A stretch of 64,000 nucleotides of DNA. It comes from Candidatus Dormiibacterota bacterium. Its GTDB lineage: Bacteria; Chloroflexota; Dormibacteria; Aeolococcales; Aeolococcaceae. The stretch lies in assembly GCA_035652335.1 (NCBI GenBank), contig DASRDZ010000077.1:17025-81024 (forward strand). Reading direction: 5' to 3'. The position numbers and the translations under genes were made by a program. The notes under the pieces were generated by a model. That model was not told the DNA's origin. It was given only the letters and a program-made list of their open reading frames with translations, and made no database searches. Positions 1 to 64,000 of the stretch are shown in pieces (position 1 is the first letter of the stretch; every line of letters begins with the position of its first letter).

Positions 1-341
1 TGGGCTCGCTCTGGGGGCCGGTGCTGGGCGCGGTCTACCTCGGCTTCCTGCTCAGCTCCACCAACGTGCTGGTCGGCTTCCTGGCCAGCGGGGGCGGCGT
101 GGTCTTCGTGCTGCTGCTCGCGCCTGGCGGGTTCGTGCAGCTCCTGGCCGCAACCCGCGACGCCATGCTGCGGCGGGTGGCGATGCGCCATCGCGTCCAC
201 GCGCCGGGACTGATCGCCGAGGCCGCGCTCGAGGGCCGGGCGGTGACGCCGATCGCCCCGCTGCGCTCCGGCGGCGGCGGGCGCGCCCACGTGCCGGTGC
301 GCTACCGGCTCGACGCCGATGCGGCCGGAGCGCCGGAATGA
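1..341 (+). CDS. C-terminal fragment of a branched-chain amino acid (Liv-type) ABC transporter permease. The gene starts upstream of the window.
   Basis: The hydrophobic tail (...GPVLGAVYLGFLLSSTNVLVGFLASGG...) is typical of the LivM/LivH permease C-terminus. Its stop overlaps the next start (ATGA at 338-341). Confidence 0.5.
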   Translation, partial: GSLWGPVLGAVYLGFLLSSTNVLVGFLASGGGVVFVLLLAPGGFVQLLAATRDAMLRRVAMRHRVHAPGLIAEAALEGRAVTPIAPLRSGGGGRAHVPVRYRLDADAAGAPE

Positions 342-3300
342 TCGCCACCCGCCCGCCGGTGCCGTCGGAGCGTCTGGTGGCGCAGGGCGCCGCCTACACG
401 CCGCCCGCCGAGGAGGAGAACCCCTTCGCCGAAGGGCTCGACGCGCTGGAGCGCGGCCCGCGCCTCCGCGACCGCCTGGGGCTGTACGTGAGCCAGGTCA
501 ACCCCTGGTCGGTGGCCGCCGGGTACGCGGTCACGCCGCTGCTCGTGGTCGGCCTGCTCCAGCTGCTCGGCAACGCCGACTACCAGGCGCTCTTCGTGCT
601 CATCCCCCAGATGCGCCCGAGTTTCGGCTACGACCTGCAGTTTCTCGTGGTCTTCAACTACGTCCTGCAGGTGAGCCAGACCCTGGGGGCGCCGCTGATG
701 GGCTTCGTCGCCGACCGGGTGCGGCGCGTCTGGATGCTGCGCGCCGGCGGCATCGTCGCCCACCTCGGCTCCATCACCATGGGCTTCTCGGCCGGCCCGG
801 GACAGCTCCTCGCCGGACGCGCCATCGCCACCGGCGGCCAGGTGGTCGCCCAGCCCGCGGCGATGCCCCTGCTCACCGACTGCTACCCGCCGGAGCGGCG
901 GGCGCGCGCCATCGGCTTCGTCATGCAGTGCGGCAGCCTGGGCGCGGTGCTCTCGCCCATCGTCATCGGCGTCATCGCCGCGGGCTACGGGTGGCGCACC
1001 GCGTTCATCGTGCTGGGCGCCTTCTCGCTGGCGCTGACGGGGCTGTACTTCACCGTCCGCGAGCCGGTGCGGGGCGAGCAGGACCGCCTGGCCATGGGCG
1101 CCGGCGCCGACGTGGCGCAGCACGAGCAGGCGCCCGCGGGATGGAAGGAGTCCTGGCGTGCCCTCAACAGCGTGCAGACGCTGCGCCGCATCTGGTTCGC
1201 CATGCCATTCCTCTCCGCGGCGAGCTTCATCTTCGTGCTGCTGCCCATCTACTTCTCGGTGGAGTGGCATCTCGGCGCGGCCGCCTACGGCCTGGTGGCG
1301 GCGGCCGAGGCGGCGGTGACCCTCGCCGCGCAGGTGCTGGTCAGCGTGCTCACCGAGCGCATGCTCGCCGAGCGACCTGCACGGGTGATGGGGTTGGTCG
1401 GGGTGATCTGCGTCGTGCTGATGGCGGCGCTGCTGCTCTGCGCGCTGGCGCCGTCGCTCTGGATCGCCGTGCTCGCGGCGTGCGTCGCCGGCGCCTGCTC
1501 GCTGCTCGTCAACCCGGGCTTCAGCCCGCCGCTGCTGTCGGTGGTCTCGCTGGTTGCGCCGGCGCGCATCCGGGCGATGGGCATGACCAGCTACGCGCCC
1601 TGGCAGCTGCTCTCCTTCCCCATCCTCTTCTACGGGGTCGGCGCCATCCAGAGCGCGGGCTGGTCGACCCGCATGCAGCTCCTCCCCTACCTGCCCCTGT
1701 TCCTCGTCGCCGCCGTGATCCTGGCCACCGGCGGGCTGCACGTCGCCGCCGACATGCGCTCCGCTCTGGCCGCCAGCATGGCCGACGAGGAGGCGCGACG
1801 GGCCCGCCAGTCCGGACGTCGCAAGCTGCTGGTGTGCCGCGACGTCGACGTCGTCCACGAGGGTGCGCGCATCCTCTTCGGCGTCGACCTCGACGTCCAC
1901 GAGGGCGAGATCCTCGCCCTGCTCGGCACCAACGGCGCGGGCAAGTCGACGCTGCTGCGCGCCATCGCGGGCGTGCAGGAGGCGTCGAGCGGCGCCATCC
2001 TCCTCGACGGTGCGGACATCACCCACTCGCCGCCGCACCTCACCACCGAGCGCGGCGTCGCGCTGGTGCCCGGCGGGCGCGCCGTCTTCCCGCGGCTCAC
2101 CGTCGCGGAGAACCTGCGCCTGGCGGCCGCCGGCGTCGCCCCCGACGATCGCGGCTCGCGCGTCGAGGCGGTGCTCACCCTGTTCCCGGTGCTGCGCACC
2201 CGCATGGGCCAGCTCGCCGGTGACCTGAGCGGCGGCGAGCAGCAGATGCTGGCGCTCTCCCAGGCGTTGCTGCAGCACCCCCGCCTGCTCCTCGTCGACG
2301 AGATGAGCCTCGGGCTGGCGCCGATGGTGGTCGACCAGCTGCTCGACGCGCTGCGGCGCATCCACGCGGGCGGGACGACGATCGTCATCGTCGAGCAGTC
2401 CGTCAACGTCGCGCTGACCGTCGCCGACCGCGCCGTGTTCATGGAGAAGGGGCGCGTCGTCTTCGAGGGCGCCACGGCGGAGCTGCTGCAGCGGGGCGAC
2501 CTGGCGCGCAGCGTCTTCCTGGGGCAGAGCCGCGCCAGTGCGGGCGGCACGCTGAGCGGCACGGCGCGACGGCACGGCGCCGCGGATGCGGCGGACGCGG
2601 AGGTGCTCCGCGTCGACCGTCTGGGGGTGCGCTTCGGCGGCGTCGACGCGCTGCGCGAGGTGACCCTCAGCGTCGGCGGCAACGAGATCGTCGGGGTGAT
2701 CGGGCCCAACGGTGCCGGCAAGTCCACGCTCTTCGACGCCATCTCCGGGTTCGTGGCACCCTCGGCAGGAACGGTCGTCGCCTTCGGCGAGGACGTCACC
2801 GCGCTCCCCCCCGAGGCACGCGCACGCCGCGGACTGGTGCGCTCCTTCCAGAACCTGCAGCTCTTCGGCGCCATGACGGTGCGCGAGGTCATCGCCCTCG
2901 CCCTGGAGCGCACCGCCTCCGACCTGGAGGGCCTGGGCGCGGCGCTGCGGCTGCCCGGTGCGCGCCGCATGCAGCGGCGCACCGCGCGGCGCATCGACAA
3001 CCTCCTCGACGGGCTCGGGCTGCGCCCCAACGCCGAGCAGTTCATCGGCGAGCTCTCCACCGGGACGCGACGCATCGTCGACCTCGCCTGCCTGCTCGCC
3101 GCCGAGCCGCGGCTGCTGCTGCTCGACGAGCCCTCCAGCGGCCTGGCGCAGAGCGAGACCGAGGAGCTGGGTCCGCTGATCGGGCGCATCGCCAAGGAGG
3201 CGGGCTGCAGCATCCTGCTCATCGAGCACGACCTGCCACTGGTGACCGCGGTGGCGACGCGGATGGTGGCCATGGACCAGGGACACGTCATCGCCGACGG

Positions 3301-3394
3301 ACCGCCGCGCGCGGTCGTCGAGGATGCCGCGGTGGTGCGCGCCTACCTGGGCGCGTCCACGGCGGCGCTGAACCGATCGGGGAGGATCTCATGA
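338..3394 (+). CDS. Three-domain fusion. An N-terminal MFS-like polytopic membrane domain is followed by a LivF-type and then a LivG-type ABC ATPase domain.
   Basis: The N-terminal ~480 aa is hydrophobic and carries MFS-like motifs (GRAIATGG; PPERRARAIG). Walker A LLGTNGAGKST plus LSGGEQQMLAL is LivF-like. A second Walker A IGPNGAGKST plus LSTGTRRIVDLA and LLLLDEPSSGLA is LivG-like. It is one uninterrupted 1018-aa ORF. Confidence 0.7.
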   Translation: MIATRPPVPSERLVAQGAAYTPPAEEENPFAEGLDALERGPRLRDRLGLYVSQVNPWSVAAGYAVTPLLVVGLLQLLGNADYQALFVLIPQMRPSFGYDLQFLVVFNYVLQVSQTLGAPLMGFVADRVRRVWMLRAGGIVAHLGSITMGFSAGPGQLLAGRAIATGGQVVAQPAAMPLLTDCYPPERRARAIGFVMQCGSLGAVLSPIVIGVIAAGYGWRTAFIVLGAFSLALTGLYFTVREPVRGEQDRLAMGAGADVAQHEQAPAGWKESWRALNSVQTLRRIWFAMPFLSAASFIFVLLPIYFSVEWHLGAAAYGLVAAAEAAVTLAAQVLVSVLTERMLAERPARVMGLVGVICVVLMAALLLCALAPSLWIAVLAACVAGACSLLVNPGFSPPLLSVVSLVAPARIRAMGMTSYAPWQLLSFPILFYGVGAIQSAGWSTRMQLLPYLPLFLVAAVILATGGLHVAADMRSALAASMADEEARRARQSGRRKLLVCRDVDVVHEGARILFGVDLDVHEGEILALLGTNGAGKSTLLRAIAGVQEASSGAILLDGADITHSPPHLTTERGVALVPGGRAVFPRLTVAENLRLAAAGVAPDDRGSRVEAVLTLFPVLRTRMGQLAGDLSGGEQQMLALSQALLQHPRLLLVDEMSLGLAPMVVDQLLDALRRIHAGGTTIVIVEQSVNVALTVADRAVFMEKGRVVFEGATAELLQRGDLARSVFLGQSRASAGGTLSGTARRHGAADAADAEVLRVDRLGVRFGGVDALREVTLSVGGNEIVGVIGPNGAGKSTLFDAISGFVAPSAGTVVAFGEDVTALPPEARARRGLVRSFQNLQLFGAMTVREVIALALERTASDLEGLGAALRLPGARRMQRRTARRIDNLLDGLGLRPNAEQFIGELSTGTRRIVDLACLLAAEPRLLLLDEPSSGLAQSETEELGPLIGRIAKEAGCSILLIEHDLPLVTAVATRMVAMDQGHVIADGPPRAVVEDAAVVRAYLGASTAALNRSGRIS

Positions 3395-4398
3395 CGCAGC
3401 TCCGGCCGTTCTCGGCCACAACTCCGGCGCTCGACCCGGCCTCGTTCCGGGCCCGCTTCGAGGCGATGGCGGCCAACATGCAGCGGGTCATCAAGGGCAA
3501 GCCCGAGGTGGTGCGCATGGTGCTCACCGCCGTGCTCGCCGAGGGCCACGTCCTGCTGGAGGACCTGCCAGGCACCGGCAAGACGATGCTGGCGCGCAGC
3601 CTGGCCCAGACCATCGACGTCCCCACCGCGCGCGTGCAGTGCACCCCCGACCTGCTGCCCTCCGACGTCACCGGCTCGACGATCATCGACATGCAGACCA
3701 GCAACTTCGTCTTCAAGCCCGGCCCGCTCTTCACCAGCGTGCTGCTGGTCGACGAGGTCAACCGGGCCACGCCGAAGACGCAGAGCGCGTTGCTGGAAGC
3801 CATGCAGGAGCGCGCGGTCACCGTCGACGGCGTCACCCATCCGCTGCCCCGCCCCTTCCTGATGATCGCCACCCAGAACCCCATCGAGCTGGCCGGGACC
3901 TTCCCGCTCCCCGAGGCGCAGCTCGACCGCTTCCTCTTCAAGCTCTCGGTGGGCTATCCCGACCGCGGCGCCGAGGCGGAGGTGCTGCGCGCCAACATCG
4001 CCGACGAGGCGATCGCCGACCTGCGCCCCGTGGCCACCACCGGCGACGTGCTGCAGCTGGTGGAATGGGCGCGCGGGATCACCGTCAGCGAGCCGGTGAT
4101 GATGTACATCATCGACCTCTGCCAGGCGACGCGCAGCGATCCCTCGTTGCTGATCGGCGCCAGCACCCGTGCTTCGCTCGCCCTGATGCGCGCCGCGCGC
4201 GTGGTGGCCGCGTCGCAGGGACGCGAGGACGTCTACCCCGACGACGTGCGCCACGTGCTCAGCGCGGTGTTCGCCCACCGCCTGGTGCTCACCCCCGACG
4301 CGCAGCTGCGCGACGAGACCGTCGACAAGGTGGTCGAGCGCATCGTCGGCCGCGTCAAGCCGCCGCTCGGCGTGGGCGGGGAGAGCGCCCCGGCATGA
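3391..4398 (+). CDS. moxR: MoxR-family AAA+ ATPase
   Basis: Walker A LPGTGKT, LLVDEVNRA and TQNPIE motifs, with MoxR-like length and layout. The start overlaps the upstream stop (ATGA). Confidence 0.9.
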   Translation: MTQLRPFSATTPALDPASFRARFEAMAANMQRVIKGKPEVVRMVLTAVLAEGHVLLEDLPGTGKTMLARSLAQTIDVPTARVQCTPDLLPSDVTGSTIIDMQTSNFVFKPGPLFTSVLLVDEVNRATPKTQSALLEAMQERAVTVDGVTHPLPRPFLMIATQNPIELAGTFPLPEAQLDRFLFKLSVGYPDRGAEAEVLRANIADEAIADLRPVATTGDVLQLVEWARGITVSEPVMMYIIDLCQATRSDPSLLIGASTRASLALMRAARVVAASQGREDVYPDDVRHVLSAVFAHRLVLTPDAQLRDETVDKVVERIVGRVKPPLGVGGESAPA

Positions 4399-5651
4399 TC
4401 GGCGCCCGGCGCCGCGACACGGAAGCAGGAGCGGGCGCTCTCGCGCGCCTCGAACAGAGGCTCGGCCTGTCCGCCAACGGCCTCGCAGTGAGCGGCTTCG
4501 CGGTGCTGGGCTGGATCGTCGCGCGCGCGCTGGGTGGACGGGCGCTGTTCCTGCTCGTCTACGTGGCGCTGCTGCTGGTCGGCGCGGCCTGGTGGATCGC
4601 GCGGCGGCGTCGCGCCCTGCAGGCGGAGCGCTCGCAGCTCCCCACCCGCGTGCGCGAAGGACAGACGGTGCTCGCGGAGATCACCCTGCGCTCGCGCCGC
4701 CGGCTGACGTCGTTCGTCGTCGAGGAGCGGCTCGACGACGCGCTGGGGTCACCGGTGCGCGTCGCCGTCGGCACGCTCTCGCCCGATCGCGACGTGCACC
4801 ACCAGTACAGCATCCGCCCGCGGCGCCGCGGCGTGTATCGCGTCGGTCCGCTGGAGGCGGAGTGGACCGACCCCTTCGGCCTGGCGCGCAGCCGCCAGCC
4901 GCTGCTCGACGCAACCGAGATCATCGTGCACCCCTCCACCGAGGTGGTCGTCGACCGTCCCACCGCGCGCAAGTGGGAGGACCCGCCGGTGCGGCCGCCG
5001 CACAGCCGCGCCTGGCCCGCGGGGTTCGAGTTCTATGGCATGCGCGACTACGTCGTCGGCGACGACCTGCGCCGCGTCGTCTGGCGCGCGTCGGCGCGCA
5101 CCGGCCGCCTGCTGGTGCGCGAGTTCGAGCAGGGCATCACCGACCGCATCGTCGTCGTGCTCGACACCGACCGCACCTGGCACCGTCCCGGCGAGGTGTC
5201 CGACACCTTCGAGGCGGCGGTGCGCTGCGCGGCGTCGCTGGGCGTCCGCCACCTCCAGGACGGCTTCAGCGTCGGGCTGGAGTCCAACTCGGCGCGCCTG
5301 GCGGTGGACCTGCGCGGGCTGCGCGCGCGCATCCCGCTGCTCGACGAGCTGGCGCGCGTGCAGCGCGAGTCGACGTCGCTGCGCGAGTCGCTGGAGAGGC
5401 TGCTGCGGGTGCGCGCAGGCGTGGCCCACCACGTGGTGATCACGCCGCACCTCGACGCGGACAGCGCGGGACGGCTGCGGCTGCTCGTCGAGAAGGGCGG
5501 ATCGGTGCTCGTCGCCGCGGTGGTGTGGGAGGAGTCCGACCCGCTCACCGTGCGGCGCGCGGTGGAGATGGGCGCGCAGGTGGTCGAGGTGCGTCCCGGC
5601 GCGGCGCTGGGCACGGTGTTCTCGCGTGCGGTGGGCGCAGGATCACGATGA
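4395..5651 (+). CDS. DUF58-family (vWA-like) protein. It is the usual partner of MoxR.
   Basis: It has the N-terminal TM and the hallmark YxxGDDLRRVxWRASARTGRLLVREFE motif. ATGA overlap with moxR. The six-frame ORF is N-extended and was trimmed to the ATG at 4395. Confidence 0.8.
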   Translation: MIGARRRDTEAGAGALARLEQRLGLSANGLAVSGFAVLGWIVARALGGRALFLLVYVALLLVGAAWWIARRRRALQAERSQLPTRVREGQTVLAEITLRSRRRLTSFVVEERLDDALGSPVRVAVGTLSPDRDVHHQYSIRPRRRGVYRVGPLEAEWTDPFGLARSRQPLLDATEIIVHPSTEVVVDRPTARKWEDPPVRPPHSRAWPAGFEFYGMRDYVVGDDLRRVVWRASARTGRLLVREFEQGITDRIVVVLDTDRTWHRPGEVSDTFEAAVRCAASLGVRHLQDGFSVGLESNSARLAVDLRGLRARIPLLDELARVQRESTSLRESLERLLRVRAGVAHHVVITPHLDADSAGRLRLLVEKGGSVLVAAVVWEESDPLTVRRAVEMGAQVVEVRPGAALGTVFSRAVGAGSR

Positions 5652-8590
5652 GCTTGATCGGCGACCCGGTTCGCGACGTCGACGCGGTTGCCGACACGGT
5701 TCCGGTCGCCATCGCCGAGAACACAGAGGCGGTGACCAGCGTCGCCGCCGAGGACTCGCCCCCCGTCCCGCTGCTGCGCACCCTGGCCGCCGCCGCGCTG
5801 AGCACCGCCGCGGCGGCGTGGATGACCGGCGGCATCTTCCGCGGCCCGGAGGCCGCGCGCGGCCTCGGCGCCCTCGGCATCGCCGTCGCTGCCGTCCTGA
5901 CGCTGCTCGGCATGCGCACCCGCCGCACCACGCTGATGCAGCTGCTCGTCGTCCCCGCGGCGGTGGTGCTCGGCGCGCTGCTCGTCCTGCCCAGCACCGG
6001 GGGCAGCAGCACCATCCCCTCGCTGGTCGGCGACGCACTGCACGCCGGCGGGATCCTGCAGCCGCCCATCGCGCTCGACCCCGGCTGGCGGCTGGTGCTC
6101 GCCGTCCTCTTCGCGGGCATCTGCTCGGCGTCGACGACGCTGGCGCTGAGCCTCGACCGGCCCATGCTCGGGGTCGCCCTGCCGGTGCCGGTGGTGGCCG
6201 TCGCGGCACTGGTGCAGCCACCCGACGCGCAGCTCCTCTCCGTCGGCGGCGCGGTGGTGCTGCTCGCCGCGGCGCTGGCCGTCGCCTACGGCGCCGACCT
6301 CTCGCGCGCGTCGTCGCTCGGCCTCGCCTTCGAGCGCGGACGGCTGCTGCGCGGTGCGGGCCTGGTGGCCGCGCTGCTCGTCGCCGTCGCCGGCCTCGGC
6401 CAGGTGAGCGCGCTCTTCCCGCAGCCGGACACCACCCGCGTCATCCCGCCGCAGCCGCCCCAGCCCGCCCCGCCGGCGCCCGACCACGCCCTCTTCGCCG
6501 TGCGCTTCGGCGGAGCGGACACCGCGCCCCTGCGCACCGGCGTTCTGGACGTATACGACAGCAACTCCGGGGAGTGGCTGCTGCCCTCCTATGACACCTC
6601 GCGCATGGACACCGTGCGTGCACCGGCCAGCCTGCCGGGCGGCCCCGGCGGACGGGGCGTGCACGTCGAGGTGACCATCCGCGACTTCCCCGGCCACGTC
6701 CTGCCCACCGTCCCCGGCGCCAACCACCTGGGCGGCACCTCCGACACGCTGCGCGTCGACCCGCGCACCGGGCAGATCGAGCTGGCCGACCAGCCCACCT
6801 CGGCGGGCTTCGACTACACGCTCGACGCCCCGTCGCTGCCGAGCGCCCAGCAGCTGGGCAGCGCACCCAGGCCGCCGCAGTCGATGCGCGACTTCCTGGC
6901 CATCCCCGCGCCGCCACCCGGTGTGGCCAGGCTGCTCGCCGCCGCACCGGCCAACCCCTTCAACCGCATGCAGTTCCTGCGCACCGCGCTGTTCGGCAAG
7001 GTGGTGGCGGCGGGAAGCGGCGCACCCGGGCCCATCCCGGCGCAGCGCGTCGACGAGATGCTGAGCGGCGGCAAGGCCAACCCGTACGAGATCACCGCGG
7101 CCGAGGCCATGCTGGCGCGCTGGGCGGGGGTGCCCTCGCGCATCGCCTTCGGCTACGAGCCGCAGACGGCGGGCGACGGCACCTACGAGGTGCATCCGCG
7201 CGACGGCGGGGCCTGGCTGGAGACGTGGTTCCAGGGCTACGGCTGGCTGCCCATCCTGGGCGTCCCGCCCCACGCGCAGCCGACCTTCGACCGCAGCCAG
7301 CGCAACGCCGACAGCGGCATCACCCCGACCAACAACCTCGGCCTCCTGGTGTACGTCCCTGTGCAGGTGCCCACCTCGCTGGCGCTGTACCAGCAGGCGC
7401 AGTGGTGGCTGCTGCGCGCCCTGCCCGCCGCCGCCGGCGCGGCGCTGCTGGTGCTGCTGTATCCGGTGCTGCTGAAGCGGCTCCGCGCAGCACGCCGGAC
7501 GCGCTGGGCCCTGCGGCGCGGACCCGCGGAACGCCTCGCCGTCGCCTACGCCGAGTTCCGCGACGCGATGCGCGACCTTGCCGCCGGCGACCCGGTGCTG
7601 ACGCCGCTGCTCTTCCTGCGCGAGATCGAGCCCGACGACGAGCATGCCGAGCTGGCCTGGCTGGTGACGCGCGCGCTGTGGGGCGACCTGCGCCGCGACC
7701 TCCGCCCCGGCGACGCCGACGCCGCCGAGCTGCTGGCGCGCTCGGTGCGCCGCCGGGTGGTGCGCGCCCAGTCCCCCCTCAGCCGCATGCTGGCGGCGAT
7801 CGCGCGCACCTCGCTGCGCGAGCCCTACAGCAGCGAGATCCCCAACCTCTGGCCGCGGCTGCGCATCAGCGCGCCGCGCCCCACCGCGGCGCTGCCGAGG
7901 CGGCTGCTGCTGCGCCGGCGGGTCGCCGGCGCGGGCGCGACGCTGCTGCTCGTCGCCGTCTGCACCGCGCTGCTGCCGCCGGGCGGCACCACACCCACCG
8001 CGGCGCGGACGGTGACGGCGCAGCAGGACGCGACGCTGAACGCGCTCGTGCCACCCGCCGTCGGCCCGCTGGCGCTGCTGCGCCAGACGTCGGTGGAGAG
8101 CGCGTATCGCACGGCGGGCGCGCAGTCGCTGCTCACCGCCGGCCACGTCTACACCGTCCACAACGGCGACGTCATCGAGGGCTCGGTGCAGGTCTCGCTG
8201 CTGCGGCCCGACCTCGACCGCAGCTCCTCCGACCTCGTCGACGGCCTGCGCCAGCGCCTCGGCGGCGGCAACTTCGTCGCCATGACCGAGCGCGTTCCGC
8301 TCGACGACGGCAGCTGCGCCTGCCCAGGACAGTTCACCGAGGTGGCCGTCAAGGACGAGCCGCTGCGCTTCCACCAGCGCATCTGGGTCTCGGTGCTGGC
8401 CGACCAGCGCATCTACTTCTGGTTCCCGCCCGCGGCGAGCACGCTGGAGATCGTGGTGCTGCGCAGCGAGTTCCCCGCGCTCACCGCCGACGAGCTGGTG
8501 CTGACCATGAGCGACCGCCAGCACGGCGCGCCGCTCGTGGCCGTGCCGGTGCCGCCCATCGCGGCCGAGCTGCCGGGGGCGTCGCCATGA
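5648..8590 (+). CDS. Large polytopic membrane protein with a transglutaminase-like core domain
   Basis: Multi-TM N-terminus. The core segment (PYEITAAEAMLARWAGVPSRIAFGYEP...GGAWLETWFQGYGWLPILGVPP) resembles a transglutaminase-like fold, but the Cys and His positions appear substituted. ATGA overlap with DUF58 at 5648. Confidence 0.7.
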   Translation: MSLIGDPVRDVDAVADTVPVAIAENTEAVTSVAAEDSPPVPLLRTLAAAALSTAAAAWMTGGIFRGPEAARGLGALGIAVAAVLTLLGMRTRRTTLMQLLVVPAAVVLGALLVLPSTGGSSTIPSLVGDALHAGGILQPPIALDPGWRLVLAVLFAGICSASTTLALSLDRPMLGVALPVPVVAVAALVQPPDAQLLSVGGAVVLLAAALAVAYGADLSRASSLGLAFERGRLLRGAGLVAALLVAVAGLGQVSALFPQPDTTRVIPPQPPQPAPPAPDHALFAVRFGGADTAPLRTGVLDVYDSNSGEWLLPSYDTSRMDTVRAPASLPGGPGGRGVHVEVTIRDFPGHVLPTVPGANHLGGTSDTLRVDPRTGQIELADQPTSAGFDYTLDAPSLPSAQQLGSAPRPPQSMRDFLAIPAPPPGVARLLAAAPANPFNRMQFLRTALFGKVVAAGSGAPGPIPAQRVDEMLSGGKANPYEITAAEAMLARWAGVPSRIAFGYEPQTAGDGTYEVHPRDGGAWLETWFQGYGWLPILGVPPHAQPTFDRSQRNADSGITPTNNLGLLVYVPVQVPTSLALYQQAQWWLLRALPAAAGAALLVLLYPVLLKRLRAARRTRWALRRGPAERLAVAYAEFRDAMRDLAAGDPVLTPLLFLREIEPDDEHAELAWLVTRALWGDLRRDLRPGDADAAELLARSVRRRVVRAQSPLSRMLAAIARTSLREPYSSEIPNLWPRLRISAPRPTAALPRRLLLRRRVAGAGATLLLVAVCTALLPPGGTTPTAARTVTAQQDATLNALVPPAVGPLALLRQTSVESAYRTAGAQSLLTAGHVYTVHNGDVIEGSVQVSLLRPDLDRSSSDLVDGLRQRLGGGNFVAMTERVPLDDGSCACPGQFTEVAVKDEPLRFHQRIWVSVLADQRIYFWFPPAASTLEIVVLRSEFPALTADELVLTMSDRQHGAPLVAVPVPPIAAELPGASP

Positions 8591-9648
8591 TGCCGCGCCT
8601 CCGCATCCGCCGCCCGATCCTCGCTCCGGTGCGCGCACACCGCGCCCTCGTCGTGGTCGCGCTGGCGCTGACGGCCTGCGGGCCGACGCCGCCCTTCGAG
8701 CTGGCCGTGCACGAGGTGCCCGGCGACGTGGTCTACGGCGGGCAGTCGACGCCGGCACCGAGCGCCAGCGCGGGCAGCGGCCCCTCCGCGCTTGCCCCCG
8801 GTGCGCCGCCGCTCATCTACGGCGCACCGGCGCCTCCGCCGCAGGCGACGTTCGCGTCGATCCCGGCCACAACCCCCGCGCCGGTCTGCCCGGCCGCGCC
8901 CGTCGACGCCGTCCCCGCGCTGCAGGCCGACCCCTGGGCGAGCGTGCCGCCCGTCGCCACCGCCTACCTCTGGCGCACCGACGTCGCGCAGTCCTGGTAC
9001 ACCCTCGGCGGCGGCCCGAAGCTGGCCTTCCCCGCCACCTTCACCCACACCGTCGCGAACGTGAGCCCCGTCGACGCCACCACCGGCGCCTACACCTTCG
9101 ACGTGGCCACCTCCGCGGGCGGCGTCACCGGCCTGCAGAAGGTCACCGACTCCTTCGAGGTGATCCCGCCGCCGCAGGGCACCAGCGACGTGCAGGGCGT
9201 GTCGACGTCGCAGGCCGCCGGGCTCTACCTCACCGCCATGCAGACGCTCGACCCCAGCGATCCCCGGTCGCGGGTGACCAGGTTCGCGCCGCCGATCCTG
9301 CTCATGCAGTTCCCCGGCAACGAGCTTCCCACCTGGAACACGGCCGGCACCGACACCGCCACCGGCACCACCATCCAGCTGGCCGGCGCGGTGCTCGGGC
9401 ACGTCAGCGTCGACGCCTGCGGCACGGTGATCGACGCCTGGCAGGTGCATGCCACCGGGAGCCTGGTCGGCCCCAACCAGAACCTGAGCCTCGACCTCAC
9501 CTACGACGTGGCCACACAGTACGGCGGCATCATCGTGGCCGAGCAGGACGGCATCGGCGGCACCGAGCTCTCCGGCAGCGCGATGCAGAGCGTCGGCTCG
9601 CACGACGTGTCGTTCATCGCCGTGCCGCCGCAGCGGAGGGCAGGCTGA
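8587..9648 (+). CDS. Putative lipoprotein of unknown function
   Basis: Signal peptide plus lipobox (LALTACG), a Pro/Ala-rich linker and a Thr/Gly-rich extracytoplasmic domain. ATGA overlap with the upstream gene. Confidence 0.5.
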   Translation: MMPRLRIRRPILAPVRAHRALVVVALALTACGPTPPFELAVHEVPGDVVYGGQSTPAPSASAGSGPSALAPGAPPLIYGAPAPPPQATFASIPATTPAPVCPAAPVDAVPALQADPWASVPPVATAYLWRTDVAQSWYTLGGGPKLAFPATFTHTVANVSPVDATTGAYTFDVATSAGGVTGLQKVTDSFEVIPPPQGTSDVQGVSTSQAAGLYLTAMQTLDPSDPRSRVTRFAPPILLMQFPGNELPTWNTAGTDTATGTTIQLAGAVLGHVSVDACGTVIDAWQVHATGSLVGPNQNLSLDLTYDVATQYGGIIVAEQDGIGGTELSGSAMQSVGSHDVSFIAVPPQRRAG

Positions 9649-11360
9649 TGCAGCGCCCGCGCGGAACGCCCCGGCCGCCGCGCGCCGTGGCACTGGCCAA
9701 CGGCGGCGTCGCGCTGTCGATCCTCGTGGTGGTCATCGCCTTCGGGGTTGCGGTGGCGCAGATCCATCCACCGGGCATCGCCGCCTTCGCGCCCGACGTG
9801 CAGCAGCACGCCCACCAGAAGAGCCTCACAGGGCAGCAGGGCGCCTCTGCGCTGGGCGCCTCCGCTCCCACCGGCGTCCCGGCGACGGCGACGCCCGCGC
9901 CGTCGCCGACGCCGGGCGCGACGCCCACTCCCAACGCGCTCGCCGGCCGTCCCGCCCAGGTGCGCTGCTACGGCTCGCCGCCGCACCAGACCGAGGACCC
10001 GCAGTCGCCGCCCTGCCGGCAGTCGTTCCAGGGAGGCAACGGCGGCAGCACCTCGCGCGGGGTCACCGGCGACACCATCTACGTCGCCTGGCCGTCGCTG
10101 GAGATGGGCTTCCCCGGCGTGGAGTACCCCAAGTACACCCAGGACTTCGCCGACTACCTCAACTCCCACTTCGAGCTGTACGGGCGCAAGATCGCCCTGG
10201 TCAAGTACCAGGTGACCAACAGCGGCTTCAGCACCGCCACCGCCCAGAAGCAGGTGCAGGACGCCGACTACACCGCCAACCAGCTCAACGGCGCCACCGG
10301 CGTCTTCGCCTCCATCGGCTACGCGCCCGTCGGCGGCACCGCGTACTACTACTACGACCGCCTCGCCCAGGACGGCGTCCTCAGCGTCCAGTCGTCGCCG
10401 CTGCTGGAGACCGAGGCGCACCTCGCCTCCAGCCCCTACCTGTGGTCGACGCTGCCCGGCTACGACACCGTCGAGGCCAACCTCGGCGACCTCTACTGCA
10501 ACCAGCTCAAGGGACACCCGCCGCAGTACGCCGGCCAGCCGACCCCGCCCGCCACCGGCTGGGGAACGCGCAAGATCGGCGTCTACTACGAGACCACCAC
10601 CAACAGCGTGGCCGTCGACCCGCAGCCGCTGGTGAACACGCTGAACGCCTGCGGCGTGCAGGTCACCGCGCACGCGCTCAGCGACGACAGCGCCGACAAC
10701 ACCGCCGCCGTGAACCAGATGCAGCAGAGCCAGGAGACGACCATCGCCTGCCTCTGCAACGCCACCCAGCTCGGCGACCTGATGAGCGCCGCCTCCAAGC
10801 AGACCTTCTTCCCCGAATGGCTGGTGCAGAACGAGCAGTTCCTCTCCGTCGACTCGGCGGGCCCGCAGACGGCCTTCCCAACCGAGCAGCAGGGCCACGT
10901 CATCGGCATCGACTACAACAACGAGTTCCTCGACCCCAGCAACGAGTTCTGGTACCGCGCCGCCAGGGAGGCGGACTCCACGGTGACCTACAACCAGAGC
11001 TCGCAGAACGTCTACGCCTACTACCGCTACGAGGAGCTGCTGGTGCTGGCCAGCGGAATCCAGCAGGCCGGCCCCGACCTCACCCCGCAGACCTTCCAGC
11101 AGGGCCTCTACGACACCCGGTACAGCAACGTGGGCCACGGCGCGGCGCCCTACTACCAGGCCGCCGTCGGCTTCGGGCCCGGCAAGCACTCCTTCTACGA
11201 CGACGCCGCGGCCATCTGGTTCAGCACCACCGGCAACAGCTACACCGGCAACCAGGGCCAGAACGGCACCTACTGCTACTCGCACCTCGGTGACCGCTCC
11301 GCCGACTGGACGGAGCCGAGGCCACTCTTCTATGGCGGCCAGACATGTCGAGGAGGATGA
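9648..11360 (+). CDS. Membrane-anchored extracytoplasmic protein with a type-1 periplasmic-binding-protein-like (Leu/Ile/Val-binding-type) domain. It may be the solute-binding protein for the Liv-type transporter.
   Basis: N-terminal TM anchor (ALSILVVVIAFGVAVA), a Pro/Ala/Thr linker, then a domain resembling ABC substrate-binding proteins. TGATG overlap with the upstream lipoprotein stop. Confidence 0.45.
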   Translation: MQRPRGTPRPPRAVALANGGVALSILVVVIAFGVAVAQIHPPGIAAFAPDVQQHAHQKSLTGQQGASALGASAPTGVPATATPAPSPTPGATPTPNALAGRPAQVRCYGSPPHQTEDPQSPPCRQSFQGGNGGSTSRGVTGDTIYVAWPSLEMGFPGVEYPKYTQDFADYLNSHFELYGRKIALVKYQVTNSGFSTATAQKQVQDADYTANQLNGATGVFASIGYAPVGGTAYYYYDRLAQDGVLSVQSSPLLETEAHLASSPYLWSTLPGYDTVEANLGDLYCNQLKGHPPQYAGQPTPPATGWGTRKIGVYYETTTNSVAVDPQPLVNTLNACGVQVTAHALSDDSADNTAAVNQMQQSQETTIACLCNATQLGDLMSAASKQTFFPEWLVQNEQFLSVDSAGPQTAFPTEQQGHVIGIDYNNEFLDPSNEFWYRAAREADSTVTYNQSSQNVYAYYRYEELLVLASGIQQAGPDLTPQTFQQGLYDTRYSNVGHGAAPYYQAAVGFGPGKHSFYDDAAAIWFSTTGNSYTGNQGQNGTYCYSHLGDRSADWTEPRPLFYGGQTCRGG

Positions 11361-11367
11361 CGCCCGC

Positions 11368-13434
11368 ATGATCCCCACCGTCGAGGACCTGGCCAGCTCG
11401 CCGCTGGTCCACCGCTTCGGCGACGTCTTCAACCCTCCGGGCCTGACCAACTTCCTCGGCACCGTGCAGTGCGACGTCGACGTCTGCGCCTTCCGCAACC
11501 TCTGGTTCCCGCCCTTCGTCTGCGCCGACAACGCCACCGCGGGGCTCTTCGTCGACGACGTCTACTTCCCCACCACCGGCACCCCGGTCACCTTCACCTG
11601 GTACCCCGACCGCATCGAGCGCAGCGCCACCTACCGCGGCCTGCGCCTTCGCAGCACGCTGTCCCTGGCCACGCAGCGCAAGGCGGCGCTGCTGCACCTC
11701 GCCGTCACCAACGAGTCGGGCGTGCATCGCCAGGTGCGCATCCGCCTCGGGCTGCAGAGCAACGTCGGCAAGCTGCCGGGACCGTGGCTGGTCTCCCCGC
11801 CGCAGGAGACCAACAACGAGGCGTGGGTGCAGCCGGAGCGGGGCCGGGTGCACTTCGCGGCGCGGCGCAGCGACGCCCACCTGCTGCAGGGGTCGGTGCC
11901 GCATCCCGAGGGGATCGACCCCGAGAGCCTCTGGTTCACCCTGCAGCTCGACCCCGGCGAGACCTGGCAGGCGACCCTGCTCACCGCCATCGGCGAGACC
12001 GCAGGCGAGGCGGAGCGCACCTACGACGACCTCGCCGCCGACGTGCGCGGCGCGTTCGCGCGGGTCCGCGCGCAGTGGGACGAGGAGCTGCGCTGCGTCT
12101 TCACTCCGCACAACGGCCGCTACAGCGGGTGGCTGCCCGAGCTCGACACCGACGACGAGGACGTCTTCCGCCTCTACGCCATGGGCGTGCTCGGCGTCGT
12201 CTACTTCCGCCGCGACTCGCCGCACAGCCGGTACGGGCGCACCTACGTGACCCTGATGCCGCGCTACTGGCCCACGGTCACCTTCCTCTGGGACTACAGC
12301 CTCAGCTCGCTGGTGCACGCGCTGCTCGACCCCGAGGTGATGCGCGGCAACCTGGAGCGCTGGATGCGCTTCGACATCCACGACCACTTCGGCACCGAGT
12401 ACCTGAGCGGCGAGCCGGTGGGTCCCTGGTACTCGGTCAACGACTACGCCTGGATCGGCACCGCCCGCGACTACCTGCGCTGGAGCGGCGACCTGCAGTG
12501 GCTCCGCCGCGAGCTGCCCTCGGGAGACTCCGGCGCCCCCATCACCGTCGCCGAGCAGCTGGTCGCCTGCGCCACCAACTGGCTGCGCTTCCAGGGGACC
12601 AACGGCCTCGCCGACTACGGCGACATCAACAACCTGCTGGAGTGCGTCACCACCTACATCCACGAGGTGGCCAGCCTCAACGCCGCCAACGTCTTCGGCA
12701 TGCGCTTCGCGGCCGAGGCCTGCGCCGACGACCCGCTGCGGGCCGCCACCCTGAACGACTGGGCGCAGCGGCTGCTCCGGGAGGTGCAGGACCTGTACGT
12801 CGACGGCCGCGGCTACTGGCGCTCGCGCAACCCCGACGGCAGCTCCCGCGAGGTGCGCCACTGCTACGACCTGATCACCGTGCTGAACACCATCCCCGAC
12901 GACCTCAGCGCGGCCCAGCGCCGGGAGATGGCCGACTTCTGGCGGCGCGAGCTGCGCACCCCGGTGTGGATGCGGGCGCTCAGCGGCAGCGATCCCGACG
13001 CCATGCGCAACACCCGTCCCGACCACCAGTGGACGGGGGCCTACACCGCCTGGCCGGCGCTGGCGGTGACGGGCCTGTATCGGATCGGCCGCGTCGATCT
13101 CGCCTTCCCCTGGCTGCGCGGCCTGGCGCGCAGCGCCAACCAGGGGCCCTTCGCGCAGGCCCACTTCAACGAGACCGCGGTCGACCCGGACGCGGGCGGC
13201 GCGCGCAAGGCCCCGCCGGAGATGCCCTACATCACCGACTGGTGCTGCTCCTCGGGGGGCGCCTGGGTGAACATCATCGTCGAGTCGATCTTCGGCGTCC
13301 GCGCCGGGCTGCACGGCATCGAGGCGGAGCCGCAGTTCGGGGCCTTCGACCCCGGCGCCCGGCTGCGCAACCTCCGCCACCAGGGCCGCCTCTACGACGT
13401 CGACGCCCGGGGCCTCCACCCCGCCGGGAGCTGA
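11368..13434 (+). CDS. Large hypothetical protein with a probable (alpha/alpha)6-barrel glycoside-hydrolase-like domain
   Basis: 689 aa that is Trp/Tyr-rich (WPTVTFLWDYSLSSLVHALLDPEVMRGNLERWMRFDIHDHFGTEYLSG...), reminiscent of six-hairpin glycosidases. GGAGGA lies 10 nt upstream of the ATG at 11368. Confidence 0.4.
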   Translation: MIPTVEDLASSPLVHRFGDVFNPPGLTNFLGTVQCDVDVCAFRNLWFPPFVCADNATAGLFVDDVYFPTTGTPVTFTWYPDRIERSATYRGLRLRSTLSLATQRKAALLHLAVTNESGVHRQVRIRLGLQSNVGKLPGPWLVSPPQETNNEAWVQPERGRVHFAARRSDAHLLQGSVPHPEGIDPESLWFTLQLDPGETWQATLLTAIGETAGEAERTYDDLAADVRGAFARVRAQWDEELRCVFTPHNGRYSGWLPELDTDDEDVFRLYAMGVLGVVYFRRDSPHSRYGRTYVTLMPRYWPTVTFLWDYSLSSLVHALLDPEVMRGNLERWMRFDIHDHFGTEYLSGEPVGPWYSVNDYAWIGTARDYLRWSGDLQWLRRELPSGDSGAPITVAEQLVACATNWLRFQGTNGLADYGDINNLLECVTTYIHEVASLNAANVFGMRFAAEACADDPLRAATLNDWAQRLLREVQDLYVDGRGYWRSRNPDGSSREVRHCYDLITVLNTIPDDLSAAQRREMADFWRRELRTPVWMRALSGSDPDAMRNTRPDHQWTGAYTAWPALAVTGLYRIGRVDLAFPWLRGLARSANQGPFAQAHFNETAVDPDAGGARKAPPEMPYITDWCCSSGGAWVNIIVESIFGVRAGLHGIEAEPQFGAFDPGARLRNLRHQGRLYDVDARGLHPAGS

Positions 13435-13590
13435 GCCGGCCCCACCCGAGCGTGCCGTCGCGATCACGTGCGATCGCCGTCGTCGCTCCGTGACCGGGGC
13501 GCGAACGAGCGGCGAAGGGTCGGGCCGTACGGTAGCAGGGCTCCGACGCCCACCGCGCGGAAGCTACGGATCAAAGGAGGTGAAACCCAA

Positions 13591-13782
13591 ATGCTGAGCA
13601 ACCTGTATCTGCGTCTGCGTGAGCTCGTGGCCCGCGCCCAGGAGCGCGAAGAGGGCCAGGGCATGGTCGAGTACGCACTCATCCTCGTCCTCATCGCCAT
13701 CGTGGTCATCGTGATCCTGACCGTGGTGGGCAAGCAGGTCAACAACGTCTTCTCGAACATCAGCAACGGCCTGAACCAGTAG
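13591..13782 (+). CDS. flp: Flp-family type IVb pilin prepilin
   Basis: 63 aa with the classic Flp motif ...[23 protein letters not shown]... AAGGAGG RBS 10 nt upstream. Confidence 0.8.
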
Positions 13783-13804
13783 GTTCGGCTGCTGCCGAGA
13801 CGAA

Positions 13805-13840
13805 GGGCGCCGCCGGGAAACCGGCGGCGCCCTTTTCGTT
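13805..13840 (+). terminator. Rho-independent terminator after flp
   Basis: GGGCGCCGCCGG-GAAA-CCGGCGGCGCCC stem-loop followed by TTTTCGTT. Confidence 0.7.
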
Positions 13841-13852
13841 ATCCTGGGTTGC

Positions 13853-14836
13853 ATGGCCATGCAGTACCGCAACCTGGGGCGCTCCGGGCTCAAGCTGAGC
13901 GTCCTCTCCTTCGGCTCGTGGGTCACCTTCGGCCCGCAGCTGAACAGCGACCTCGCGGCCGAGTGCCTGCAGATCGCCCGTGACGCCGGCGTCAACTTCT
14001 TCGACAACGCCGAGGTCTACGCCGGCGGCCGCTCCGAGCAGATCATGGGCGAGGCGATCCGCTCGCTGGGCTGGAAGCGCCACGAGTACGCCATCTCCAC
14101 CAAGTTCTTCTGGGGGATCCACGACGCCCCCAACATGCGCAACACGCTCAATCGCAAGTACCTGATGCAGGCGATCGACGGCTCGCTGGAGCGCTTCGGG
14201 CTCGACTTCGTCGACCTCGTCTTCTGCCACCGCTCCGACCCCGACACGCCCGTCGAGGAGACCGTCTGGGCGCTGCACGACATCATCGAGCAGGGCAAGG
14301 CGGACTACTGGGGCACCTCGGAATGGCCCGCCGAGCGCATCCTCGCCGCCCACCGCTTCGCCCGCGACAACCACCTGCACGGGCCGGTCATGGAGCAGCC
14401 GCAGTACAACCTCTTCTGGCGCGACCGCGTCGAGAAGGAGTACGCGCCGGTCTACGACGAGACGGGCCTGGGGCTGACCATCTGGAGCCCGCTGGCCTCG
14501 GGGCTGCTCACCGGCAAGTACCTCGACGGCATCCCCGAGGGCAGCCGCTTCGCCCTGCGCGGCTACGACTGGCTCAAGGACACGCTGCTCACCGAGGAGA
14601 ACGTCGCCAGGGTGCGCCGTCTCAAGGACGTCGCCGACCGGCTGGGCTGCTCGCTCACCCATCTCTCGCTCGCCTGGTGCGCGCGCAACCCGCGCGTCAC
14701 CACGGTGATCACCGGGGCCAGCCGCCCCGAGCAGGTCCGCGACAACATGCAGGCGCTCGACGTCCTGCCCCTGCTCACCGACGAGGTGGTCGAGGAGATC
14801 GACGCCGCCATGGGAATGGAGCGCGCCCGGGCCTAG
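13853..14836 (+). CDS. Aldo/keto reductase, Kv-beta subunit-like
   Basis: Full-length AKR fold ([19 protein letters not shown]...[17 protein letters not shown]...), similar to Kv-beta / YajO-type AKRs. Confidence 0.9.
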
Positions 14837-16557
14837 TGCCTCAGCGCGGTGGCTACCGCGCGTCCGGCCAGCAGCAGCACGCTGAGCACCACGTAGCCGC
14901 GCAGCGCCACCATGCCGGCCAGCCGCCCGGCCGTCCACACCGGGCGGCGCAGCTCGGCGAGCGGCGGGGTGCGCCAGAAGGCGCGCTCGTCGTCGAGCGG
15001 TGAGGCGGCCCGCCCACGGGGCACACCCAGCACCACCACGGGTCGCCGCAGCAGGCGCAGCTGCGGGGTTGCTGCCGGAGCTGTCCAGAACCCGCGTTCG
15101 GCGCGGCGCCGCCGCCGGACGCCGCTGAGCCCGACGGCGAGCAGGCCGAGCGCCGCCGCCCCGCCGAGGGCGGCACCCACGCCCACCGCCGGCGCGTCGG
15201 GGTAGAGCGCGGTGACGACCAGCATCCCCGAGAGCGCCAGCAGCGCGGCCACGCTGGTGGCCGCCACCGCGTTGAGCCAGCGGCCGTTCGACCAGGGACC
15301 CAGCACAGCGGTGTCGTTGCAGAGCAGCAGCATGAAGACGGTGGCGCCGGGCAGGAGCAGCCCGGCCAGCACCTGCACGCTGACGGTGACCGCGTCGGGG
15401 TCGAGCCCCGGCAGCAGCACGGCCCCCGCCGTCACCGCCACCACCAGCGTCGCCACCGCGTAGAAGAGCGGCGCCTGGCGCGGCGTGCGGTGCAGCGAGT
15501 GCCGTGCCCCGGTGACGTCGCCGACGGCGTAGGAGGAGGCCATGGCCACGGCGGCCGCCCCGAGCACGGCGCTGTCGAAGAGCAGCAGGGCGAGGAGGTC
15601 GCCGGCGCCGGGACCGAGGTGGCTGCCCACCGCCGCCAGGATGCCGCCGACGTCCTCGCCGTCCGCCACGGCGCCGCCGGCGGCGAAGGCGGAGGCGCTG
15701 ACCGCCATCACCGCCGCCGCGCCGGCCAGCATGAGCACGGTCCCCATGGCGGTGTCGACGCGCGCGTAGGCCAGCCAGCGCGGGGTGATCCGCTTGTCCA
15801 CGGTCGCCGACTGCTGGAAGAAGAGCTGCCAGGGCGCCACCGTGGTGCCCATCAGCGCCACGATGAGCACCACCGCCGACTGCAGGCCCGCGGGGTGGGC
15901 GGGTGCCCCGGGAGTGGTGGCGGCGCCGCCCGCGACGGGATGGGCCAGGAGCAGCAGCGGCATGAGGGCGACGTCGACCGCGACCAGCAGGAGCATGACC
16001 CGCTCCCAGCGCTGGAAGCCGCCGGCCAGGGTGGCCGCGATCAGCACCAGGGCCGCCACACCCACCGCCGGCGCGGAGGGGACGCCGAGATGCTCGGCGG
16101 CGATGCGCACCCCGATGAACTCGGTGACCAGGGTGAGGACGTTGAGGAGGAGCAGGTCGCCGAGCGAGAAGGCGCCCCACAGCCGGCCGAAGCGCTCGAC
16201 GATGAGGCGGGCGTGCCCCACGCCGCTCACCGCGCCCAGCCGGGCCGCCATCTCCTGGTTGACGAAGAGCACGAGCCCGAGGGGCACGAGCACCCAGAGC
16301 AGCCGTATCCCCTGCTCCTGGCCCGCCTGTGCGTAGGTGGCCACGCCCCCCGCGTCGTTGCCGGCGATCAGCGCCAGCAGGCCGGGGCCCATGACGGCGG
16401 CGAGCACCCCCAGGCGGCCGCGGAGGGTGCGCGGCGGCCAGAGCTGGCGCCAGCGCAGCGTCCCCCACGCACCTCGGATGTCACCGAGATGGGCGGCGTC
16501 GATGACCGCCGAGTCGAGGGTCTCGTCATCGAGGAGGTTGGCCACGCGGCTGCTCAC
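14833..16557 (-). CDS. mntH: NRAMP-family divalent metal (Mn2+/Fe2+) transporter
   Basis: Conserved NRAMP motifs ([19 protein letters not shown]; [23 protein letters not shown]) and ~11 TM segments. Its 3' end converges on the AKR gene with a 4-nt overlap. Confidence 0.9.
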
Positions 16558-16586
16558 ATTGCCACGAATCGGGCCTGACCTGCCCT

Positions 16587-17039
16587 ATGCTTCTGGCCGA
16601 TATGGCACGTCCAGCCGGGCGGCGCACGCCCGATCGGCCGACCGGGGCGCTGGCAAAGCGCTCCATCCACGTCAGCGACGTGCGCCGCGCACGCGAGCTG
16701 ATCGCCGGCGTCGACCACGAGTCCGTCGCCGACTTCTTCGCCGCGCTCGCCGACCCCAACCGGCTGCGCATCGTGCACGTCCTGCTCCAGCAGGAGATGT
16801 GCACCAGCGACCTGGCCGTCACCCTGTCGATCGGGGAGCCCCTGGTGTCGCAGCACCTGCGCGTGCTGCGCGACCTCGAGCTGGTCGAGTCGCGCCGCGC
16901 CGGGCGGGTCGTCTACTACAGCGCGCCCAACCGCGAGGTCGGCAGGGTGCTGGCCATGGGCCTGAAGCTGCAGGGCAACGAGGCCGACAGCAGGCTGGGG
17001 CGCCCGCTCACCGCCGGGCGCGCCGAGGCGACCGCCTGA
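16587..17039 (+). CDS. ArsR/SmtB-family metalloregulatory transcriptional regulator
   Basis: wHTH signature ...FFAALADPNRLRIVHVLLQQEMCTSDLAVTLSIGEPLVSQHLRVLRDLELV... It is divergent from mntH. Confidence 0.85.
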   Translation: MLLADMARPAGRRTPDRPTGALAKRSIHVSDVRRARELIAGVDHESVADFFAALADPNRLRIVHVLLQQEMCTSDLAVTLSIGEPLVSQHLRVLRDLELVESRRAGRVVYYSAPNREVGRVLAMGLKLQGNEADSRLGRPLTAGRAEATA

Positions 17040-17040
17040 G

Positions 17041-19233
17041 CTAGGCCTGGATCCGGACGGCGGCGCGCGCGAGCGCCTGGCGCTCCAGCTCGGCGTGCAG
17101 GTCGAAGCCGCGCACGGTGGGCACCTTGGTCCAGCTTCGGTCGCTGTGCAGCTCCCAGGAGAGGGTGTCGTCCTGCAGGTTGGCGGCGAGGACGGACTCC
17201 AGGCGGGCGCGCATCTCCGCGTCGAGCACGGGGACGAGCAGCTCGACGCGACCGTCGAGGTTGCGCACCATGAGGTCAGCGGAGCCGATGAAGTACTCGA
17301 CGCCGGGCGAGCCGGCGGCGCCGAAGCGGTAGATCCGCGAGTGCTCCAGCCAGCGTCCGACGATGGAGCGCACCCGGATGCGCTCGGACATGCCGGGCAC
17401 CCCAGGACGCACGCCGCACGCGCTGCGCACCACCAGGTCGATCTCGCAGCCCGCCTCGGAGGCGGCGTAGAGGGCGTCGATGACCTCCGGGTCGGCCAGG
17501 TTGTTGACCTTGATGGCTACAACTCCGCCGGGCCTGGACTCGCGGCGGATCATCTCCATCAGCGCCGGCCGCAGCGTCACCGGCGCCACCAGGAGGTGGC
17601 CGAACTCGCTCTGCCGCGAGTACCCGGTGAGGAAGTTGAAGAGGTCGGCCACGTCGGCGCCCATCTGCGGGTCGGCGGTGAGCATGCCGATGTCCTCGTA
17701 CATCCGCGCCGTCTTCTCGTTGTAGTTGCCGGTGCCGAGGTGGCAGTAGCGGCGGATCCGCCCGCCCTCGTCGCGGCGCACCACCAGCGACGTCTTGGCG
17801 TGCGTCTTCAGCCCGACGACGCCGTAGACGACGTGCACGCCGGCCTCCTCCAGCTCGCGGGCCCAGGCGATGTTGGCCTCCTCGTCGAAGCGCGCCGTCA
17901 GCTCCACCAGGGCAACCACCTGCTTGCCCTCCTCGGCGGCGCGGATCAGCGCGCGCACGATGGGGCTGCTGGGGCCGCTGGTGCGGTACAGCGTCTGCTT
18001 GATGGCCAGCACCCGGGGGTCGACGGCGGCCTGGGCGAGGAAGCTGCCCACCGAGGTGTCGAAGGAGTCGTAGGGGTGGTGCAGCAGCACCGGCCCGGCG
18101 TCGAGCACCGAGAAGACGTCCTGGGGCGCCTCGCGACTGGGCACCAGTCGCGGCTGGGTCACCGGTGTCCACACCGGGTCCTTCAGCTCCGGACGGTCGA
18201 GCGCGTACAGCGCCCAGAGCCCGCGCAGGTCGAGCATGCCGCCGACGGTGATCACCGCGTCGCGCTCGATCTCCAGCTCGCGCAGGAGCAGCTCCTCGAC
18301 GTCGTCGGACATGGTGCCGTCGACCTCCAGGCGCACCACGCGAGGGGAGCGGCGGCGACGGCGGAGGATGGTCTCGACGGCGGCGATGAGGTCCTCGGCC
18401 TCCTCGTCGCCGACGGCGAAGTCGACGTTGCGGGTGACCCGGAAGACGTGGTGGGCGAGGATGGCCATGCCGGGGAAGAGGCGGTCGAGATGCGCGGCGA
18501 TCACCTGCTCCAGGGGGACGAAGCGCTCGCCGTCCGGCATGACGATGAAGCGGTCGAGCAGCGGCGGCATCTTGACGCGCGCAACGCGCGGCTCCGCGGT
18601 GTGCGGGTCGGCGACGACCACGGCCAGGTTGAGGCTCAGGTTGCTGATGTAGGGGAAGGGGTGCGCGGGGTCGACGGCGAGCGGTGTCAGCACCGGGTAG
18701 ATGCTTTCCTCGAAGACGCGGTCGACGTGGCTCCGGTCGTCCTCGTCGAGCGACGCCCAGTCGCAGAAGCGGATGCCCGCCAGGTCGAGCAGCGGCTCGA
18801 TGCGCGCGGTGAAGACCTCCGTCTGCCGCGCCACCAGCTCCTCGACGCGCTGGAGGATGGCCTGCAGCTGCTCGGCGGGGCTGAGTCCGTCGGGCGAGGG
18901 CGTGGTGACGCCGGCGAGGAGCTGCTCGCGCAGGCCGCCGACGCGCACCTGGAAGAACTCGTCGAGGTTGCTGCTGAAGATGGCCAGAAACTTGCAGCGC
19001 TCCAGCAGCGGCCGCTCCTCCTCCTCGGCCAGCGAGAGGACGCGGGCGTTGAACTCCAGCCACGAGAGGTGGCGGTTCAGGAAGCGCGACTCCGGCGCGG
19101 GAGCGGGAGCTACCGGGCGCTGGGTGCGGAGCACGGCCGGCGCCTCCCCGGGCGCGGGTTGCCGCGGAGGGAAGAGGGAGACCAGCCGGCTGGTCACCGG
19201 CTCGGGCTCGTCCGCCGGGTGGCCGATTCCCAT
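17041..19233 (-). CDS. ppk: Polyphosphate kinase 1
   Basis: PPK1 N-terminal motif FLNRHLSWLEFNARVLSLAEEE..RPLLERCKFLAIFSSNLDEFFQVRV plus PLD-like C-terminal domains. The six-frame ORF is N-extended and was trimmed to the ATG at 19233. Confidence 0.9.
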   Translation of the reverse strand: MGIGHPADEPEPVTSRLVSLFPPRQPAPGEAPAVLRTQRPVAPAPAPESRFLNRHLSWLEFNARVLSLAEEEERPLLERCKFLAIFSSNLDEFFQVRVGGLREQLLAGVTTPSPDGLSPAEQLQAILQRVEELVARQTEVFTARIEPLLDLAGIRFCDWASLDEDDRSHVDRVFEESIYPVLTPLAVDPAHPFPYISNLSLNLAVVVADPHTAEPRVARVKMPPLLDRFIVMPDGERFVPLEQVIAAHLDRLFPGMAILAHHVFRVTRNVDFAVGDEEAEDLIAAVETILRRRRRSPRVVRLEVDGTMSDDVEELLLRELEIERDAVITVGGMLDLRGLWALYALDRPELKDPVWTPVTQPRLVPSREAPQDVFSVLDAGPVLLHHPYDSFDTSVGSFLAQAAVDPRVLAIKQTLYRTSGPSSPIVRALIRAAEEGKQVVALVELTARFDEEANIAWARELEEAGVHVVYGVVGLKTHAKTSLVVRRDEGGRIRRYCHLGTGNYNEKTARMYEDIGMLTADPQMGADVADLFNFLTGYSRQSEFGHLLVAPVTLRPALMEMIRRESRPGGVVAIKVNNLADPEVIDALYAASEAGCEIDLVVRSACGVRPGVPGMSERIRVRSIVGRWLEHSRIYRFGAAGSPGVEYFIGSADLMVRNLDGRVELLVPVLDAEMRARLESVLAANLQDDTLSWELHSDRSWTKVPTVRGFDLHAELERQALARAAVRIQA

Positions 19234-20381
19234 CAGGCGCGAAGCCGCCGCCGGTAGGCGCGGAGCGCAGCGGTGAGGTCGACCATGCTGTCCCCGCCGA
19301 ACTTCTCCTCCAGGGCGTTGGCCAGCACCAGCGCCGTCATCGCCTCGGCGATCACCGCCCCCGCGGGGACGTGGCAGACGTCGCTGCGCTCGTAGTGCGC
19401 GTTGACCTGCTCCTTGGTGGCCAGGTCGGTGCTGCGCATCGGCTTGAGCATGGTGGCGATGGGCTTGAAGTGCACCTGGGCCCAGACGTCCTCGCCGTCG
19501 GTGACGCCGCCGGTGAGCCCGCCCTGGTTGTTGGACACGTGGCGGAAGCCCTCGCCCTCCACCCACTCCGGCGCGTCGTGCAGCTGCGAGCCCGGCACCG
19601 AGGCCACCTCGGCGCCGAGGTCGACGCCCTTAACCGACTGGATGCTCATCAGCGCCTGGGCGAGCTGCCCGTCGAGGCGGCGGTCCCAGTGCACGTATGA
19701 GCCAAGTCCGGCCACAACTCCGGAGGCGATGACCAGCGCGGTGCCGCCCAGGGTGTCGCCGGTCTCGCGCGCACCGTCGATGGCCTCGACCATGCGCGCC
19801 GCGGCATCGGGGTCGGGGCAGCGCACCGGCGACTCCTCCACCGCCCTCCAGTCGATCTGCTCGGCGGGGATCATCGGCGCCTCGACCGGCCCGACGCGCA
19901 GGACGTAGGAGTGCACCTCGGTGCCGGCGCGGCGGAGCAGCGCCTTGGCGACGGCGCCGGCGGCGACTCGCGCCGCGGTCTCGCGCGCCGACGCGCGCTC
20001 CAGCACGTTGCGCACGTCGTCGAAGCCGTACTTGAGGACGCCGGCGAGGTCGGCGTGGCCGGGGCGCAGCCGGGTGACCCGCTTCGGCTTGAAGCCGCGC
20101 GCCTCGACCTGCATGACCTTCTGCCAGTCCTCCCACACGCGGTTCTGGATCACCAGCGTGATCGGCGAACCCAGGGTGCGGCCGCCGCGCACGCCGCTCA
20201 GGATGGTGGCGCGGTCCTGCTCCAGCTGCTGGCGCTTGCTGCGGCCGTAGCCCCACTGGCGGCGGCGCAGGTCGGGATCGATGTCCCGCGGCGCGCTCAG
20301 CGGCAGCCCGGCGGGGACGCCCTCGATGACGACGGTGAGCTGCGGACCGTGGGACTCGCCCGCGGTGAGGAAGCGAAGCAT
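19233..20381 (-). CDS. aroC: Chorismate synthase
   Basis: MLRFLTAGESHGPQLTVVIEGVPAGLPL..., full length. Its stop overlaps the ppk start (ATGA). Confidence 0.9.
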   Translation of the reverse strand: MLRFLTAGESHGPQLTVVIEGVPAGLPLSAPRDIDPDLRRRQWGYGRSKRQQLEQDRATILSGVRGGRTLGSPITLVIQNRVWEDWQKVMQVEARGFKPKRVTRLRPGHADLAGVLKYGFDDVRNVLERASARETAARVAAGAVAKALLRRAGTEVHSYVLRVGPVEAPMIPAEQIDWRAVEESPVRCPDPDAAARMVEAIDGARETGDTLGGTALVIASGVVAGLGSYVHWDRRLDGQLAQALMSIQSVKGVDLGAEVASVPGSQLHDAPEWVEGEGFRHVSNNQGGLTGGVTDGEDVWAQVHFKPIATMLKPMRSTDLATKEQVNAHYERSDVCHVPAGAVIAEAMTALVLANALEEKFGGDSMVDLTAALRAYRRRLRA

Positions 20382-20407
20382 GGGGGTTCGGATTGTAGTG
20401 TCAGGGC

Positions 20408-21193
20408 GTGAGCCCCCATCTCGACGCCGCCCGGCTCGCCCTGCTGGCGGTGGCGGCCTTCGCCGCCGGGGCCATCAACGCCGTGGCCGGGGGCGGCTCG
20501 CTGGTCTCCTTCCCCGCCCTGCTGCTGGCCGGCTACCCGGCGCTCACCGCCAACGTGACCAACACGGTGGCGCTGCTCCCCGGCTACCTGGGCGGCTCGA
20601 TCGGCTACCGGCGGGAGCTGCGGGGCCAGCGCACCCGGGTGCTGCGGCTCGGCGCGGTCTCCGTCGCCGGCGCGGTGCTGGGCGCCTTCCTGCTCCTGGC
20701 CGGACCGGCCGGCGTCTTCGAGCACCTCGTGCCCTGGCTCATCCTCGGCGCCTGCGGGCTGCTGGTCGCCCAGCCCTGGATCGGCCGCCGGGTGGCGGCC
20801 CGCGAGGCCGCGCGCGCAGCCGGGGGCCCGCGGCGGCTCGGCGAGCTCTCCCTGCCGCTGATCGCGGCGCAGCTGGTTTCTGCCGTCTATGGCGCGTACT
20901 TCGGCGCCGGCGTCGGCGTGATCATGCTGGCGGTGCTGGGCATCTTCCTGGTCGACTCGCTGCAGCGCATCAACGCCCTCAAGGGGCTGATGTCGCTGGT
21001 GATCAACGCCGTGGCGGTGGTGTGGTTCGCCGTCTTCGGGCACGTCGCCTGGGAGCCGGTGGCGGTGATGGCGCCGATCGCCTACGCGGGCGGGCTCGTC
21101 GGCGTGGCCGTGGCGCGGCGCCTCGACGACCGCGTGCTGCGCGTGGCGGTGGTCTGCTTCGGCGTCGCGGTGGGGCTGCGGCTTCTCTTCTGA
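20408..21193 (+). CDS. TauE/SafE-family (DUF81) sulfite/anion exporter membrane protein
   Basis: Gly-rich TM repeats (AGAINAVAGGGSLVSFPALL...), ~8 TM. GTG start. Confidence 0.8.
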   Translation: MSPHLDAARLALLAVAAFAAGAINAVAGGGSLVSFPALLLAGYPALTANVTNTVALLPGYLGGSIGYRRELRGQRTRVLRLGAVSVAGAVLGAFLLLAGPAGVFEHLVPWLILGACGLLVAQPWIGRRVAAREAARAAGGPRRLGELSLPLIAAQLVSAVYGAYFGAGVGVIMLAVLGIFLVDSLQRINALKGLMSLVINAVAVVWFAVFGHVAWEPVAVMAPIAYAGGLVGVAVARRLDDRVLRVAVVCFGVAVGLRLLF

Positions 21194-21212
21194 GTTGACT
21201 ACCCTGGGGCGC

Positions 21213-22151
21213 ATGGAGGTTCTCGGCGAGCCCTTCGCGCTGCCACCGCCGGTGACCGGCACGGCGCTCACCACCGGCTTCTTCGACGGCGTCCACCTCG
21301 GGCATCGCGCCGTCGTGCAGCGCACGCGAGCCGAGGCGGCGGCGCTGGGCGTCCCCACCGCGGTGCTGCTGCTCGACCGCCATCCCGCCACGGTGGTGCG
21401 CCCGGAGAGCGCCCCGCGCCTGCTCACCGACCTCGGCCAGCGGCTCTCCCTGCTGCGCGACCTCGGCGTCGACTACACGATGCTGCTGCGCTTCGACGAG
21501 GAGCGGTCGCTGCAGGCGCCGGAGGAGTTCGTGTCGACGGTGCTGCACGGGCAGCTGCGCGCCAGGGCGGTGGTGACCGGCGAGGACTTCCACTTCGGCC
21601 TGCGGCGGCGCGGTGACGCCTCGCTGCTGCGCGACCTCGGCGAGTCGCTCGGCTTCCACAGCGTCGCGGTGCCGCCGCTGGCACACGGTGGCGAGGTGGT
21701 GTCGAGCACGCTCATCCGCGCCGCCGTCGCCGCCGGTGACGTGCGCCGCGCCGCGGCATTGCTCGGCCGCGCATACGAGCTGCACGGCGTCGTCGAGCAC
21801 GGTGACGGGCGCGGCAGGACGATCGGCTGTCCCACCGCCAACGTGGCGGTGCCAGGGGACATGCTGCTCCCCGCCGACGGCGTGTACGCCGGCTGGTACC
21901 GCCGGCAGGACGGCTCGCGCCACGCGGCGGCGATCTCGGTGGGCAGGCGGCCGACGTTCTACGACGAGAGCGGGATGCTCCTCGTCGAGGCGCATCTCCT
22001 CGACTTCGACGGCGACCTCTATGGCGAGCAGGCCTGGGTGGAGGTCACCGACTGGCTGCGCGGCCAGGAGCGCTTCGACTCCGTCGACGCGCTGATCGCC
22101 GCGCTGCAGCGCGACATGGCGCGGACTCGCGAGCTGACGGCCGCACGCTAG
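21213..22151 (+). CDS. ribF: Bifunctional riboflavin kinase / FAD synthetase
   Basis: N-terminal FAD-synthetase motif (GFFDGVHLGHRAVV) and C-terminal riboflavin kinase (GRTIGCPTANVAV..DGVYAG). ATG at 21213 is preferred over the TTG at 21195. Confidence 0.85.
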   Translation: MEVLGEPFALPPPVTGTALTTGFFDGVHLGHRAVVQRTRAEAAALGVPTAVLLLDRHPATVVRPESAPRLLTDLGQRLSLLRDLGVDYTMLLRFDEERSLQAPEEFVSTVLHGQLRARAVVTGEDFHFGLRRRGDASLLRDLGESLGFHSVAVPPLAHGGEVVSSTLIRAAVAAGDVRRAAALLGRAYELHGVVEHGDGRGRTIGCPTANVAVPGDMLLPADGVYAGWYRRQDGSRHAAAISVGRRPTFYDESGMLLVEAHLLDFDGDLYGEQAWVEVTDWLRGQERFDSVDALIAALQRDMARTRELTAAR

Positions 22152-23110
22152 CCCGCCGCCGCGCGGTAGCGCCGGGCCAGCTCGGCGCCGAGCAGCCCCA
22201 GCTCGCGGCGCACCTCGGGCGGCGCCACCACGGTGAGGTGCCCGGCGAACCCGGCCAGCTCGCGCGCCAGCATCTCCGCCGACCGGCCGCGGACGGTCAC
22301 CTCCACGCGCCCGCTGCCGCGGCCGCGCCGGCCCGTCGCCGCCACGCGCGTGCCGAGCACCGAGCGCAGCACGGGCACGAAGCGCTCCTCCGCGTGCACC
22401 GTCGCCGCCATCGGCATGCGGCGCGCGTCGAGGTCGGCCACCACCGACTCCCAGGTCCGCTCCAGGTCGAAGCCGACCGGTCGGTCCACAGGCGCGGCCG
22501 TCAGCGCGACGGCGTGCACACGGTCGACGCGGAAGGTGCGCAGGCCCGCGTCGGTGCCGGCGACGAGATACCAGGTGCGCCCCTTGGCCACCAGGCCCAG
22601 GGGATGCACGGTGCGCTCGGACTCGACGCGGTCGCGGCCCGCGTAGGCGATGCGCGCCTGCACACCCTCGATGACCGCGGTGCGCAGCGCCTCGAGGTGC
22701 GGCGGCGCGGGGGCCTGCGCGCGATCGCGGTCCCATCCCGCCGGGTCGACGACGACGGCGCCGGCGGCGGCCTCGGCGGAGGCGCGGAAGGTGGCCGGCA
22801 GCGCGCGGACCAGCTTGCGCAGCGCCGCCTTCACCTCCGGCGTGGCCGCCTGCGGACCGGCGACCAGGAAGAGCGCCCGCGCCTCCGCCGCGGTCAGGCC
22901 GCTGAGGTCGGTGCGCGCGCCGCCGAGCAGCGCCCAGCCGCCGTTGCGCCCCGCCTGCGCGTACACGGGCAGCCCCGCCGCAGCCAGCGCTTCGAGGTCG
23001 CGCCGCGCCGTCCGTTCCGAGATCTCCAGCTCGCGGGCCAGCTCGGGCGCGGTGAGCCGCCCGCGGCTCTGCAGCAGGAGGAGGGCGGCAACCAGCCTCT
23101 CGGCCTTCAT
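22148..23110 (-). CDS. HTH-WYL domain transcriptional regulator (YafY-like)
   Basis: N-terminal HTH (RLTAPELARELEISERTARRDLEALAAAGLPV) plus a central WYL domain and C-terminal WCX. The six-frame ORF is N-extended and was trimmed to M187 at 23110. Confidence 0.75.
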   Translation of the reverse strand: MKAERLVAALLLLQSRGRLTAPELARELEISERTARRDLEALAAAGLPVYAQAGRNGGWALLGGARTDLSGLTAAEARALFLVAGPQAATPEVKAALRKLVRALPATFRASAEAAAGAVVVDPAGWDRDRAQAPAPPHLEALRTAVIEGVQARIAYAGRDRVESERTVHPLGLVAKGRTWYLVAGTDAGLRTFRVDRVHAVALTAAPVDRPVGFDLERTWESVVADLDARRMPMAATVHAEERFVPVLRSVLGTRVAATGRRGRGSGRVEVTVRGRSAEMLARELAGFAGHLTVVAPPEVRRELGLLGAELARRYRAAAG

Positions 23111-23206
23111 GGCGCCCCCGAGCTTCGCACAGAAACCGGTCACATGGTGGCCGGTTTTCGCCGTCAGAATCGGCTCCGACGCACCGGCTCTCCAGGAGTG
23201 ACCGCC

Positions 23207-23785
23207 ATGCCCGGGATGGTTCGACCCGTCAGCGACGAGCGCGACGCCCTGCTCGCCTACCTCGACCACCAGCGCCACCTCGTCCGCGTCGCGGTGCACG
23301 GCCTCGACGACGCCGCGGCGCGCACCCGCCCGACCGCGAGCGCGCTCAGCCCGGGCGGCATCGTCAAGCACCTCGCCGCCGTGGAGCACAACTGGATGGA
23401 CGTGGTCGAGCAGCGCGACAACCGGGGGAACGTCGAGACCTACATGGCGGGCTTCAGCCTCAGCGACGGCGAGACCCTGGCGGATGCGCTGGCGATGTAC
23501 GACGCGGCGGCGCAGCGCACCGCTCGGGTGATCGCCGGCATCGACGACCTGAGCCGCGCCGTGCCCGTCCCGCAGGACCGGCCATGGTTTCCCAAGGACG
23601 TCGACGCCTGGTCGGTGCGCTGGGTGCTGCTCCACCTCGTCGAGGAGACGGCGCGCCACCTCGGCCACGCCGACATCATCCGCGAGTCGCTCGACGGCGC
23701 AACGGCGATCCCGCTGCTCGCCGCCGCGGAGTCGTGGCCGGAGACTCCCTGGGTGAAGCCCTGGCAGCCGGCCGGCGCCGCCTGA
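23207..23785 (+). CDS. DinB/YfiT-like (DUF664, mycothiol-dependent-enzyme-like) four-helix-bundle protein
   Basis: DinB_2 signature (...IVKHLAAVEHNWMDVV...WSVRWVLLHLVEETARHLGHADIIRE). It is divergent from the WYL regulator. Confidence 0.7.
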   Translation: MPGMVRPVSDERDALLAYLDHQRHLVRVAVHGLDDAAARTRPTASALSPGGIVKHLAAVEHNWMDVVEQRDNRGNVETYMAGFSLSDGETLADALAMYDAAAQRTARVIAGIDDLSRAVPVPQDRPWFPKDVDAWSVRWVLLHLVEETARHLGHADIIRESLDGATAIPLLAAAESWPETPWVKPWQPAGAA

Positions 23786-23786
23786 G

Positions 23787-24692
23787 CTACGGCCCGGTGT
23801 TGGTCACCCCGCAGGTGGCGTCGCCGGAGGCGTGCACGGTGCGCCCCGTGCTGGCTTCGACCGCCGTCCCGTCGACATGGGCACCGCCGCCGCTCAGCGT
23901 GCCGGCGCCCTGCGCGGTGACGGTGTAGAAGTCAGACCCGGAGGCGGCCGATATCACGATGGCCAGCGAGCCGTTGCGCACGTTGACGGAGAACAGCCCC
24001 GTCCCCGAACCGACCGGGATGTGCCCGATGATGGTCACGCTGCTCCCGTTGGCCGCGCTCTGGTTGCAGGTGACGCGCACCGTGTCGGGCGTCCCGCCCA
24101 CGGCGCCCGCGACCGAGGTCCCCGTGACGGCGACCGTGCTGGTGCCGGGCGCGAACGCGCCGCAGCTGATGCCGCCCTTGATCGAGGTGATGGCGCCGAG
24201 GGTCCCAGGCGAGGAGTTGGCGGCCGAGGTCTCGGTGAGCGGGGAGTCGATCTGCACGCCCACGGTGTCGTTGTAGCCGCTGACGCCTGAGCCGGTGAAC
24301 TGGCGCGACTTGAACTGCTGCCCAGCCCCCATCGACTCGGTGACCACGACCGACGACGCGGTGACCACCAGCACGACGGCGACGGAGGAGTCCCCGGGTG
24401 ACGTGGCCTGGACGCGGATGACGGTGCCCGGCACCTGCGGCAGCGAGCAGAGCACGCCGGTTGCGTGCACGGCGCCGGTGAGCGCCGGAGTGCTTCCCAC
24501 CTCGGTGAGCTGTGCGGTGGCGGGGCCGGTGGCTGCGGTGGTGGCGGCCGGCGTCGCGGTGGGCGACTGAGCGGGCTCCGAGCTGGATGAGGAGCTGCTC
24601 GACGAGGAGCTCGACGACGATCCTCCGCTCGACCCGCAAGCGGCGAGCGCGAGCAGGGCACAGGTCAATGGCCAGAACGGCTTCGCGAGCAT
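23787..24692 (-). CDS. Lipoprotein of unknown function with a poly-Ser linker
   Basis: Lipobox LALAACG, a run of ~17 Ser, and a Thr/Gly/Ser-rich beta-type extracytoplasmic domain. Confidence 0.5.
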   Translation of the reverse strand: MLAKPFWPLTCALLALAACGSSGGSSSSSSSSSSSSSSEPAQSPTATPAATTAATGPATAQLTEVGSTPALTGAVHATGVLCSLPQVPGTVIRVQATSPGDSSVAVVLVVTASSVVVTESMGAGQQFKSRQFTGSGVSGYNDTVGVQIDSPLTETSAANSSPGTLGAITSIKGGISCGAFAPGTSTVAVTGTSVAGAVGGTPDTVRVTCNQSAANGSSVTIIGHIPVGSGTGLFSVNVRNGSLAIVISAASGSDFYTVTAQGAGTLSGGGAHVDGTAVEASTGRTVHASGDATCGVTNTGP

Positions 24693-24789
24693 GCCCCTGG
24701 ACCCCCCTGCAAGTCCGGGGCGGTTGCCCCGAGACGCACACGTTAGGGATGCGCCTCGCAGCCGTCAAGGTTGCGCACGCCAAGAGGAC

Positions 24790-25641
24790 TCAGCCGCGCA
24801 GCGCGCCCTCGCCGCGCACCGCTGCGAAGAGGTCGGTCTCCAGATCACCGGGCGCCGCCTCAGGACGGGCGCGCACGAACTCCTCGACGCCGAAGACCTC
24901 GACGAAGGCCTCCTCCGGGAAGCGGAGGAAGAAGAGGTTCTCCGACTGGCTGGCGTGGGCGGCGACGGCGGCGCGCTTGGCGGCGGCCCAGGCGCGGACG
25001 TCGACGCTGGCGGCGATCAGCTCGTCGGGGACGCCGAAGTTCTCCTCGTCGATGTCGGGCGGCTCGACCCCCATGGCCGCCATGTTGTCGCGGAAGCCCC
25101 GCAGCCGGGAGCGGCGGATCTGCGGGAAGTAGAGGCGCGCGTCAGAGCCGGCCGCGTCGAGCGCGGCGACGGTGATGCGGTGCGCCTGGATGTGGTCGGG
25201 ATGGCCGTAGAAGCCGTTGTCGTCGTAGGTGACCACAACCTGCGGCCGGTAGCGCTCGATGAGTGCGACCAGCGGCGCCGCGGCCGTCTCGACGGGGATC
25301 TGCGCGAAGGCGTGCGGCGCCGTGTTCGACTCCCAGCCGGCCATGCCGGAGTCGTGGAAGCCGAGCATCTCCAGGTGGCGCACCCCGAGGATGCGGACGC
25401 TCTCCTCCAGCTCGCGGCGGCGCGCCTCGACCACCGCAGCGGTGTCGTGGTGGTCCTCCTCCGGCTTGGCGCCGCCGGGCGCGTCGCCGAGCTCGCCGTT
25501 GGTGCAGGTGACCAGCACGGTGCGCACGCCCTCGGCGGAGTAGCGGGCGAGGATGCCGCCGGTCGAGGTCGCCTCGTCGTCGGGGTGGGCGTGCACAGCC
25601 ATGAGGGTGAGCGGGGTGCCGGCCATGGTGGCGCCCATCAT
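24790..25641 (-). CDS. PIG-L/LmbE-family N-acetylglucosaminyl deacetylase (MshB / Mca-like)
   Basis: LMAVHAHPDDE and HPDH motifs. The six-frame ORF is N-extended and was trimmed to the Met at 25641. Confidence 0.75.
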   Translation of the reverse strand: MMGATMAGTPLTLMAVHAHPDDEATSTGGILARYSAEGVRTVLVTCTNGELGDAPGGAKPEEDHHDTAAVVEARRRELEESVRILGVRHLEMLGFHDSGMAGWESNTAPHAFAQIPVETAAAPLVALIERYRPQVVVTYDDNGFYGHPDHIQAHRITVAALDAAGSDARLYFPQIRRSRLRGFRDNMAAMGVEPPDIDEENFGVPDELIAASVDVRAWAAAKRAAVAAHASQSENLFFLRFPEEAFVEVFGVEEFVRARPEAAPGDLETDLFAAVRGEGALRG

Positions 25642-25702
25642 GCCCGAAGAGGGCCGCGGCCCGGCGCCCCAGACCGCGCCCGGTGGGCGTACCCTCGTGC
25701 CC

Positions 25703-26641
25703 ATGCCGGAGCCGGCGCTGGCCGTCGAGCACCTGACCAAGCGGTTCGGTGCGCGCACGGCATTCGAGGACGTGTCGTTCAGCGTGCAGCCGGGCGAGGT
25801 GTTCGGCTTCCTCGGCCCCAACGGCGCCGGCAAGACGACGATGGTGCGCACCCTGGGAACGCTGATCGCGCCGACCTCGGGGAGCGCCAGCGTGGTGGGC
25901 GTGCCGCTGGCCGCGCAGAGCGCCGTGGAGATCCGCCGGCGCATCGCCATCATGCCCGAGTCGCCGGGCCTGTACCTGCGCCTCACCGTCGCCGAGAACC
26001 TGGAGTACTTCGCCGGGCTCTACGGCATCCCCCGCCCGCGGGCGCAGATCCAGGCGGCGCTCGAGGCCGTCGACCTCGGACCGCGCGCAGGCGACCTGGC
26101 CGGCGCCCTCTCCAAGGGATTGCGCCAGCGCGCAGGCCTCGCCCGCGCCCTGCTCAACGACCCGCAGCTCCTCTTCCTCGACGAGCCCACCTCGGGACTC
26201 GACCCCGTTGCCGCGCGCGAGGTGCACGAGCTGATCGACGGGCTGCGCAAGCGGGGGCGCACCGTGTTCCTCACCACCCACCGCCTCGACGAGGCGGAGC
26301 GGCTCTGCGACCGCGTCGCCATCCTCAACACCACCCTGCGCACCGTCGGGCGCACCGACGAGCTGCGGCGCAGGCTGTTCAGCGGCGCGCTCGCCGTGCA
26401 CCTGGCTGCACCACTGGCCGCGCCGGACGGCGTCTTCGGCCGCATCCCCGGTGTGCAGGGCTGGAGCAGCGACTCGCCCGGTGTGTACGACGTCACCGTC
26501 GGCGACGGCCGCGCCGTGGCGCCCGACCTGGTGCGCGCGCTGGTGGCGGCAGGCGCCGACGTGCTCTCCATCGGTGAGACGCGCCACACCCTGGAGGACG
26601 TCTACCTGCAGCTCGTCAACGAGTCGGAGCCCGCCGCATGA
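25703..26641 (+). CDS. ABC transporter ATP-binding protein (ABC-2 / DrrA-like exporter subfamily)
   Basis: Walker A GPNGAGKTT, signature LSKGLRQRAGLA, Walker B LLFLDEPTSGLD. Trimmed to the ATG at 25703. Confidence 0.85.
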   Translation: MPEPALAVEHLTKRFGARTAFEDVSFSVQPGEVFGFLGPNGAGKTTMVRTLGTLIAPTSGSASVVGVPLAAQSAVEIRRRIAIMPESPGLYLRLTVAENLEYFAGLYGIPRPRAQIQAALEAVDLGPRAGDLAGALSKGLRQRAGLARALLNDPQLLFLDEPTSGLDPVAAREVHELIDGLRKRGRTVFLTTHRLDEAERLCDRVAILNTTLRTVGRTDELRRRLFSGALAVHLAAPLAAPDGVFGRIPGVQGWSSDSPGVYDVTVGDGRAVAPDLVRALVAAGADVLSIGETRHTLEDVYLQLVNESEPAA

Positions 26642-27390
26642 TCGACGTCACCCGCGTCCGTGCCGTGGCGCGCAAGGAGTTCCGCGAGTACAGCCGGCAC
26701 CGTTCCATCCTCGCCACCATGGTGGTGCTGCCGCTGATCTTCCTCATCCTGCCCGTCAGCGCCGTCTTCCGCATCCACGCCACGGCGGCGGCGTCCGCGG
26801 TGCGCGCCCAGGTCGGCACCACTCTGCTTCTCCTCCTGCTGACGCCCGTGATCCTCCCCGCCGCGCTCTCCGCCTACTCGGTCATCGGCGAGCGCGAGCA
26901 GGGGACGCTGGAGCCGGTGCTGACCACGCCGGTCACCCGCGAGGAGCTGATCATCGGCAAGGCGGCCGCGGTGCTGGTGCCGACGGTCAGCGCCGCCTAT
27001 CTCTTCTTCGCGGTGATGGTGCTGGTGACCAAGCTGGCGGCCGCCCAGGTGGTGGTCGACGCCGTCTGGCAGCTGCCCAACTTCGTCGCCCAGCTTCTGT
27101 TCGCGCCGCTGCTGGCGGGCTGGGCGATCTGGGTGGGCATGGCCATCTCGGCGCGCTCCAGCGACGTGCGCGTGGCGCAGCAGCTCTCCACGCTCGCGTC
27201 GCTGCCGGCGCTCGCACTCACCGCACTGATGTCGTACCAGGTGATCACGCCGAGCGTCGGCGTCGCCGTGGTCATCGCGCTGGTGCTGCTCGGCATCAAC
27301 ATGGTGGCCTGGCGCGTCGTCTCGGCGATGTTCGACCGCGAGCGCCTGGTCACCGGCAGCAGCGCGGTCACGGAGGCGCGTGCGCCCTAG
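26638..27390 (+). CDS. ABC-2 family transporter permease
   Basis: 6-TM ABC-2 permease pattern. ATGA overlap with the ATPase. Confidence 0.75.
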   Translation: MIDVTRVRAVARKEFREYSRHRSILATMVVLPLIFLILPVSAVFRIHATAAASAVRAQVGTTLLLLLLTPVILPAALSAYSVIGEREQGTLEPVLTTPVTREELIIGKAAAVLVPTVSAAYLFFAVMVLVTKLAAAQVVVDAVWQLPNFVAQLLFAPLLAGWAIWVGMAISARSSDVRVAQQLSTLASLPALALTALMSYQVITPSVGVAVVIALVLLGINMVAWRVVSAMFDRERLVTGSSAVTEARAP

Positions 27391-28154
27391 CGGCGCGGCT
27401 CCCAGGAGAAGAACCGCACCGCCAGCAGCAGGCCGACCAGGCCCCAGGCGGCCACGATGGCGACGTCGCTCCAGTCGAACGGCGTGCCCAGGAAGCCGGC
27501 CTGCATGCCGGTGGCGAAGTGCCGCACAGGGAAGATGCGCGCCACCCAGATGATCCAGCTGGGCGTGTCGTTGCCGAAGGCGATGAAGATCCCCGAGAGG
27601 AAGAGCAGCGGCAGGATGGCGATGTTGACGATGGCCGGCGCGGCGTCGAAGTTGGGGATGGCCGCGGTGACGGCGAGACCCAGGGCGCAGAACGCCGAGG
27701 CGCCGACCACCAGCATCAGCAGGAACTCCAGCAGCGTCACCCCGCCGGGGATGTCGGCTCCGTACGCCGCCCGGCCGAACAGCGCGGTGGCCGCCACCAG
27801 CAGCACCGCGACCAGCATGGCGTGGAGGATCTGCGCCGCCAGGAAGGAGCCGGCGGGGAGCGGCGTGGCGTCGATGCGCTTGAGGATGCCGGCGTCGCGC
27901 TGGAAGGTCATGGCGATGGCGATGTTGTTGAAGCACGCCGTGATCACGCCGAAGGAGGCCATCGCCGCCACGTAGTAGGTCGACGACTTCACCGCCAGCG
28001 GGCCCACGTGCACGGTGTCCTGTCCCAGCAGCGCGGTGAAGATCACCAGGAACATCAGCGGGAAGGCGAAGGTGAAGAAGGCGCGCGAGGGATTGCGCCA
28101 GTACGACCTGTTCACGTAGCCGACCTGGCTGATGGCAAGGCGCGCGGCGTTCAC
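27387..28154 (-). CDS. ABC-2 family transporter permease (second system)
   Basis: VNAARLAISQVGYVNRSYWRNPSRAFFTFAFPLMFLV... GTG start with GTGA overlap to the upstream ATPase. The six-frame 587-aa ORF is a read-through artefact of the ATPase region in another frame. Confidence 0.7.
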   Translation of the reverse strand: MNAARLAISQVGYVNRSYWRNPSRAFFTFAFPLMFLVIFTALLGQDTVHVGPLAVKSSTYYVAAMASFGVITACFNNIAIAMTFQRDAGILKRIDATPLPAGSFLAAQILHAMLVAVLLVAATALFGRAAYGADIPGGVTLLEFLLMLVVGASAFCALGLAVTAAIPNFDAAPAIVNIAILPLLFLSGIFIAFGNDTPSWIIWVARIFPVRHFATGMQAGFLGTPFDWSDVAIVAAWGLVGLLLAVRFFSWEPRR

Positions 28155-29050
28155 GGCTGGTCCCCACGGGTGAGCTGGAGGTAGACGTCCTCCAGCGTCG
28201 GCCGGGTCGCCTCCAGCCCGTCGAGGTCGACGCCGCGCTCGATGGCCCAGCCGGTCAGCGTGTGCAGCGCGCGGACGGCGTCGTCGACCTCCACCTCGAC
28301 GAAGCCGTCGGCGCCCGGGACGCCGGCGAGGCCCGCCGGTGGCACCTGGCCGTCGCCGATCCGGTAGCGGATCCGCATCCTTGCGTGGTCGCGAAATCCC
28401 AGCGTGGCCGGCGGACCCTCGGCGACGATGCGCCCCGCCGACATCACCGCGACGCGGCCGGCGAGGTGCTGCGCCTCGTCCATGTAGTGCGTGGTCAGCA
28501 GCACCGTCTTGCCCAGCGCGGCGAGGTTCCTGACCACGTCCCAGGCTTCGCGGCGCGCCGACGGGTCGAAGCCCGTGGTCGGCTCGTCGAGGAAGAGCAG
28601 CTCGGGGTCGCCGGCCAGCGCGATGGCCACGTCGAGACGGCGCTGCTGGCCGCCGGAGAGTCGCACCACGCGCTCGTCGCGCTTGGCGCTCAGCCCCACC
28701 ACGTCGATGACCTCGTCGACAGGACGCGGGTGCGGGTAGACGCGCGCGTACATGCTGAGCGTCTCGTGGACGGTGAGGTACGGCTCGATGCCGGTGGACT
28801 GCAGCACGATGCCGATGCGCGGCTTGAGCTTGGCGCGCTGGCGCGCGGGGTCGACGCCCAGGACGCTGACCTCGCCCGCGTCGCGGTGCCGGTAGCCCTC
28901 GAGGATCTCCACGGTGGTGGTCTTGCCCGCCCCGTTGGGGCCGAGCAGGGCGAAGATCTCGCCGCGGTGGATGTCGAGGTCGACGCCGGCGACAGCGGCC
29001 ACGTCGCCGTACGACTTGACCAGGCCGCGCACCGACACCGCGTCGTCCAT
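28151..29050 (-). CDS. ABC transporter ATP-binding protein (DrrA-like, second system)
   Basis: GPNGAGKTTT, LSGGQQRRLDVA, LLFLDEPTTGFD. Trimmed to MDDAVSVRGL at 29050. Confidence 0.85.
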   Translation of the reverse strand: MDDAVSVRGLVKSYGDVAAVAGVDLDIHRGEIFALLGPNGAGKTTTVEILEGYRHRDAGEVSVLGVDPARQRAKLKPRIGIVLQSTGIEPYLTVHETLSMYARVYPHPRPVDEVIDVVGLSAKRDERVVRLSGGQQRRLDVAIALAGDPELLFLDEPTTGFDPSARREAWDVVRNLAALGKTVLLTTHYMDEAQHLAGRVAVMSAGRIVAEGPPATLGFRDHARMRIRYRIGDGQVPPAGLAGVPGADGFVEVEVDDAVRALHTLTGWAIERGVDLDGLEATRPTLEDVYLQLTRGDQP

Positions 29051-29173
29051 GCCGGGAAGTATCGCCGCGTGCCGGCGCCTCCGCCAGGGCCCGCCCGCAC
29101 TCGGGACGTTGGGCCCTGGTGCCCGTGCGCCGGCGGTCCCTAGCATTCACCCTGGACCCGCGCGCACCCCGGC

Positions 29174-29656
29174 GTGCGGACCGCAGGAGAGACGGTCGTG
29201 TTCCACAACATCCTCGTCGGCGTCGACGGCTCCGCGCACTCGAGGCGCGCCGTGCAGGAGGCGGCCGACATCGCCCGCTCCGAGAACGCGGAGCTGACCC
29301 TGATCAGCGCCTACAACTCGCTGCTGCCCTGGCCCGCGATGATGCCCGTCGGGCTCTCCCAGGACACCGTCGACGAGTTCGTCGAGACCGCCCGCGACGT
29401 CGCCCGTGGCGCCGTGGAGGAGGCGGCCAAGCTGGTGCCCGACGGAGTCCCCGTCCAGAAGCTGACCATCGACTGCCCGCCCGCCGACGCCATCCTCGAC
29501 CAGACACGCGAGGGCCGATACGACCTCGTCGTGGTCGGCTCGCGCGGCCGCGGCGACGTCGCCTCGATCCTGCTCGGCAGCGTGAGCCACCGCGTGGTCC
29601 ACGAGTCGCGCGTGCCCGTCCTGGTCGTGCACGTGACCGGCGAGCCCGCCTCCTGA
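29174..29656 (+). CDS. Universal stress protein (UspA family)
   Basis: HILVGVDGS...LVVVGSRGRG..GSVSHRVVHESRVPVLVV. The start could instead be the GTG at ~29198. Confidence 0.85.
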   Translation: MRTAGETVVFHNILVGVDGSAHSRRAVQEAADIARSENAELTLISAYNSLLPWPAMMPVGLSQDTVDEFVETARDVARGAVEEAAKLVPDGVPVQKLTIDCPPADAILDQTREGRYDLVVVGSRGRGDVASILLGSVSHRVVHESRVPVLVVHVTGEPAS

Positions 29657-29706
29657 GCAGGCTGCTGGCCGCCTGGGCGGCCTACGTCCACCACCATCGC
29701 CGGGGC

Positions 29707-31809
29707 GTGCTCACCGGCGCGGTGGTGGCGGTGGCACTGTCCCTGGTGGGGCTGGCGGCGGGCGCGAACTACAACGGCAACAACAGCGTGCAGACGGAGT
29801 CGGCGCGCGCCTCCGCGCTGGTGGCGTCGGAGCTTCCGCAGGGGCCGCCGTCGTTCACGCTGGTGGCGGGCAGCGCATCGCTGAGGGTCAACCAGCCCGC
29901 CTTCCGCACCGCGCTGGCCGCCGCTCTCGCGCCGCTCGGTGGTGATCCGCGCGTGACGTCGGTGACCACGCCGTACAACGCCGACGGCAGCGTCGTCGCC
30001 GAGCGGGTGTCGGCGGACGGCCACCACGCTCTCACCACGGTGGCGCTGGTGAACGGCGGCATCGCCACCTACCGCGAGGTGCGCACGCGCATCGCCTCAC
30101 CGTCGCTGGAGCTGCTCGCCACCGGTGCGCAGCCGGTGAGCAGCGACTACGACCGGCTCACCAACGACGACGCAGCGCGCGGCGAGCACCTCTCCATCCC
30201 GCTCTCTCTCCTGCTGCTGTTCGTCGTCTTCGGGTCGCTGATGGCGGCCCTGCTGCCCATGGCGGTGGCGCTCTTCGCCAGCTTCGGCGCGCTGGCGCTG
30301 CTGGGACTGCTGACGCGCGTGATGGACGTCGACTCGTCCGCATCCAACGTCACCATCTTCCTCGGGCTCGGGCTGGGCATCGACTACTCGCTGTTCATCG
30401 TCTCGCGCTTCCGCGAGGAGCTGCGGCGCGGGCAGGACGTCGAAGGCGCGCTGCGCGTCGCCTACGCCACGGCGGGGACGGCCATCACCGTGTCGGGGCT
30501 CACGGTGGCGATCGGCTTCAGCGGGCTGCTGTTCTTCGCCAACACCTGGATGGTCGCCTTCGGGCTCGCGGTCATCGGCGTGGTGCTGCTCTCCATCGCC
30601 GGCGCGCTCTGCGTGCTGCCGGCGCTGCTCTCCCTGCTCGGCGGCACCGTCGACCGCGGACGCCTATGGCCGCGGCGCCCGCGCAGCGACGAGGAGGGCA
30701 TGTGGCACCGGTTGGCCACCGCGGTGATGCGCCACCCGGTGGCGGTGCTGCTGCCGACGCTGGCGCTGCTGCTCCTGCCGCTGGCCTCGTTCGTGCAGAT
30801 CAAGACCGCAACCGACCACCTCACCGACCTGCCCGCCGGCGCCGAGTCGCGCCGGGGCGCGGAGCTGGTGGCGGCGCAGTTCCCCGGGGCGGCGCAGACC
30901 ACCGTCGGGGTGGTGCTGCACTGGCCCGGCGGCACGGCGGTCACCCCCGCGCACACCGCCGAGGCGACTGCGCTGGCGCACCGGCTGGCGGCGCTGCCCG
31001 GCGTGATCGGCATCGCCAGCGCCGCGGGGCGCGACGTCATCGTGCTGCGCGTCAGCAGCGGCGTCACCGAGCGCAGCGTGGCGGCGCGGTCGCTGGTCAC
31101 CGCGGTGCGCGGGCAACCGGCGCCCGCCGGCGCAGAGCTTCTGGTCACCGGGCAGACTGCGTCCGACATGGACTTCGTGTCGTACATCGACTCGCGCGTG
31201 CCCGTCGCCATGGCCTTCGTGGTGGTGATGACCTACGTCGTGCTCTTCCTGCTCTTCGGCTCGCTGCTGCTGCCGCTGAAGGCGGTGCTGATGAACCTGC
31301 TCTCCATCACCGCCTCCTTCGGCGCGCTGACCTGGGTGTTCGTGCAGGGACACCTCAGCGGGCTGCTGGGCTTCACACCCGCGCCCATCGACCCGGTGCT
31401 GCCGGTGATCCTCTTCTGCGTCCTCTTCGGGCTCTCCATGGACTACGAGGTCTTCCTGCTCACCCGCATCCAGGAGGAGTACCGCCGCACCGGCGACACG
31501 CGTCGCGCCATCGCTCTGGGCCTGGAGCGCAACGGCCGCCTGGTCACCGGCGCCGCCCTGATCATGGTCGTGGTCACCGCCTGCTTCGGCCTCGCCGACG
31601 TCGTGGTGGTGAAGATCATCGGGCTCGGCGCCGCGCTGGCCATCCTGGTCGACGCCACCGTCGTCCGCGCCCTCGTCGTCCCCGCTGTGATGTGCCTCAT
31701 GGGCCGGGCCAACTGGTGGGCCCCACGCCCCCTCCTCACCCTGCGCAGCCGCCTCGGCGCCGCATTGCCGCACGCCCGCGGCTCCGACCCCGCCCGTTAT
31801 CAGATATGA
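29707..31809 (+). CDS. MMPL-family (RND-superfamily) transporter
   Basis: Two MMPL repeats with ~12 TM. The 5' end is uncertain: the frame is open from the Usp stop (29653), but the first canonical start is the GTG at 29707. Confidence 0.75.
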   Translation: MLTGAVVAVALSLVGLAAGANYNGNNSVQTESARASALVASELPQGPPSFTLVAGSASLRVNQPAFRTALAAALAPLGGDPRVTSVTTPYNADGSVVAERVSADGHHALTTVALVNGGIATYREVRTRIASPSLELLATGAQPVSSDYDRLTNDDAARGEHLSIPLSLLLLFVVFGSLMAALLPMAVALFASFGALALLGLLTRVMDVDSSASNVTIFLGLGLGIDYSLFIVSRFREELRRGQDVEGALRVAYATAGTAITVSGLTVAIGFSGLLFFANTWMVAFGLAVIGVVLLSIAGALCVLPALLSLLGGTVDRGRLWPRRPRSDEEGMWHRLATAVMRHPVAVLLPTLALLLLPLASFVQIKTATDHLTDLPAGAESRRGAELVAAQFPGAAQTTVGVVLHWPGGTAVTPAHTAEATALAHRLAALPGVIGIASAAGRDVIVLRVSSGVTERSVAARSLVTAVRGQPAPAGAELLVTGQTASDMDFVSYIDSRVPVAMAFVVVMTYVVLFLLFGSLLLPLKAVLMNLLSITASFGALTWVFVQGHLSGLLGFTPAPIDPVLPVILFCVLFGLSMDYEVFLLTRIQEEYRRTGDTRRAIALGLERNGRLVTGAALIMVVVTACFGLADVVVVKIIGLGAALAILVDATVVRALVVPAVMCLMGRANWWAPRPLLTLRSRLGAALPHARGSDPARYQI

Positions 31810-31819
31810 TAACACCACC

Positions 31820-32383
31820 ATGCTGGACGCGCCCAGCCTCATCCGCCGCCACCGTCTCGCCGCGAGGCTGAGCCAGCGGGAGCTCGCCCGGCGTGCCGGC
31901 ACCTCGGCCGCGACGCTCAACCGCTACGAGTCGGGCCGGGTTGACCCCACGGTCAGCACGCTGAACCGCATCCTCCACGCGTCCCTGCCGCCACGGCGCA
32001 GGTGGGCCTCGGTCGCGGAGCTCGCGCCGGCCATCGCCGGCGAGCTGAAGCGCGGCAGCGCCACCGCGGCGTGGCGGCACACAGCCGGCGAGTTCCTCGA
32101 CGACCACCTCCGCGCCAGTGCGGCGGACGTCTCCCTCGCCGTCGCGGACGCACCCGCGGCGACCGGGGATGCGCGCGCCGACGCTCTCGCCGCGGCGCTC
32201 GCCGAGTACGTCTGCGCACTGCACGGCATGCCACCGCCGCCGTGGGCGCAGGCGCCCATCGAGGTGACGCCGTGGTGGTTCGTCGCCGGCGCGGCCTTCC
32301 ACGCCCTGGCGCTGCGCGAGTCCCCGCCGAGCTTCGCGCGACGCGGCATCTTCGTCACCGCCGGCGCGGTGGAGCGCGTCTGA
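31820..32383 (+). CDS. XRE-family HTH protein with an uncharacterised C-terminal domain. Putative antitoxin/regulator partner.
   Basis: LAARLSQRELARRAGTSAATLNRYESGRVDPTVSTLNRIL is a canonical Cro/C1 HTH. The C-terminal ~120 aa is Ala/Pro-rich and unrecognised. Confidence 0.6.
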   Translation: MLDAPSLIRRHRLAARLSQRELARRAGTSAATLNRYESGRVDPTVSTLNRILHASLPPRRRWASVAELAPAIAGELKRGSATAAWRHTAGEFLDDHLRASAADVSLAVADAPAATGDARADALAAALAEYVCALHGMPPPPWAQAPIEVTPWWFVAGAAFHALALRESPPSFARRGIFVTAGAVERV

Positions 32384-32385
32384 CC

Positions 32386-32907
32386 ATGTTCGACCGCGAC
32401 GCGGCACTGCAGGCCCTCGACGCACTCGCGGCGGAGCTGCATGACCGGGGCGTGACCGCGCGCGTCTTCGTCGTCGGCGGTGCCGCGATGGCGCTCGCCT
32501 TCGACGCGCGGCGCATGACACGCGACATCGACGCGGTGTTCGAGCCGAAGAGCGCCGTCTGCGACGCGGCTCGGGCCGTCGCCGAGCGCCTGCAGCTTCC
32601 CGACGACTGGCTCGACGACGCGGTCAAGGGCTTTGTCCCCGGCACCGATCCCGACGCCGTGCCCATCTTCGAGCGTCCCAATCTCTCGGTCGCGGCGGCG
32701 TCCGCGCGCTTCCTCCTGGCGATGAAGCTGCGGGCGGCGCGCGTCGAGCAGGACGCCGACGACATCCGCTTCCTCGCCAACCTGCTCGGTCTGCACAGCG
32801 TGGACGCGGTGCTCGACGTCGCACGCGAGCGCTACGACATCGCATCGCTGCCGCCGCGTGCGGGGTTCCTGGTGGAGGAGCTGTTCGGCGCGCCGCCCGC
32901 GCCGTAG
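32386..32907 (+). CDS. Minimal nucleotidyltransferase-fold protein (AbiEii/DUF1814-like). Putative toxin-like partner.
   Basis: hGGxAxxL...RxTxDIDxVF matches the MNT-fold signature (VFVVGGAAMALAF...RMTRDIDAVF). Its ATG lies 3 nt after the upstream stop. Confidence 0.5.
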   Translation: MFDRDAALQALDALAAELHDRGVTARVFVVGGAAMALAFDARRMTRDIDAVFEPKSAVCDAARAVAERLQLPDDWLDDAVKGFVPGTDPDAVPIFERPNLSVAAASARFLLAMKLRAARVEQDADDIRFLANLLGLHSVDAVLDVARERYDIASLPPRAGFLVEELFGAPPAP

Positions 32908-32915
32908 GCGCCGGA

Positions 32916-33404
32916 TCAGGCCGCGGAGCCGTCCTCGGATCCGGCCGCGGTGGCCTCGCGGTGGAGCATGGTGCGCAGCAGGCGCAGCAGCGAGGCGCGC
33001 TCGCGGTCGTCGAGGGTGCGCAGGCCAGGGATGTCGGCGAAGAGCTCGTCGACGACGCGGGCGCGCATGGCCACGCCCTTGCCGGTGAGGACGAGGTTCT
33101 TGCTGCGGCGGTCGGCGGGGTCGACCTCCCGGCGCGCCAGGCCGCGCTCCTCGAGCATGTCGGCGATGGCCGTGACGAACGAGGCGTCGCACTGGATGCG
33201 CGACCCCAGCTCCTTCATCGAGACGGTGCCGTCGATGACGCGCAGCGCCTTGGCGCAGGGCGGCGGGAGGTCGTAGCTCTGCGCACCCCGCTCGATGTGG
33301 TCGCGGACGTGGAGGAAGAGCTGCCCCATGGCGTCGACCAGCTCGGCGGGGCACGCCCGGTGGCCGCGCGCTCGCCCGTGTCCCTTCCAACCGTCCCGGG
33401 TCAT
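32916..33404 (-). CDS. MarR-family transcriptional regulator
   Basis: MarR wHTH (...SMKELGSRIQCDASFVTAIADMLEERGLARREVDPADRRSKNLVLT...). Confidence 0.85.
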   Translation of the reverse strand: MTRDGWKGHGRARGHRACPAELVDAMGQLFLHVRDHIERGAQSYDLPPPCAKALRVIDGTVSMKELGSRIQCDASFVTAIADMLEERGLARREVDPADRRSKNLVLTGKGVAMRARVVDELFADIPGLRTLDDRERASLLRLLRTMLHREATAAGSEDGSAA

Positions 33405-33433
33405 GCCGCCGAGTATACATGAGTCACCCGAAA

Positions 33434-33463
33434 GTTGACAGACTGAAGTATCTCGGCGTAGGC
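33434..33463 (+). promoter_or_regulatory. Candidate sigma70-type promoter (TTGACA-18-TAGGCT) in the marR/MFS divergent intergenic region
   Basis: TTGACAgactgaagtatctcggcgTAGGCT lies ~45 nt upstream of the MFS start. This is a relatively AT-rich intergenic stretch. Confidence 0.3.
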
Positions 33464-33505
33464 TGCCGGGTACTTCACCAGCTCAACGATTGGGTGCCTC
33501 AGGCA

Positions 33506-34978
33506 ATGACGACGTCTCCCGGAGCGGCTCGCAGGACCGGCCCCTGGCTGGTCCTGGTTCTGGTGGCGCTGGCCCAGTTCATGGTCATCCTCGACGCCAC
33601 CATCGTGAACGTGGCCCTGCCCTCGATCCAGCGAGGGCTGCACTTCTCCAACGAGAACCTGCAGTGGGTGGTCAACGCCTACACGCTGGCCTTCGGCGGC
33701 TTCCTCCTCCTCGGCGGACGCGCCGCCGACCTCTTCGGGCGCAGGCGGCTGTTCCTGGCCGGCATCGCCCTCTTCTCCGTCGCGTCGCTCGTCAACGGCC
33801 TCGCCACCTCGGCGACGATGCTCGTCGTCGGCCGCGCCCTGCAGGGGCTCGGCGGCGCGCTGGTCGCACCCGCCGCGCTCTCCATCATCACCACGACGTT
33901 CGCCGAGGGACGCGAGCGCACCCGCGCGCTGGGCGTGTGGAGCGCCATCTCCGTCGGCGGCGGCGCGGTGGGGCTGCTGCTCGGCGGCATCCTCACCGAC
34001 CTCGTGTCGTGGCAGTGGGTGTTCTTCGTCAACGTCCCGGTCGGCGCCGTCGCCTTCCTGCTCTCGATGCGCTACGTGCCCGAGAGCCGCGCGTCGGCTG
34101 GCGGCACGCGCATCGACGTCTGGGGCGCGGTGTCGATCACCGCGGGCCTGCTGATCGCGGTGTACGCAATCGTCAACGTGCAATCGGCGGGCTGGGTCAG
34201 CGCGCAGACGCTCGGCCTCGGCTCGCTCGCCCTGGCGCTGGTGGCCTCCTTCCTCGTCATCGAGTCGCGGCACTCGCATCCGCTGATCCGCCTCGGCATC
34301 CTCGGCATCCGCTCGCTGGCGGGCGCCGACACCGCCATGCTGCTGGTCGCCTCCGGGCTCTTCGGGATGTTCTTCTTCGCCTCGCTCTACGTGCAGGACG
34401 TGATGCGCTACAGCCCGCTGCGCGCAGGCCTCGCCTTCCTGCCGGTGACGGCGGGGATCATCACCGGCGCAGGACTCTCGCAGCAGCTCATCCGCCGTCT
34501 CGGCGTGCGCGCCGTGGCGGTCACCGGCATGAGCCTCGCGGCGGTCGGGCTCCTGGTGCTGAGCCGCATCCCGGTGCAGGGCAGCTACCTCGGCGACCTC
34601 CTCCCAGGCCTGATGGCGATGTCGGTGGGCATGGGCCTCACCTTCGTGCCGATCACGCTGATCGCCACCACCAACGTCGACGCCGCCGACGCCGGCCTGG
34701 CCTCGGGGCTGCTCAACACCGCGCAGCAGGTGGGCGGGGCGCTCGGCCTCGCCGTCCTGGCCACCATCTCCGCCGACCGGACCACCGGCCTGATCACCAC
34801 GCTTGGCCACGCCCCCAGCGCGGCCGACCGCACCGGCGCCCTGGTGAGCGGGTTCCAGCTCGCCTTCCTCGTCGCCGCGGTGCTCATCGCCGCCGGCGCG
34901 GTGCTGCTCGGGGTCGTGGTGCGGCGCCGCCACGTCGAGCGCATCGACCTCGAAGCCCAGCCCGCGCTGGCGGCCTGA
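33506..34978 (+). CDS. MFS transporter, DHA2 (EmrB/QacA, 14-TM) drug:H+ antiporter family
   Basis: LVLVLVALAQFMVILDATIVNVALPSIQRGL...LLLGGRAADLFGRRR are classic DHA2 motifs. Trimmed to the ATG at 33506. Confidence 0.85.
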   Translation: MTTSPGAARRTGPWLVLVLVALAQFMVILDATIVNVALPSIQRGLHFSNENLQWVVNAYTLAFGGFLLLGGRAADLFGRRRLFLAGIALFSVASLVNGLATSATMLVVGRALQGLGGALVAPAALSIITTTFAEGRERTRALGVWSAISVGGGAVGLLLGGILTDLVSWQWVFFVNVPVGAVAFLLSMRYVPESRASAGGTRIDVWGAVSITAGLLIAVYAIVNVQSAGWVSAQTLGLGSLALALVASFLVIESRHSHPLIRLGILGIRSLAGADTAMLLVASGLFGMFFFASLYVQDVMRYSPLRAGLAFLPVTAGIITGAGLSQQLIRRLGVRAVAVTGMSLAAVGLLVLSRIPVQGSYLGDLLPGLMAMSVGMGLTFVPITLIATTNVDAADAGLASGLLNTAQQVGGALGLAVLATISADRTTGLITTLGHAPSAADRTGALVSGFQLAFLVAAVLIAAGAVLLGVVVRRRHVERIDLEAQPALAA

Positions 34979-35098
34979 CCGCCGCGGCCGGCCGGCGGAC
35001 CGGCCCGCCGTCCCGCGTCCGATCCGCACAGTCTCTTCACGCGGATTTACCCCGCGTGCATTGTGGTGCGGAGCGGCCGGACTTCTAATGAGCGCCTC

Positions 35099-35485
35099 AT
35101 GAATGGCGTCCTGATCGTCGACGCCGACCCCGACGTCCGCGAGGTGCTCACCGCCGTGTTCGTACGTCGCGGCTTTCGTGTGCGCGGCGCGGGGGAGTCC
35201 GACGCCGCCATCCGCATGGCCCGCGACGAGGCGCCCGACGCGCTGGTCACCGCGCTCGACCTGAAGCCCATCGACGGCATCGAGCTCATCGAGCAGGTGC
35301 GTGCGCTGCCCGGGTGCGGCGACCTGCCCGTGGTCATCTTCTCGGCGGCCACCCGCCACGACGTCCTCGACCGCATCGGAGACCGGCCCCTGGCGCGGAT
35401 GGTGATCGTCACCAAGGGTGGCCCGCCCCAGCGGGTGGTCGAGGCCGTGCACGGGCTGCTCGGACAGGGCGACGGGGACACCTGA
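35099..35485 (+). CDS. Stand-alone response-regulator receiver (CheY-like) domain protein
   Basis: LIVDADPDVREVL...ALVTALDLKPIDGIEL..VVIFSA. The phospho-acceptor Asp lies in ALDLKP. Confidence 0.8.
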   Translation: MNGVLIVDADPDVREVLTAVFVRRGFRVRGAGESDAAIRMARDEAPDALVTALDLKPIDGIELIEQVRALPGCGDLPVVIFSAATRHDVLDRIGDRPLARMVIVTKGGPPQRVVEAVHGLLGQGDGDT

Positions 35486-35521
35486 CGCCGGGGCGCGCGA
35501 GGCGCGGGGATACTGCAGGAC

Positions 35522-38410
35522 ATGACGCGAATCCTCTGCCCCGTCCTGGTCGGCCGCGAGGCGGAGCGAGGGCGGCTCGAGGCTCTGCTGGAGTCGGCGC
35601 GGCGCGGGCGCGGCTCGGTCGTCTTCCTCTGCGGCCCCGCGGGGATGGGCAAGTCGCGTCTCGCCGCCGAGGTCGCCGGACGCGCCGCGGCGCTTCGCAT
35701 GCCGGTGCTGCAGGGGCGCAGCGTCCCCAGCCGCGTGCCCGTCCCCTACCGCCCCATCGCCGAGGCGCTGCTGGCGGCGTCGCCGGTCGCGCCGGTCGCC
35801 GCGCCGGGAACGGGCTCCGGCTTCGAGACGGCGCTGGCCACCATCGTTCCCGCCTGGCAGGGCGAGGCCACCACCGCCGCCGCGGCGTCGCCCGTGGTCA
35901 TCGCCGAGGCCCTGCTGCGCGCGCTCCGCAACCTGGCTCCCGAGGCGGGCTGCCTGCTCGTCCTCGACGACCTGCAGTGGGCCGACCCTGAGACATTGCA
36001 CGCGGTCGAGTACCTCGCCGACCACACCGCCGGCAGCAGCGTCCTCTGCATCGCGACGCTGCGCGACGAACCCGGCGCCGAGGCCATGGACCTGCTCGCC
36101 CGCCTCGACGCGCGGCGCGCCGCGGAGGTGGTGCGATTGCAACCCCTTGCAATCGAGGCGGTGACCGAGATGGCTCTGCGCAGCCTGGGCGCGGCGGGGC
36201 TGCCGCAGGAGGTGACCGCCTTCCTCGGCGACCACGCCGAGGGCACGCCGTTCCTGGTCGAGGAGCTGCTCGCCGCCGCCGTTGCCGACGGTGCGCTGGT
36301 CGACACGGCGCAGGGCTGGACGGTGGCCGCCGCGATCCCGCGCGTCGTCCCCCAGAGCTTCGCCGCGACGGTGCGTGAGCGCCTCGCCACCCTCGGCGAC
36401 GCGGGTCGCCGCTTCCTCGCCGCGGCGGCGCTCCAGGGCCGCAGCTTCGACTGGCGCCTGGCAGCCCGCGCCGCAGAGATGGACGGCACCGAGGCGCGCA
36501 CGTGGCTCGACCGCGCCGCCGGCCTGCAGCTCCTCGCCGCCCACGCCGGCGGCTTCCGCTTCCGCCACGCGCTGACCCGGGACGCCCTCCTCGACCAGCT
36601 CCTCCCTGCCGAGCGCGCCACCCTCGCCGCGCGCTGCCTGGAGGGACTCGAATCCGCGGCGCCTGCGGGCGAGGATTGGCGCCACCTGGCCGCCGACCTG
36701 GCCGAGCTGGCCGGCGAGCCCGACCGCGCTGCGGAGCACCTCCTCGCCGCCGGCCGCGACGCGCTCTCGCGTGGCGCGCTGGACAGCGCCGTCGCCGCCC
36801 TGCAGCGCGCCGCCGTCCTCGCCGCCGATCCCGCCCGGCGCGCCGCCGTGCTGGACGCCCTCGCCGAGAGCCGGTCCACCACGGGTGACCTGCCGCGCAC
36901 CCGGGAGGCCGTCGAGTCCCTGCTCGCCGCCCTGGCGGAGATCGGCGCCCCGCCCGGCCCCCGTGCCCAGGCCCATCTCCTGCTGGCGCGGTGCGCCGTC
37001 AACGCGGCGCAGTTCACCTCCGGCAGCGAGGAGCTGGCCCAGGCGCGCCGTCTCGCCACGGCCGCCGGCGACAGCGCCCTTGCCGCCCGGATCACCGCCG
37101 TCGACGCCCACCTCGCCATCGGCGAGGGACGGCTCGACGAGGCCGAGGCGCTGGCCACCCGTGCCGCGGAGGAGGCCGGCGCCACCGGCCAGCCCGAGGT
37201 GGCCTGCGAGGCGCTCGAGGTCGCCTCGCGCTGCGCCAGGACCCGCGACGCCGGCGAGGCGGAGGCGATCGCCACCCGCGCACTGCAGGTCGCCGAGGAC
37301 GCCGGCCTCGCGTTCTGGCGCATGCGCGCCCTCTACCAGCTCGGTGTCGCCCGCATGTTCCGCGATGGCGAGGTGGAGACCCTGCGCCGGGCGCAGGATG
37401 CGGCCGGCCGGCTGGGCGCGGTGGCCACCGCGACCAGCCTCGACCTGGAGATCTCGGCGGGGCTGGAGGCGCAGCACCGCCTGGAGGAGGCGCGGGCCAC
37501 CGCGCTGCGCTGCGCCGAGATGGCCCACCGGCTGCAGCTGCGCATGGTCGAGGCGCTGGCCCACGCCTTCGTAGCGGTGATCGAAGCCGCGGGGGGCGCG
37601 CGCAGCCCCATGGAGGCGGCCATCGCACGCAGCCTGGAGCTTGGGGACGGCAACGCCGAGCTGGTCGCCGCGCTCTGGGGCGACGCGCGTGCCGTGGCCT
37701 CGCTCGCCGCCGAGGACCGCGCCCGTGCCCGTGCCGAGCTGGCCCACGCGGTCTCGCTCTACGGCCCGGCCCTTCCGGCGGTGCCGCACCTCTCAGCTGC
37801 ACTGCTCACCCTGGTGGTGGCCGTCGACGGCGGCGAGCCGGACTTCGCGGCCACGAGCGGCGTCACCCAGGTCAACTCCCAGGGTGGCGGCTACGTCGAG
37901 TTCGCCCGCGCGGTGATGCTGGGCCGCGCCGGTCGCGCCGCCGAGGCCTGCGCCGCCGCCGCCCGCGGTGAGCAGCGCCTCAACGCCATGCCCTGGTACC
38001 GCCACCTCTGCCGCCGCCTGGCCGCCGAGGCCGCCATGCGGGACGGCTGGGGCGACCCCACGGCGTGGCTCACCGAGGCGGCCGCCTACTTCGACGCCGA
38101 CGGCAGCGACCGCCTGGCCACCGCCTGCCGCTCCCTGCTGCGCCGCGCCGGAGTGCGCGTCGCCCGGCCGACTCAGGCGGGCCGAGCGCTGCCCCAGCAC
38201 CTGCGCGACGCAGGGGTGACGCCGCGCGAGGCGGAGGTCCTGACACTGGTCGGCGAGGGCCTCCCCAATCGCGCCATCGCGGAGCGGCTGGCGCTCTCGG
38301 AGCGCACGGTCGAGCAGCACGTGGGGTGGTTGAAGCAGAAGCTGGGGATGGAGACGCGCGCGCAGCTCGCCGTCTACGCCGCGTCGGGACCTTCTCTCCG
38401 GCGCGCTTAG
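35522..38410 (+). CDS. LAL-type (large ATP-binding LuxR family) transcriptional regulator
   Basis: N-terminal AAA/NB-ARC-like P-loop (FLCGPAGMGKSRL), an extended TPR-like middle region, and a C-terminal LuxR HTH (REAEVLTLVGEGLPNRAIAERLALSERTVEQHVGWLKQKLG). Confidence 0.85.
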   Translation: MTRILCPVLVGREAERGRLEALLESARRGRGSVVFLCGPAGMGKSRLAAEVAGRAAALRMPVLQGRSVPSRVPVPYRPIAEALLAASPVAPVAAPGTGSGFETALATIVPAWQGEATTAAAASPVVIAEALLRALRNLAPEAGCLLVLDDLQWADPETLHAVEYLADHTAGSSVLCIATLRDEPGAEAMDLLARLDARRAAEVVRLQPLAIEAVTEMALRSLGAAGLPQEVTAFLGDHAEGTPFLVEELLAAAVADGALVDTAQGWTVAAAIPRVVPQSFAATVRERLATLGDAGRRFLAAAALQGRSFDWRLAARAAEMDGTEARTWLDRAAGLQLLAAHAGGFRFRHALTRDALLDQLLPAERATLAARCLEGLESAAPAGEDWRHLAADLAELAGEPDRAAEHLLAAGRDALSRGALDSAVAALQRAAVLAADPARRAAVLDALAESRSTTGDLPRTREAVESLLAALAEIGAPPGPRAQAHLLLARCAVNAAQFTSGSEELAQARRLATAAGDSALAARITAVDAHLAIGEGRLDEAEALATRAAEEAGATGQPEVACEALEVASRCARTRDAGEAEAIATRALQVAEDAGLAFWRMRALYQLGVARMFRDGEVETLRRAQDAAGRLGAVATATSLDLEISAGLEAQHRLEEARATALRCAEMAHRLQLRMVEALAHAFVAVIEAAGGARSPMEAAIARSLELGDGNAELVAALWGDARAVASLAAEDRARARAELAHAVSLYGPALPAVPHLSAALLTLVVAVDGGEPDFAATSGVTQVNSQGGGYVEFARAVMLGRAGRAAEACAAAARGEQRLNAMPWYRHLCRRLAAEAAMRDGWGDPTAWLTEAAAYFDADGSDRLATACRSLLRRAGVRVARPTQAGRALPQHLRDAGVTPREAEVLTLVGEGLPNRAIAERLALSERTVEQHVGWLKQKLGMETRAQLAVYAASGPSLRRA

Positions 38411-38504
38411 ACGCGCGCAAAGGGGGGAGGCAGATCCTCCCCCGGCATCCCCCGTCCTCGGCGAGCTGAAGCTCGCCGAAAGCACGGGGTTTCCCGGATG
38501 TGCG

Positions 38505-39518
38505 ATGGCCCTGTCGGCCTCAGCGTGGCCGCTGCACATCAGCGCCCACCGGGAGCACCCCACAGTGACCGACACCGCCACCTACACCACCGACACGACC
38601 GACCTGCTCATCCCGCACGGCACCTTCCGCACGGCCTTCGGCACCGCGCCCGACGCGATCGCCCGGGTGCGCGCCGGTGACGCGGAGCAGGTCGCGGCAG
38701 TGTCCACCTACCTCGACAACGTGCTGCGTTTCCTCGACGCCCACCACGAGGGCGAGGACGCCGTCGTCTGGCCGCGGCTCGAGGAGCGCTGCCCCTCGCA
38801 GCGCGACGTCATCGCGCGCCTGCAGGGCCAGCATGCGGAGGTGCACGCCGTGCGCACCGCCGCAGGCATCGCCCTGCAGGAGTGGTCCGACGAGCCGGAC
38901 GCCGCCAACACCACCAGCCTGATCGCCGCCGTGCAGGCGCTCGACTCCACCCTCCGCGCGCACCTCGCCGAGGAGGAGCACGAGATCATCCCGCTGGCCT
39001 CGCGCCACCTCTCGCCCGAGGAGTGGGGACAGCTCCCCGGACACGCCATGCAGCACTTCAGCGGCGACAAGCTGTGGCTGGTGCTCGGCCTGGTGATGGA
39101 GCAGATGAGCGACGCGCAGCGCGCCACCATCCTCCAGCACCTTCCCCCGCCCGTCCTGGACATGTGGACCACGAGCGGAAGCGCGTCCTTCGCCGAGCTG
39201 ATCCGCCGCGTGCGCGGCACCGCCATGTACGGCACGGTGGCTCGCTACCGCATCAAGCCCGGCTGCGAGGCGAAGCTCCTGGAGCTGAGCCGGGAGCTGG
39301 AGCAGCAGCGACCGGCGGGGCTGGTCACGGGCTTCATCTATCGCCTCGAGTCGGGCGGCGACGAGTACGTCACCGCCGCCGTCTACTCCGACCGCGAGAG
39401 CTACCGGCGCAACTCCGAGGACCCGGCGCAGCAGGCCTGGTTCGCACGCATGTCGGAGCTGCTCGCCGGCGAGCCGCAGTGGAACGACGGGGAGATCATC
39501 GCCGGCCAGGTCCGATGA
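38505..39518 (+). CDS. Hemerythrin HHE cation-binding domain fused to a C-terminal ABM (antibiotic-biosynthesis monooxygenase / Dabb-like) domain
   Basis: HHE motifs (LDAHHEGEDAVVWPRLEE; HLAEEEHEIIPL). The C-terminal ~100 aa (MYGTVARYRIKPGCEAKLLEL...VTGFIYRLESGGDEYVTAAVYSDRESY) is ABM-like. The start may be the GTG at ~38566. Confidence 0.55.
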   Translation: MALSASAWPLHISAHREHPTVTDTATYTTDTTDLLIPHGTFRTAFGTAPDAIARVRAGDAEQVAAVSTYLDNVLRFLDAHHEGEDAVVWPRLEERCPSQRDVIARLQGQHAEVHAVRTAAGIALQEWSDEPDAANTTSLIAAVQALDSTLRAHLAEEEHEIIPLASRHLSPEEWGQLPGHAMQHFSGDKLWLVLGLVMEQMSDAQRATILQHLPPPVLDMWTTSGSASFAELIRRVRGTAMYGTVARYRIKPGCEAKLLELSRELEQQRPAGLVTGFIYRLESGGDEYVTAAVYSDRESYRRNSEDPAQQAWFARMSELLAGEPQWNDGEIIAGQVR

Positions 39519-39548
39519 GTCCGGGCGGCCGCTCGCGTCTCACCCTGC

Positions 39549-39860
39549 ATGGGACCCGCGAGCGGCCGTCGACGCCTGGACTTCAGCATCCACGGCCCCA
39601 TCGCGCGCGCAGACCTGGACGGGCTCTGCGCGCGCGTCTGCCGTCTCTTCACGGAGAGCGGCGCGGCCGTCGCCGTCTGCGACGTCTGCGGCGTCGACCC
39701 TGACGCGGTCACCGTCGACGCCCTGGCCCGGCTGCAGCTCGCCGCCCGCAGGAAGGGGTGCCGGGTGGTGCTCCGGCACGCCTCCGACGGGCTACGCGAG
39801 CTGGTCGCGTTCATGGGGCTGGAGGACGTCCTCCCCGAGGAGACGTCCCCGCCCGCCTAG
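39549..39860 (+). CDS. STAS-domain protein (anti-sigma-factor antagonist-like)
   Basis: 103 aa with an SpoIIAA-like layout (...VCDVCGVDPDAVTVDALARLQLAARRKGCRVVLRHASDGLRELVAFMGL). Confidence 0.65.
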   Translation: MGPASGRRRLDFSIHGPIARADLDGLCARVCRLFTESGAAVAVCDVCGVDPDAVTVDALARLQLAARRKGCRVVLRHASDGLRELVAFMGLEDVLPEETSPPA

Positions 39861-40873
39861 GCGTCGAGCCGGGGCGGCAGGCCGAAGAGCGGGAAGAGCG
39901 TGGCGGTGTCGAGGAAGAAGGTGAGCTCGACGATGCGTCCGTCCGCGTCGAACTCGACGGTGTTGATCGACCAGGGCTCGTAGCCCGGCCCCGTCTCGCT
40001 CGGCTTGTACTGCCCGAAGGCGACCGCCCCGTTGGCCCGCACCGGGATCAGCTTCGAGCCGCGGCAGCCGTGGCCGGGGCCGAGGAACCAGGTGAGGATG
40101 TCGTCGCGGCCGCTCAGCCACATGTCGAACGGCGGCATCGACATGCGCGCGTCGTCGCGGATGAGCGCGGTGAGCGCGTCGACGTCGTAGGCCTGGAAGG
40201 CCGCCACGTAGCGTGCCAGCAGGTCGCGCTGCGAGTCCTCGATGACGGGCGCGGTCTCGTCGGCGTTGACCCCGCGCGCCTGCAGCGTCGCGCGCGCCCG
40301 CTGCAGCGCGCTGTTGACCGAGGCGACGCTGGTGTCGAGCAGGTCGGCGACCTCCTGGGCGGACCAGCGCAGCACCTCGAAGAGGATGAGCACGGCGCGC
40401 TGCCGCGGTGGCAGGTGCTGCAGCGCGGCGACGAATGCGAGGCGCACGCTCTCGCGCTGCACCGCCACCTCGCCGGGGTCGGCGGCGTCGGCCAGCGCGC
40501 TGTCGGGGATGGGCTGCAGCCAGCTCACCTCGGCGGGCACGTTGAGGCTCTCCATCACCGGGGGCGCCGCGGGACCGAAGTCCATCGGGGTGGCCCGGCG
40601 GGCGCGGCTGCGGGCCATGTCGACGCAGACGTTGGTGGCGATCCGGTACAGCCACGAGCGGAGCTGGGCGCGGCCCTCGAAGTCGTCGAAGCCGCGCCAG
40701 GCGCGGAGCAGGGTCTCCTGGACCGCGTCCTCGGCCTCGAAGGGCGAGCCGAGCATGCGGTAGCAGTAGCCGGTCAGCTCCTTGCGGTGCTGCTCGAGCT
40801 GCTGCTCACGGTCGGGGAGCAGGGAGCTCTGTGCCACGGGCGGCATGGTAGCCGAGGTTTCCATGACCTGCAT
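39857..40873 (-). CDS. ECF sigma factor with a C-terminal SnoaL/NTF2-like extension (SigJ / ECF41-type)
   Basis: Region 2 (DAVQETLLRAWRGFDDFEGRAQLRSWLYRIATNVCVDMAR), region 4 (LPPRQRAVLILFEVLRWSAQEVADLLDTSVASVNSALQRAR), then a ~130-aa SnoaL-like tail. Its 3' end overlaps the STAS gene end. Confidence 0.8.
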   Translation of the reverse strand: MQVMETSATMPPVAQSSLLPDREQQLEQHRKELTGYCYRMLGSPFEAEDAVQETLLRAWRGFDDFEGRAQLRSWLYRIATNVCVDMARSRARRATPMDFGPAAPPVMESLNVPAEVSWLQPIPDSALADAADPGEVAVQRESVRLAFVAALQHLPPRQRAVLILFEVLRWSAQEVADLLDTSVASVNSALQRARATLQARGVNADETAPVIEDSQRDLLARYVAAFQAYDVDALTALIRDDARMSMPPFDMWLSGRDDILTWFLGPGHGCRGSKLIPVRANGAVAFGQYKPSETGPGYEPWSINTVEFDADGRIVELTFFLDTATLFPLFGLPPRLDA

Positions 40874-40937
40874 GCCGTCTACGACGTGCCACGGCCGCCG
40901 GACTCATCGGTCCGGCGCGACGATCCTCTGCGGCGCC

Positions 40938-41390
40938 TCAGCGGCGGACGGCCGGGTCGCGTTCCGCCGTGCGCCGCCGGCGCGGCGCGGGCTCCTCCGC
41001 CGTGTCGCCGTCGAGCCCGCGGTACCAGGCCGGCGCACGGTGCGCCGCCTCTGCCGCGATGCCGCCGCCGGGTACCGGCGCGCCGCTCGGGGAGCGCGTG
41101 TCGCCGCCGTCGTCGGGCGGCGCGTCCTGGTCGGCCATGGGCGTCATGTAGGCGATCGACATCCCCGCCATGGCGAGGCCGATGACGAGGGCGACGGGCA
41201 GGTAGAGCGCCACGTCGACACCGGAGCGGACGCCGACGGCGACCACCAGCGCGATGGAGCCGAGGAGCGTCCCGACGGGCCCGGCCCAGACCCATTCGCT
41301 GCGTCCGCGGTGGTCGATGCGAAGCAGGCTGTCCAGCCGGCGCAGACGCGAGGCCACGGCGGCGGACAGCGCGCGCGTGTGGTGCCTCAT
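40938..41390 (-). CDS. Small hypothetical membrane protein
   Basis: AGGAGA RBS 8 nt upstream of the ATG at 41390. Two TM helices followed by an acidic Pro/Gly tail. Confidence 0.45.
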   Translation of the reverse strand: MRHHTRALSAAVASRLRRLDSLLRIDHRGRSEWVWAGPVGTLLGSIALVVAVGVRSGVDVALYLPVALVIGLAMAGMSIAYMTPMADQDAPPDDGGDTRSPSGAPVPGGGIAAEAAHRAPAWYRGLDGDTAEEPAPRRRRTAERDPAVRR

Positions 41391-41462
41391 TGCCGTGTCT
41401 CCTGTTCCGGAGTCCCAGCCTAGCACCGCCTCCGCCGCCGCAGGTCCGCCCCCGCGCGACCC

Positions 41463-43256
41463 TCAGCGCGTCCGGGTCGCGCGCGCGATGGCGCGGCCCG
41501 CCGCCAGTGCGGCACCCGCCGCGACCGAGGACGCCCCGCCCACGGCGACGGCGCCGGTGTTCGGCAGGGCCGGTCCGGCCGGCGCGGCCGCGGCGGGTTG
41601 CGCCGCCGGTGACACCCCGCTCAGCGCCTTGACCACCTCGTCCGCCGCGCGATACCCGGACTCGACGGCGCCGTCCATGTAGCCGTTCCAGCGCACCGCG
41701 GTCTCCGTCCCCGCCCAGTGCACCAGGCCGACCGGCGCGCGCAGCGCGGTGCCGTACTCGGTGAGCGCGCCGCTCATGGGATGACCGACCGGTCCGCCCG
41801 CGCTGAACGGCTCCAGGTTCCAGAGCGCCTCGTAGTAGCCGTTGATGCCGCCGAGCGGCTGCAGCGCCTGCGGGCCGAAGTAGTTGGCCAGGTCGCTGAT
41901 GACCTGCTGGTAGCGCTCCTGCCGGCTGCGCGTCTGCCAGGTGCGCGCCTCGTCGGCCTCGATGAAGCCGAGGATGGCGCCGGGCTGCACGTTCGACGAC
42001 TGGTCGTCGGGATACGGCGTGTTGTCGAAGGTGGCACGGACTGCGCCGCTGTCGCTGGTGACCTGTCCCGCCAGGCCGGCGTCGCGCCAGAAGGGACGGG
42101 GATAGAGCACGTTGACCTTGAGGATGCTGGCCATGAACCAGCGCTGGGTGAGCTGGTCGCGCAGGTACCCGCCCAGCGAGGCCAGCGACGGCTCGTACAC
42201 GATGCGTCCCGCCAGCGCGGGCGGCAGCGCGACGACGGCGTGCTTCGCGGAGACGCTGAAGCCGTCGCCCGACGCGGTGACGGTGCCGTTGCCCTGGGTG
42301 ATCCGGCGAACCGGCGCGTTGAGCACCAGGCCGCTGCCCAGGTCGTTGGCGACGCGGATGGCGATCTCCTGGCTGCCGCCGATGAAGCGGCTGTCCTGCG
42401 CGCCGTCGGCGGTGTCGATGAGGTTGTCGAGGCTGCCCGCCGACGCGATGTAGAAGAGCAGCTGCAGCATCGAGATCTCGCGCGGCTCGACGCTGAGCAC
42501 CGCCTGCAGTGCGAGCGTCACCAGGTGGTTGGTCGGGGATTCCGGGTCCTGCCCCTGTGGCACCAGGACCCGGCGCATCCACGACTCCACCGTCTCGCCG
42601 TCCAGCTTGGCGGCGTTCTGCGCCGTCCAGGGCGCGTCGGCCGGCACCTGCGCCGCCATCTGGTTGAGCAGGCCGAGGGCCAGGCCCGCGTTGGCCGAGC
42701 TGGGGTCGGGCGGGATGCGCGTGCTGCTGCTGTACGGCACCGCCTGGCCCTGCACGAAGTTGACGTAGTTGCCGTTGTTGTACGTCTTGAAGGTGCCCAC
42801 GCCGACCTCCCTGGCCAGCGCCAGGATGCGGTCCTGCGGGTTGTACACGGCCTGGTTGGGCAGGCTGGCGGTGGCGGGCTCGTCGGGCAGCGGGCCGACG
42901 AACTGGCCGCCCATCTCGACGACGCGGCCTGGATAGCCGTTGGCGGCGAGGTCCTGGTTGCGGGTGCGACCGCCGACGCGATCGCGCGCCTCCAGCACCA
43001 CGACGCCGAGACCCTTCGCGCGCAGCCGCCGCGCGGCGCTGAGCCCGGCGAAGCCGGCGCCGATCACCACCACGTCGGTGCTGGTGCTGCCCGACGGCGC
43101 GGTGACGGCGTTGGGGTAGTCCGCCTGGGTGGACGCTGCGGCGGCCAGGGTGCGCAGCGGCTGCAGCGCGACGCCGGCACCGGCCATGGCCATGCCGCCC
43201 AGCATCGCGCGCCGCGACAGGCGCGGGCCGAAGGGGCGCGAGCCCGATGCAGTCAT
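41463..43256 (-). CDS. Secreted flavin-containing amine oxidase (MAO / L-amino-acid-oxidase family) with a Tat signal and a C-terminal LPNTG sorting signal
   Basis: Tat motif SRRAMLGGMAMAGAGV. FAD dinucleotide fold (VVVIGAGFAGLSAARRL..GLGVVVLEARDRVGGR). C-terminus ...LPNTG + ~20 hydrophobic residues + RAIARATRTR. GGAAGAGG RBS. Trimmed from a 1362-aa composite ORF. Confidence 0.8.
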   Translation of the reverse strand: MTASGSRPFGPRLSRRAMLGGMAMAGAGVALQPLRTLAAAASTQADYPNAVTAPSGSTSTDVVVIGAGFAGLSAARRLRAKGLGVVVLEARDRVGGRTRNQDLAANGYPGRVVEMGGQFVGPLPDEPATASLPNQAVYNPQDRILALAREVGVGTFKTYNNGNYVNFVQGQAVPYSSSTRIPPDPSSANAGLALGLLNQMAAQVPADAPWTAQNAAKLDGETVESWMRRVLVPQGQDPESPTNHLVTLALQAVLSVEPREISMLQLLFYIASAGSLDNLIDTADGAQDSRFIGGSQEIAIRVANDLGSGLVLNAPVRRITQGNGTVTASGDGFSVSAKHAVVALPPALAGRIVYEPSLASLGGYLRDQLTQRWFMASILKVNVLYPRPFWRDAGLAGQVTSDSGAVRATFDNTPYPDDQSSNVQPGAILGFIEADEARTWQTRSRQERYQQVISDLANYFGPQALQPLGGINGYYEALWNLEPFSAGGPVGHPMSGALTEYGTALRAPVGLVHWAGTETAVRWNGYMDGAVESGYRAADEVVKALSGVSPAAQPAAAAPAGPALPNTGAVAVGGASSVAAGAALAAGRAIARATRTR

Positions 43257-43357
43257 GCCGAACCTCTTCCTTCGCCTCGGCGCTGAGTGGTCAGCGCTCT
43301 GACCAGATGCGGCGGGATGATAGCACGCGGTTCCGCGCCGGGCCAGCGCCCGTGCGG

Positions 43358-43990
43358 CTACGCGGCGCTGAGGGCGGCGACGAAGAGGCGGGTGAGCTCC
43401 TCGACGAGGAGCCGTGCCGGCGGGCGGCGCCGGGCGGTGGCCTGCCAGTGCACGATCAGCCGGTCGAGGGCGCCGACCAGGGCGACCGCGGTCAGCTCGT
43501 GGTCGCGGCGCGGCGCCAGGCCGCGCGCGGCGATGGCGTCCGCCTCGGCGGCGATCAAGGTGGCGAAGCGGTTCATCCAGGTATGGCGCCGCCGCTCCAC
43601 CGTCGCGCTGATGCCGACCACCTCGACGTAGGCGATCCGCGCCCACCGCGGGTCGGCGGTCATGGCGCCGACGAAGGCGCCGAGCGCGGTGCGCACACGC
43701 TGCACGACGTCGTCCTGCGACGCCGTGGCGAGCGCGTCGAGGACGGCGTCCTGGGCGCGGCGCATGGCGATGTCGTGGAGCAGCACGAGCAGGCCCTCGC
43801 GGCCGTCGACCAGCTCGTAGAAGTTGCGCGTGGAGATGGCGGCGGTGGCGCAGATCTCCTCGATCGACGTGTTCAGGTAGCCGCGTCGGGCGAAGAGGTC
43901 GAGCCCGGCCTCGATGAGGCGCTGGCGGCGCTCCTCCTGGCGCTCGACGGCCGACTGCCCGCGGTACAGACGGCCGGTTGTGGCAGGCAT
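43358..43990 (-). CDS. TetR-family transcriptional regulator
   Basis: TetR HTH (RQRLIEAGLDLFARRGYLNTSIEEICATAAISTRNFYELV). Trimmed to the Met at 43990. Confidence 0.8.
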   Translation of the reverse strand: MPATTGRLYRGQSAVERQEERRQRLIEAGLDLFARRGYLNTSIEEICATAAISTRNFYELVDGREGLLVLLHDIAMRRAQDAVLDALATASQDDVVQRVRTALGAFVGAMTADPRWARIAYVEVVGISATVERRRHTWMNRFATLIAAEADAIAARGLAPRRDHELTAVALVGALDRLIVHWQATARRRPPARLLVEELTRLFVAALSAA

Positions 43991-44018
43991 GACCGCGATG
44001 ATACGGTATCTGGTCAGG

Positions 44019-45323
44019 ATGCGGACCAGATTGTGGAAGGCTGTGCTGCTGCTGGTGGCGTGCTCGCTGTCGCTGCTCTCCGCGCAACCCTCGCGGGCGC
44101 AGACGGCGTGGACCACCACCGTCTTCGCCATGGTCTCCGCGCCCGGCTATCCGGCGATGGCGTACGTCAGCCCGTGGAACGACGTCTACGAGGGGACCTA
44201 CGACAACCCCACGGGAAGCAGCGCGCCGTCGCAGGTCTTCGCGTGGTCCGCGGACGGTCGCGCGATCGGGAGCTGGACGGTGCCGGGGGAGAACCTCTCC
44301 GGCCCGCACGGTGTGCAGGTGGCCACCAGCGATGCGCGGGGACGCCTGGTCCTGCTCGAGCTCGGCCCGCCCAGCGCCCTGCTGCTCGACACGCGAACGG
44401 GAAGCTTCACGCGCTACGCAACCTTCGCGGACCTGGCGCCGTGCGCCTCGGGGCAGACGAGCGGCTGCTCCCCCACCGTGCAGGACCTCGCACCCGAGCC
44501 TGACTACGCCGTGTGGGGTGCGGACGGCAGCCTCTACGTCAGCGACTACCAGCAGGGCCTCATCTGGCGCGTGCCGCCGGGCGGCGGCGCGGCGCAGGTG
44601 TGGCTCGCCGACGCGCGTCTCGACGGCGAGCAGTTCGGCACCGCGGGGCTGGCGCTCACCGCCGACCACCGCACCATGCTCATCGCGCAGGGCAGCTCGG
44701 CCGGCGGAGCCGCCGGCGATCCGTCGACGGGGCGGCTCTATGCGGTGTCGATCAACGCGGACGGCACGCCGGGGCCGCTGCGGCAGCTGTGGGAGAGCCG
44801 CCCCGCCGATGCGCCGGACGGCATCGCCGTGGCGGCGTCGGGCGACGTCTACATCGCGTTGGTGAGCCCGAGCGCCAACCAGATCGTCGAGCTGGCGCCC
44901 GACGGCACAGAGATCACGCGGTACCCGTCGGTGCCGGCGGCGGGCGAGAACGGCTCGGCGGTGCCGTTCGACGACCCGTCGAGCGTGCGCTTCCTCGGCA
45001 CCGGGATCCTGGTCGCCAACCAGAGCTACGTCGCCGGCGACGCGCAGCACTGGGCGGTGCTCGACGTGCAGGTGGGTGAGACGGGGCTTGCGGAGTACAT
45101 CCCGCCCGACGCCGGCGTCGCGGCGGTCGCGCCTGCCGCGTCGCCGCAAGCCGTTGCGGCGTCGAACGGCGGGGCGCGGAATGCGGCGGCCACCCCGGCG
45201 CTGCCGGACACGGCCGCGGGCGCGGCCTCCGGTGGTGCACCGGCGGTGCTGCTCCTCCTCACCCTGTTCCTGCTGCTTCCGGCAGCAACTCGCCATCGCC
45301 GCGCCCGCCGTGTTCGACGCTGA
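44019..45323 (+). CDS. Secreted beta-propeller protein (SMP-30 / gluconolactonase / LRE-like or NHL-like) with a C-terminal LPDTA sorting signal
   Basis: Signal peptide MRTRLWKAVLLLVACSLSLLSAQPSRAQTA, propeller-like repeats (GSLYVSDYQQGLIWRV.., GDVYIAL..), and C-terminus ..LPDTAAG + hydrophobic helix + TRHRRARRVRR. It is divergent from TetR. Confidence 0.6.
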   Translation: MRTRLWKAVLLLVACSLSLLSAQPSRAQTAWTTTVFAMVSAPGYPAMAYVSPWNDVYEGTYDNPTGSSAPSQVFAWSADGRAIGSWTVPGENLSGPHGVQVATSDARGRLVLLELGPPSALLLDTRTGSFTRYATFADLAPCASGQTSGCSPTVQDLAPEPDYAVWGADGSLYVSDYQQGLIWRVPPGGGAAQVWLADARLDGEQFGTAGLALTADHRTMLIAQGSSAGGAAGDPSTGRLYAVSINADGTPGPLRQLWESRPADAPDGIAVAASGDVYIALVSPSANQIVELAPDGTEITRYPSVPAAGENGSAVPFDDPSSVRFLGTGILVANQSYVAGDAQHWAVLDVQVGETGLAEYIPPDAGVAAVAPAASPQAVAASNGGARNAAATPALPDTAAGAASGGAPAVLLLLTLFLLLPAATRHRRARRVRR

Positions 45324-45978
45324 GCGCGCCGCCGTCGCCGCGGCCGCCCGCCGCCTCGCCGCCGAGGGCCTGGTCGCCGGCACGGCGGGGAACCTGAGCG
45401 CCCGCTGCGGAGACGGCGTGTTCGCCGTCTCCCCCACCGGCGCCACGCTGGGCACGCTCACCGCCGAGCAGGTCACCGTCGTCGACGCCGGCGGTCGAGT
45501 CGCGCACGGCGACTTCGAGCCCACCTCGGAGCTCGACCTGCACCTCGGCATCTACCGGCGCCACGACGCCGGCGCGGTGGTTCACACGCATGCGCCGATG
45601 TCGACGGCGCTGGCCTGCAGCGTCGACGAGGTGCCCTGCGTGCACTACCAGATGCTGAGCCTCGGCGGAGCCATCCGCGTCGCGCCGTACCACACCTTCG
45701 GTTCGGCGGAGCTGGCGCAGGCCGTCGGCGACGCGCTGGAGGGACGCCGCGCGGCGCTGCTCGGCAACCACGGTGCCGTCACCTACGGGAAGGACCTCGA
45801 CGCCGCCGTCGAGGCCACGCTGCTGCTCGAATGGGTCTGCGGCGTCTACTGGCGGGCGCGGCTGCTGGCCACGCCGCGCATCCTCGACGACGAGCAGCAG
45901 CAGGCGGTGATCCTCGCCGCCATCGAGCGTGGCTACGGCGCGGTGCGCGCGGTCGGCGACGCGGAGGGACAGCGATGA
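45310..45978 (+). CDS. Class II aldolase / adducin-family protein (fuculose-1-P aldolase / MTRu-1-P dehydratase-like)
   Basis: GLVAGTAGNLSAR...HTHAPMSTALAC...LLGNHGAVTYGKDLDAA. GTG start at 45310, overlapping the upstream gene's end. Confidence 0.8.
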   Translation: MFDAERAAVAAAARRLAAEGLVAGTAGNLSARCGDGVFAVSPTGATLGTLTAEQVTVVDAGGRVAHGDFEPTSELDLHLGIYRRHDAGAVVHTHAPMSTALACSVDEVPCVHYQMLSLGGAIRVAPYHTFGSAELAQAVGDALEGRRAALLGNHGAVTYGKDLDAAVEATLLLEWVCGVYWRARLLATPRILDDEQQQAVILAAIERGYGAVRAVGDAEGQR

Positions 45979-46964
45979 GCGACGGCATGCGGGCGATCAC
46001 CCTGGGAGCGCACGTCCTCGACGTGCTGGCGCGCCCGGTGGACGGGATCCCCGAGGGGCAGGGAGGTGCGCTGCTGGACCAGATCCGCGTGGCGCCGGCG
46101 GGGACGGCGGGCGGCACCGCGGTGATCCTTGCCAAGCTGGGCGCCGCGGTGCGCAGCGTGGGCGCGGTCGGCGAGGATGCGCTCGGCGACATGCTGCTCA
46201 CCCTGCTGCAGCGGTACGGCGTCGACACGTCGCTGGTGCCTCGTCGCGAGGGTGTGCAGACGTCGGCCAGCGTGCTGCCGATCCGCGCCGACGGCTCGCG
46301 CCCCGCGCTGCACGTCATCGGCGCCAACGCCACCCTGACGGCGGACGACGTCCCGCTGTCGCTGCTGGACGACGCCACCCACCTCCACGTCGGCGCGCCC
46401 GAGCTGCTCGACCCGGACCTGGTGGTGATGCTGCTCCGCAGCGCGCGGGAGCGCGGCGTCACCACCTCCGCCGACCTGCTCGCGCCCGGCGACTTCCCCG
46501 GCATCCTCGACATGGTCGCGCCGGCCATGGCGTACGTCGACCACCTGCTGCCCAACGACGAGCAGGTGCTCGGCTTCACCGGCAGCGACGACATCGCCGA
46601 GGGCTGCCGGAAGCTCCTCTCCCTCGGCGTCGGCGCCGTCGCCGCCACGTGCGGAGCGGACGGCGCCGTCGTCGTCACCGCCGATGCGGCGCAGCGGGTG
46701 CCGGCGTTCGCGGTCGAGGTGGTCGACACCTCCGGCTGCGGCGACGCCTTCAGCGCGGGCTACCTGCGCGCGCTCGCCCTCCATCGCTCCTTGCGTGACG
46801 CCGCAATCCTCGGCTGCGCCACCGCGGCACTGGTGGCACAGGGCCTGGGCACCGACCACGGCGACTACGACCTCGCCGCCGTGGAGCGCTTCGCCGCCAC
46901 CGCGCCCGTCCGCGAATCCGCGGCACTCGACGGGCGCGGCGCCCGGTCGCGCGTCAGCCCTTGA
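45975..46964 (+). CDS. PfkB-family carbohydrate kinase
   Basis: N-terminal GG motif region, and a C-terminal DTSGCGDAFSAGYL anion-hole/catalytic motif. ATGA overlap with the aldolase. Confidence 0.85.
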   Translation: MSDGMRAITLGAHVLDVLARPVDGIPEGQGGALLDQIRVAPAGTAGGTAVILAKLGAAVRSVGAVGEDALGDMLLTLLQRYGVDTSLVPRREGVQTSASVLPIRADGSRPALHVIGANATLTADDVPLSLLDDATHLHVGAPELLDPDLVVMLLRSARERGVTTSADLLAPGDFPGILDMVAPAMAYVDHLLPNDEQVLGFTGSDDIAEGCRKLLSLGVGAVAATCGADGAVVVTADAAQRVPAFAVEVVDTSGCGDAFSAGYLRALALHRSLRDAAILGCATAALVAQGLGTDHGDYDLAAVERFAATAPVRESAALDGRGARSRVSP

Positions 46965-47298
46965 CGTAGGAGAGCTTCTCGGCGACCTTGCCGTCGCGGA
47001 TGCGGAAGACGTCGACGCCGCGGACGTGGCCGCCATCCCAGCTGTAGCGCCAGAGCTGCACGACGCGGTCGCCCGCGGCGAAGGTCTCCTCGGCGTCGAA
47101 GCGCGACGAGGGGTCGGCGAAGATCCCCTGCCAGGCCTGACGGATCGCCGCAGGTCCGACGACGCGCTCGCCGTCGGGGGCCGGGCTCGTGTTGTCGAAG
47201 ACGCAGTCGGCGGTGAGGAAGGCGACGGCCGCGTCGAGGTCGTGCGCCGCCCAGGCCGCCCCGAAGGCCTCGACGACGGCCACGGGATCGTCCGTCAT
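46954..47298 (-). CDS. SnoaL/NTF2-like small protein
   Basis: 114 aa (VVEAFGAAWAAHDLDAAVAFLTADCVFDNT...) that matches the SnoaL-like pattern. Confidence 0.55.
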   Translation of the reverse strand: MTDDPVAVVEAFGAAWAAHDLDAAVAFLTADCVFDNTSPAPDGERVVGPAAIRQAWQGIFADPSSRFDAEETFAAGDRVVQLWRYSWDGGHVRGVDVFRIRDGKVAEKLSYVKG

Positions 47299-47379
47299 GG
47301 TGCATCTCCTTGAGCGCCGGGCGCGGCGAGGCGCGCCGTGAGTGACGCGCGAGCCACATGGTCGGGCCGGCCGGGCGGG

Positions 47380-47412
47380 TTTGCAAACTGTGAATATAGT
47401 CATCACAATTAC
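47380..47412 (+). promoter_or_regulatory. AT-rich near-palindromic element (TGTGA-N9-TCACA / TGAATATAGTCA) upstream of the bicupin gene. Candidate operator or promoter.
   Basis: ttgcaaactgTGTGAatatagtcaTCACAattac is the only strongly AT-rich stretch for kilobases. It is followed by GGAGGAGAGCTC-ATG (a strong SD) for the bicupin. Confidence 0.35.
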
Positions 47413-47472
47413 CTGCTGGCGCCCGCGGGCGGCCTGGCCGGGTGCGGTTTCGGGGCGGCTGGAGGAGAGCTC

Positions 47473-48384
47473 ATGGCCATCGTGTCCGAGGCAGCGGGAC
47501 GTGCGATCAGCAGGGGCGTGCGACTCGCCCGGCTCAAGCCCGGCGGCAAGGACGGCCCGGACGGCGTCGTCCGCGACAGCGACGAGCTCTGCGGCTACCA
47601 GTGGAGCGAGCGCTTCCTGCTCGGCTCGCCGGACGCCCCATGGCGCATGGCCATCCCCGACATCCGCATGCCCGCCAACCAGTTCTGGCCCATGCACTGG
47701 CACGACTGCTGGATCGCCGTCGTGGTGCTCGACGGCACCGTGCTGATCGGCGACTGGTGGATGACGCCAGGGGACGTGCTGGTCTCGCCCGCCCGGGTCG
47801 AGTACGGCCCGGTGCTGAACGGCCCCAAGGGCTGCCAGCTCCTGGAGATCTTCGCCCAGGACGTGCGCTCAGGCGGCGGCTACGGACCCGAGTTCCACGA
47901 CCATCCCACCCTCCACCACCGCCAGGCAGCAGCGAACTTCTCCGCGCGTCCCACCGGGTCGGAGCACAACGTGGGCAACCAGACCACCCCGCTCGCCACC
48001 GTCTCGGGCATCGTCACCGGCCACCTGCAGGGCGGCCAGCGCTTCGACCTCGGTGACGCGGATGATCCCGAGCGCGGCGTCATGCTCGACACCAGGCTCC
48101 CGGGCGGCGTCGCCATTCCCCGCCATCAGCATCGTGACTGGCGCGGCCTGCTCGTCTGGGACGGCAGCCTGCGCGCCGGCGACGCCGACCTCACCAAGGA
48201 CGACCTGCTGATCATCGAGCCGGGCGCCGATGTTCCCGCGTTCGAGACGGGCCCGCAGGGCGTGCACATCATGGAGTTCGCCAAGACGGCGGCCGGCGTG
48301 GCCACCGTGGTGCACAGGCGCGACCTGGACGATCCCGCCTACCGCGACGGTCTCGCGGCGATCACGGACGTGGAGGTCGAGTAG
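47473..48384 (+). CDS. Bicupin (two cupin-fold domains) protein
   Basis: Two cupin-like modules (..WPMHWHDCWIAVVVLDGTVLIGDWWMTPGDVLV.. and ..IPRHQHRDWRGLLVWDGSLRAGDADL..). Strong RBS. Confidence 0.6.
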   Translation: MAIVSEAAGRAISRGVRLARLKPGGKDGPDGVVRDSDELCGYQWSERFLLGSPDAPWRMAIPDIRMPANQFWPMHWHDCWIAVVVLDGTVLIGDWWMTPGDVLVSPARVEYGPVLNGPKGCQLLEIFAQDVRSGGGYGPEFHDHPTLHHRQAAANFSARPTGSEHNVGNQTTPLATVSGIVTGHLQGGQRFDLGDADDPERGVMLDTRLPGGVAIPRHQHRDWRGLLVWDGSLRAGDADLTKDDLLIIEPGADVPAFETGPQGVHIMEFAKTAAGVATVVHRRDLDDPAYRDGLAAITDVEVE

Positions 48385-48423
48385 CCGCGCGGGGCACGGT
48401 GGCGGTGATCTCGGCTGCGGAGA

Positions 48424-48711
48424 TCAGCGGCCGTCCCGCTCCAGGCGCTCCTGGAGCACGACGGTCACGCGCTCTCCTGGCTGCTTGCCGATCGCCCTCT
48501 GCAGGTCGGCCTTGATCGGAAGCTTGTGGCGGCCGTCGCCGAGTGCCATGAAGGAGCTCTGGAAGGCGTGGCCGTCCACCAGGCCGCGCACCTTGACCAG
48601 GCCGCGCGTCCCGAAGTACTCGGCCGAGCCGGGCATGACCACGTAGGTCCAGCCACCCTTGCTCGGGCTCTTCTCCAGGACGGCGTCGAATCGCTTGTCC
48701 AGGGTGGTCAT
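48424..48711 (-). CDS. DUF1905-family small protein
   Basis: [57 protein letters not shown] is the DUF1905 pattern. Confidence 0.65.
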
Positions 48712-48777
48712 GGGGGCTGTCCTCCGCGTGGCTGCACGTACGCCGTCGATTGTGCAGACGGGCGGTGCTTGGCGAAC

Positions 48778-49455
48778 TCATCGGGCCGAGGCGGCCGCAC
48801 GGTGCAGGAATCGAAGGCACTCGGAGTCTCCGAGAAGCTCGAGGCGGCGCCACAGAACCGGGTTGTGCGTCGACTGACTTGCGTGGCAGGCGATGGCACG
48901 GTGCTGTCGCTGCCGATCGACGGTCTGACGCACGTCCAGCTCAGCGTCGGGACGTCCCACGAACGACGCGCTGAATTCCTCGTTGAGGACCTTCGCCGTG
49001 TCCTCGGGCAGCGCCCAGGCCAGGACGTCGATCGCTGCTGACCGACCGACCGACACGGCCGCCTCGGTGGCGCGTTGGTGATCGGGATGGCCGGTGATCC
49101 CGCCCTCGTCGAAGACCAGGAGCAGGTCGGCGCCGGCGTCGCGAGCGGTGTGAGCAACGTGCCCGGCGAGCTCGGCGACGGTGATCGTGGCGAGCTGTCC
49201 GTCGGCATAGTCGAGCAGGCGAGCCCGCGTGGCTCCGAGCATCGCCGCCGCCCGTTCGAACTCCTGCGCGCGCACCTCTCGAAGCTCGCCCAAGGTCTCG
49301 GACAGGGTCGACGCTTCGCCATGCGTGAAGCACAGGATCGACATCTCCGCGCCCGCCGCGCCGAAGGCGTCCAGCACTGCGCCGAGGCCGAAGGATTCGT
49401 CGTCGGGATGCGCCACCACGGCGAGGACTCGCCGATACCCCGAAAGAGCGGACAT
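48778..49455 (-). CDS. PIG-L/LmbE-family deacetylase (second copy in window)
   Basis: LAVVAHPDDESFGLG...GHPDHQRATEA. Confidence 0.8.
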   Translation of the reverse strand: MSALSGYRRVLAVVAHPDDESFGLGAVLDAFGAAGAEMSILCFTHGEASTLSETLGELREVRAQEFERAAAMLGATRARLLDYADGQLATITVAELAGHVAHTARDAGADLLLVFDEGGITGHPDHQRATEAAVSVGRSAAIDVLAWALPEDTAKVLNEEFSASFVGRPDAELDVRQTVDRQRQHRAIACHASQSTHNPVLWRRLELLGDSECLRFLHRAAASAR

Positions 49456-49518
49456 GGCGCAACTCTAGGCGTCCGTCGGGACCCGCCGGGATCGATGATC
49501 CGACACGTTGCGGCGGCC

Positions 49519-50778
49519 TCAGCGGGAGACGGGCGTTTCCCGCCCTGGTGCCACACGCTCGAAGAAGGACCGCCACCCGTCGGTCGGGACGCCGATCAGG
49601 CGCAGCCAGCGGCCTCTGCCGCCGCCCTCGGCCTCGATGAGCCCGAAGATGCTCCCGAGCAGGAGGGACCGCTGCGTCTCGTCCGCAGCCTCCCACGCCG
49701 CGAGCAGGTCGACCACCTGGCGCTGGCACCACTCCACGTCGCCGACGCCCTCGCGAGCCGCGGCCTCGTCGCGGATGCGCTGCTGCTCGGCACGGATGTC
49801 CTCGCGCTTGGCGAGGAAGGTGCCCCAGTCGTCCTCTCCGAACTCGTACAGGCGCTTGGCGCGGGCCAACTGCTCGTCCAGGCGCCGGATGGCGGCCTCG
49901 GCGGGCTGCCGGGGATCGGCCGGCTTGCCCACCGCCTCCCGCAGAATCCCGCGGTAGACCTCATCCACCTGGCCGCCGGGCAGGCAGCGGTAAAGCTCTT
50001 GGCGGATGGCCTCCTCAATGCGTGCCGCGCTGATCCACGATGCCGAGCACCGGATGGTCGCCGCCGGGTAGGCGGCTGAGCGGTTCCGCCGCGCCTGATG
50101 GCAGGCGTAGTAGAGGTAGACCTGACCGTCCCGGCTCACCGATTCGCCGTGCATGGTGCCGCCGCACTTGGCGCAGCGAAGGATCGGGGTGAGCGGATAG
50201 CTCCAGTGCTTGCGCACCGGGCTGTTGCAGCGCCGGTTGCGGACCCGGACGCTCTGACAGGCGTCCCAGGTCTCCTGATCCACCAGGGCAGGATGCCTGC
50301 CCTCGATCCATTGCTCGTCGCCGCTTCGCCAGCGGGTGACGCGGACCAGCCCTAGGTACACCCGGTTCTTGAGGATGTCCTTCACCACGTCGCCCGTGAA
50401 GATGACGGCCTGCGGGCGGCTGTGGTTCTCCTTCTTCGGCCCGCGCGCAGGCTTGATCCCCTGGCGGTTCAGATGGCCTGCCAAGTGCTCGAAGCTGTAG
50501 CGGCCCGTGGCGTAGAGGGTGAAGATGATGCGGATCACGGGCGCCGCGTCGGGGTCCTCCACCACGTCGCCGTCGACGCGCATGTAGCCCTGCGGGATGA
50601 CGCCGAGGAGGACGCCCTGCCGCTTCAGGAACGCCAGGTTGTCACGCACCTTGCGGGCGATCTTCTCCCGTTCCTCCTGCGCGAAGATCGCCTTCATCTT
50701 CCACGACAGCTTGTCGGCGTTCGAGATCAGGCCGTGGGCATCGAATACGAGGATGCCGCGCTCGGCCATGTCGGCCAT
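49519..50778 (-). pseudogene. Large serine recombinase. It is N-terminally truncated and lacks the catalytic-Ser subdomain, so it is likely a remnant of an integrated element.
   Basis: It begins inside the resolvase alpha-E region (GILVFDAHGLISNADKLSWKMKAIFAQEEREKIARKVRDNLAFLKRQG). It is followed by a recombinase domain, a zinc ribbon (CAKCGGTMHG..YYACHQ) and a coiled-coil. An in-frame stop lies 4 codons upstream of the first Met, so there is no room for the catalytic N-terminus. Confidence 0.65.
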
Positions 50779-50805
50779 GAAGCGGCTATGTCAACATTCG
50801 CGCAT

Positions 50806-51334
50806 GCGAGAAGCTGGCGACAACACCGCGGAAGTCATGCTCCTGTTGGCTGCGCTCCGGTCATTGAGCGCGGAGGATTGGGCGGGCTTGGGCGAGGCAG
50901 CGAGGCGTCGAGAGACCATTGCGATTGAGGAAGCGTGGGCCGACCCCGTGGACGAGCGTTACTGGGCGGCCAGGGCCAGCCTCGGCGAGATGTGCGACAG
51001 GGTCCGCGACGAGGTTCTGAGGATTGCCGAGGCGGCATTAGAGAGAGCGGAGCCGTCGGCGCGCGACAAGTTGGCAGTGACCGATCTGGCTCTACAAGGC
51101 GATGTTGCCGAGCTCGCGGCCGGGCGGCCCATGACAACGAACGCGGGCGACTTGGTCGCCCACCTCCTGAGGCTTATTAGCGACTTGGACGCTGGCGCGG
51201 TCGCTGCTGCCGACGCGGCCGAGGCCGTCGCTTTGCGGCACCACGTCGATAGCGGGCAAGTGATAAGTCTCCTGAGCGTGATCGCCCACGTTCTGCCACG
51301 CGCGCTGCTTGAGACGCTGGACTTCCCTGCGTAA
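50806..51334 (+). CDS. Hypothetical protein
   Basis: 176-aa ORF with no recognisable motif. Lower-GC codon usage than core genes. Confidence 0.3.
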
Positions 51335-51545
51335 CGCGAATGCTTCCGCCTTGCACTACGAACGTAGCGCCGTAGGTGAAACTGTGTGCAGATGAGGTTG
51401 GGCGGCGAAGGACAGGTGTGGACACGACAGGGGTGTAGTGGATCGGGGCGTGCGGGGAGGCCGGAGAGGGCGGGTGCGGGGACGATGGGGACGATGGCCA
51501 GTAGGGGGGTGCTCTACGGCTGCGGCGTTCAGGCACCCGGGGTGA

Positions 51546-52136
51546 TTAGGCTGCCTGGAGGGCGCTGCCCGCGATCAGGATTTGCATCGTCACCGGCGTC
51601 GGGCAGAGCGCCGCCCCCAGCGGAACGTAGATCGCCGTCGCGGCGCCTGGGAGGGCCGCTGAGCTGAGTTGCTTGCCGTTGCCGCTGATGCTCTCTCCCG
51701 TCAGCAGCAGCACCGCGCCAGCCGCCACGCCCGTCCAAGTGAACACCCCGTTGATGGTGCCGTCCTGGGCTGATGCGTTGCCGTCCGTCACCGAGCCGCC
51801 CGTGATCTGGAAGGTTCCGCCTGCCTCCGAGGTGGCGCCCACCGGACAGACGCCGTTGCTGTAGCCGAACGTCGCCGTTAAGTTCGAGGCCGTTGGGCTC
51901 GTCCACGTTGCGGTCCAGGCGTTGCCAGCGCTGTCGGTCCCTGCGAAGCCGCCAACGAAGGTGCCGGTGAACGACCCTCCGCAATTCTGGACAGAGCACG
52001 GAAAGTCGGCGACTGTTCCTTGGCCGTCGAACGCCCCCCCTCCTGTGACACCTGCATGCACTGGCACTGTTGTCGTAGCCACCACGAGCGGCAAAGCAGC
52101 CACTATTGCCACGAGCTTCCGTCCTCGCTCCCGCAT
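51546..52136 (-). CDS. Secreted Gly/Thr-rich hypothetical protein
   Basis: Signal peptide (MRERGRKLVAIVAALPLVVATTTVPVHA) and a Gly/Thr/Ala beta-rich mature domain. Confidence 0.45.
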   Translation of the reverse strand: MRERGRKLVAIVAALPLVVATTTVPVHAGVTGGGAFDGQGTVADFPCSVQNCGGSFTGTFVGGFAGTDSAGNAWTATWTSPTASNLTATFGYSNGVCPVGATSEAGGTFQITGGSVTDGNASAQDGTINGVFTWTGVAAGAVLLLTGESISGNGKQLSSAALPGAATAIYVPLGAALCPTPVTMQILIAGSALQAA

Positions 52137-52225
52137 TGTCGTCCTCCGCGCCGCGATATGTGAGGCGTCGGCAGGCCGGGCGCATCTTCTGCCAGCGCCT
52201 GCACCGTTGTCTTCACTACCCGCCG

Positions 52226-54103
52226 CTAGGGACAGCGTGTGTGCCAGGTGTCTCCGTCGTCGGCCGAGCAGCGCAATCCACCATCTGCGAGCAACGCAAG
52301 AACTCGACCGCTGGCAGTTTGCATCGTCGACTGAGTCTGCGTCAGCGCAGCATCACGCGAGCTGACATCGTGCCAAACATCATCTTCGGCTGCCTGCCAT
52401 GCCACGCCCTTTCCAGTACTGCCTGCCCGCAGATAGGTCAGCCACAGCCGATCGCCGCTCACCGTCACGGCGATGGGCGAGGTGCCAGGTGGCAACGGGA
52501 CAGCCTCGAAATCTCGCCCTCCATCCACGGAGTCTGCGATGCCTGCGGCCGACCACACTGCCGTCACGCGGCTGTCGGCCGCCGCCGCGATCGCTCTCGC
52601 CGAGCTGCTCCCGACCGACTGCACCGCACAGCGGCTTACCGTCCCACCACAGGCCATCACCGTCGGTGTCGCGGCTCCGGGCGGCACCGTCCCGTCCGCG
52701 ACGTCGACGCTGAACGGCGGGGCCAGCACCACCAGGGCGGCGCCGCTCTGCCGCATCGCCGGGTTGATGCTGGCTGGGTTCCCGATTGCGGGGTACGCCA
52801 GCACCAGCTGCGGAGCCGCCCCGCCGCCCGGTTGGACGCTCAGTACACCGCTCGCTGCCGCCACGTAGAGTCGGTCGTCGCCGTTGTCGAACCCGGCTGC
52901 CAGCGCAATCCCGCCGGGCGGAGTTCCCAATGGTTCCGCCGGCGCCCCGAACCAGGGAACCACGTAGGTGGTCAGGCCCCCGACGGCGCTGCTTCCGAGG
53001 AAAATCCGTGGGTCTGCGGGAAATCGGGGCGGGAGCACGACCTGCACCGCGTCAGAGGGCGCAGGCAAGGGCGCTGCGCGCCATGACCTGCCTCCATCGG
53101 CGCTGAGGAGCAGCACCGAGCACGCGCATGCCCTCCCCTGGCCCAAGGCGACGACGGCTGGTTCGCTCAGATCGTCGGTTGCTGCGAAGCTCTGGATATG
53201 CGTGTCCTCCGGTGTCTCCGTCGCCGCCGTGCGATCGGGGAGCAACGCGGCGCCGGCCCCACCGTCCGGACCGTCGCGGCCTGGTCCGGGGGCACCGGTT
53301 GCGAGGGCGACTGCCGGGGCCACGTGGCCCTGGTGCTCCTTGGCGGCCGGTGCCGTTCTTGTGGGGCTCATACTCGCCGACACCTTGGCAATCGCTACGG
53401 GGCTAATGCTCTCCGTCGAGGCGGCCGGCGCAGCTAACGCGAGCATCACACCGAAGCTGGCGGCGAGCTGTCCCAGCGAGTCGAACGCGGGCAAGGCAGA
53501 TGCCGCCTCTGGCGCCAGGGGTCGCCGTGCCCGGCGCAGCAGTCGCCGGGCCAGGCCCGCGCCAAAGGCGAACACTCCTCGCTTCTGCGGGAAACGGTCG
53601 GGGAACCACGCCCGCAGGCGGTCGCGCCCGCGAAGCAGTCGCATTCGAGCGGTCTGTGGAGCCACGCCTAGGTGGGTCGCGATCTGGCGGGGCGTCATGC
53701 CCGCGACGGCATGGAGGCGCATTGCCTCTCGCTCGGCCGGAGGAAACGCGTCGAGAGTCGCGACGACCTCGGGATCGAGGGTCTTCAGGACCGAATCAGT
53801 CGGCACCTGCGGCTGCCGCGGCAATTCCTCGGCCGCGATCCGCGCCCGCGCCCGATAGAGCTGTTGACGGAATCTGTGCATCAGCCACGGCAGCGAGTGG
53901 TCATGCTGCCGGGGTTCCGCGAGAGCGCCCATGCGCTGAAGGAAAGCGTCGATCTCCCGATCCACCTCCGGGCGGTCCCCCAGCTGGATCACCGCCTGCT
54001 CGCGAAACAGGGCGCGGTAGTCGCCGAGCACGCTGCGCAGCTCGGCGGCGCTTGCCACTGGGACGACGGGCAGGGCTTGCCGCACTCGCCGCATCTGCCG
54101 CAC
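52226..54103 (-). CDS. Single-chain fusion: ECF sigma factor (regions 2 and 4), a transmembrane helix, and an extracytoplasmic BNR/Asp-box beta-propeller-like domain
   Basis: N-terminal sigma motifs (LPWLMHRFRQQLYRARARI; EREAMRLHAVAGMTPRQIATHLGVAPQTARMRLLRGRDRLRA). TM segment LGQLAASFGVMLALAAPAAS. The C-terminal domain carries Asp-box repeats (SADGGRSW, SVDGGRDF, SADDGDTW). One uninterrupted 625-aa frame. Confidence 0.6.
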   Translation of the reverse strand: MRQMRRVRQALPVVPVASAAELRSVLGDYRALFREQAVIQLGDRPEVDREIDAFLQRMGALAEPRQHDHSLPWLMHRFRQQLYRARARIAAEELPRQPQVPTDSVLKTLDPEVVATLDAFPPAEREAMRLHAVAGMTPRQIATHLGVAPQTARMRLLRGRDRLRAWFPDRFPQKRGVFAFGAGLARRLLRRARRPLAPEAASALPAFDSLGQLAASFGVMLALAAPAASTESISPVAIAKVSASMSPTRTAPAAKEHQGHVAPAVALATGAPGPGRDGPDGGAGAALLPDRTAATETPEDTHIQSFAATDDLSEPAVVALGQGRACACSVLLLSADGGRSWRAAPLPAPSDAVQVVLPPRFPADPRIFLGSSAVGGLTTYVVPWFGAPAEPLGTPPGGIALAAGFDNGDDRLYVAAASGVLSVQPGGGAAPQLVLAYPAIGNPASINPAMRQSGAALVVLAPPFSVDVADGTVPPGAATPTVMACGGTVSRCAVQSVGSSSARAIAAAADSRVTAVWSAAGIADSVDGGRDFEAVPLPPGTSPIAVTVSGDRLWLTYLRAGSTGKGVAWQAAEDDVWHDVSSRDAALTQTQSTMQTASGRVLALLADGGLRCSADDGDTWHTRCP

Positions 54104-54771
54104 GCGCCCTCACGCCTCCGCTTCCATCCAGCCGCAGCACGGAGCGAGACACCCACCCGGGCGCTCGCGCGCCGTCATCACCGGCTCGACCAAACTCCTT
54201 CTCGCGGCCGAGCCGCACTGATTTAACGGGACAGCCGCCGCTTGTCCGGCGTGTCGCGGTGGGGCGTTGCGCCTGACCCGCGGTCTACTCGGGAAAGGCA
54301 GCGAAGTTCGTCAATCCGAACTAAATGTGCAATTCCTGTGGCCGCTAATCCGTCACATGCTCAGACGGTCCCCGGCGCCCCGTCCCAGGGATTGCCGCCC
54401 ACTCGGGCGGCCCTGGGCGAGCGGTTGGGGCCACGATCGGCGGGCAAGCGCCCGGCGGGAGGTTCGCAGTGGCGGTCACGTTGGCGGGGAGAGGGGACGT
54501 GGCACGGTGCTCGGCATTGGCGCTCCGCGTCCCGTGCCTGGTACCCATGCGTCCCGCGGCAGGGAAGCGCCCGGAAGGGAACGGGCCCCTCATGCGGTAG
54601 GCCGCCGCGCGGGGCATGGTGCCACTCCCAGCTATGGGGCGGCGCCTCGGCGGGCAGCAGAACGCCGAGGCAGCGAAGCCACCCCGGCGCCGCTGACAAA
54701 CCCGGAGAGGCCGCATCGGCCGTGAAACCTCGTCGGCCGCCGGGTAATCAACCTCTTGTAGGAGAACATAA

Positions 54772-55878
54772 ATGCTTCTAAGGAAGCGAGTCCTGGAGGT
54801 GCCAACCCCGGACGCCGGGGACCGAGACTTCAGCGCGGCAATTCCGAGTGGTTCAACTCGGCCGCGGTGGCGACGTCGCCGCCGGGCCACCCTGTTCGCG
54901 CTGTCCGGCACGGTTGCTACGCTCATCGCCCTATTGGCGGTGAGCGGTGCGCCCCGACCGGCGCTGGCCTTCAACCTCGAAGGCTTCATGTGGCGCAACG
55001 CACACACGGACATGATTCCGAACACCAGCGACCCGGCGTTGCCGCAGTGGATGGTCAACGACGTCAGCGACGGTGCGGAGTTGTGGACCGATACCAACAC
55101 TCCCGTTCAAGTCCAGGTCTACAACAACAGTACCGGCACCACGTACCAGGCGTACTATTGGGCGTACAACGACGCCAATGACAGCAGCTCGGGCGTCGGC
55201 GGTTGCGACTACGAAGAGACGGATCAGCAAGACGGCCACAGCGTGACCTACTGCAACGACGCCTACGCCGAGTACAACATGTGTACCTACTCCGGCAACG
55301 GCTCGTGCCTTGGTGACCGGCAAGGCTCGAATGCAGCGAAGGCGACCGCTGCTCATGAGATCGGCCACGTCATCGGGCTGGCGCATTCCTGCGACAACAA
55401 CTCCCTGATGGCAGGCACCAGTTGCAACAACACTCCCTATTCCTGCCCGAGTGAAAGCAACTGCATCGTGTCTCCACAGACGGATGACGTCAACGGTGTG
55501 AACGACATCTACGGGCAATACGACTACTCGGGGCCGTCCTGCCAATTTGTCCAGGGAAGCATCAGCCCCACCAACCCGGGCGGCATTCAGCCGAAGGTAC
55601 CGCCCCTTCCCAACCCGTCCACCATTGGGCAGAACGAGATCGTCAACGGACCGGGCGGACCCGTCGGGTGGGTCAACGACCAGGAGATAGGCACCGTCCC
55701 TGCAACGCCCAATGTGCAGCCGACGCAAACCGGCCAACTCCAAGCGGCAAGCGCCGAAGAGACGGTGTTCTGGTGGATCGCGAACTGGGGCCAGTCGCCT
55801 GTCATCGTGCAGAAGACGATCGGCAAGGTGGTCGGCGTCTCAGCCGGTGGCGGCTCTACCACAGCGAGCGCTTGCTGA
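54772..55878 (+). CDS. Secreted zinc metalloprotease, metzincin (matrixin/M10-like)
   Basis: Signal peptide after an RRRRRATLFALSG run. HEIGHVIGLAH zinc-binding motif with a downstream Met-turn (SLMAG). AGGAG RBS. Confidence 0.75.
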   Translation: MLLRKRVLEVPTPDAGDRDFSAAIPSGSTRPRWRRRRRATLFALSGTVATLIALLAVSGAPRPALAFNLEGFMWRNAHTDMIPNTSDPALPQWMVNDVSDGAELWTDTNTPVQVQVYNNSTGTTYQAYYWAYNDANDSSSGVGGCDYEETDQQDGHSVTYCNDAYAEYNMCTYSGNGSCLGDRQGSNAAKATAAHEIGHVIGLAHSCDNNSLMAGTSCNNTPYSCPSESNCIVSPQTDDVNGVNDIYGQYDYSGPSCQFVQGSISPTNPGGIQPKVPPLPNPSTIGQNEIVNGPGGPVGWVNDQEIGTVPATPNVQPTQTGQLQAASAEETVFWWIANWGQSPVIVQKTIGKVVGVSAGGGSTTASAC

Positions 55879-55885
55879 GGGGATC

Positions 55886-56704
55886 ATGCCAATGCGACGC
55901 TCTGTGATCCTCCGTACGACCGTGGGGCTATTTGTGGTGACCAGCGCGTCGCTCGCGGCCATCGCCCTCGCTCGGGCGCATGGCGACCAGGTTGGCAGGG
56001 AGGCGGCTTCGGCCGCCTCCGTCACCCCCAGCAGCCATACTCCATCGCCTATGTCGGCGGAACCGGGCCCCCCGCCACCGCCGTTCCCGGCCGCTGCGCA
56101 CAGTTCACAGCCGACTGGCTTCTTCGCGGATCCTAAAGCCACCCGGCCGCTGCCCTGCGGCGGCGGAAACAATCACGGGGAGATCGCGGCAACGCCGGGC
56201 GAGGGCTGGCCGGCGACGCTCAAGGCGCTCTACGCCCAGTCGGACCTCGTGGTCGTGGCAACCGCCGCGCAGCAGATCGGCTTTTGGGAGAAGCGGCCGG
56301 AAAGCACATCGTCCGGGCCTCCCGTGTTCCGCGAGTATCGGGCAAGGACGACAACCAATCTCCACGTCACCCGCGTCATCAAGGGGACCGCGGTCCCTTG
56401 GGTGCAAATTACTGATGAGGGCGCACTGTCCTCAGAAATCTCCACGTGTCCAAACCTGACTTACCAGGTGAGCAACGAACCGCTGCCAGCGCTCGGCCAG
56501 CAGTACATCCTATTTCTACAACACACCGTTCCCGGCACGACAACTGCCGAGGGCGCAACGCTCTTTGACAAGTACGCTTCCTGGGATCGCTTCCCGATAC
56601 TCTCCGACAGCATGGTGCACAGCGAAAGGGATGTGCATCCTGCGGCAGTGGCGCTCTCACTGCAACCCGAGTCGTTGGAAGCCTTCATCGCCTCCCTCAA
56701 CTGA
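55886..56704 (+). CDS. Secreted hypothetical protein
   Basis: Signal peptide (MPMRRSVILRTTVGLFVVTSASLAAIALARA) and a Pro-rich linker (EPGPPPPPFP). Its start is 8 nt after the protease stop. Confidence 0.5.
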   Translation: MPMRRSVILRTTVGLFVVTSASLAAIALARAHGDQVGREAASAASVTPSSHTPSPMSAEPGPPPPPFPAAAHSSQPTGFFADPKATRPLPCGGGNNHGEIAATPGEGWPATLKALYAQSDLVVVATAAQQIGFWEKRPESTSSGPPVFREYRARTTTNLHVTRVIKGTAVPWVQITDEGALSSEISTCPNLTYQVSNEPLPALGQQYILFLQHTVPGTTTAEGATLFDKYASWDRFPILSDSMVHSERDVHPAAVALSLQPESLEAFIASLN

Positions 56705-56842
56705 GGCGCGAATTTCTCGTACCCGGCTTCTTGGCGAACCGGGGTGCGTACGCGCTCAAACTCAATCACCGAGTCGCTGGACGCAGCGGCACATCGGCGC
56801 CGACGATCCTGTGGGAGAACGGCGCATTAGGAGTTACCTACT

Positions 56843-57490
56843 ATGACAAAGGTACGCGCAAGCATGGCCGTCGCCCTGCTCGTAGCTCTGCAACTTGGCC
56901 CGGTACGGCCCGTCCTGGCATCGACGAATCCCGCCGTTGCGGTCCTCGCGTTCAGTGCGGTTGTCACATACAATCCACCGGCCACGGTGCTCCCGGAGGC
57001 CGTCCAGACCGTGGCCTACCCGCCAGACTGCCTCCCGACGCTTGGCAGTGGACGAGAGATCGTCAACGGCAGCGCCGCCGGGATGAACACCAGCACTGTC
57101 GTCGCCCAACTCGATCCCATACCAGGGGTGGGAACCGCCACGTTCTCACTGAGCGAACCCACCGAGACGACCACGTGTGACAACATCACGCTCGGAGAGT
57201 TCAATGTCGCCGGTTCGATGCAGCATGTAGCAATACCTGTTCCCGCGCCGCTCGTCCTTACAGATTGCAACTTCGCGCTGGAGGACATGTCCCACAAGGG
57301 TGCCGTCCTCGAAGGCCAAACCAGTCAGCAGGTGGAAGACACCTGCACAGCGAATGGACAGAGTCCGATCCCGGTTGTTGCGAACTGGTACGGGACATAT
57401 ACGCCTGCCCCGACAGACGCCAGCGGCCGCGTCTCCACTGCCGTCATCGCAGGTATCCTGACCCTCTACATCGGCGGTCCACTGGGGTAG
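56843..57490 (+). CDS. Secreted hypothetical protein
   Basis: AGGAG RBS. Signal peptide MTKVRASMAVALLVALQLGPVRPVLA. Thr/Cys-containing mature domain. Confidence 0.5.
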   Translation: MTKVRASMAVALLVALQLGPVRPVLASTNPAVAVLAFSAVVTYNPPATVLPEAVQTVAYPPDCLPTLGSGREIVNGSAAGMNTSTVVAQLDPIPGVGTATFSLSEPTETTTCDNITLGEFNVAGSMQHVAIPVPAPLVLTDCNFALEDMSHKGAVLEGQTSQQVEDTCTANGQSPIPVVANWYGTYTPAPTDASGRVSTAVIAGILTLYIGGPLG

Positions 57491-57664
57491 CGGGTGGCGG
57501 GGATGCCTTCGGGGTACAACTCCGAAGGCATCCCACTGGTTCGCAACGGCCGGCCGACGCAACTGGCCCACCATCGGGCCAAAGCGTTCGTCTGAGCACC
57601 CGCACCACCACTGTGCACCGGCAAGCGCGGTCGCTCCACTCTCTCCTACGGACGGTATATGCGC

Positions 57665-58190
57665 CTACTCGTCAGATGCTTCGGCGCGCCCTGACCTCGC
57701 TGCGCGGTGGGCGGTTCTCCTCGCACATCGAGACCTCGCCATTGGTGTCACGAGGGGCCGTGTCAGCGACGGTGTCCGTGGGCGCCGTGGAAGTGCCCGG
57801 ATCGCCGCGATCACCCGGGCAACGTCAGTCCGTAGCTCTACGACCGTCTCTGGCGATGCGGAGTGCGCTTCGAGGTTCATGGCGAGCAGCGGCAGGCGGT
57901 CGTCTCCACGTCGTCGGTGACGCGTCTTGTCGACGGCACGGTGGAGAGCCGTACGAAGCAGCAGCCCACGTACGCGATCGGGGTCCAAGTCCTCGCGCTG
58001 GACGAGCCGAAGCATCGCATCGTGGACGCAATCCTCCGCGTCATGGAAGTGCTTACCCTACGCCTTCTGCGGGCCTGAGCCGTCGCGAGACTGCCGCCGC
58101 CTTGGGCGTCTCTCTCAAGTCGGTTGAAACGGCCTATACGCGGGGTGTGCAGGATCTCCGAGCACGTCTTGACGGCGATGCTCGGCCGTC
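57665..58190. pseudogene. Fragmentary ECF sigma-factor remnants
   Basis: Region-4-like motifs on the + strand, ALDEPKHRIVDAILRVMEV (to 58078) then LSRRETAAALGVSLKSVETAYTRGVQDLRARL (58080-58180), are split by a frameshift. A region-2-like ORF lies on the - strand (57665-58015: LVQREDLDPDRVRGLLLRTALHRAVDKTRHRRR). No intact sigma ORF exists. Confidence 0.3.
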
Positions 58191-58451
58191 AAGGGTGCGT
58201 TGGCGCCGCTGACCCGGGGGGCGTTGGAATCGCCGGTCACCTAGAGGGGCCAGGCACGCCCGGCAGCGGGTGCCGTCCCAGCTTCACCAGCCCGCCGCCC
58301 GGGCCAGCTCCCCCAGGCGCTCGAGCAGGTCCAATAGGTTGGAATACGCTCCAGTCTGTAGCGGGAGACTGCGGACTCGAACTCAAGGCGGGCGGTGTTG
58401 AAGGGAGTGAGCCGGGACGCCAAGATCGCGTCCCGGCGTCACTCGGACGTC

Positions 58452-58640
58452 CTAACCGTTCTCGTCGGGTACGTCCGCGCCCTTCTTGATGGTCGTGGCG
58501 AGGTGATCTGTCGCACGCACGGCACGCGGTGGCGGCTCACCCCCGCGGAACTGAGCGGCGAGGTGCGACGTGTCCACGACCGGGCGCGGGACGGGCGGGG
58601 GCGCCTTCGGCGTCGGCGAACTGGGATCCGGTTTGGTCAA
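58452..58640 (-). CDS. Small Pro-rich hypothetical protein, co-transcribed downstream of the membrane protein
   Basis: TTG start preceded by AAAGGAG at 6 nt, 20 nt after the upstream stop. 62 aa, Pro/Ala-rich. Confidence 0.35.
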   Translation of the reverse strand: MTKPDPSSPTPKAPPPVPRPVVDTSHLAAQFRGGEPPPRAVRATDHLATTIKKGADVPDENG

Positions 58641-58659
58641 GTCGATCTCCTTTAGGCAA

Positions 58660-59193
58660 CTAGACGGACAGAAGGAAGCCCGACACGCCGCAGAGAAGCC
58701 CCACGACGAGCATCACCGCGCCGCTCTGGATCGCTAGAACCTTGCTGTCCTCGACGCCCTTGTTCTTCTTCCAGGCCGTAACGGCACGCGATGACAGCAT
58801 CTCCAAGACGTTCGCTTCGTCGTCCCCGAAGTGGTGGGTATGCAGGCCCTCGGGATCGACGGTCTCAATCGCCCGCGGCCACCAGACGATGAAGCCGGCG
58901 ACGATGGAGCCAAGAAAGAGCACCGCGGCGACGATGCACAGACAGTAGGCCAGCAGATGGGTCGGCGGGTGGGTTGCCAATGCCGTCAGGAACCCCGCCA
59001 GCGCGGCGCCGGAGGCAGCGACCTCGAACGAAGCCTTCAAGTCCAGCGAGTTGAGGTGAGCGTGCTGGTCCGAGAGGAGACGAAGGTTGGTGTCGCACAC
59101 CAGCCGGGCGCTCGGGAGGGAGACATCGTCGTGCTCGGACTCGGCGACACGGAGCGGCGGCGTCATACCGAACAATTGTACTGATCTCGTCAA
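58660..59193 (-). CDS. Hypothetical small integral membrane protein (3 predicted TM helices)
   Basis: 177 aa with a soluble N-terminal ~65 aa, then a TM pair (LAGFLTALA.. / LLAYCLCIVAAVLFLGSIVAGFIVWW), a short basic loop and a C-terminal TM. Confidence 0.45.
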   Translation of the reverse strand: MTRSVQLFGMTPPLRVAESEHDDVSLPSARLVCDTNLRLLSDQHAHLNSLDLKASFEVAASGAALAGFLTALATHPPTHLLAYCLCIVAAVLFLGSIVAGFIVWWPRAIETVDPEGLHTHHFGDDEANVLEMLSSRAVTAWKKNKGVEDSKVLAIQSGAVMLVVGLLCGVSGFLLSV

Positions 59194-59571
59194 GAAGTGG
59201 CGCCCCCCCGCCTGCCGCGGACGGCGACCAGCGCAGAGGGGCGGCTCCCCGCGCGCGTACCCACATCCTTACGCACGCACATAGGCGACAGGTGGGTACA
59301 CGAGGGCATGGCGGCGCTCCCGACAGACCGATTCTGAGCACAAGCCGTGCCCTTCTGTGCCCCCGCACCATCCGAAGGTCGCTCTGGAAATGCGCGCATT
59401 TCGCAGGACGGTGCTACGTGGTGTCGCCAGTCGCCGGCCTGGCACAGTCTTGCCTGTCCTACGGACGCCAGCGGCGCGCAGCCTGTGGCCGCATGCTGGC
59501 ACTCGCTCCGTGGGAGTGCTAGCCTGTCGTCCGAAGCTACGCGACGTGCACCCGCCACGGAGGAAGCCGGA

Positions 59572-59949
59572 TTGTTGACCAACGACCTGTTCTACGCCGC
59601 CGAGAAGTTCCACCAAGCGCTCGACGCGCTCGCAACAGGGGAGGGCGTGTTGCGTGAGCGGCTCATCACCGCATGCATGTGCAACATCACTGCTCACCGG
59701 GCACACCCAATGCGCGCTGGCCTTGGGCCGAAGATGCCTGCCGAGCTAGTCGAGCGGATCTACGATTTCACGGACCGCGTGACTGCTACAGCGGCAGTGG
59801 GTAACGAGGGCACGCTCACCGCCACGCTCAACGCCATGTCCGACGAGGAACTACGCAGCACCGCCGAGGAGTTGTCTTCCCTCAGCCTGAAGGTCATCGA
59901 GACCTTCGAGCGCGACGACGCGCGGTCGAGTTCCACGTCAGGGGTGTAG
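59572..59949 (+). CDS. Hypothetical alpha-helical protein
   Basis: GGAGGA RBS ~8 nt before the TTG-TTG at 59572/59575. ~125 aa (LLTNDLFYAAEKFHQALDALATGEGVLRERL...). No recognisable family. Confidence 0.4.
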   Translation: MLTNDLFYAAEKFHQALDALATGEGVLRERLITACMCNITAHRAHPMRAGLGPKMPAELVERIYDFTDRVTATAAVGNEGTLTATLNAMSDEELRSTAEELSSLSLKVIETFERDDARSSSTSGV

Positions 59950-60090
59950 CTGCCGTTGCGATCTCCCACTGGTCCCGGCCGCAGCGGTGTGGGTCGCGCC
60001 CTCCCAAGCGAGGAAGGTAGCCCAAGCACGGCGGGCCTGGTTCACAAACCGAGGCGATAAGCGAACTGGACTCCCCTGTCGATTTCGGCA

Positions 60091-60165
60091 GTGGAGCGGG
60101 AGACGGGGCTCGAACCCGCAACTTCAACCTTGGGAAGGTTGCACTCTACCGTTGAGTTACTCCCG
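60091..60165 (-). tRNA. tRNA-Gly (anticodon CCC)
   Basis: Reverse complement GCGGGAGTAACTCAACGGTAGAGTGCAACCTTCCCAAGGTTGAAGTTGCGGGTTCGAGCCCCGTCTCCCGCTCCA. Cloverleaf with a 7-bp acceptor, anticodon loop TTCCCAA, T-loop TTCGAGC, discriminator U and CCA. Confidence 0.85.
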
Positions 60166-60229
60166 CTCGACGGCCGGCGCCGAGTCTAGCACCCCCCGCG
60201 GCCGGGCCCCGGTGCTACCGTCCCTGCCC

Positions 60230-60508
60230 ATGATCACCGCGTTCCTCATGCTCGTCTGCGAGCCGGCGCGCATCCACCAGGTGGGCCGAGCGCTGGCCGA
60301 CGCCGACGGCGTGGCCGAGGTCTACACCACGACGGGCGACATCGACTTCATCGCAGTAGTGCGAGTGCAAGACCTGGACGCCCTGGCCACGCTGGTCACC
60401 GAGCGCGTGTCCACGCTTCCCGGCGTCTCGCGCACCACCACCCACCTGGCCATGCGCTCCTACGGCCGCGCCGAGGTCGCCGCCGCCTACGACATCGGGC
60501 TTGACTGA
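60230..60508 (+). CDS. Stand-alone Lrp/AsnC-type ligand-binding (RAM) domain protein. No HTH.
   Basis: 92 aa (MITAFLMLVCEPARIHQVGRALADADGVAEVYTTTGDIDFIAVVRVQDLDALATLVTERVSTLPGVSRTTTHLAM) matching the AsnC C-terminal domain only. Confidence 0.7.
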   Translation: MITAFLMLVCEPARIHQVGRALADADGVAEVYTTTGDIDFIAVVRVQDLDALATLVTERVSTLPGVSRTTTHLAMRSYGRAEVAAAYDIGLD

Positions 60509-61193
60509 CGCGCCTGCGCTGGAGGCGCGCCAGGTCCGGCGCAGCCTGCCGCTCGGCGACCAGCGGATCGAGATCCTCCGGGGCATCGACCTCGTCATCC
60601 AGCCCGGTGAGTCGGTCGCGCTGATGGGCCCGAGCGGCAGCGGGAAGTCGACGCTGCTGGGCATCCTCGCCGGCCTCGACCATCCCACCGAGGGACACGT
60701 GCTGGTCGACGGCATCGACATCACCGACATGCCCGAGTCGCGCCTCGCGGTGGTGCGCAACGCGAAGATCGGCATGGTCTTCCAGGCGTTCAACCTCATC
60801 CCCACGTTGACCGCACAGGAGAACGTCGAGGTCCCCCTCTACGTGGGCGACCACCCCGGCTCCGCCGCCGAGCGCGCCCGCCAGATGCTCGACCTCGTCG
60901 GGCTCGCCCACCGAACCGGCCACAAGCCCAACCAGCTGAGCGGCGGCGAGCAGCAGCGCGTCGCCATCGCCCGCGCGCTGGCCACCGACCCGGCCATCGT
61001 CATCGCCGACGAGCCCACCGGGAACCTCGACGCGCACACCGGCGACCTCGTCCTCCAGCTGCTCGCCGACCTCCGCGCCCGGCTGGGCACCACCTACCTC
61101 ATCGCCACCCACGACCAGCGGATCGCGGCGCGCGCCGAGCGGACCCTGACCATCGTCGACGGGTTGCTCGAGAACCACCAGGCGCCGCGGTAA
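60501..61193 (+). CDS. ABC transporter ATP-binding protein, MacB/LolD (FtsE-like) subfamily
   Basis: [41 protein letters not shown] start that overlaps the upstream stop. Confidence 0.85.
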
Positions 61194-61198
61194 CCACC

Positions 61199-63952
61199 AT
61201 GCGTGGCCGCAACCGCCTCTACCTCTCCTACGCCTTCCGCTCCCTCCGACGCGGCGGCCAGCGCAGCCTGCTGGCGATCTTCTGCGTCGCCGTCGGCGTC
61301 ATGGCGGTGGTGGCGCTGCGCCTCGCGGGTGACATGGTCAGCCTCTCGCTGACCAGCAACGTCCGCGAGGTCAACGGCGGCGACGTGTCGATGCAGTCGA
61401 CTGCGCTGCCCCTGGCGCGCTCCGACCTGCAGCCGCTCGACCAGCTGAAGCAGCAGGGCCTGGTCACCGACTGGATCGGCCTGGGCACCTCGCAGGCCGC
61501 GACGGTGCGCAAGCTGCCGGGCGGCCACTCGGTGACCGTCCCCCTGTACGTGGTCGACGACCCGTCACACTTCCCCCTCGTCGGCGCGGGAGAGCTCGAC
61601 CAGCCGTCGGGCGCGACGTATGCGCAGCGGTTGAAGGACGGCACCGTCGTCGTGTCGCGCTTCGTCGCCGACGAGGGCGAGCTGGCGCCGGGCGACCGTG
61701 CCCACGTCACCGTCGCCGGCGGCCAGGGCACCGACGTGACCGTCGGCGGCGTCGCCCCCAACACGCGCTTCGCCGGGCAGATCGCCGTCGGCTACGTCAC
61801 CCGGGCCACCTACACGCAGCTGGTGCCCGACGCGCAACCCCGCTACGGCCTGGTCGAGCTCACCACGCCGAGCAGCGACGCCGCCTCGCAGGTGGCCACC
61901 GACCTGCGCAACGACTTCCCCCAGGCGACGGTGATCACCGTGCAGGACGCCGTCGACGAGAACGTCCAGGCCTCCACCGACACCAGCCGCTTCCTGCAGA
62001 TCGTCGGGCTCCTCGCCCTGCTCATCGGCGGCGTCGGCATCGTCAACACCATGCAGGTCATGCTCTCGCGCCGCCGCGTCGAGATCGCCATGCTCAAGAC
62101 CAGCGGCTACCGCCGTCGCGACCTCTACGCGCTCTTCGCCGTGGAGGCCGGCATGCTCGGCCTCGCCGGGGGCACGCTCGGCACCGCGGTCGGCGTCGGC
62201 CTCAGTGACGTCGTGCGCATCCTCGTGCAGAACCTCTTCAACATCCCCATCACCTTCAGCATCGACGCAGGGACGGTGGCCACCGGAGTGCTGATCGGCC
62301 TGCTGACGTCGCTCATCTTCGGGCTGCTGCCCATCGTGCGGGCTGCCGCGGTGCGTCCCGTTGCGGTGCTGCGCGACCTGGGCGAGGGCACCAGCGCCGG
62401 CAGCGCCGCGCAGACCGTCGGGCTGTACGCCCTGCTGGTGCTGCTCTTCACCGCACTCAGCGCGGGGTTGCTGGGCAGCCTCGGCGTCGCCATCGCCTCG
62501 GTCATCGGCGCGCTGGTGGTGATCCTCCTCCTCGCCGGCATCTTCGCGGGGATCGTCACCCTGATCGGCCACCTGCCCGTCCCCGAGCGACCGGCGCCGG
62601 CGCAGATCGTCGCCGCAGTTGCGGTGCTCGCGCTGTCGCTGCTCATCACGGTGAGCCAGCGGGCGGTCGGCACCTGCCTGCTCATCGGCGCCATCGCCTA
62701 CACGATCATGGTGCTGCTGCCCCGCAACCGCCGCACCTCGGTGAAGCTCGCGCTGCGCTCGCTGGCGCGCGCCCGCGGACGCACCACGGCGACGCTGGTG
62801 GCGCTGTTCGCCGGCGTCTTCACCATCGGCCTCATCCTCGTCCTCGGCCAGAACATCACCAGCAAGATCGAGAGCGGGATCAGCAAGGCGACCAACTTCA
62901 ACGTCTTCGCCATCGCCTCCTCGCGCGACGCCGCCAAGGCCAGGGCGACGACGCAGAACCTCGCCGGGGTGCAGGAGCGGCGCATCACCGAGGACGTCGC
63001 CACCACCCCGACGCAGATCAACGGCCAGCCGCTCAGCTCCGCCCTCCCGGCGCAGCCGCAGCCCTCGCCCGCCGCCAATCCCGAACGCAACGCGTTCCGG
63101 CTCAGCGCGCTCAACGGCGTGGAGGGCTACGACCTCGGCTCCGGCCAGCTCCCCGACACCACGGCGAGCCTCGGCCGCGTCCTCGACGGCGGCGACGCCG
63201 GCAGCACCAACGTGATGCTGCGCAACGACATCCACACCGGCGACCTGCACATCCAGGTCGGCGACACCGTCACCCTGCAGCAGACCACCACCGGCAGGAG
63301 CGTCACGGTCACCGTCGTCGGGTTCTACACGACGGTGAGCCGCACCAGCAGCGGCCTGGTCTTCCGCACCTTCTTCAGCCCGGTCGTCGCCGACGTCTCG
63401 GTGGTGCAGAAGCTCGGGCTCGACCAGGCCAGCACGGTGATCGGCATGAAGCTCGACCCGCAGCAGAGCCGGGCCGCGCTGACCACCCTCGACGACGCGC
63501 TCCCCGATGCCACCATCATCAACCTCGCCGACTTCGGCGCCATCGTGAACGAGATCGTCAGCAACCTGGTCAACCTGCTGATCGCGCTGGCCAGCCTCGC
63601 CCTCTTCGCCGGGATCATCATCATCGCCAACGCGGTGGCCCTGGCCATGCTGGAGCGGCGGCGCGAGATCGGCATCCTCAAGTCGGTGGGACACACCAGC
63701 ACCAGCGTGCTGGGACAGGTGCTGGTGGAGAACGGCACCGTCGGCGCCATCGCCGGGATCACCGGGATGCTGCTGGTCACGGTGGCCACCGCCCTGCTGG
63801 GCGCCTACGTGCTCGACACCGACCTCAGCGTGGGCGGGCCCATCGTCGCCGCCGTCGCGGTCGGCGTCACCGCGCTGACCACAGTCACCGCGGCTCTGGT
63901 CGCCTGGGGTCCGACACGCGCGCGTCCACTCGACGTGCTGCGATACGAATAG
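61199..63952 (+). CDS. FtsX-like ABC permease with duplicated FtsX/MacB domains (917 aa)
   Basis: Two MacB-type periplasmic/FtsX modules, each followed by a 3-TM bundle (..FLQIVGLLALLIGGVGIVNTMQVMLSRRRVEIAMLKTSG.. and ..NLLIALASLALFAGIIIIANAVALAMLERRREIGILKSVG..). Confidence 0.8.
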   Translation: MRGRNRLYLSYAFRSLRRGGQRSLLAIFCVAVGVMAVVALRLAGDMVSLSLTSNVREVNGGDVSMQSTALPLARSDLQPLDQLKQQGLVTDWIGLGTSQAATVRKLPGGHSVTVPLYVVDDPSHFPLVGAGELDQPSGATYAQRLKDGTVVVSRFVADEGELAPGDRAHVTVAGGQGTDVTVGGVAPNTRFAGQIAVGYVTRATYTQLVPDAQPRYGLVELTTPSSDAASQVATDLRNDFPQATVITVQDAVDENVQASTDTSRFLQIVGLLALLIGGVGIVNTMQVMLSRRRVEIAMLKTSGYRRRDLYALFAVEAGMLGLAGGTLGTAVGVGLSDVVRILVQNLFNIPITFSIDAGTVATGVLIGLLTSLIFGLLPIVRAAAVRPVAVLRDLGEGTSAGSAAQTVGLYALLVLLFTALSAGLLGSLGVAIASVIGALVVILLLAGIFAGIVTLIGHLPVPERPAPAQIVAAVAVLALSLLITVSQRAVGTCLLIGAIAYTIMVLLPRNRRTSVKLALRSLARARGRTTATLVALFAGVFTIGLILVLGQNITSKIESGISKATNFNVFAIASSRDAAKARATTQNLAGVQERRITEDVATTPTQINGQPLSSALPAQPQPSPAANPERNAFRLSALNGVEGYDLGSGQLPDTTASLGRVLDGGDAGSTNVMLRNDIHTGDLHIQVGDTVTLQQTTTGRSVTVTVVGFYTTVSRTSSGLVFRTFFSPVVADVSVVQKLGLDQASTVIGMKLDPQQSRAALTTLDDALPDATIINLADFGAIVNEIVSNLVNLLIALASLALFAGIIIIANAVALAMLERRREIGILKSVGHTSTSVLGQVLVENGTVGAIAGITGMLLVTVATALLGAYVLDTDLSVGGPIVAAVAVGVTALTTVTAALVAWGPTRARPLDVLRYE

Positions 63953-64000
63953 CCGCCGCCCGGTCTACGGCAGGTCGACCACCGACGAGGTGGCGATGCG

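Follow-up and report, generated by a model that had tools for sequence, protein, structure and literature searches.

A conserved fusion of an ECF-type sigma factor, a predicted transmembrane segment, and a seven-bladed Asp-box β-propeller in soil bacteria

The fusion gene lies on the reverse strand of the window, the 64-kb stretch of DNA that was analyzed as a whole, and forms one 625-amino acid frame without internal stops. Its start codon is either the GTG at 54103 or the ATG at 54094, the latter as in database entry P0001. The gene is followed by one for a small secreted protein and faces away from a metzincin gene (Table 1). No terminator-like site was found between the fusion gene and its downstream neighbor, and the region from 51.3 to 54.9 kb contained no Rfam families, sigma-70-type promoters, or convincing terminators. 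The locus is set in a low-GC island that carries a decayed (truncated) serine recombinase and the remnant of a sigma gene; no flanking direct repeats (att sites) of the island were found.

Table 1. Features of the fusion locus, with positions in the window
Feature	Residues	Position	Strand	Basis or remark
Partner gene, 196-aa secreted protein		51546..52136	-	89 nt downstream of the fusion gene, same strand
Whole fusion gene (ECF sigma / TM / stalk / seven-bladed Asp-box propeller)	625 aa	52226..54103	-	
Seven-bladed β-propeller (predicted)	296-625	52229..53218	-	Opens with conserved ETPED motif
Asp-box 3, SADDGDTW	613-620	52244..52267	-	W620 invariant; flanked by invariant C612 and C624
Asp-box 2, SVDGGRDF	525-532	52508..52531	-	S525, D527, and G529 at least 90% conserved
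Asp-box 1, SADGGRSW	334-341	53081..53104	-	Motif scan, family alignment
Pro/Ala/Gly-rich low-complexity stalk	229-295	53219..53419	-	Predicted disordered
Predicted single TM segment, LGQLAASFGVMLALAAPAA	210-228	53420..53476	-	Kyte-Doolittle; Ala/Gly/Pro-rich
Arg-rich juxtamembrane helix, GVFAFGAGLARRLLRRARR	176-194	53522..53578	-	Conserved; AF2 helix
Sigma-4 domain with helix-turn-helix	105-170	53594..53791	-	PF08281, SigE alignment, AF2
Diverged sigma-2 domain (predicted)	10-93	53825..54076	-	AF2, family profile
Candidate ECF-type promoter, TTGCAC-N16-CGAA		54307..54332	-	AT-rich patch, 204-229 nt upstream of start codon
Metzincin gene		54772..55878	+	Divergent, 668 bp away; Peptidase_M10, E=8.5e-9

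The single-ORF fusion described in the initial annotation is genuine and evolutionarily conserved. GC3 stays between 0.73 and 0.93 throughout the sigma/TM/stalk junction, a steadiness that gives no sign of a frame change, and no authentic stop separates a sigma gene from an anti-sigma gene in the 52226..54103 (-) frame. An exhaustive HMMER search of metagenome proteins returned 212 cluster representatives at E<1e-30. Both domains were present in 129 of the best-scoring representatives, 127 of which passed the stricter filters used for family statistics, so that orthologous fusions of sigma, TM, and propeller, which the annotation had proposed to look for, do exist. In the following, domain and column counts refer to 66 relatives, and the TM, linker, and cysteine statistics to 127 members. 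We also looked for pairs of a separate sigma gene and a TM-propeller gene; the candidate that was checked (P0070) proved to be truncated by a contig end. PADLOC defence models matched neither the fusion nor its downstream partner. The family is a conserved, uncharacterized family of soil bacteria. Its host lineage appears to be Dormibacterota-like, a range that is under-sampled because the genome scan with an 11-sequence alignment and a single peptide pattern led to four loci.

Judged by profile matches and predicted fold, the N terminus of the protein is an ECF-type sigma factor. The best matches of the family profile in the PDB are Mtb SigL (E=6.7e-28, profile positions 13-175), SigE (4e-25), and SigW (1e-24), and they span both sigma-2 and sigma-4. 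Sigma regions 2 and 4 had both been assigned by the initial annotation. Region 4 was borne out by a sigma-domain match above the cut-off (Pfam Sigma70_r4_2, PF08281, residues 115-163, E=1e-8, 35.1 bits versus a GA of 25.7), by its alignment with region 4 of Mtb SigE (9m9d_F, E=6.7e-6), and by an AF2 model built with 66 sequences (pLDDT 89-96 per 10-residue block). Region 2, in contrast, is probably present but diverged, as the family profile and the AF2 model indicate; the window protein has no match to Pfam Sigma70_r2 (PF04542). Among the 66 relatives, Sigma70_r2 is matched by 32 and Sigma70_r4_2 by 58. The TIGR02937 model (sigma70-ECF) reaches 41.3 bits over residues 58-164, with a cut-off of 42.9; this alignment takes in sigma-4 but no more than the last part of sigma-2.

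The predicted sigma-2 is a helical, sigma-2-like bundle (helices at residues 19-28, 30-41, 46-59, and 70-93) with pLDDT values of 87-97 per 10-residue block between residues 11 and 90. Its canonical AEDxxQ motif is replaced by VDREIDAFLQ, and Trp-73 of the W-L motif is kept. A short linker of ~15 low-confidence residues (94-108) leads to sigma-4. Region 3 found no match in the window protein, and regions 1.1 and 3 are absent, as is required of ECF (group 4) sigma factors. The loss of AEDxxQ and the missing Sigma70_r2 match, common to the window member and its closest subclade, make the competence of sigma-2 for core polymerase binding or DNA melting uncertain.

The juxtamembrane helix follows the family consensus G-L-L...RRLRR...R, with Leu-178 conserved in 47, Arg-187 in 41, Arg-189 in 46, and Arg-194 in 48 of the 66 relatives, and is modeled by AF2 at residues 178-192 with moderate pLDDT. 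The single TM helix of the initial annotation holds as one segment that is marginal in the window protein and has its equivalent family-wide: the best 19-residue Kyte-Doolittle window (residues 210-228) scores 1.58, which is marginal if taken alone, and the equivalent segments across the 127 members have a median of 1.81 and reach at least 1.6 in 80% of them. AF2 gives no confident helix at this position, and its pLDDT is below 50 for residues 199-285. The segment combines helix-destabilizing Gly and Pro with runs of Ala. A composition of this kind resembles that of the site-2 protease substrates RseA and RsiW, the cleavage of which exposes Ala-rich degrons. The length of the stalk is kept in the family (median ~65 amino acids), but its sequence is not.

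The suggestion of a built-in anti-sigma factor found no support. The zf-HC2 domain (PF13490) is absent from the Pfam matches of the 66 members, the HxxxCxxC motif is absent in the 60 members listed, and residues 165-255 of the window protein contain neither Cys nor His. Neither the window protein nor the 66 members match a FecR domain. The end of sigma-4 and the TM segment are a median of ~39 residues apart (127 members), room for one predicted helix, whereas a class I anti-sigma domain is a four-helix domain of ~80-100 residues. Without an anti-sigma domain, the protein is a tethered sigma factor with a sensor rather than a strict sigma/anti-sigma fusion.

The C-terminal domain is, according to profile and model comparisons, a Ycf48/Vps10/GH74-like propeller. 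Profile matches to Ycf48-, Vps10-, GH74-, and DAIP-type propellers have E-values of 1e-6 to 1e-14, and the best structural matches are seven-bladed (Foldseek target-normalized TM-scores of 0.58 for Ycf48 and 0.45 for DAIP). The three Asp-box repeats noted before are found at residues 334, 525, and 613. In shuffles of the same protein, the mean number of matches was 0.012, and three were reached in 0 of 20,000. Asp-box 1 is conserved in nearly all of the 66 relatives (Ser in 59, Asp and Gly in 64 each, Trp in all 66). The Pfam BNR model scores 17.7 for the window member, below its GA of 27, and matches 49 of the 66 relatives at E<=0.01. Six cysteines are conserved (residues 326, 328, 485, 492, 612, and 624), and exactly six occur in 117 of 127 C-terminal domains. 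Given these cysteines, the preceding TM-like segment, and the lack of confident structure from the TM segment to the propeller, the propeller is probably extracytoplasmic, and the N-terminal sigma module would face the cytoplasm.

The conserved partner of the fusion is the small secreted protein encoded directly downstream, which the initial annotation had not flagged. It carries a signal peptide ending in ...VHA|G and three invariant cysteines (Cys-47, Cys-52, and Cys-178) and belongs to no Pfam family. An HMM of the partner proteins matched the next ORF after the propeller gene in 14 of 14 loci run, including L017, and gene calls at the 15th locus (L018) show the two genes in this order too, so that the partner follows in 15 of 15 loci. 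L017 has a PucR-type HTH in place of the sigma module, with propeller and partner kept; their occurrence behind PucR-type HTH regulators as well argues for a modular extracytoplasmic sensor. We infer from this pairing that the propeller and the secreted protein may be physical partners.

The secreted metzincin that the initial annotation had placed ~670 bp away is present, and its translation contains HEIGHVIGLAH, an instance of the HExxHxxGxxH motif. Its proposed role as a candidate partner was abandoned: the gene is conserved at none of the other loci examined, and it has no copy of the upstream motif TTGCAC-N16-CGAA. Elsewhere a recombinase, NYN-like or unannotated genes, RHS toxins, or giant RCC1-repeat proteins take its position, and the loci examined have no neighboring protease gene in common.

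The window contains a single copy of TTGCAC-N16-CGAA; hence no regulon members outside the operon were identified from it. The exact motif recurs upstream of the orthologous gene in three loci (L010, L012, and L014) and as a near-match in two others (L001 and L015), and its spacing is fixed even though the proteins of these loci are only ~30-40% identical. A second block, AACTTC-N-TAGAC, was rejected as a promoter, as it is common to the closest orthologue only and TTGCAC-N16-CGAA is more widely conserved. The upstream regions of the EPS-linked clade (L004, L007, and L008) conserve different blocks, among which no clear ECF promoter was found. TTGCAC-N16-CGAA is a candidate site of autoregulation, and the sigma that uses it may be that of the fusion itself.

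Fusions of a sigma factor to a TM segment are already known from the literature (ECF48/52/53 and IutY) and are not unprecedented. ECF52, ECF53, and ECF48 of Actinobacteria (e.g. Streptomyces coelicolor SCO4117) likewise unite sigma, TM segment(s), a Pro-rich stalk, and a large outside domain in one polypeptide; the window protein shares with them a TM segment followed by a long extracytoplasmic extension. As in the present family, there is no separate anti-sigma gene; proteolytic release has been predicted and positive autoregulation proposed. Compared by the descriptions of these groups, however, the present family appears to stand apart. ECF48/52/53 are defined by a zinc finger (ZAS, pfam13490) between sigma-4 and the TM segment, whereas the members examined here lack zf-HC2 and HxxxCxxC; ECF52 is further defined by a carbohydrate-binding module, and the outside domain here is the seven-bladed Asp-box propeller. 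The TM segment follows sigma-4 after only ~40 residues, a secreted partner gene is found in all 15 loci, and the hosts appear Dormibacterota-like instead of actinobacterial.

IutY of Pseudomonas putida (ECF243) is also tethered to the membrane by a C-terminal fusion. Its release by the site-1 protease Prc and the site-2 protease RseP is experimental, and its truncated form is constitutively active; the same mechanism has been predicted for ECF48/52/53, and truncated SCO4117 is active. IutY, however, has a FecR-type anti-sigma/periplasmic domain and takes part in cell-surface signaling with a TonB-dependent receptor, and no FecR-type domain was found here. RpoE-RseA-RseB offers a comparable arrangement of an outside sensor, a single TM segment, an accessory secreted/periplasmic protein from the next gene downstream, and stepwise proteolysis by which the sigma factor is freed, but there sigma and anti-sigma are separate and a four-helix anti-sigma inhibits, whereas here the tether is covalent and an anti-sigma domain is lacking. 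Ycf48/HCF136, sortilin-Vps10, GH74, and DAIP (Streptomyces mobaraensis) share the Asp-box (SxDxGxTW) and a seven-bladed or related propeller. None of them has a transcription module attached, sequence identity is only ~10-15%, and only the present family has the ETPED lead-in and the pattern of six cysteines. Pro-sigma-K of Bacillus subtilis is a membrane-associated sigma factor that is cleaved directly by the intramembrane site-2 metalloprotease SpoIVFB. Unlike the window protein, it is a group-3 sigma with a short N-terminal pro-sequence and no extracytoplasmic sensor domain.

The initial annotation had named release by proteolysis and action at the membrane as the two ways in which such a protein could work, and we judge these to be the right options. 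We consider it rather likely that the window protein is a one-component, membrane-tethered ECF-type sigma factor that is released by regulated proteolysis, the release being favored by the precedent of IutY, ECF48/52/53, and SCO4117. In this mechanism, cytoplasmic sigma-2 and sigma-4 would be joined by the ~40-residue Arg-rich helix to a weakly hydrophobic single TM segment, followed outside the cell by the ~65-residue disordered stalk and a propeller that is predicted to be disulfide-bonded. The secreted protein would be co-transcribed and serve the propeller as its functional partner; its role may be to inhibit, to present a ligand, or to act as a co-sensor. At rest, the tether would keep sigma from forming a productive RNA polymerase holoenzyme, possibly with help from the juxtamembrane helix. 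A change in the propeller/partner complex would then expose the stalk to a site-1 protease, an intramembrane site-2 protease would cut the Ala/Gly/Pro-rich TM segment, and the freed sigma would drive its own operon from TTGCAC-N16-CGAA as well as further targets. We counted against this explanation the marginal TM score, with no confident AF2 helix at that position, the lack of a conserved protease nearby, the diverged sigma-2, the single copy of the promoter motif in the window, and the lack of an anti-sigma domain that would account for a block of activity before release.

It is less likely, though still conceivable, that the protein acts while membrane-bound, like ToxR, CadC, and TcpP, and recruits RNA polymerase and promoter DNA without proteolytic release; the propeller and its partner would then modulate activity allosterically or via oligomerization. 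Such a mode is consistent with the lack of an anti-sigma domain and of a conserved protease nearby, with the short and conserved juxtamembrane linker, and with the presence of the same TM-propeller module on an ordinary PucR-type HTH regulator, a kind of regulator for which membrane-bound one-component action is well known. However, docking into the ~400-kDa core with a tether ~40 residues from sigma-4 would be sterically demanding, the stalk, being long and disordered, and the TM segment, rich in Ala, Gly, and Pro, resemble proteolysis substrates, and IutY, the characterized sigma-TM fusion, is released by proteolysis.

We regard it as unlikely that the N-terminal module of this subclade is a pseudo-sigma, which has kept the fold but is no longer a subunit of RNA polymerase and serves instead as a PhyR-like decoy for another regulator, as a simple DNA-binding HTH protein, or as decaying cargo of a degraded mobile island. 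This would agree with the missing Sigma70_r2 match, with the loss of AEDxxQ here and in P0002, P0005, P0006, P0008, P0013, and P0019 (the motif is kept in other clades), with matches of 9 of the 66 members to PhyR_sigma-like, and with the truncated recombinase and sigma-gene remnant of the surrounding island. Nevertheless, the subclade is conserved end to end over many distinct clusters without a stop, the gene has the GC3 of a typical coding sequence, sigma-2 is modeled by AF2 with very high confidence, sigma-4 is intact, and the promoter-like upstream motif is conserved specifically in the subclade.

That the propeller is a surface-displayed enzyme, either a sialidase or a GH74-type glycoside hydrolase, with a sigma module incidental to its function, is highly improbable. 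Weak matches exist to the F510_1955 glycosylhydrolase model (E=3.6e-5, far below the cut-off) and to GH74 xyloglucanases. GH74 enzymes, however, consist of two tandem propellers, whereas a single one is found here, and Ycf48, the best match in structure among single domains, is an assembly factor without enzymatic activity. Asp-boxes are structural, not catalytic, motifs. Of the sialidase/BNR-type propeller assigned by the initial annotation, the Asp-box/BNR propeller stands, whereas nothing points to a sialidase: the sialidase-type BNR_2 model matches only 5 of the 66 relatives, and the seven blades depart from GH33 sialidases, which are six-bladed with a catalytic Arg triad and a Tyr/Glu nucleophile. 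The constant companions of the propeller, a secreted protein and DNA-binding modules, speak for signaling instead.

Finally, an assembly or sequencing artefact, in which two adjacent genes, one for a sigma factor and the next for an anti-sigma factor or sensor, were joined through a missed stop or frameshift, has next to no probability and is effectively refuted: nothing was found in its favor, the only grounds being that such fusions are generally rare and that the junction is of low complexity, and against it stand the identical protein assembled in three contigs (JGI, Logan, and ENA data; three independent assemblies), the continuous GC3, the one ~640-residue polypeptide of the 129 best-scoring representatives (127 after stricter filters), and the contig-end cut that explains the apparent C-terminal-only match P0070.

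Beyond the single protein, the family might be a previously unrecognized, mobile, and self-contained surveillance circuit, a reading that we hold to be quite improbable. The propeller and its partner would sense an extracellular cue, e.g. a cell-envelope component or a secreted protease of a competitor. The signal would directly free the tethered transcription module (mostly an ECF sigma, otherwise a PucR-type HTH) without an anti-sigma, and the freed module would switch on a divergent, variable secreted weapon, which is the metzincin at this locus and an RHS toxin or RCC1/CHAP giant at others. Islands with a serine recombinase would be the vehicle of the complete unit.

Fusion of a sigma factor to its own membrane sensor is the least understood form of ECF control, in which only IutY and, in part, SCO4117 have been studied. 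The present family dispenses with the anti-sigma domain entirely, so that one may ask if tethering to the membrane is by itself enough to silence a sigma factor. The compact two-gene system of sensor-sigma and secreted partner, with its candidate promoter, could be rebuilt in a model host for direct tests of regulated intramembrane proteolysis of a sigma factor. A sensor that is interchangeable between sigma and PucR-type outputs bears on the evolution and engineering of one-component transmembrane signaling. The soil lineages that carry the family (assigned to Dormibacterota-like MAGs) have been little studied, and hardly anything has been learned of their regulatory biology.

The fusion gene (52226–54103, minus strand) translates as 625 codons in one frame with zero interruptions, and its GC3 stays at 0.73–0.93 across the sigma/TM/stalk junction, giving no hint of a frame change. 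The protein is also recorded in JGI, Logan, and ENA assemblies, one of the records being a 76.7-kb contig, with a start three codons later at an ATG. The initial annotation had described a single ORF without an internal stop and had singled out the sigma–TM junction for resequencing against a missed stop or frameshift; its observation is confirmed, and its interpretation is partly supported, as detailed below.

A word-indexed protein search returned the window protein and two full-length relatives only (41 and 29% identity). An exhaustive profile search covering 1.84 billion metagenome cluster representatives yielded 212 at E<1e-30, most of them 600–660 aa long and aligned end to end. Separate N- and C-terminal HMMs found both modules in 129 of the best matches, and the 127 members left after stricter filters were used for the TM and Cys statistics. 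The sole apparent C-terminal-only match examined, P0070, is a gene cut by the contig end, which together with the two-module family excludes an assembly or frameshift artefact. In genome collections, relatives are found in MAGs that bear the labels Candidatus Dormiibacterota and Candidatus Angelobacter. The fusion proteins are a family and not a one-off.

Sigma regions 2 and 4 had both been assigned to the N terminus. Region 4 is borne out by Pfam (Sigma70_r4_2, aa 115–163, E=1e-8, over the gathering score), whereas Sigma70_r2 has no Pfam match in the window protein. TIGR02937 (sigma70-ECF) aligns with aa 58–164 at 41.3 bits (cut-off 42.9), and the alignment of the window protein alone with SigE extends only from the last part of region 2 to region 4. 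The family profile spans both domains of solved ECF sigmas (Mtb SigL, 6.7e-28; SigE, 4e-25; Bacillus subtilis SigW, 1e-24), and among 66 aligned full-length members, Sigma70_r4_2 matches 58 and Sigma70_r2 32 (best 2e-17). In the window protein and its closest relatives (P0002, P0005, P0006, P0008, P0013, and P0019), other residues stand in place of the canonical region-2 motif AEDxxQ, the window protein reading VDREIDAFLQ; other clades retain AEDA(T/V)QD (P0003, P0004, P0010, and P0016). Alternatively, the N-terminal module may be a pseudo-sigma in this diverged subclade. AlphaFold2, run on the 66-sequence alignment (mean pLDDT 83 for the window protein), predicts a helical bundle at aa 10–93 and a four-helix HTH at aa 105–170, with 10-residue blocks mostly at pLDDT 87–97.

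Many sigma-70/ECF proteins of ∼450–720 aa (P0153–P0191) possess the same N-terminal sigma module without this propeller, so that soil metagenomes hold more uncharacterised long sigma fusions. P0086, P0094, P0113, P0123, and P0136 carry an extra HTH_28/HTH_32 (transposase-like homeodomain) module N-terminal to the sigma domains.

The single TM helix proposed earlier holds for the family, although aa 210–228 of the window protein are marginal if taken alone (Kyte–Doolittle 1.58). Among the 127 members, the most hydrophobic inter-module 19-mer scores 1.81 at the median (≥1.6 in 80%) and lies ∼39 residues past sigma-4 and ∼65 residues ahead of the propeller. An Arg-rich juxtamembrane helix (RRLRR...R) is a conserved, family-specific feature. 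AlphaFold2 predicts a helix at aa 178–192 with moderate confidence and no confident structure at aa 199–285. The suggested built-in anti-sigma-like part did not materialize: zinc-finger anti-sigma models match 0 of the 66 aligned full-length members, and the HxxxCxxC motif is absent from the 60 members listed.

The three annotated Asp-boxes are present at aa 334, 525, and 613, a number never reached in shuffled versions of the protein (mean 0.012 matches). Pfam BNR is sub-threshold on the window protein; across the 66 aligned members, BNR matches 49 and Sortilin-Vps10 17. The C-terminal third of the family profile matches GH74 xyloglucanases, Ycf48, sortilin, and DAIP, and AlphaFold2 predicts aa 290–625 as all-beta (10-residue blocks at pLDDT 87–98). 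Conserved family-specific features are Cys-326, -328, -485, -492, -612, and -624 and an ETPED motif leading into the first blade. Because six conserved cysteines (exactly six in 117 of 127 members) follow the TM segment, the propeller probably sits in an oxidising, extracytoplasmic location.

Directly downstream of the fusion gene, on the same strand, a ∼200-aa ORF is found in all 15 loci examined (the window, L001, L004–L008, and L010–L018, duplicate contigs collapsed). Its product has a signal peptide and three cysteines that do not vary, and belongs to no Pfam family. Five partner proteins were used to build an HMM, which matches this ORF in 14 of 14 loci tested (E 1e-17 to 1e-80); at L018, the 15th, gene calling shows the two genes in the same arrangement. 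No terminator-like site separates the two genes in the window. The TM–propeller unit also occurs behind PucR-type HTH/GGDEF_2 regulators (P0052, P0067, and P0078) and in proteins with extra HTH_28/HTH_32 ahead of sigma. The PucR version at L017 is likewise followed by the small secreted protein, so that the pairing tracks the propeller, not sigma. This is the strongest argument that the secreted protein may work with the sensor.

The divergent metzincin had been put forward as a partner. The gene is present, 668 bp away, but its position is held by unlike genes in other loci: RHS/YD-shell toxins (L001 and L014), RCC1-repeat giants (L010 and L013, with a CHAP amidase domain also present in the latter), unannotated or NYN-like genes (L004, L007, and L012), and a resolvase (L005 and L018). 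We therefore reject it as a conserved partner. Large secreted or surface proteins of different kinds recur there and could constitute a variable output cassette; no promoter motif common to the divergent genes was found. The propeller family (52229–53218 in the window) weakly resembles DAIP (PDB codes 5fzp and 6fhp) in sequence (E=1.4e-6) and in fold. DAIP, a propeller from Streptomyces, binds metalloproteases that are secreted. With a metzincin adjoining the fusion gene, this likeness is an interesting lead, without support from conservation.

Features of the window and of related loci (L handles)
Feature	Coordinates	Strand	Remarks
Partner gene	51546–52136	-	89 nt downstream of fusion gene
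Metzincin-type peptidase	54772–55878	+	Peptidase_M10 E=8.5e-9; HEIGHVIGLAH
Large divergent protein, L001	3887–9406		
Large divergent protein, L014	1–6626		
Large divergent protein, L010	3–3965		
Large divergent protein, L013	3882–7145		
TTGCAC-N16-CGAA	54307–54332	-	AT-rich patch, 204–229 nt before start codon
Large serine recombinase	49519–50778	-	left boundary; Recombinase and Zn_ribbon_recom matches only
tRNA-Gly(CCC)	60092–60166	-	right edge of low-GC island
PycTM-like membrane protein, 177 aa	58660–59193	-	PADLOC PycTM E=2.5e-5 (weak)
Sigma-like remnant	57265–58212	+	partial Sigma70_r4_2 match at ORF end, E=0.002
Sigma-like remnant	57665–58015	-	region-2.4-like stretch RVRGLLLRTALHRAVDKTRHRRR; no Pfam match
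Island ORFs	55712–56704, 56843–57490, 50597–51334	+	coding-like GC3
Second-clade locus L004	4215–9555		canonical AEDxxQ sigma-2 motif kept
Second-clade locus L007	7812–12946		canonical AEDxxQ sigma-2 motif kept
Second-clade locus L008	7816–12922		canonical AEDxxQ sigma-2 motif kept

Upstream of the fusion gene, intergenic DNA is otherwise unalignable between loci, and TTGCAC-N16-CGAA, its spacer exactly 16 nt, recurs within an AT-rich patch in the window, L010, L012, and L014 (near-matches in L001 and L015). In the 64-kb window, the exact motif is found a single time, the sole one-mismatch match elsewhere is chance-level, and relaxed versions gave nothing upstream of the metzincin or other island genes. 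ECF promoters combine an AAC-type −35 element, a 16–17-nt spacer, and a CGT/CGA-type −10 element. The motif resembles this layout and is a candidate autoregulatory promoter of the fusion operon.

GC content drops from ∼0.73 to 0.64–0.69 between ∼50 and ∼60 kb, and the low-GC island (49500–60200) contains the fusion operon, the metzincin, and several secreted proteins. Its recombinase lacks the N-terminal Resolvase catalytic domain, and no flanking direct repeats were found. The two sigma-like remnants are probably one decayed second ECF sigma gene. The three island ORFs have no Pfam or PADLOC match, and at least two show signal-peptide-like N termini. The PycTM-like protein shares 30% identity with a protein in the related L001 island that Pfam annotates as PycTM (a Pycsar effector model), and neither has an evident cyclase gene beside it. 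Related loci also carry serine recombinases, L018 with RadC, SSB, and HTH_3 genes in addition. In the second clade, the fusion gene lies within a chromosomal polysaccharide-biosynthesis cluster, synteny that hints at a cell-envelope role for this version. The cluster includes a Polysacc_synt flippase, Wzy_C, a glycosyltransferase, and, going by its N-terminal sequence and not by a search, a likely GDP-mannose dehydratase.

By analogy with IutY (ECF243), a sigma–TM fusion that Prc and RseP release by proteolysis, we favor a mechanism in which the fusion protein would be released by regulated proteolysis, because its TM–propeller stalk is disordered, Ala, Gly, and Pro abound in its TM segment, and the partner gene occupies a downstream position like that of RseB. 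Similar release is predicted for ECF48, ECF52, and ECF53, and truncated SCO4117 (ECF52) is active. Alternatively, the protein may act while still membrane-bound. In contrast to described sigma–TM fusions, this family possesses no anti-sigma or zinc-finger domain, so that under the favored proteolytic release, either the membrane tether itself or the short Arg-rich helix would have to keep sigma silent.

As far as we could determine, this uncharacterised family is an undescribed variant within the known class of ECF sigmas fused to transmembrane sensors. Four features define it: the Asp-box propeller is seven-bladed and has six cysteines, no anti-sigma domain is present, a secreted partner is obligatory, and the sensor module can be exchanged between sigma and PucR-type outputs.
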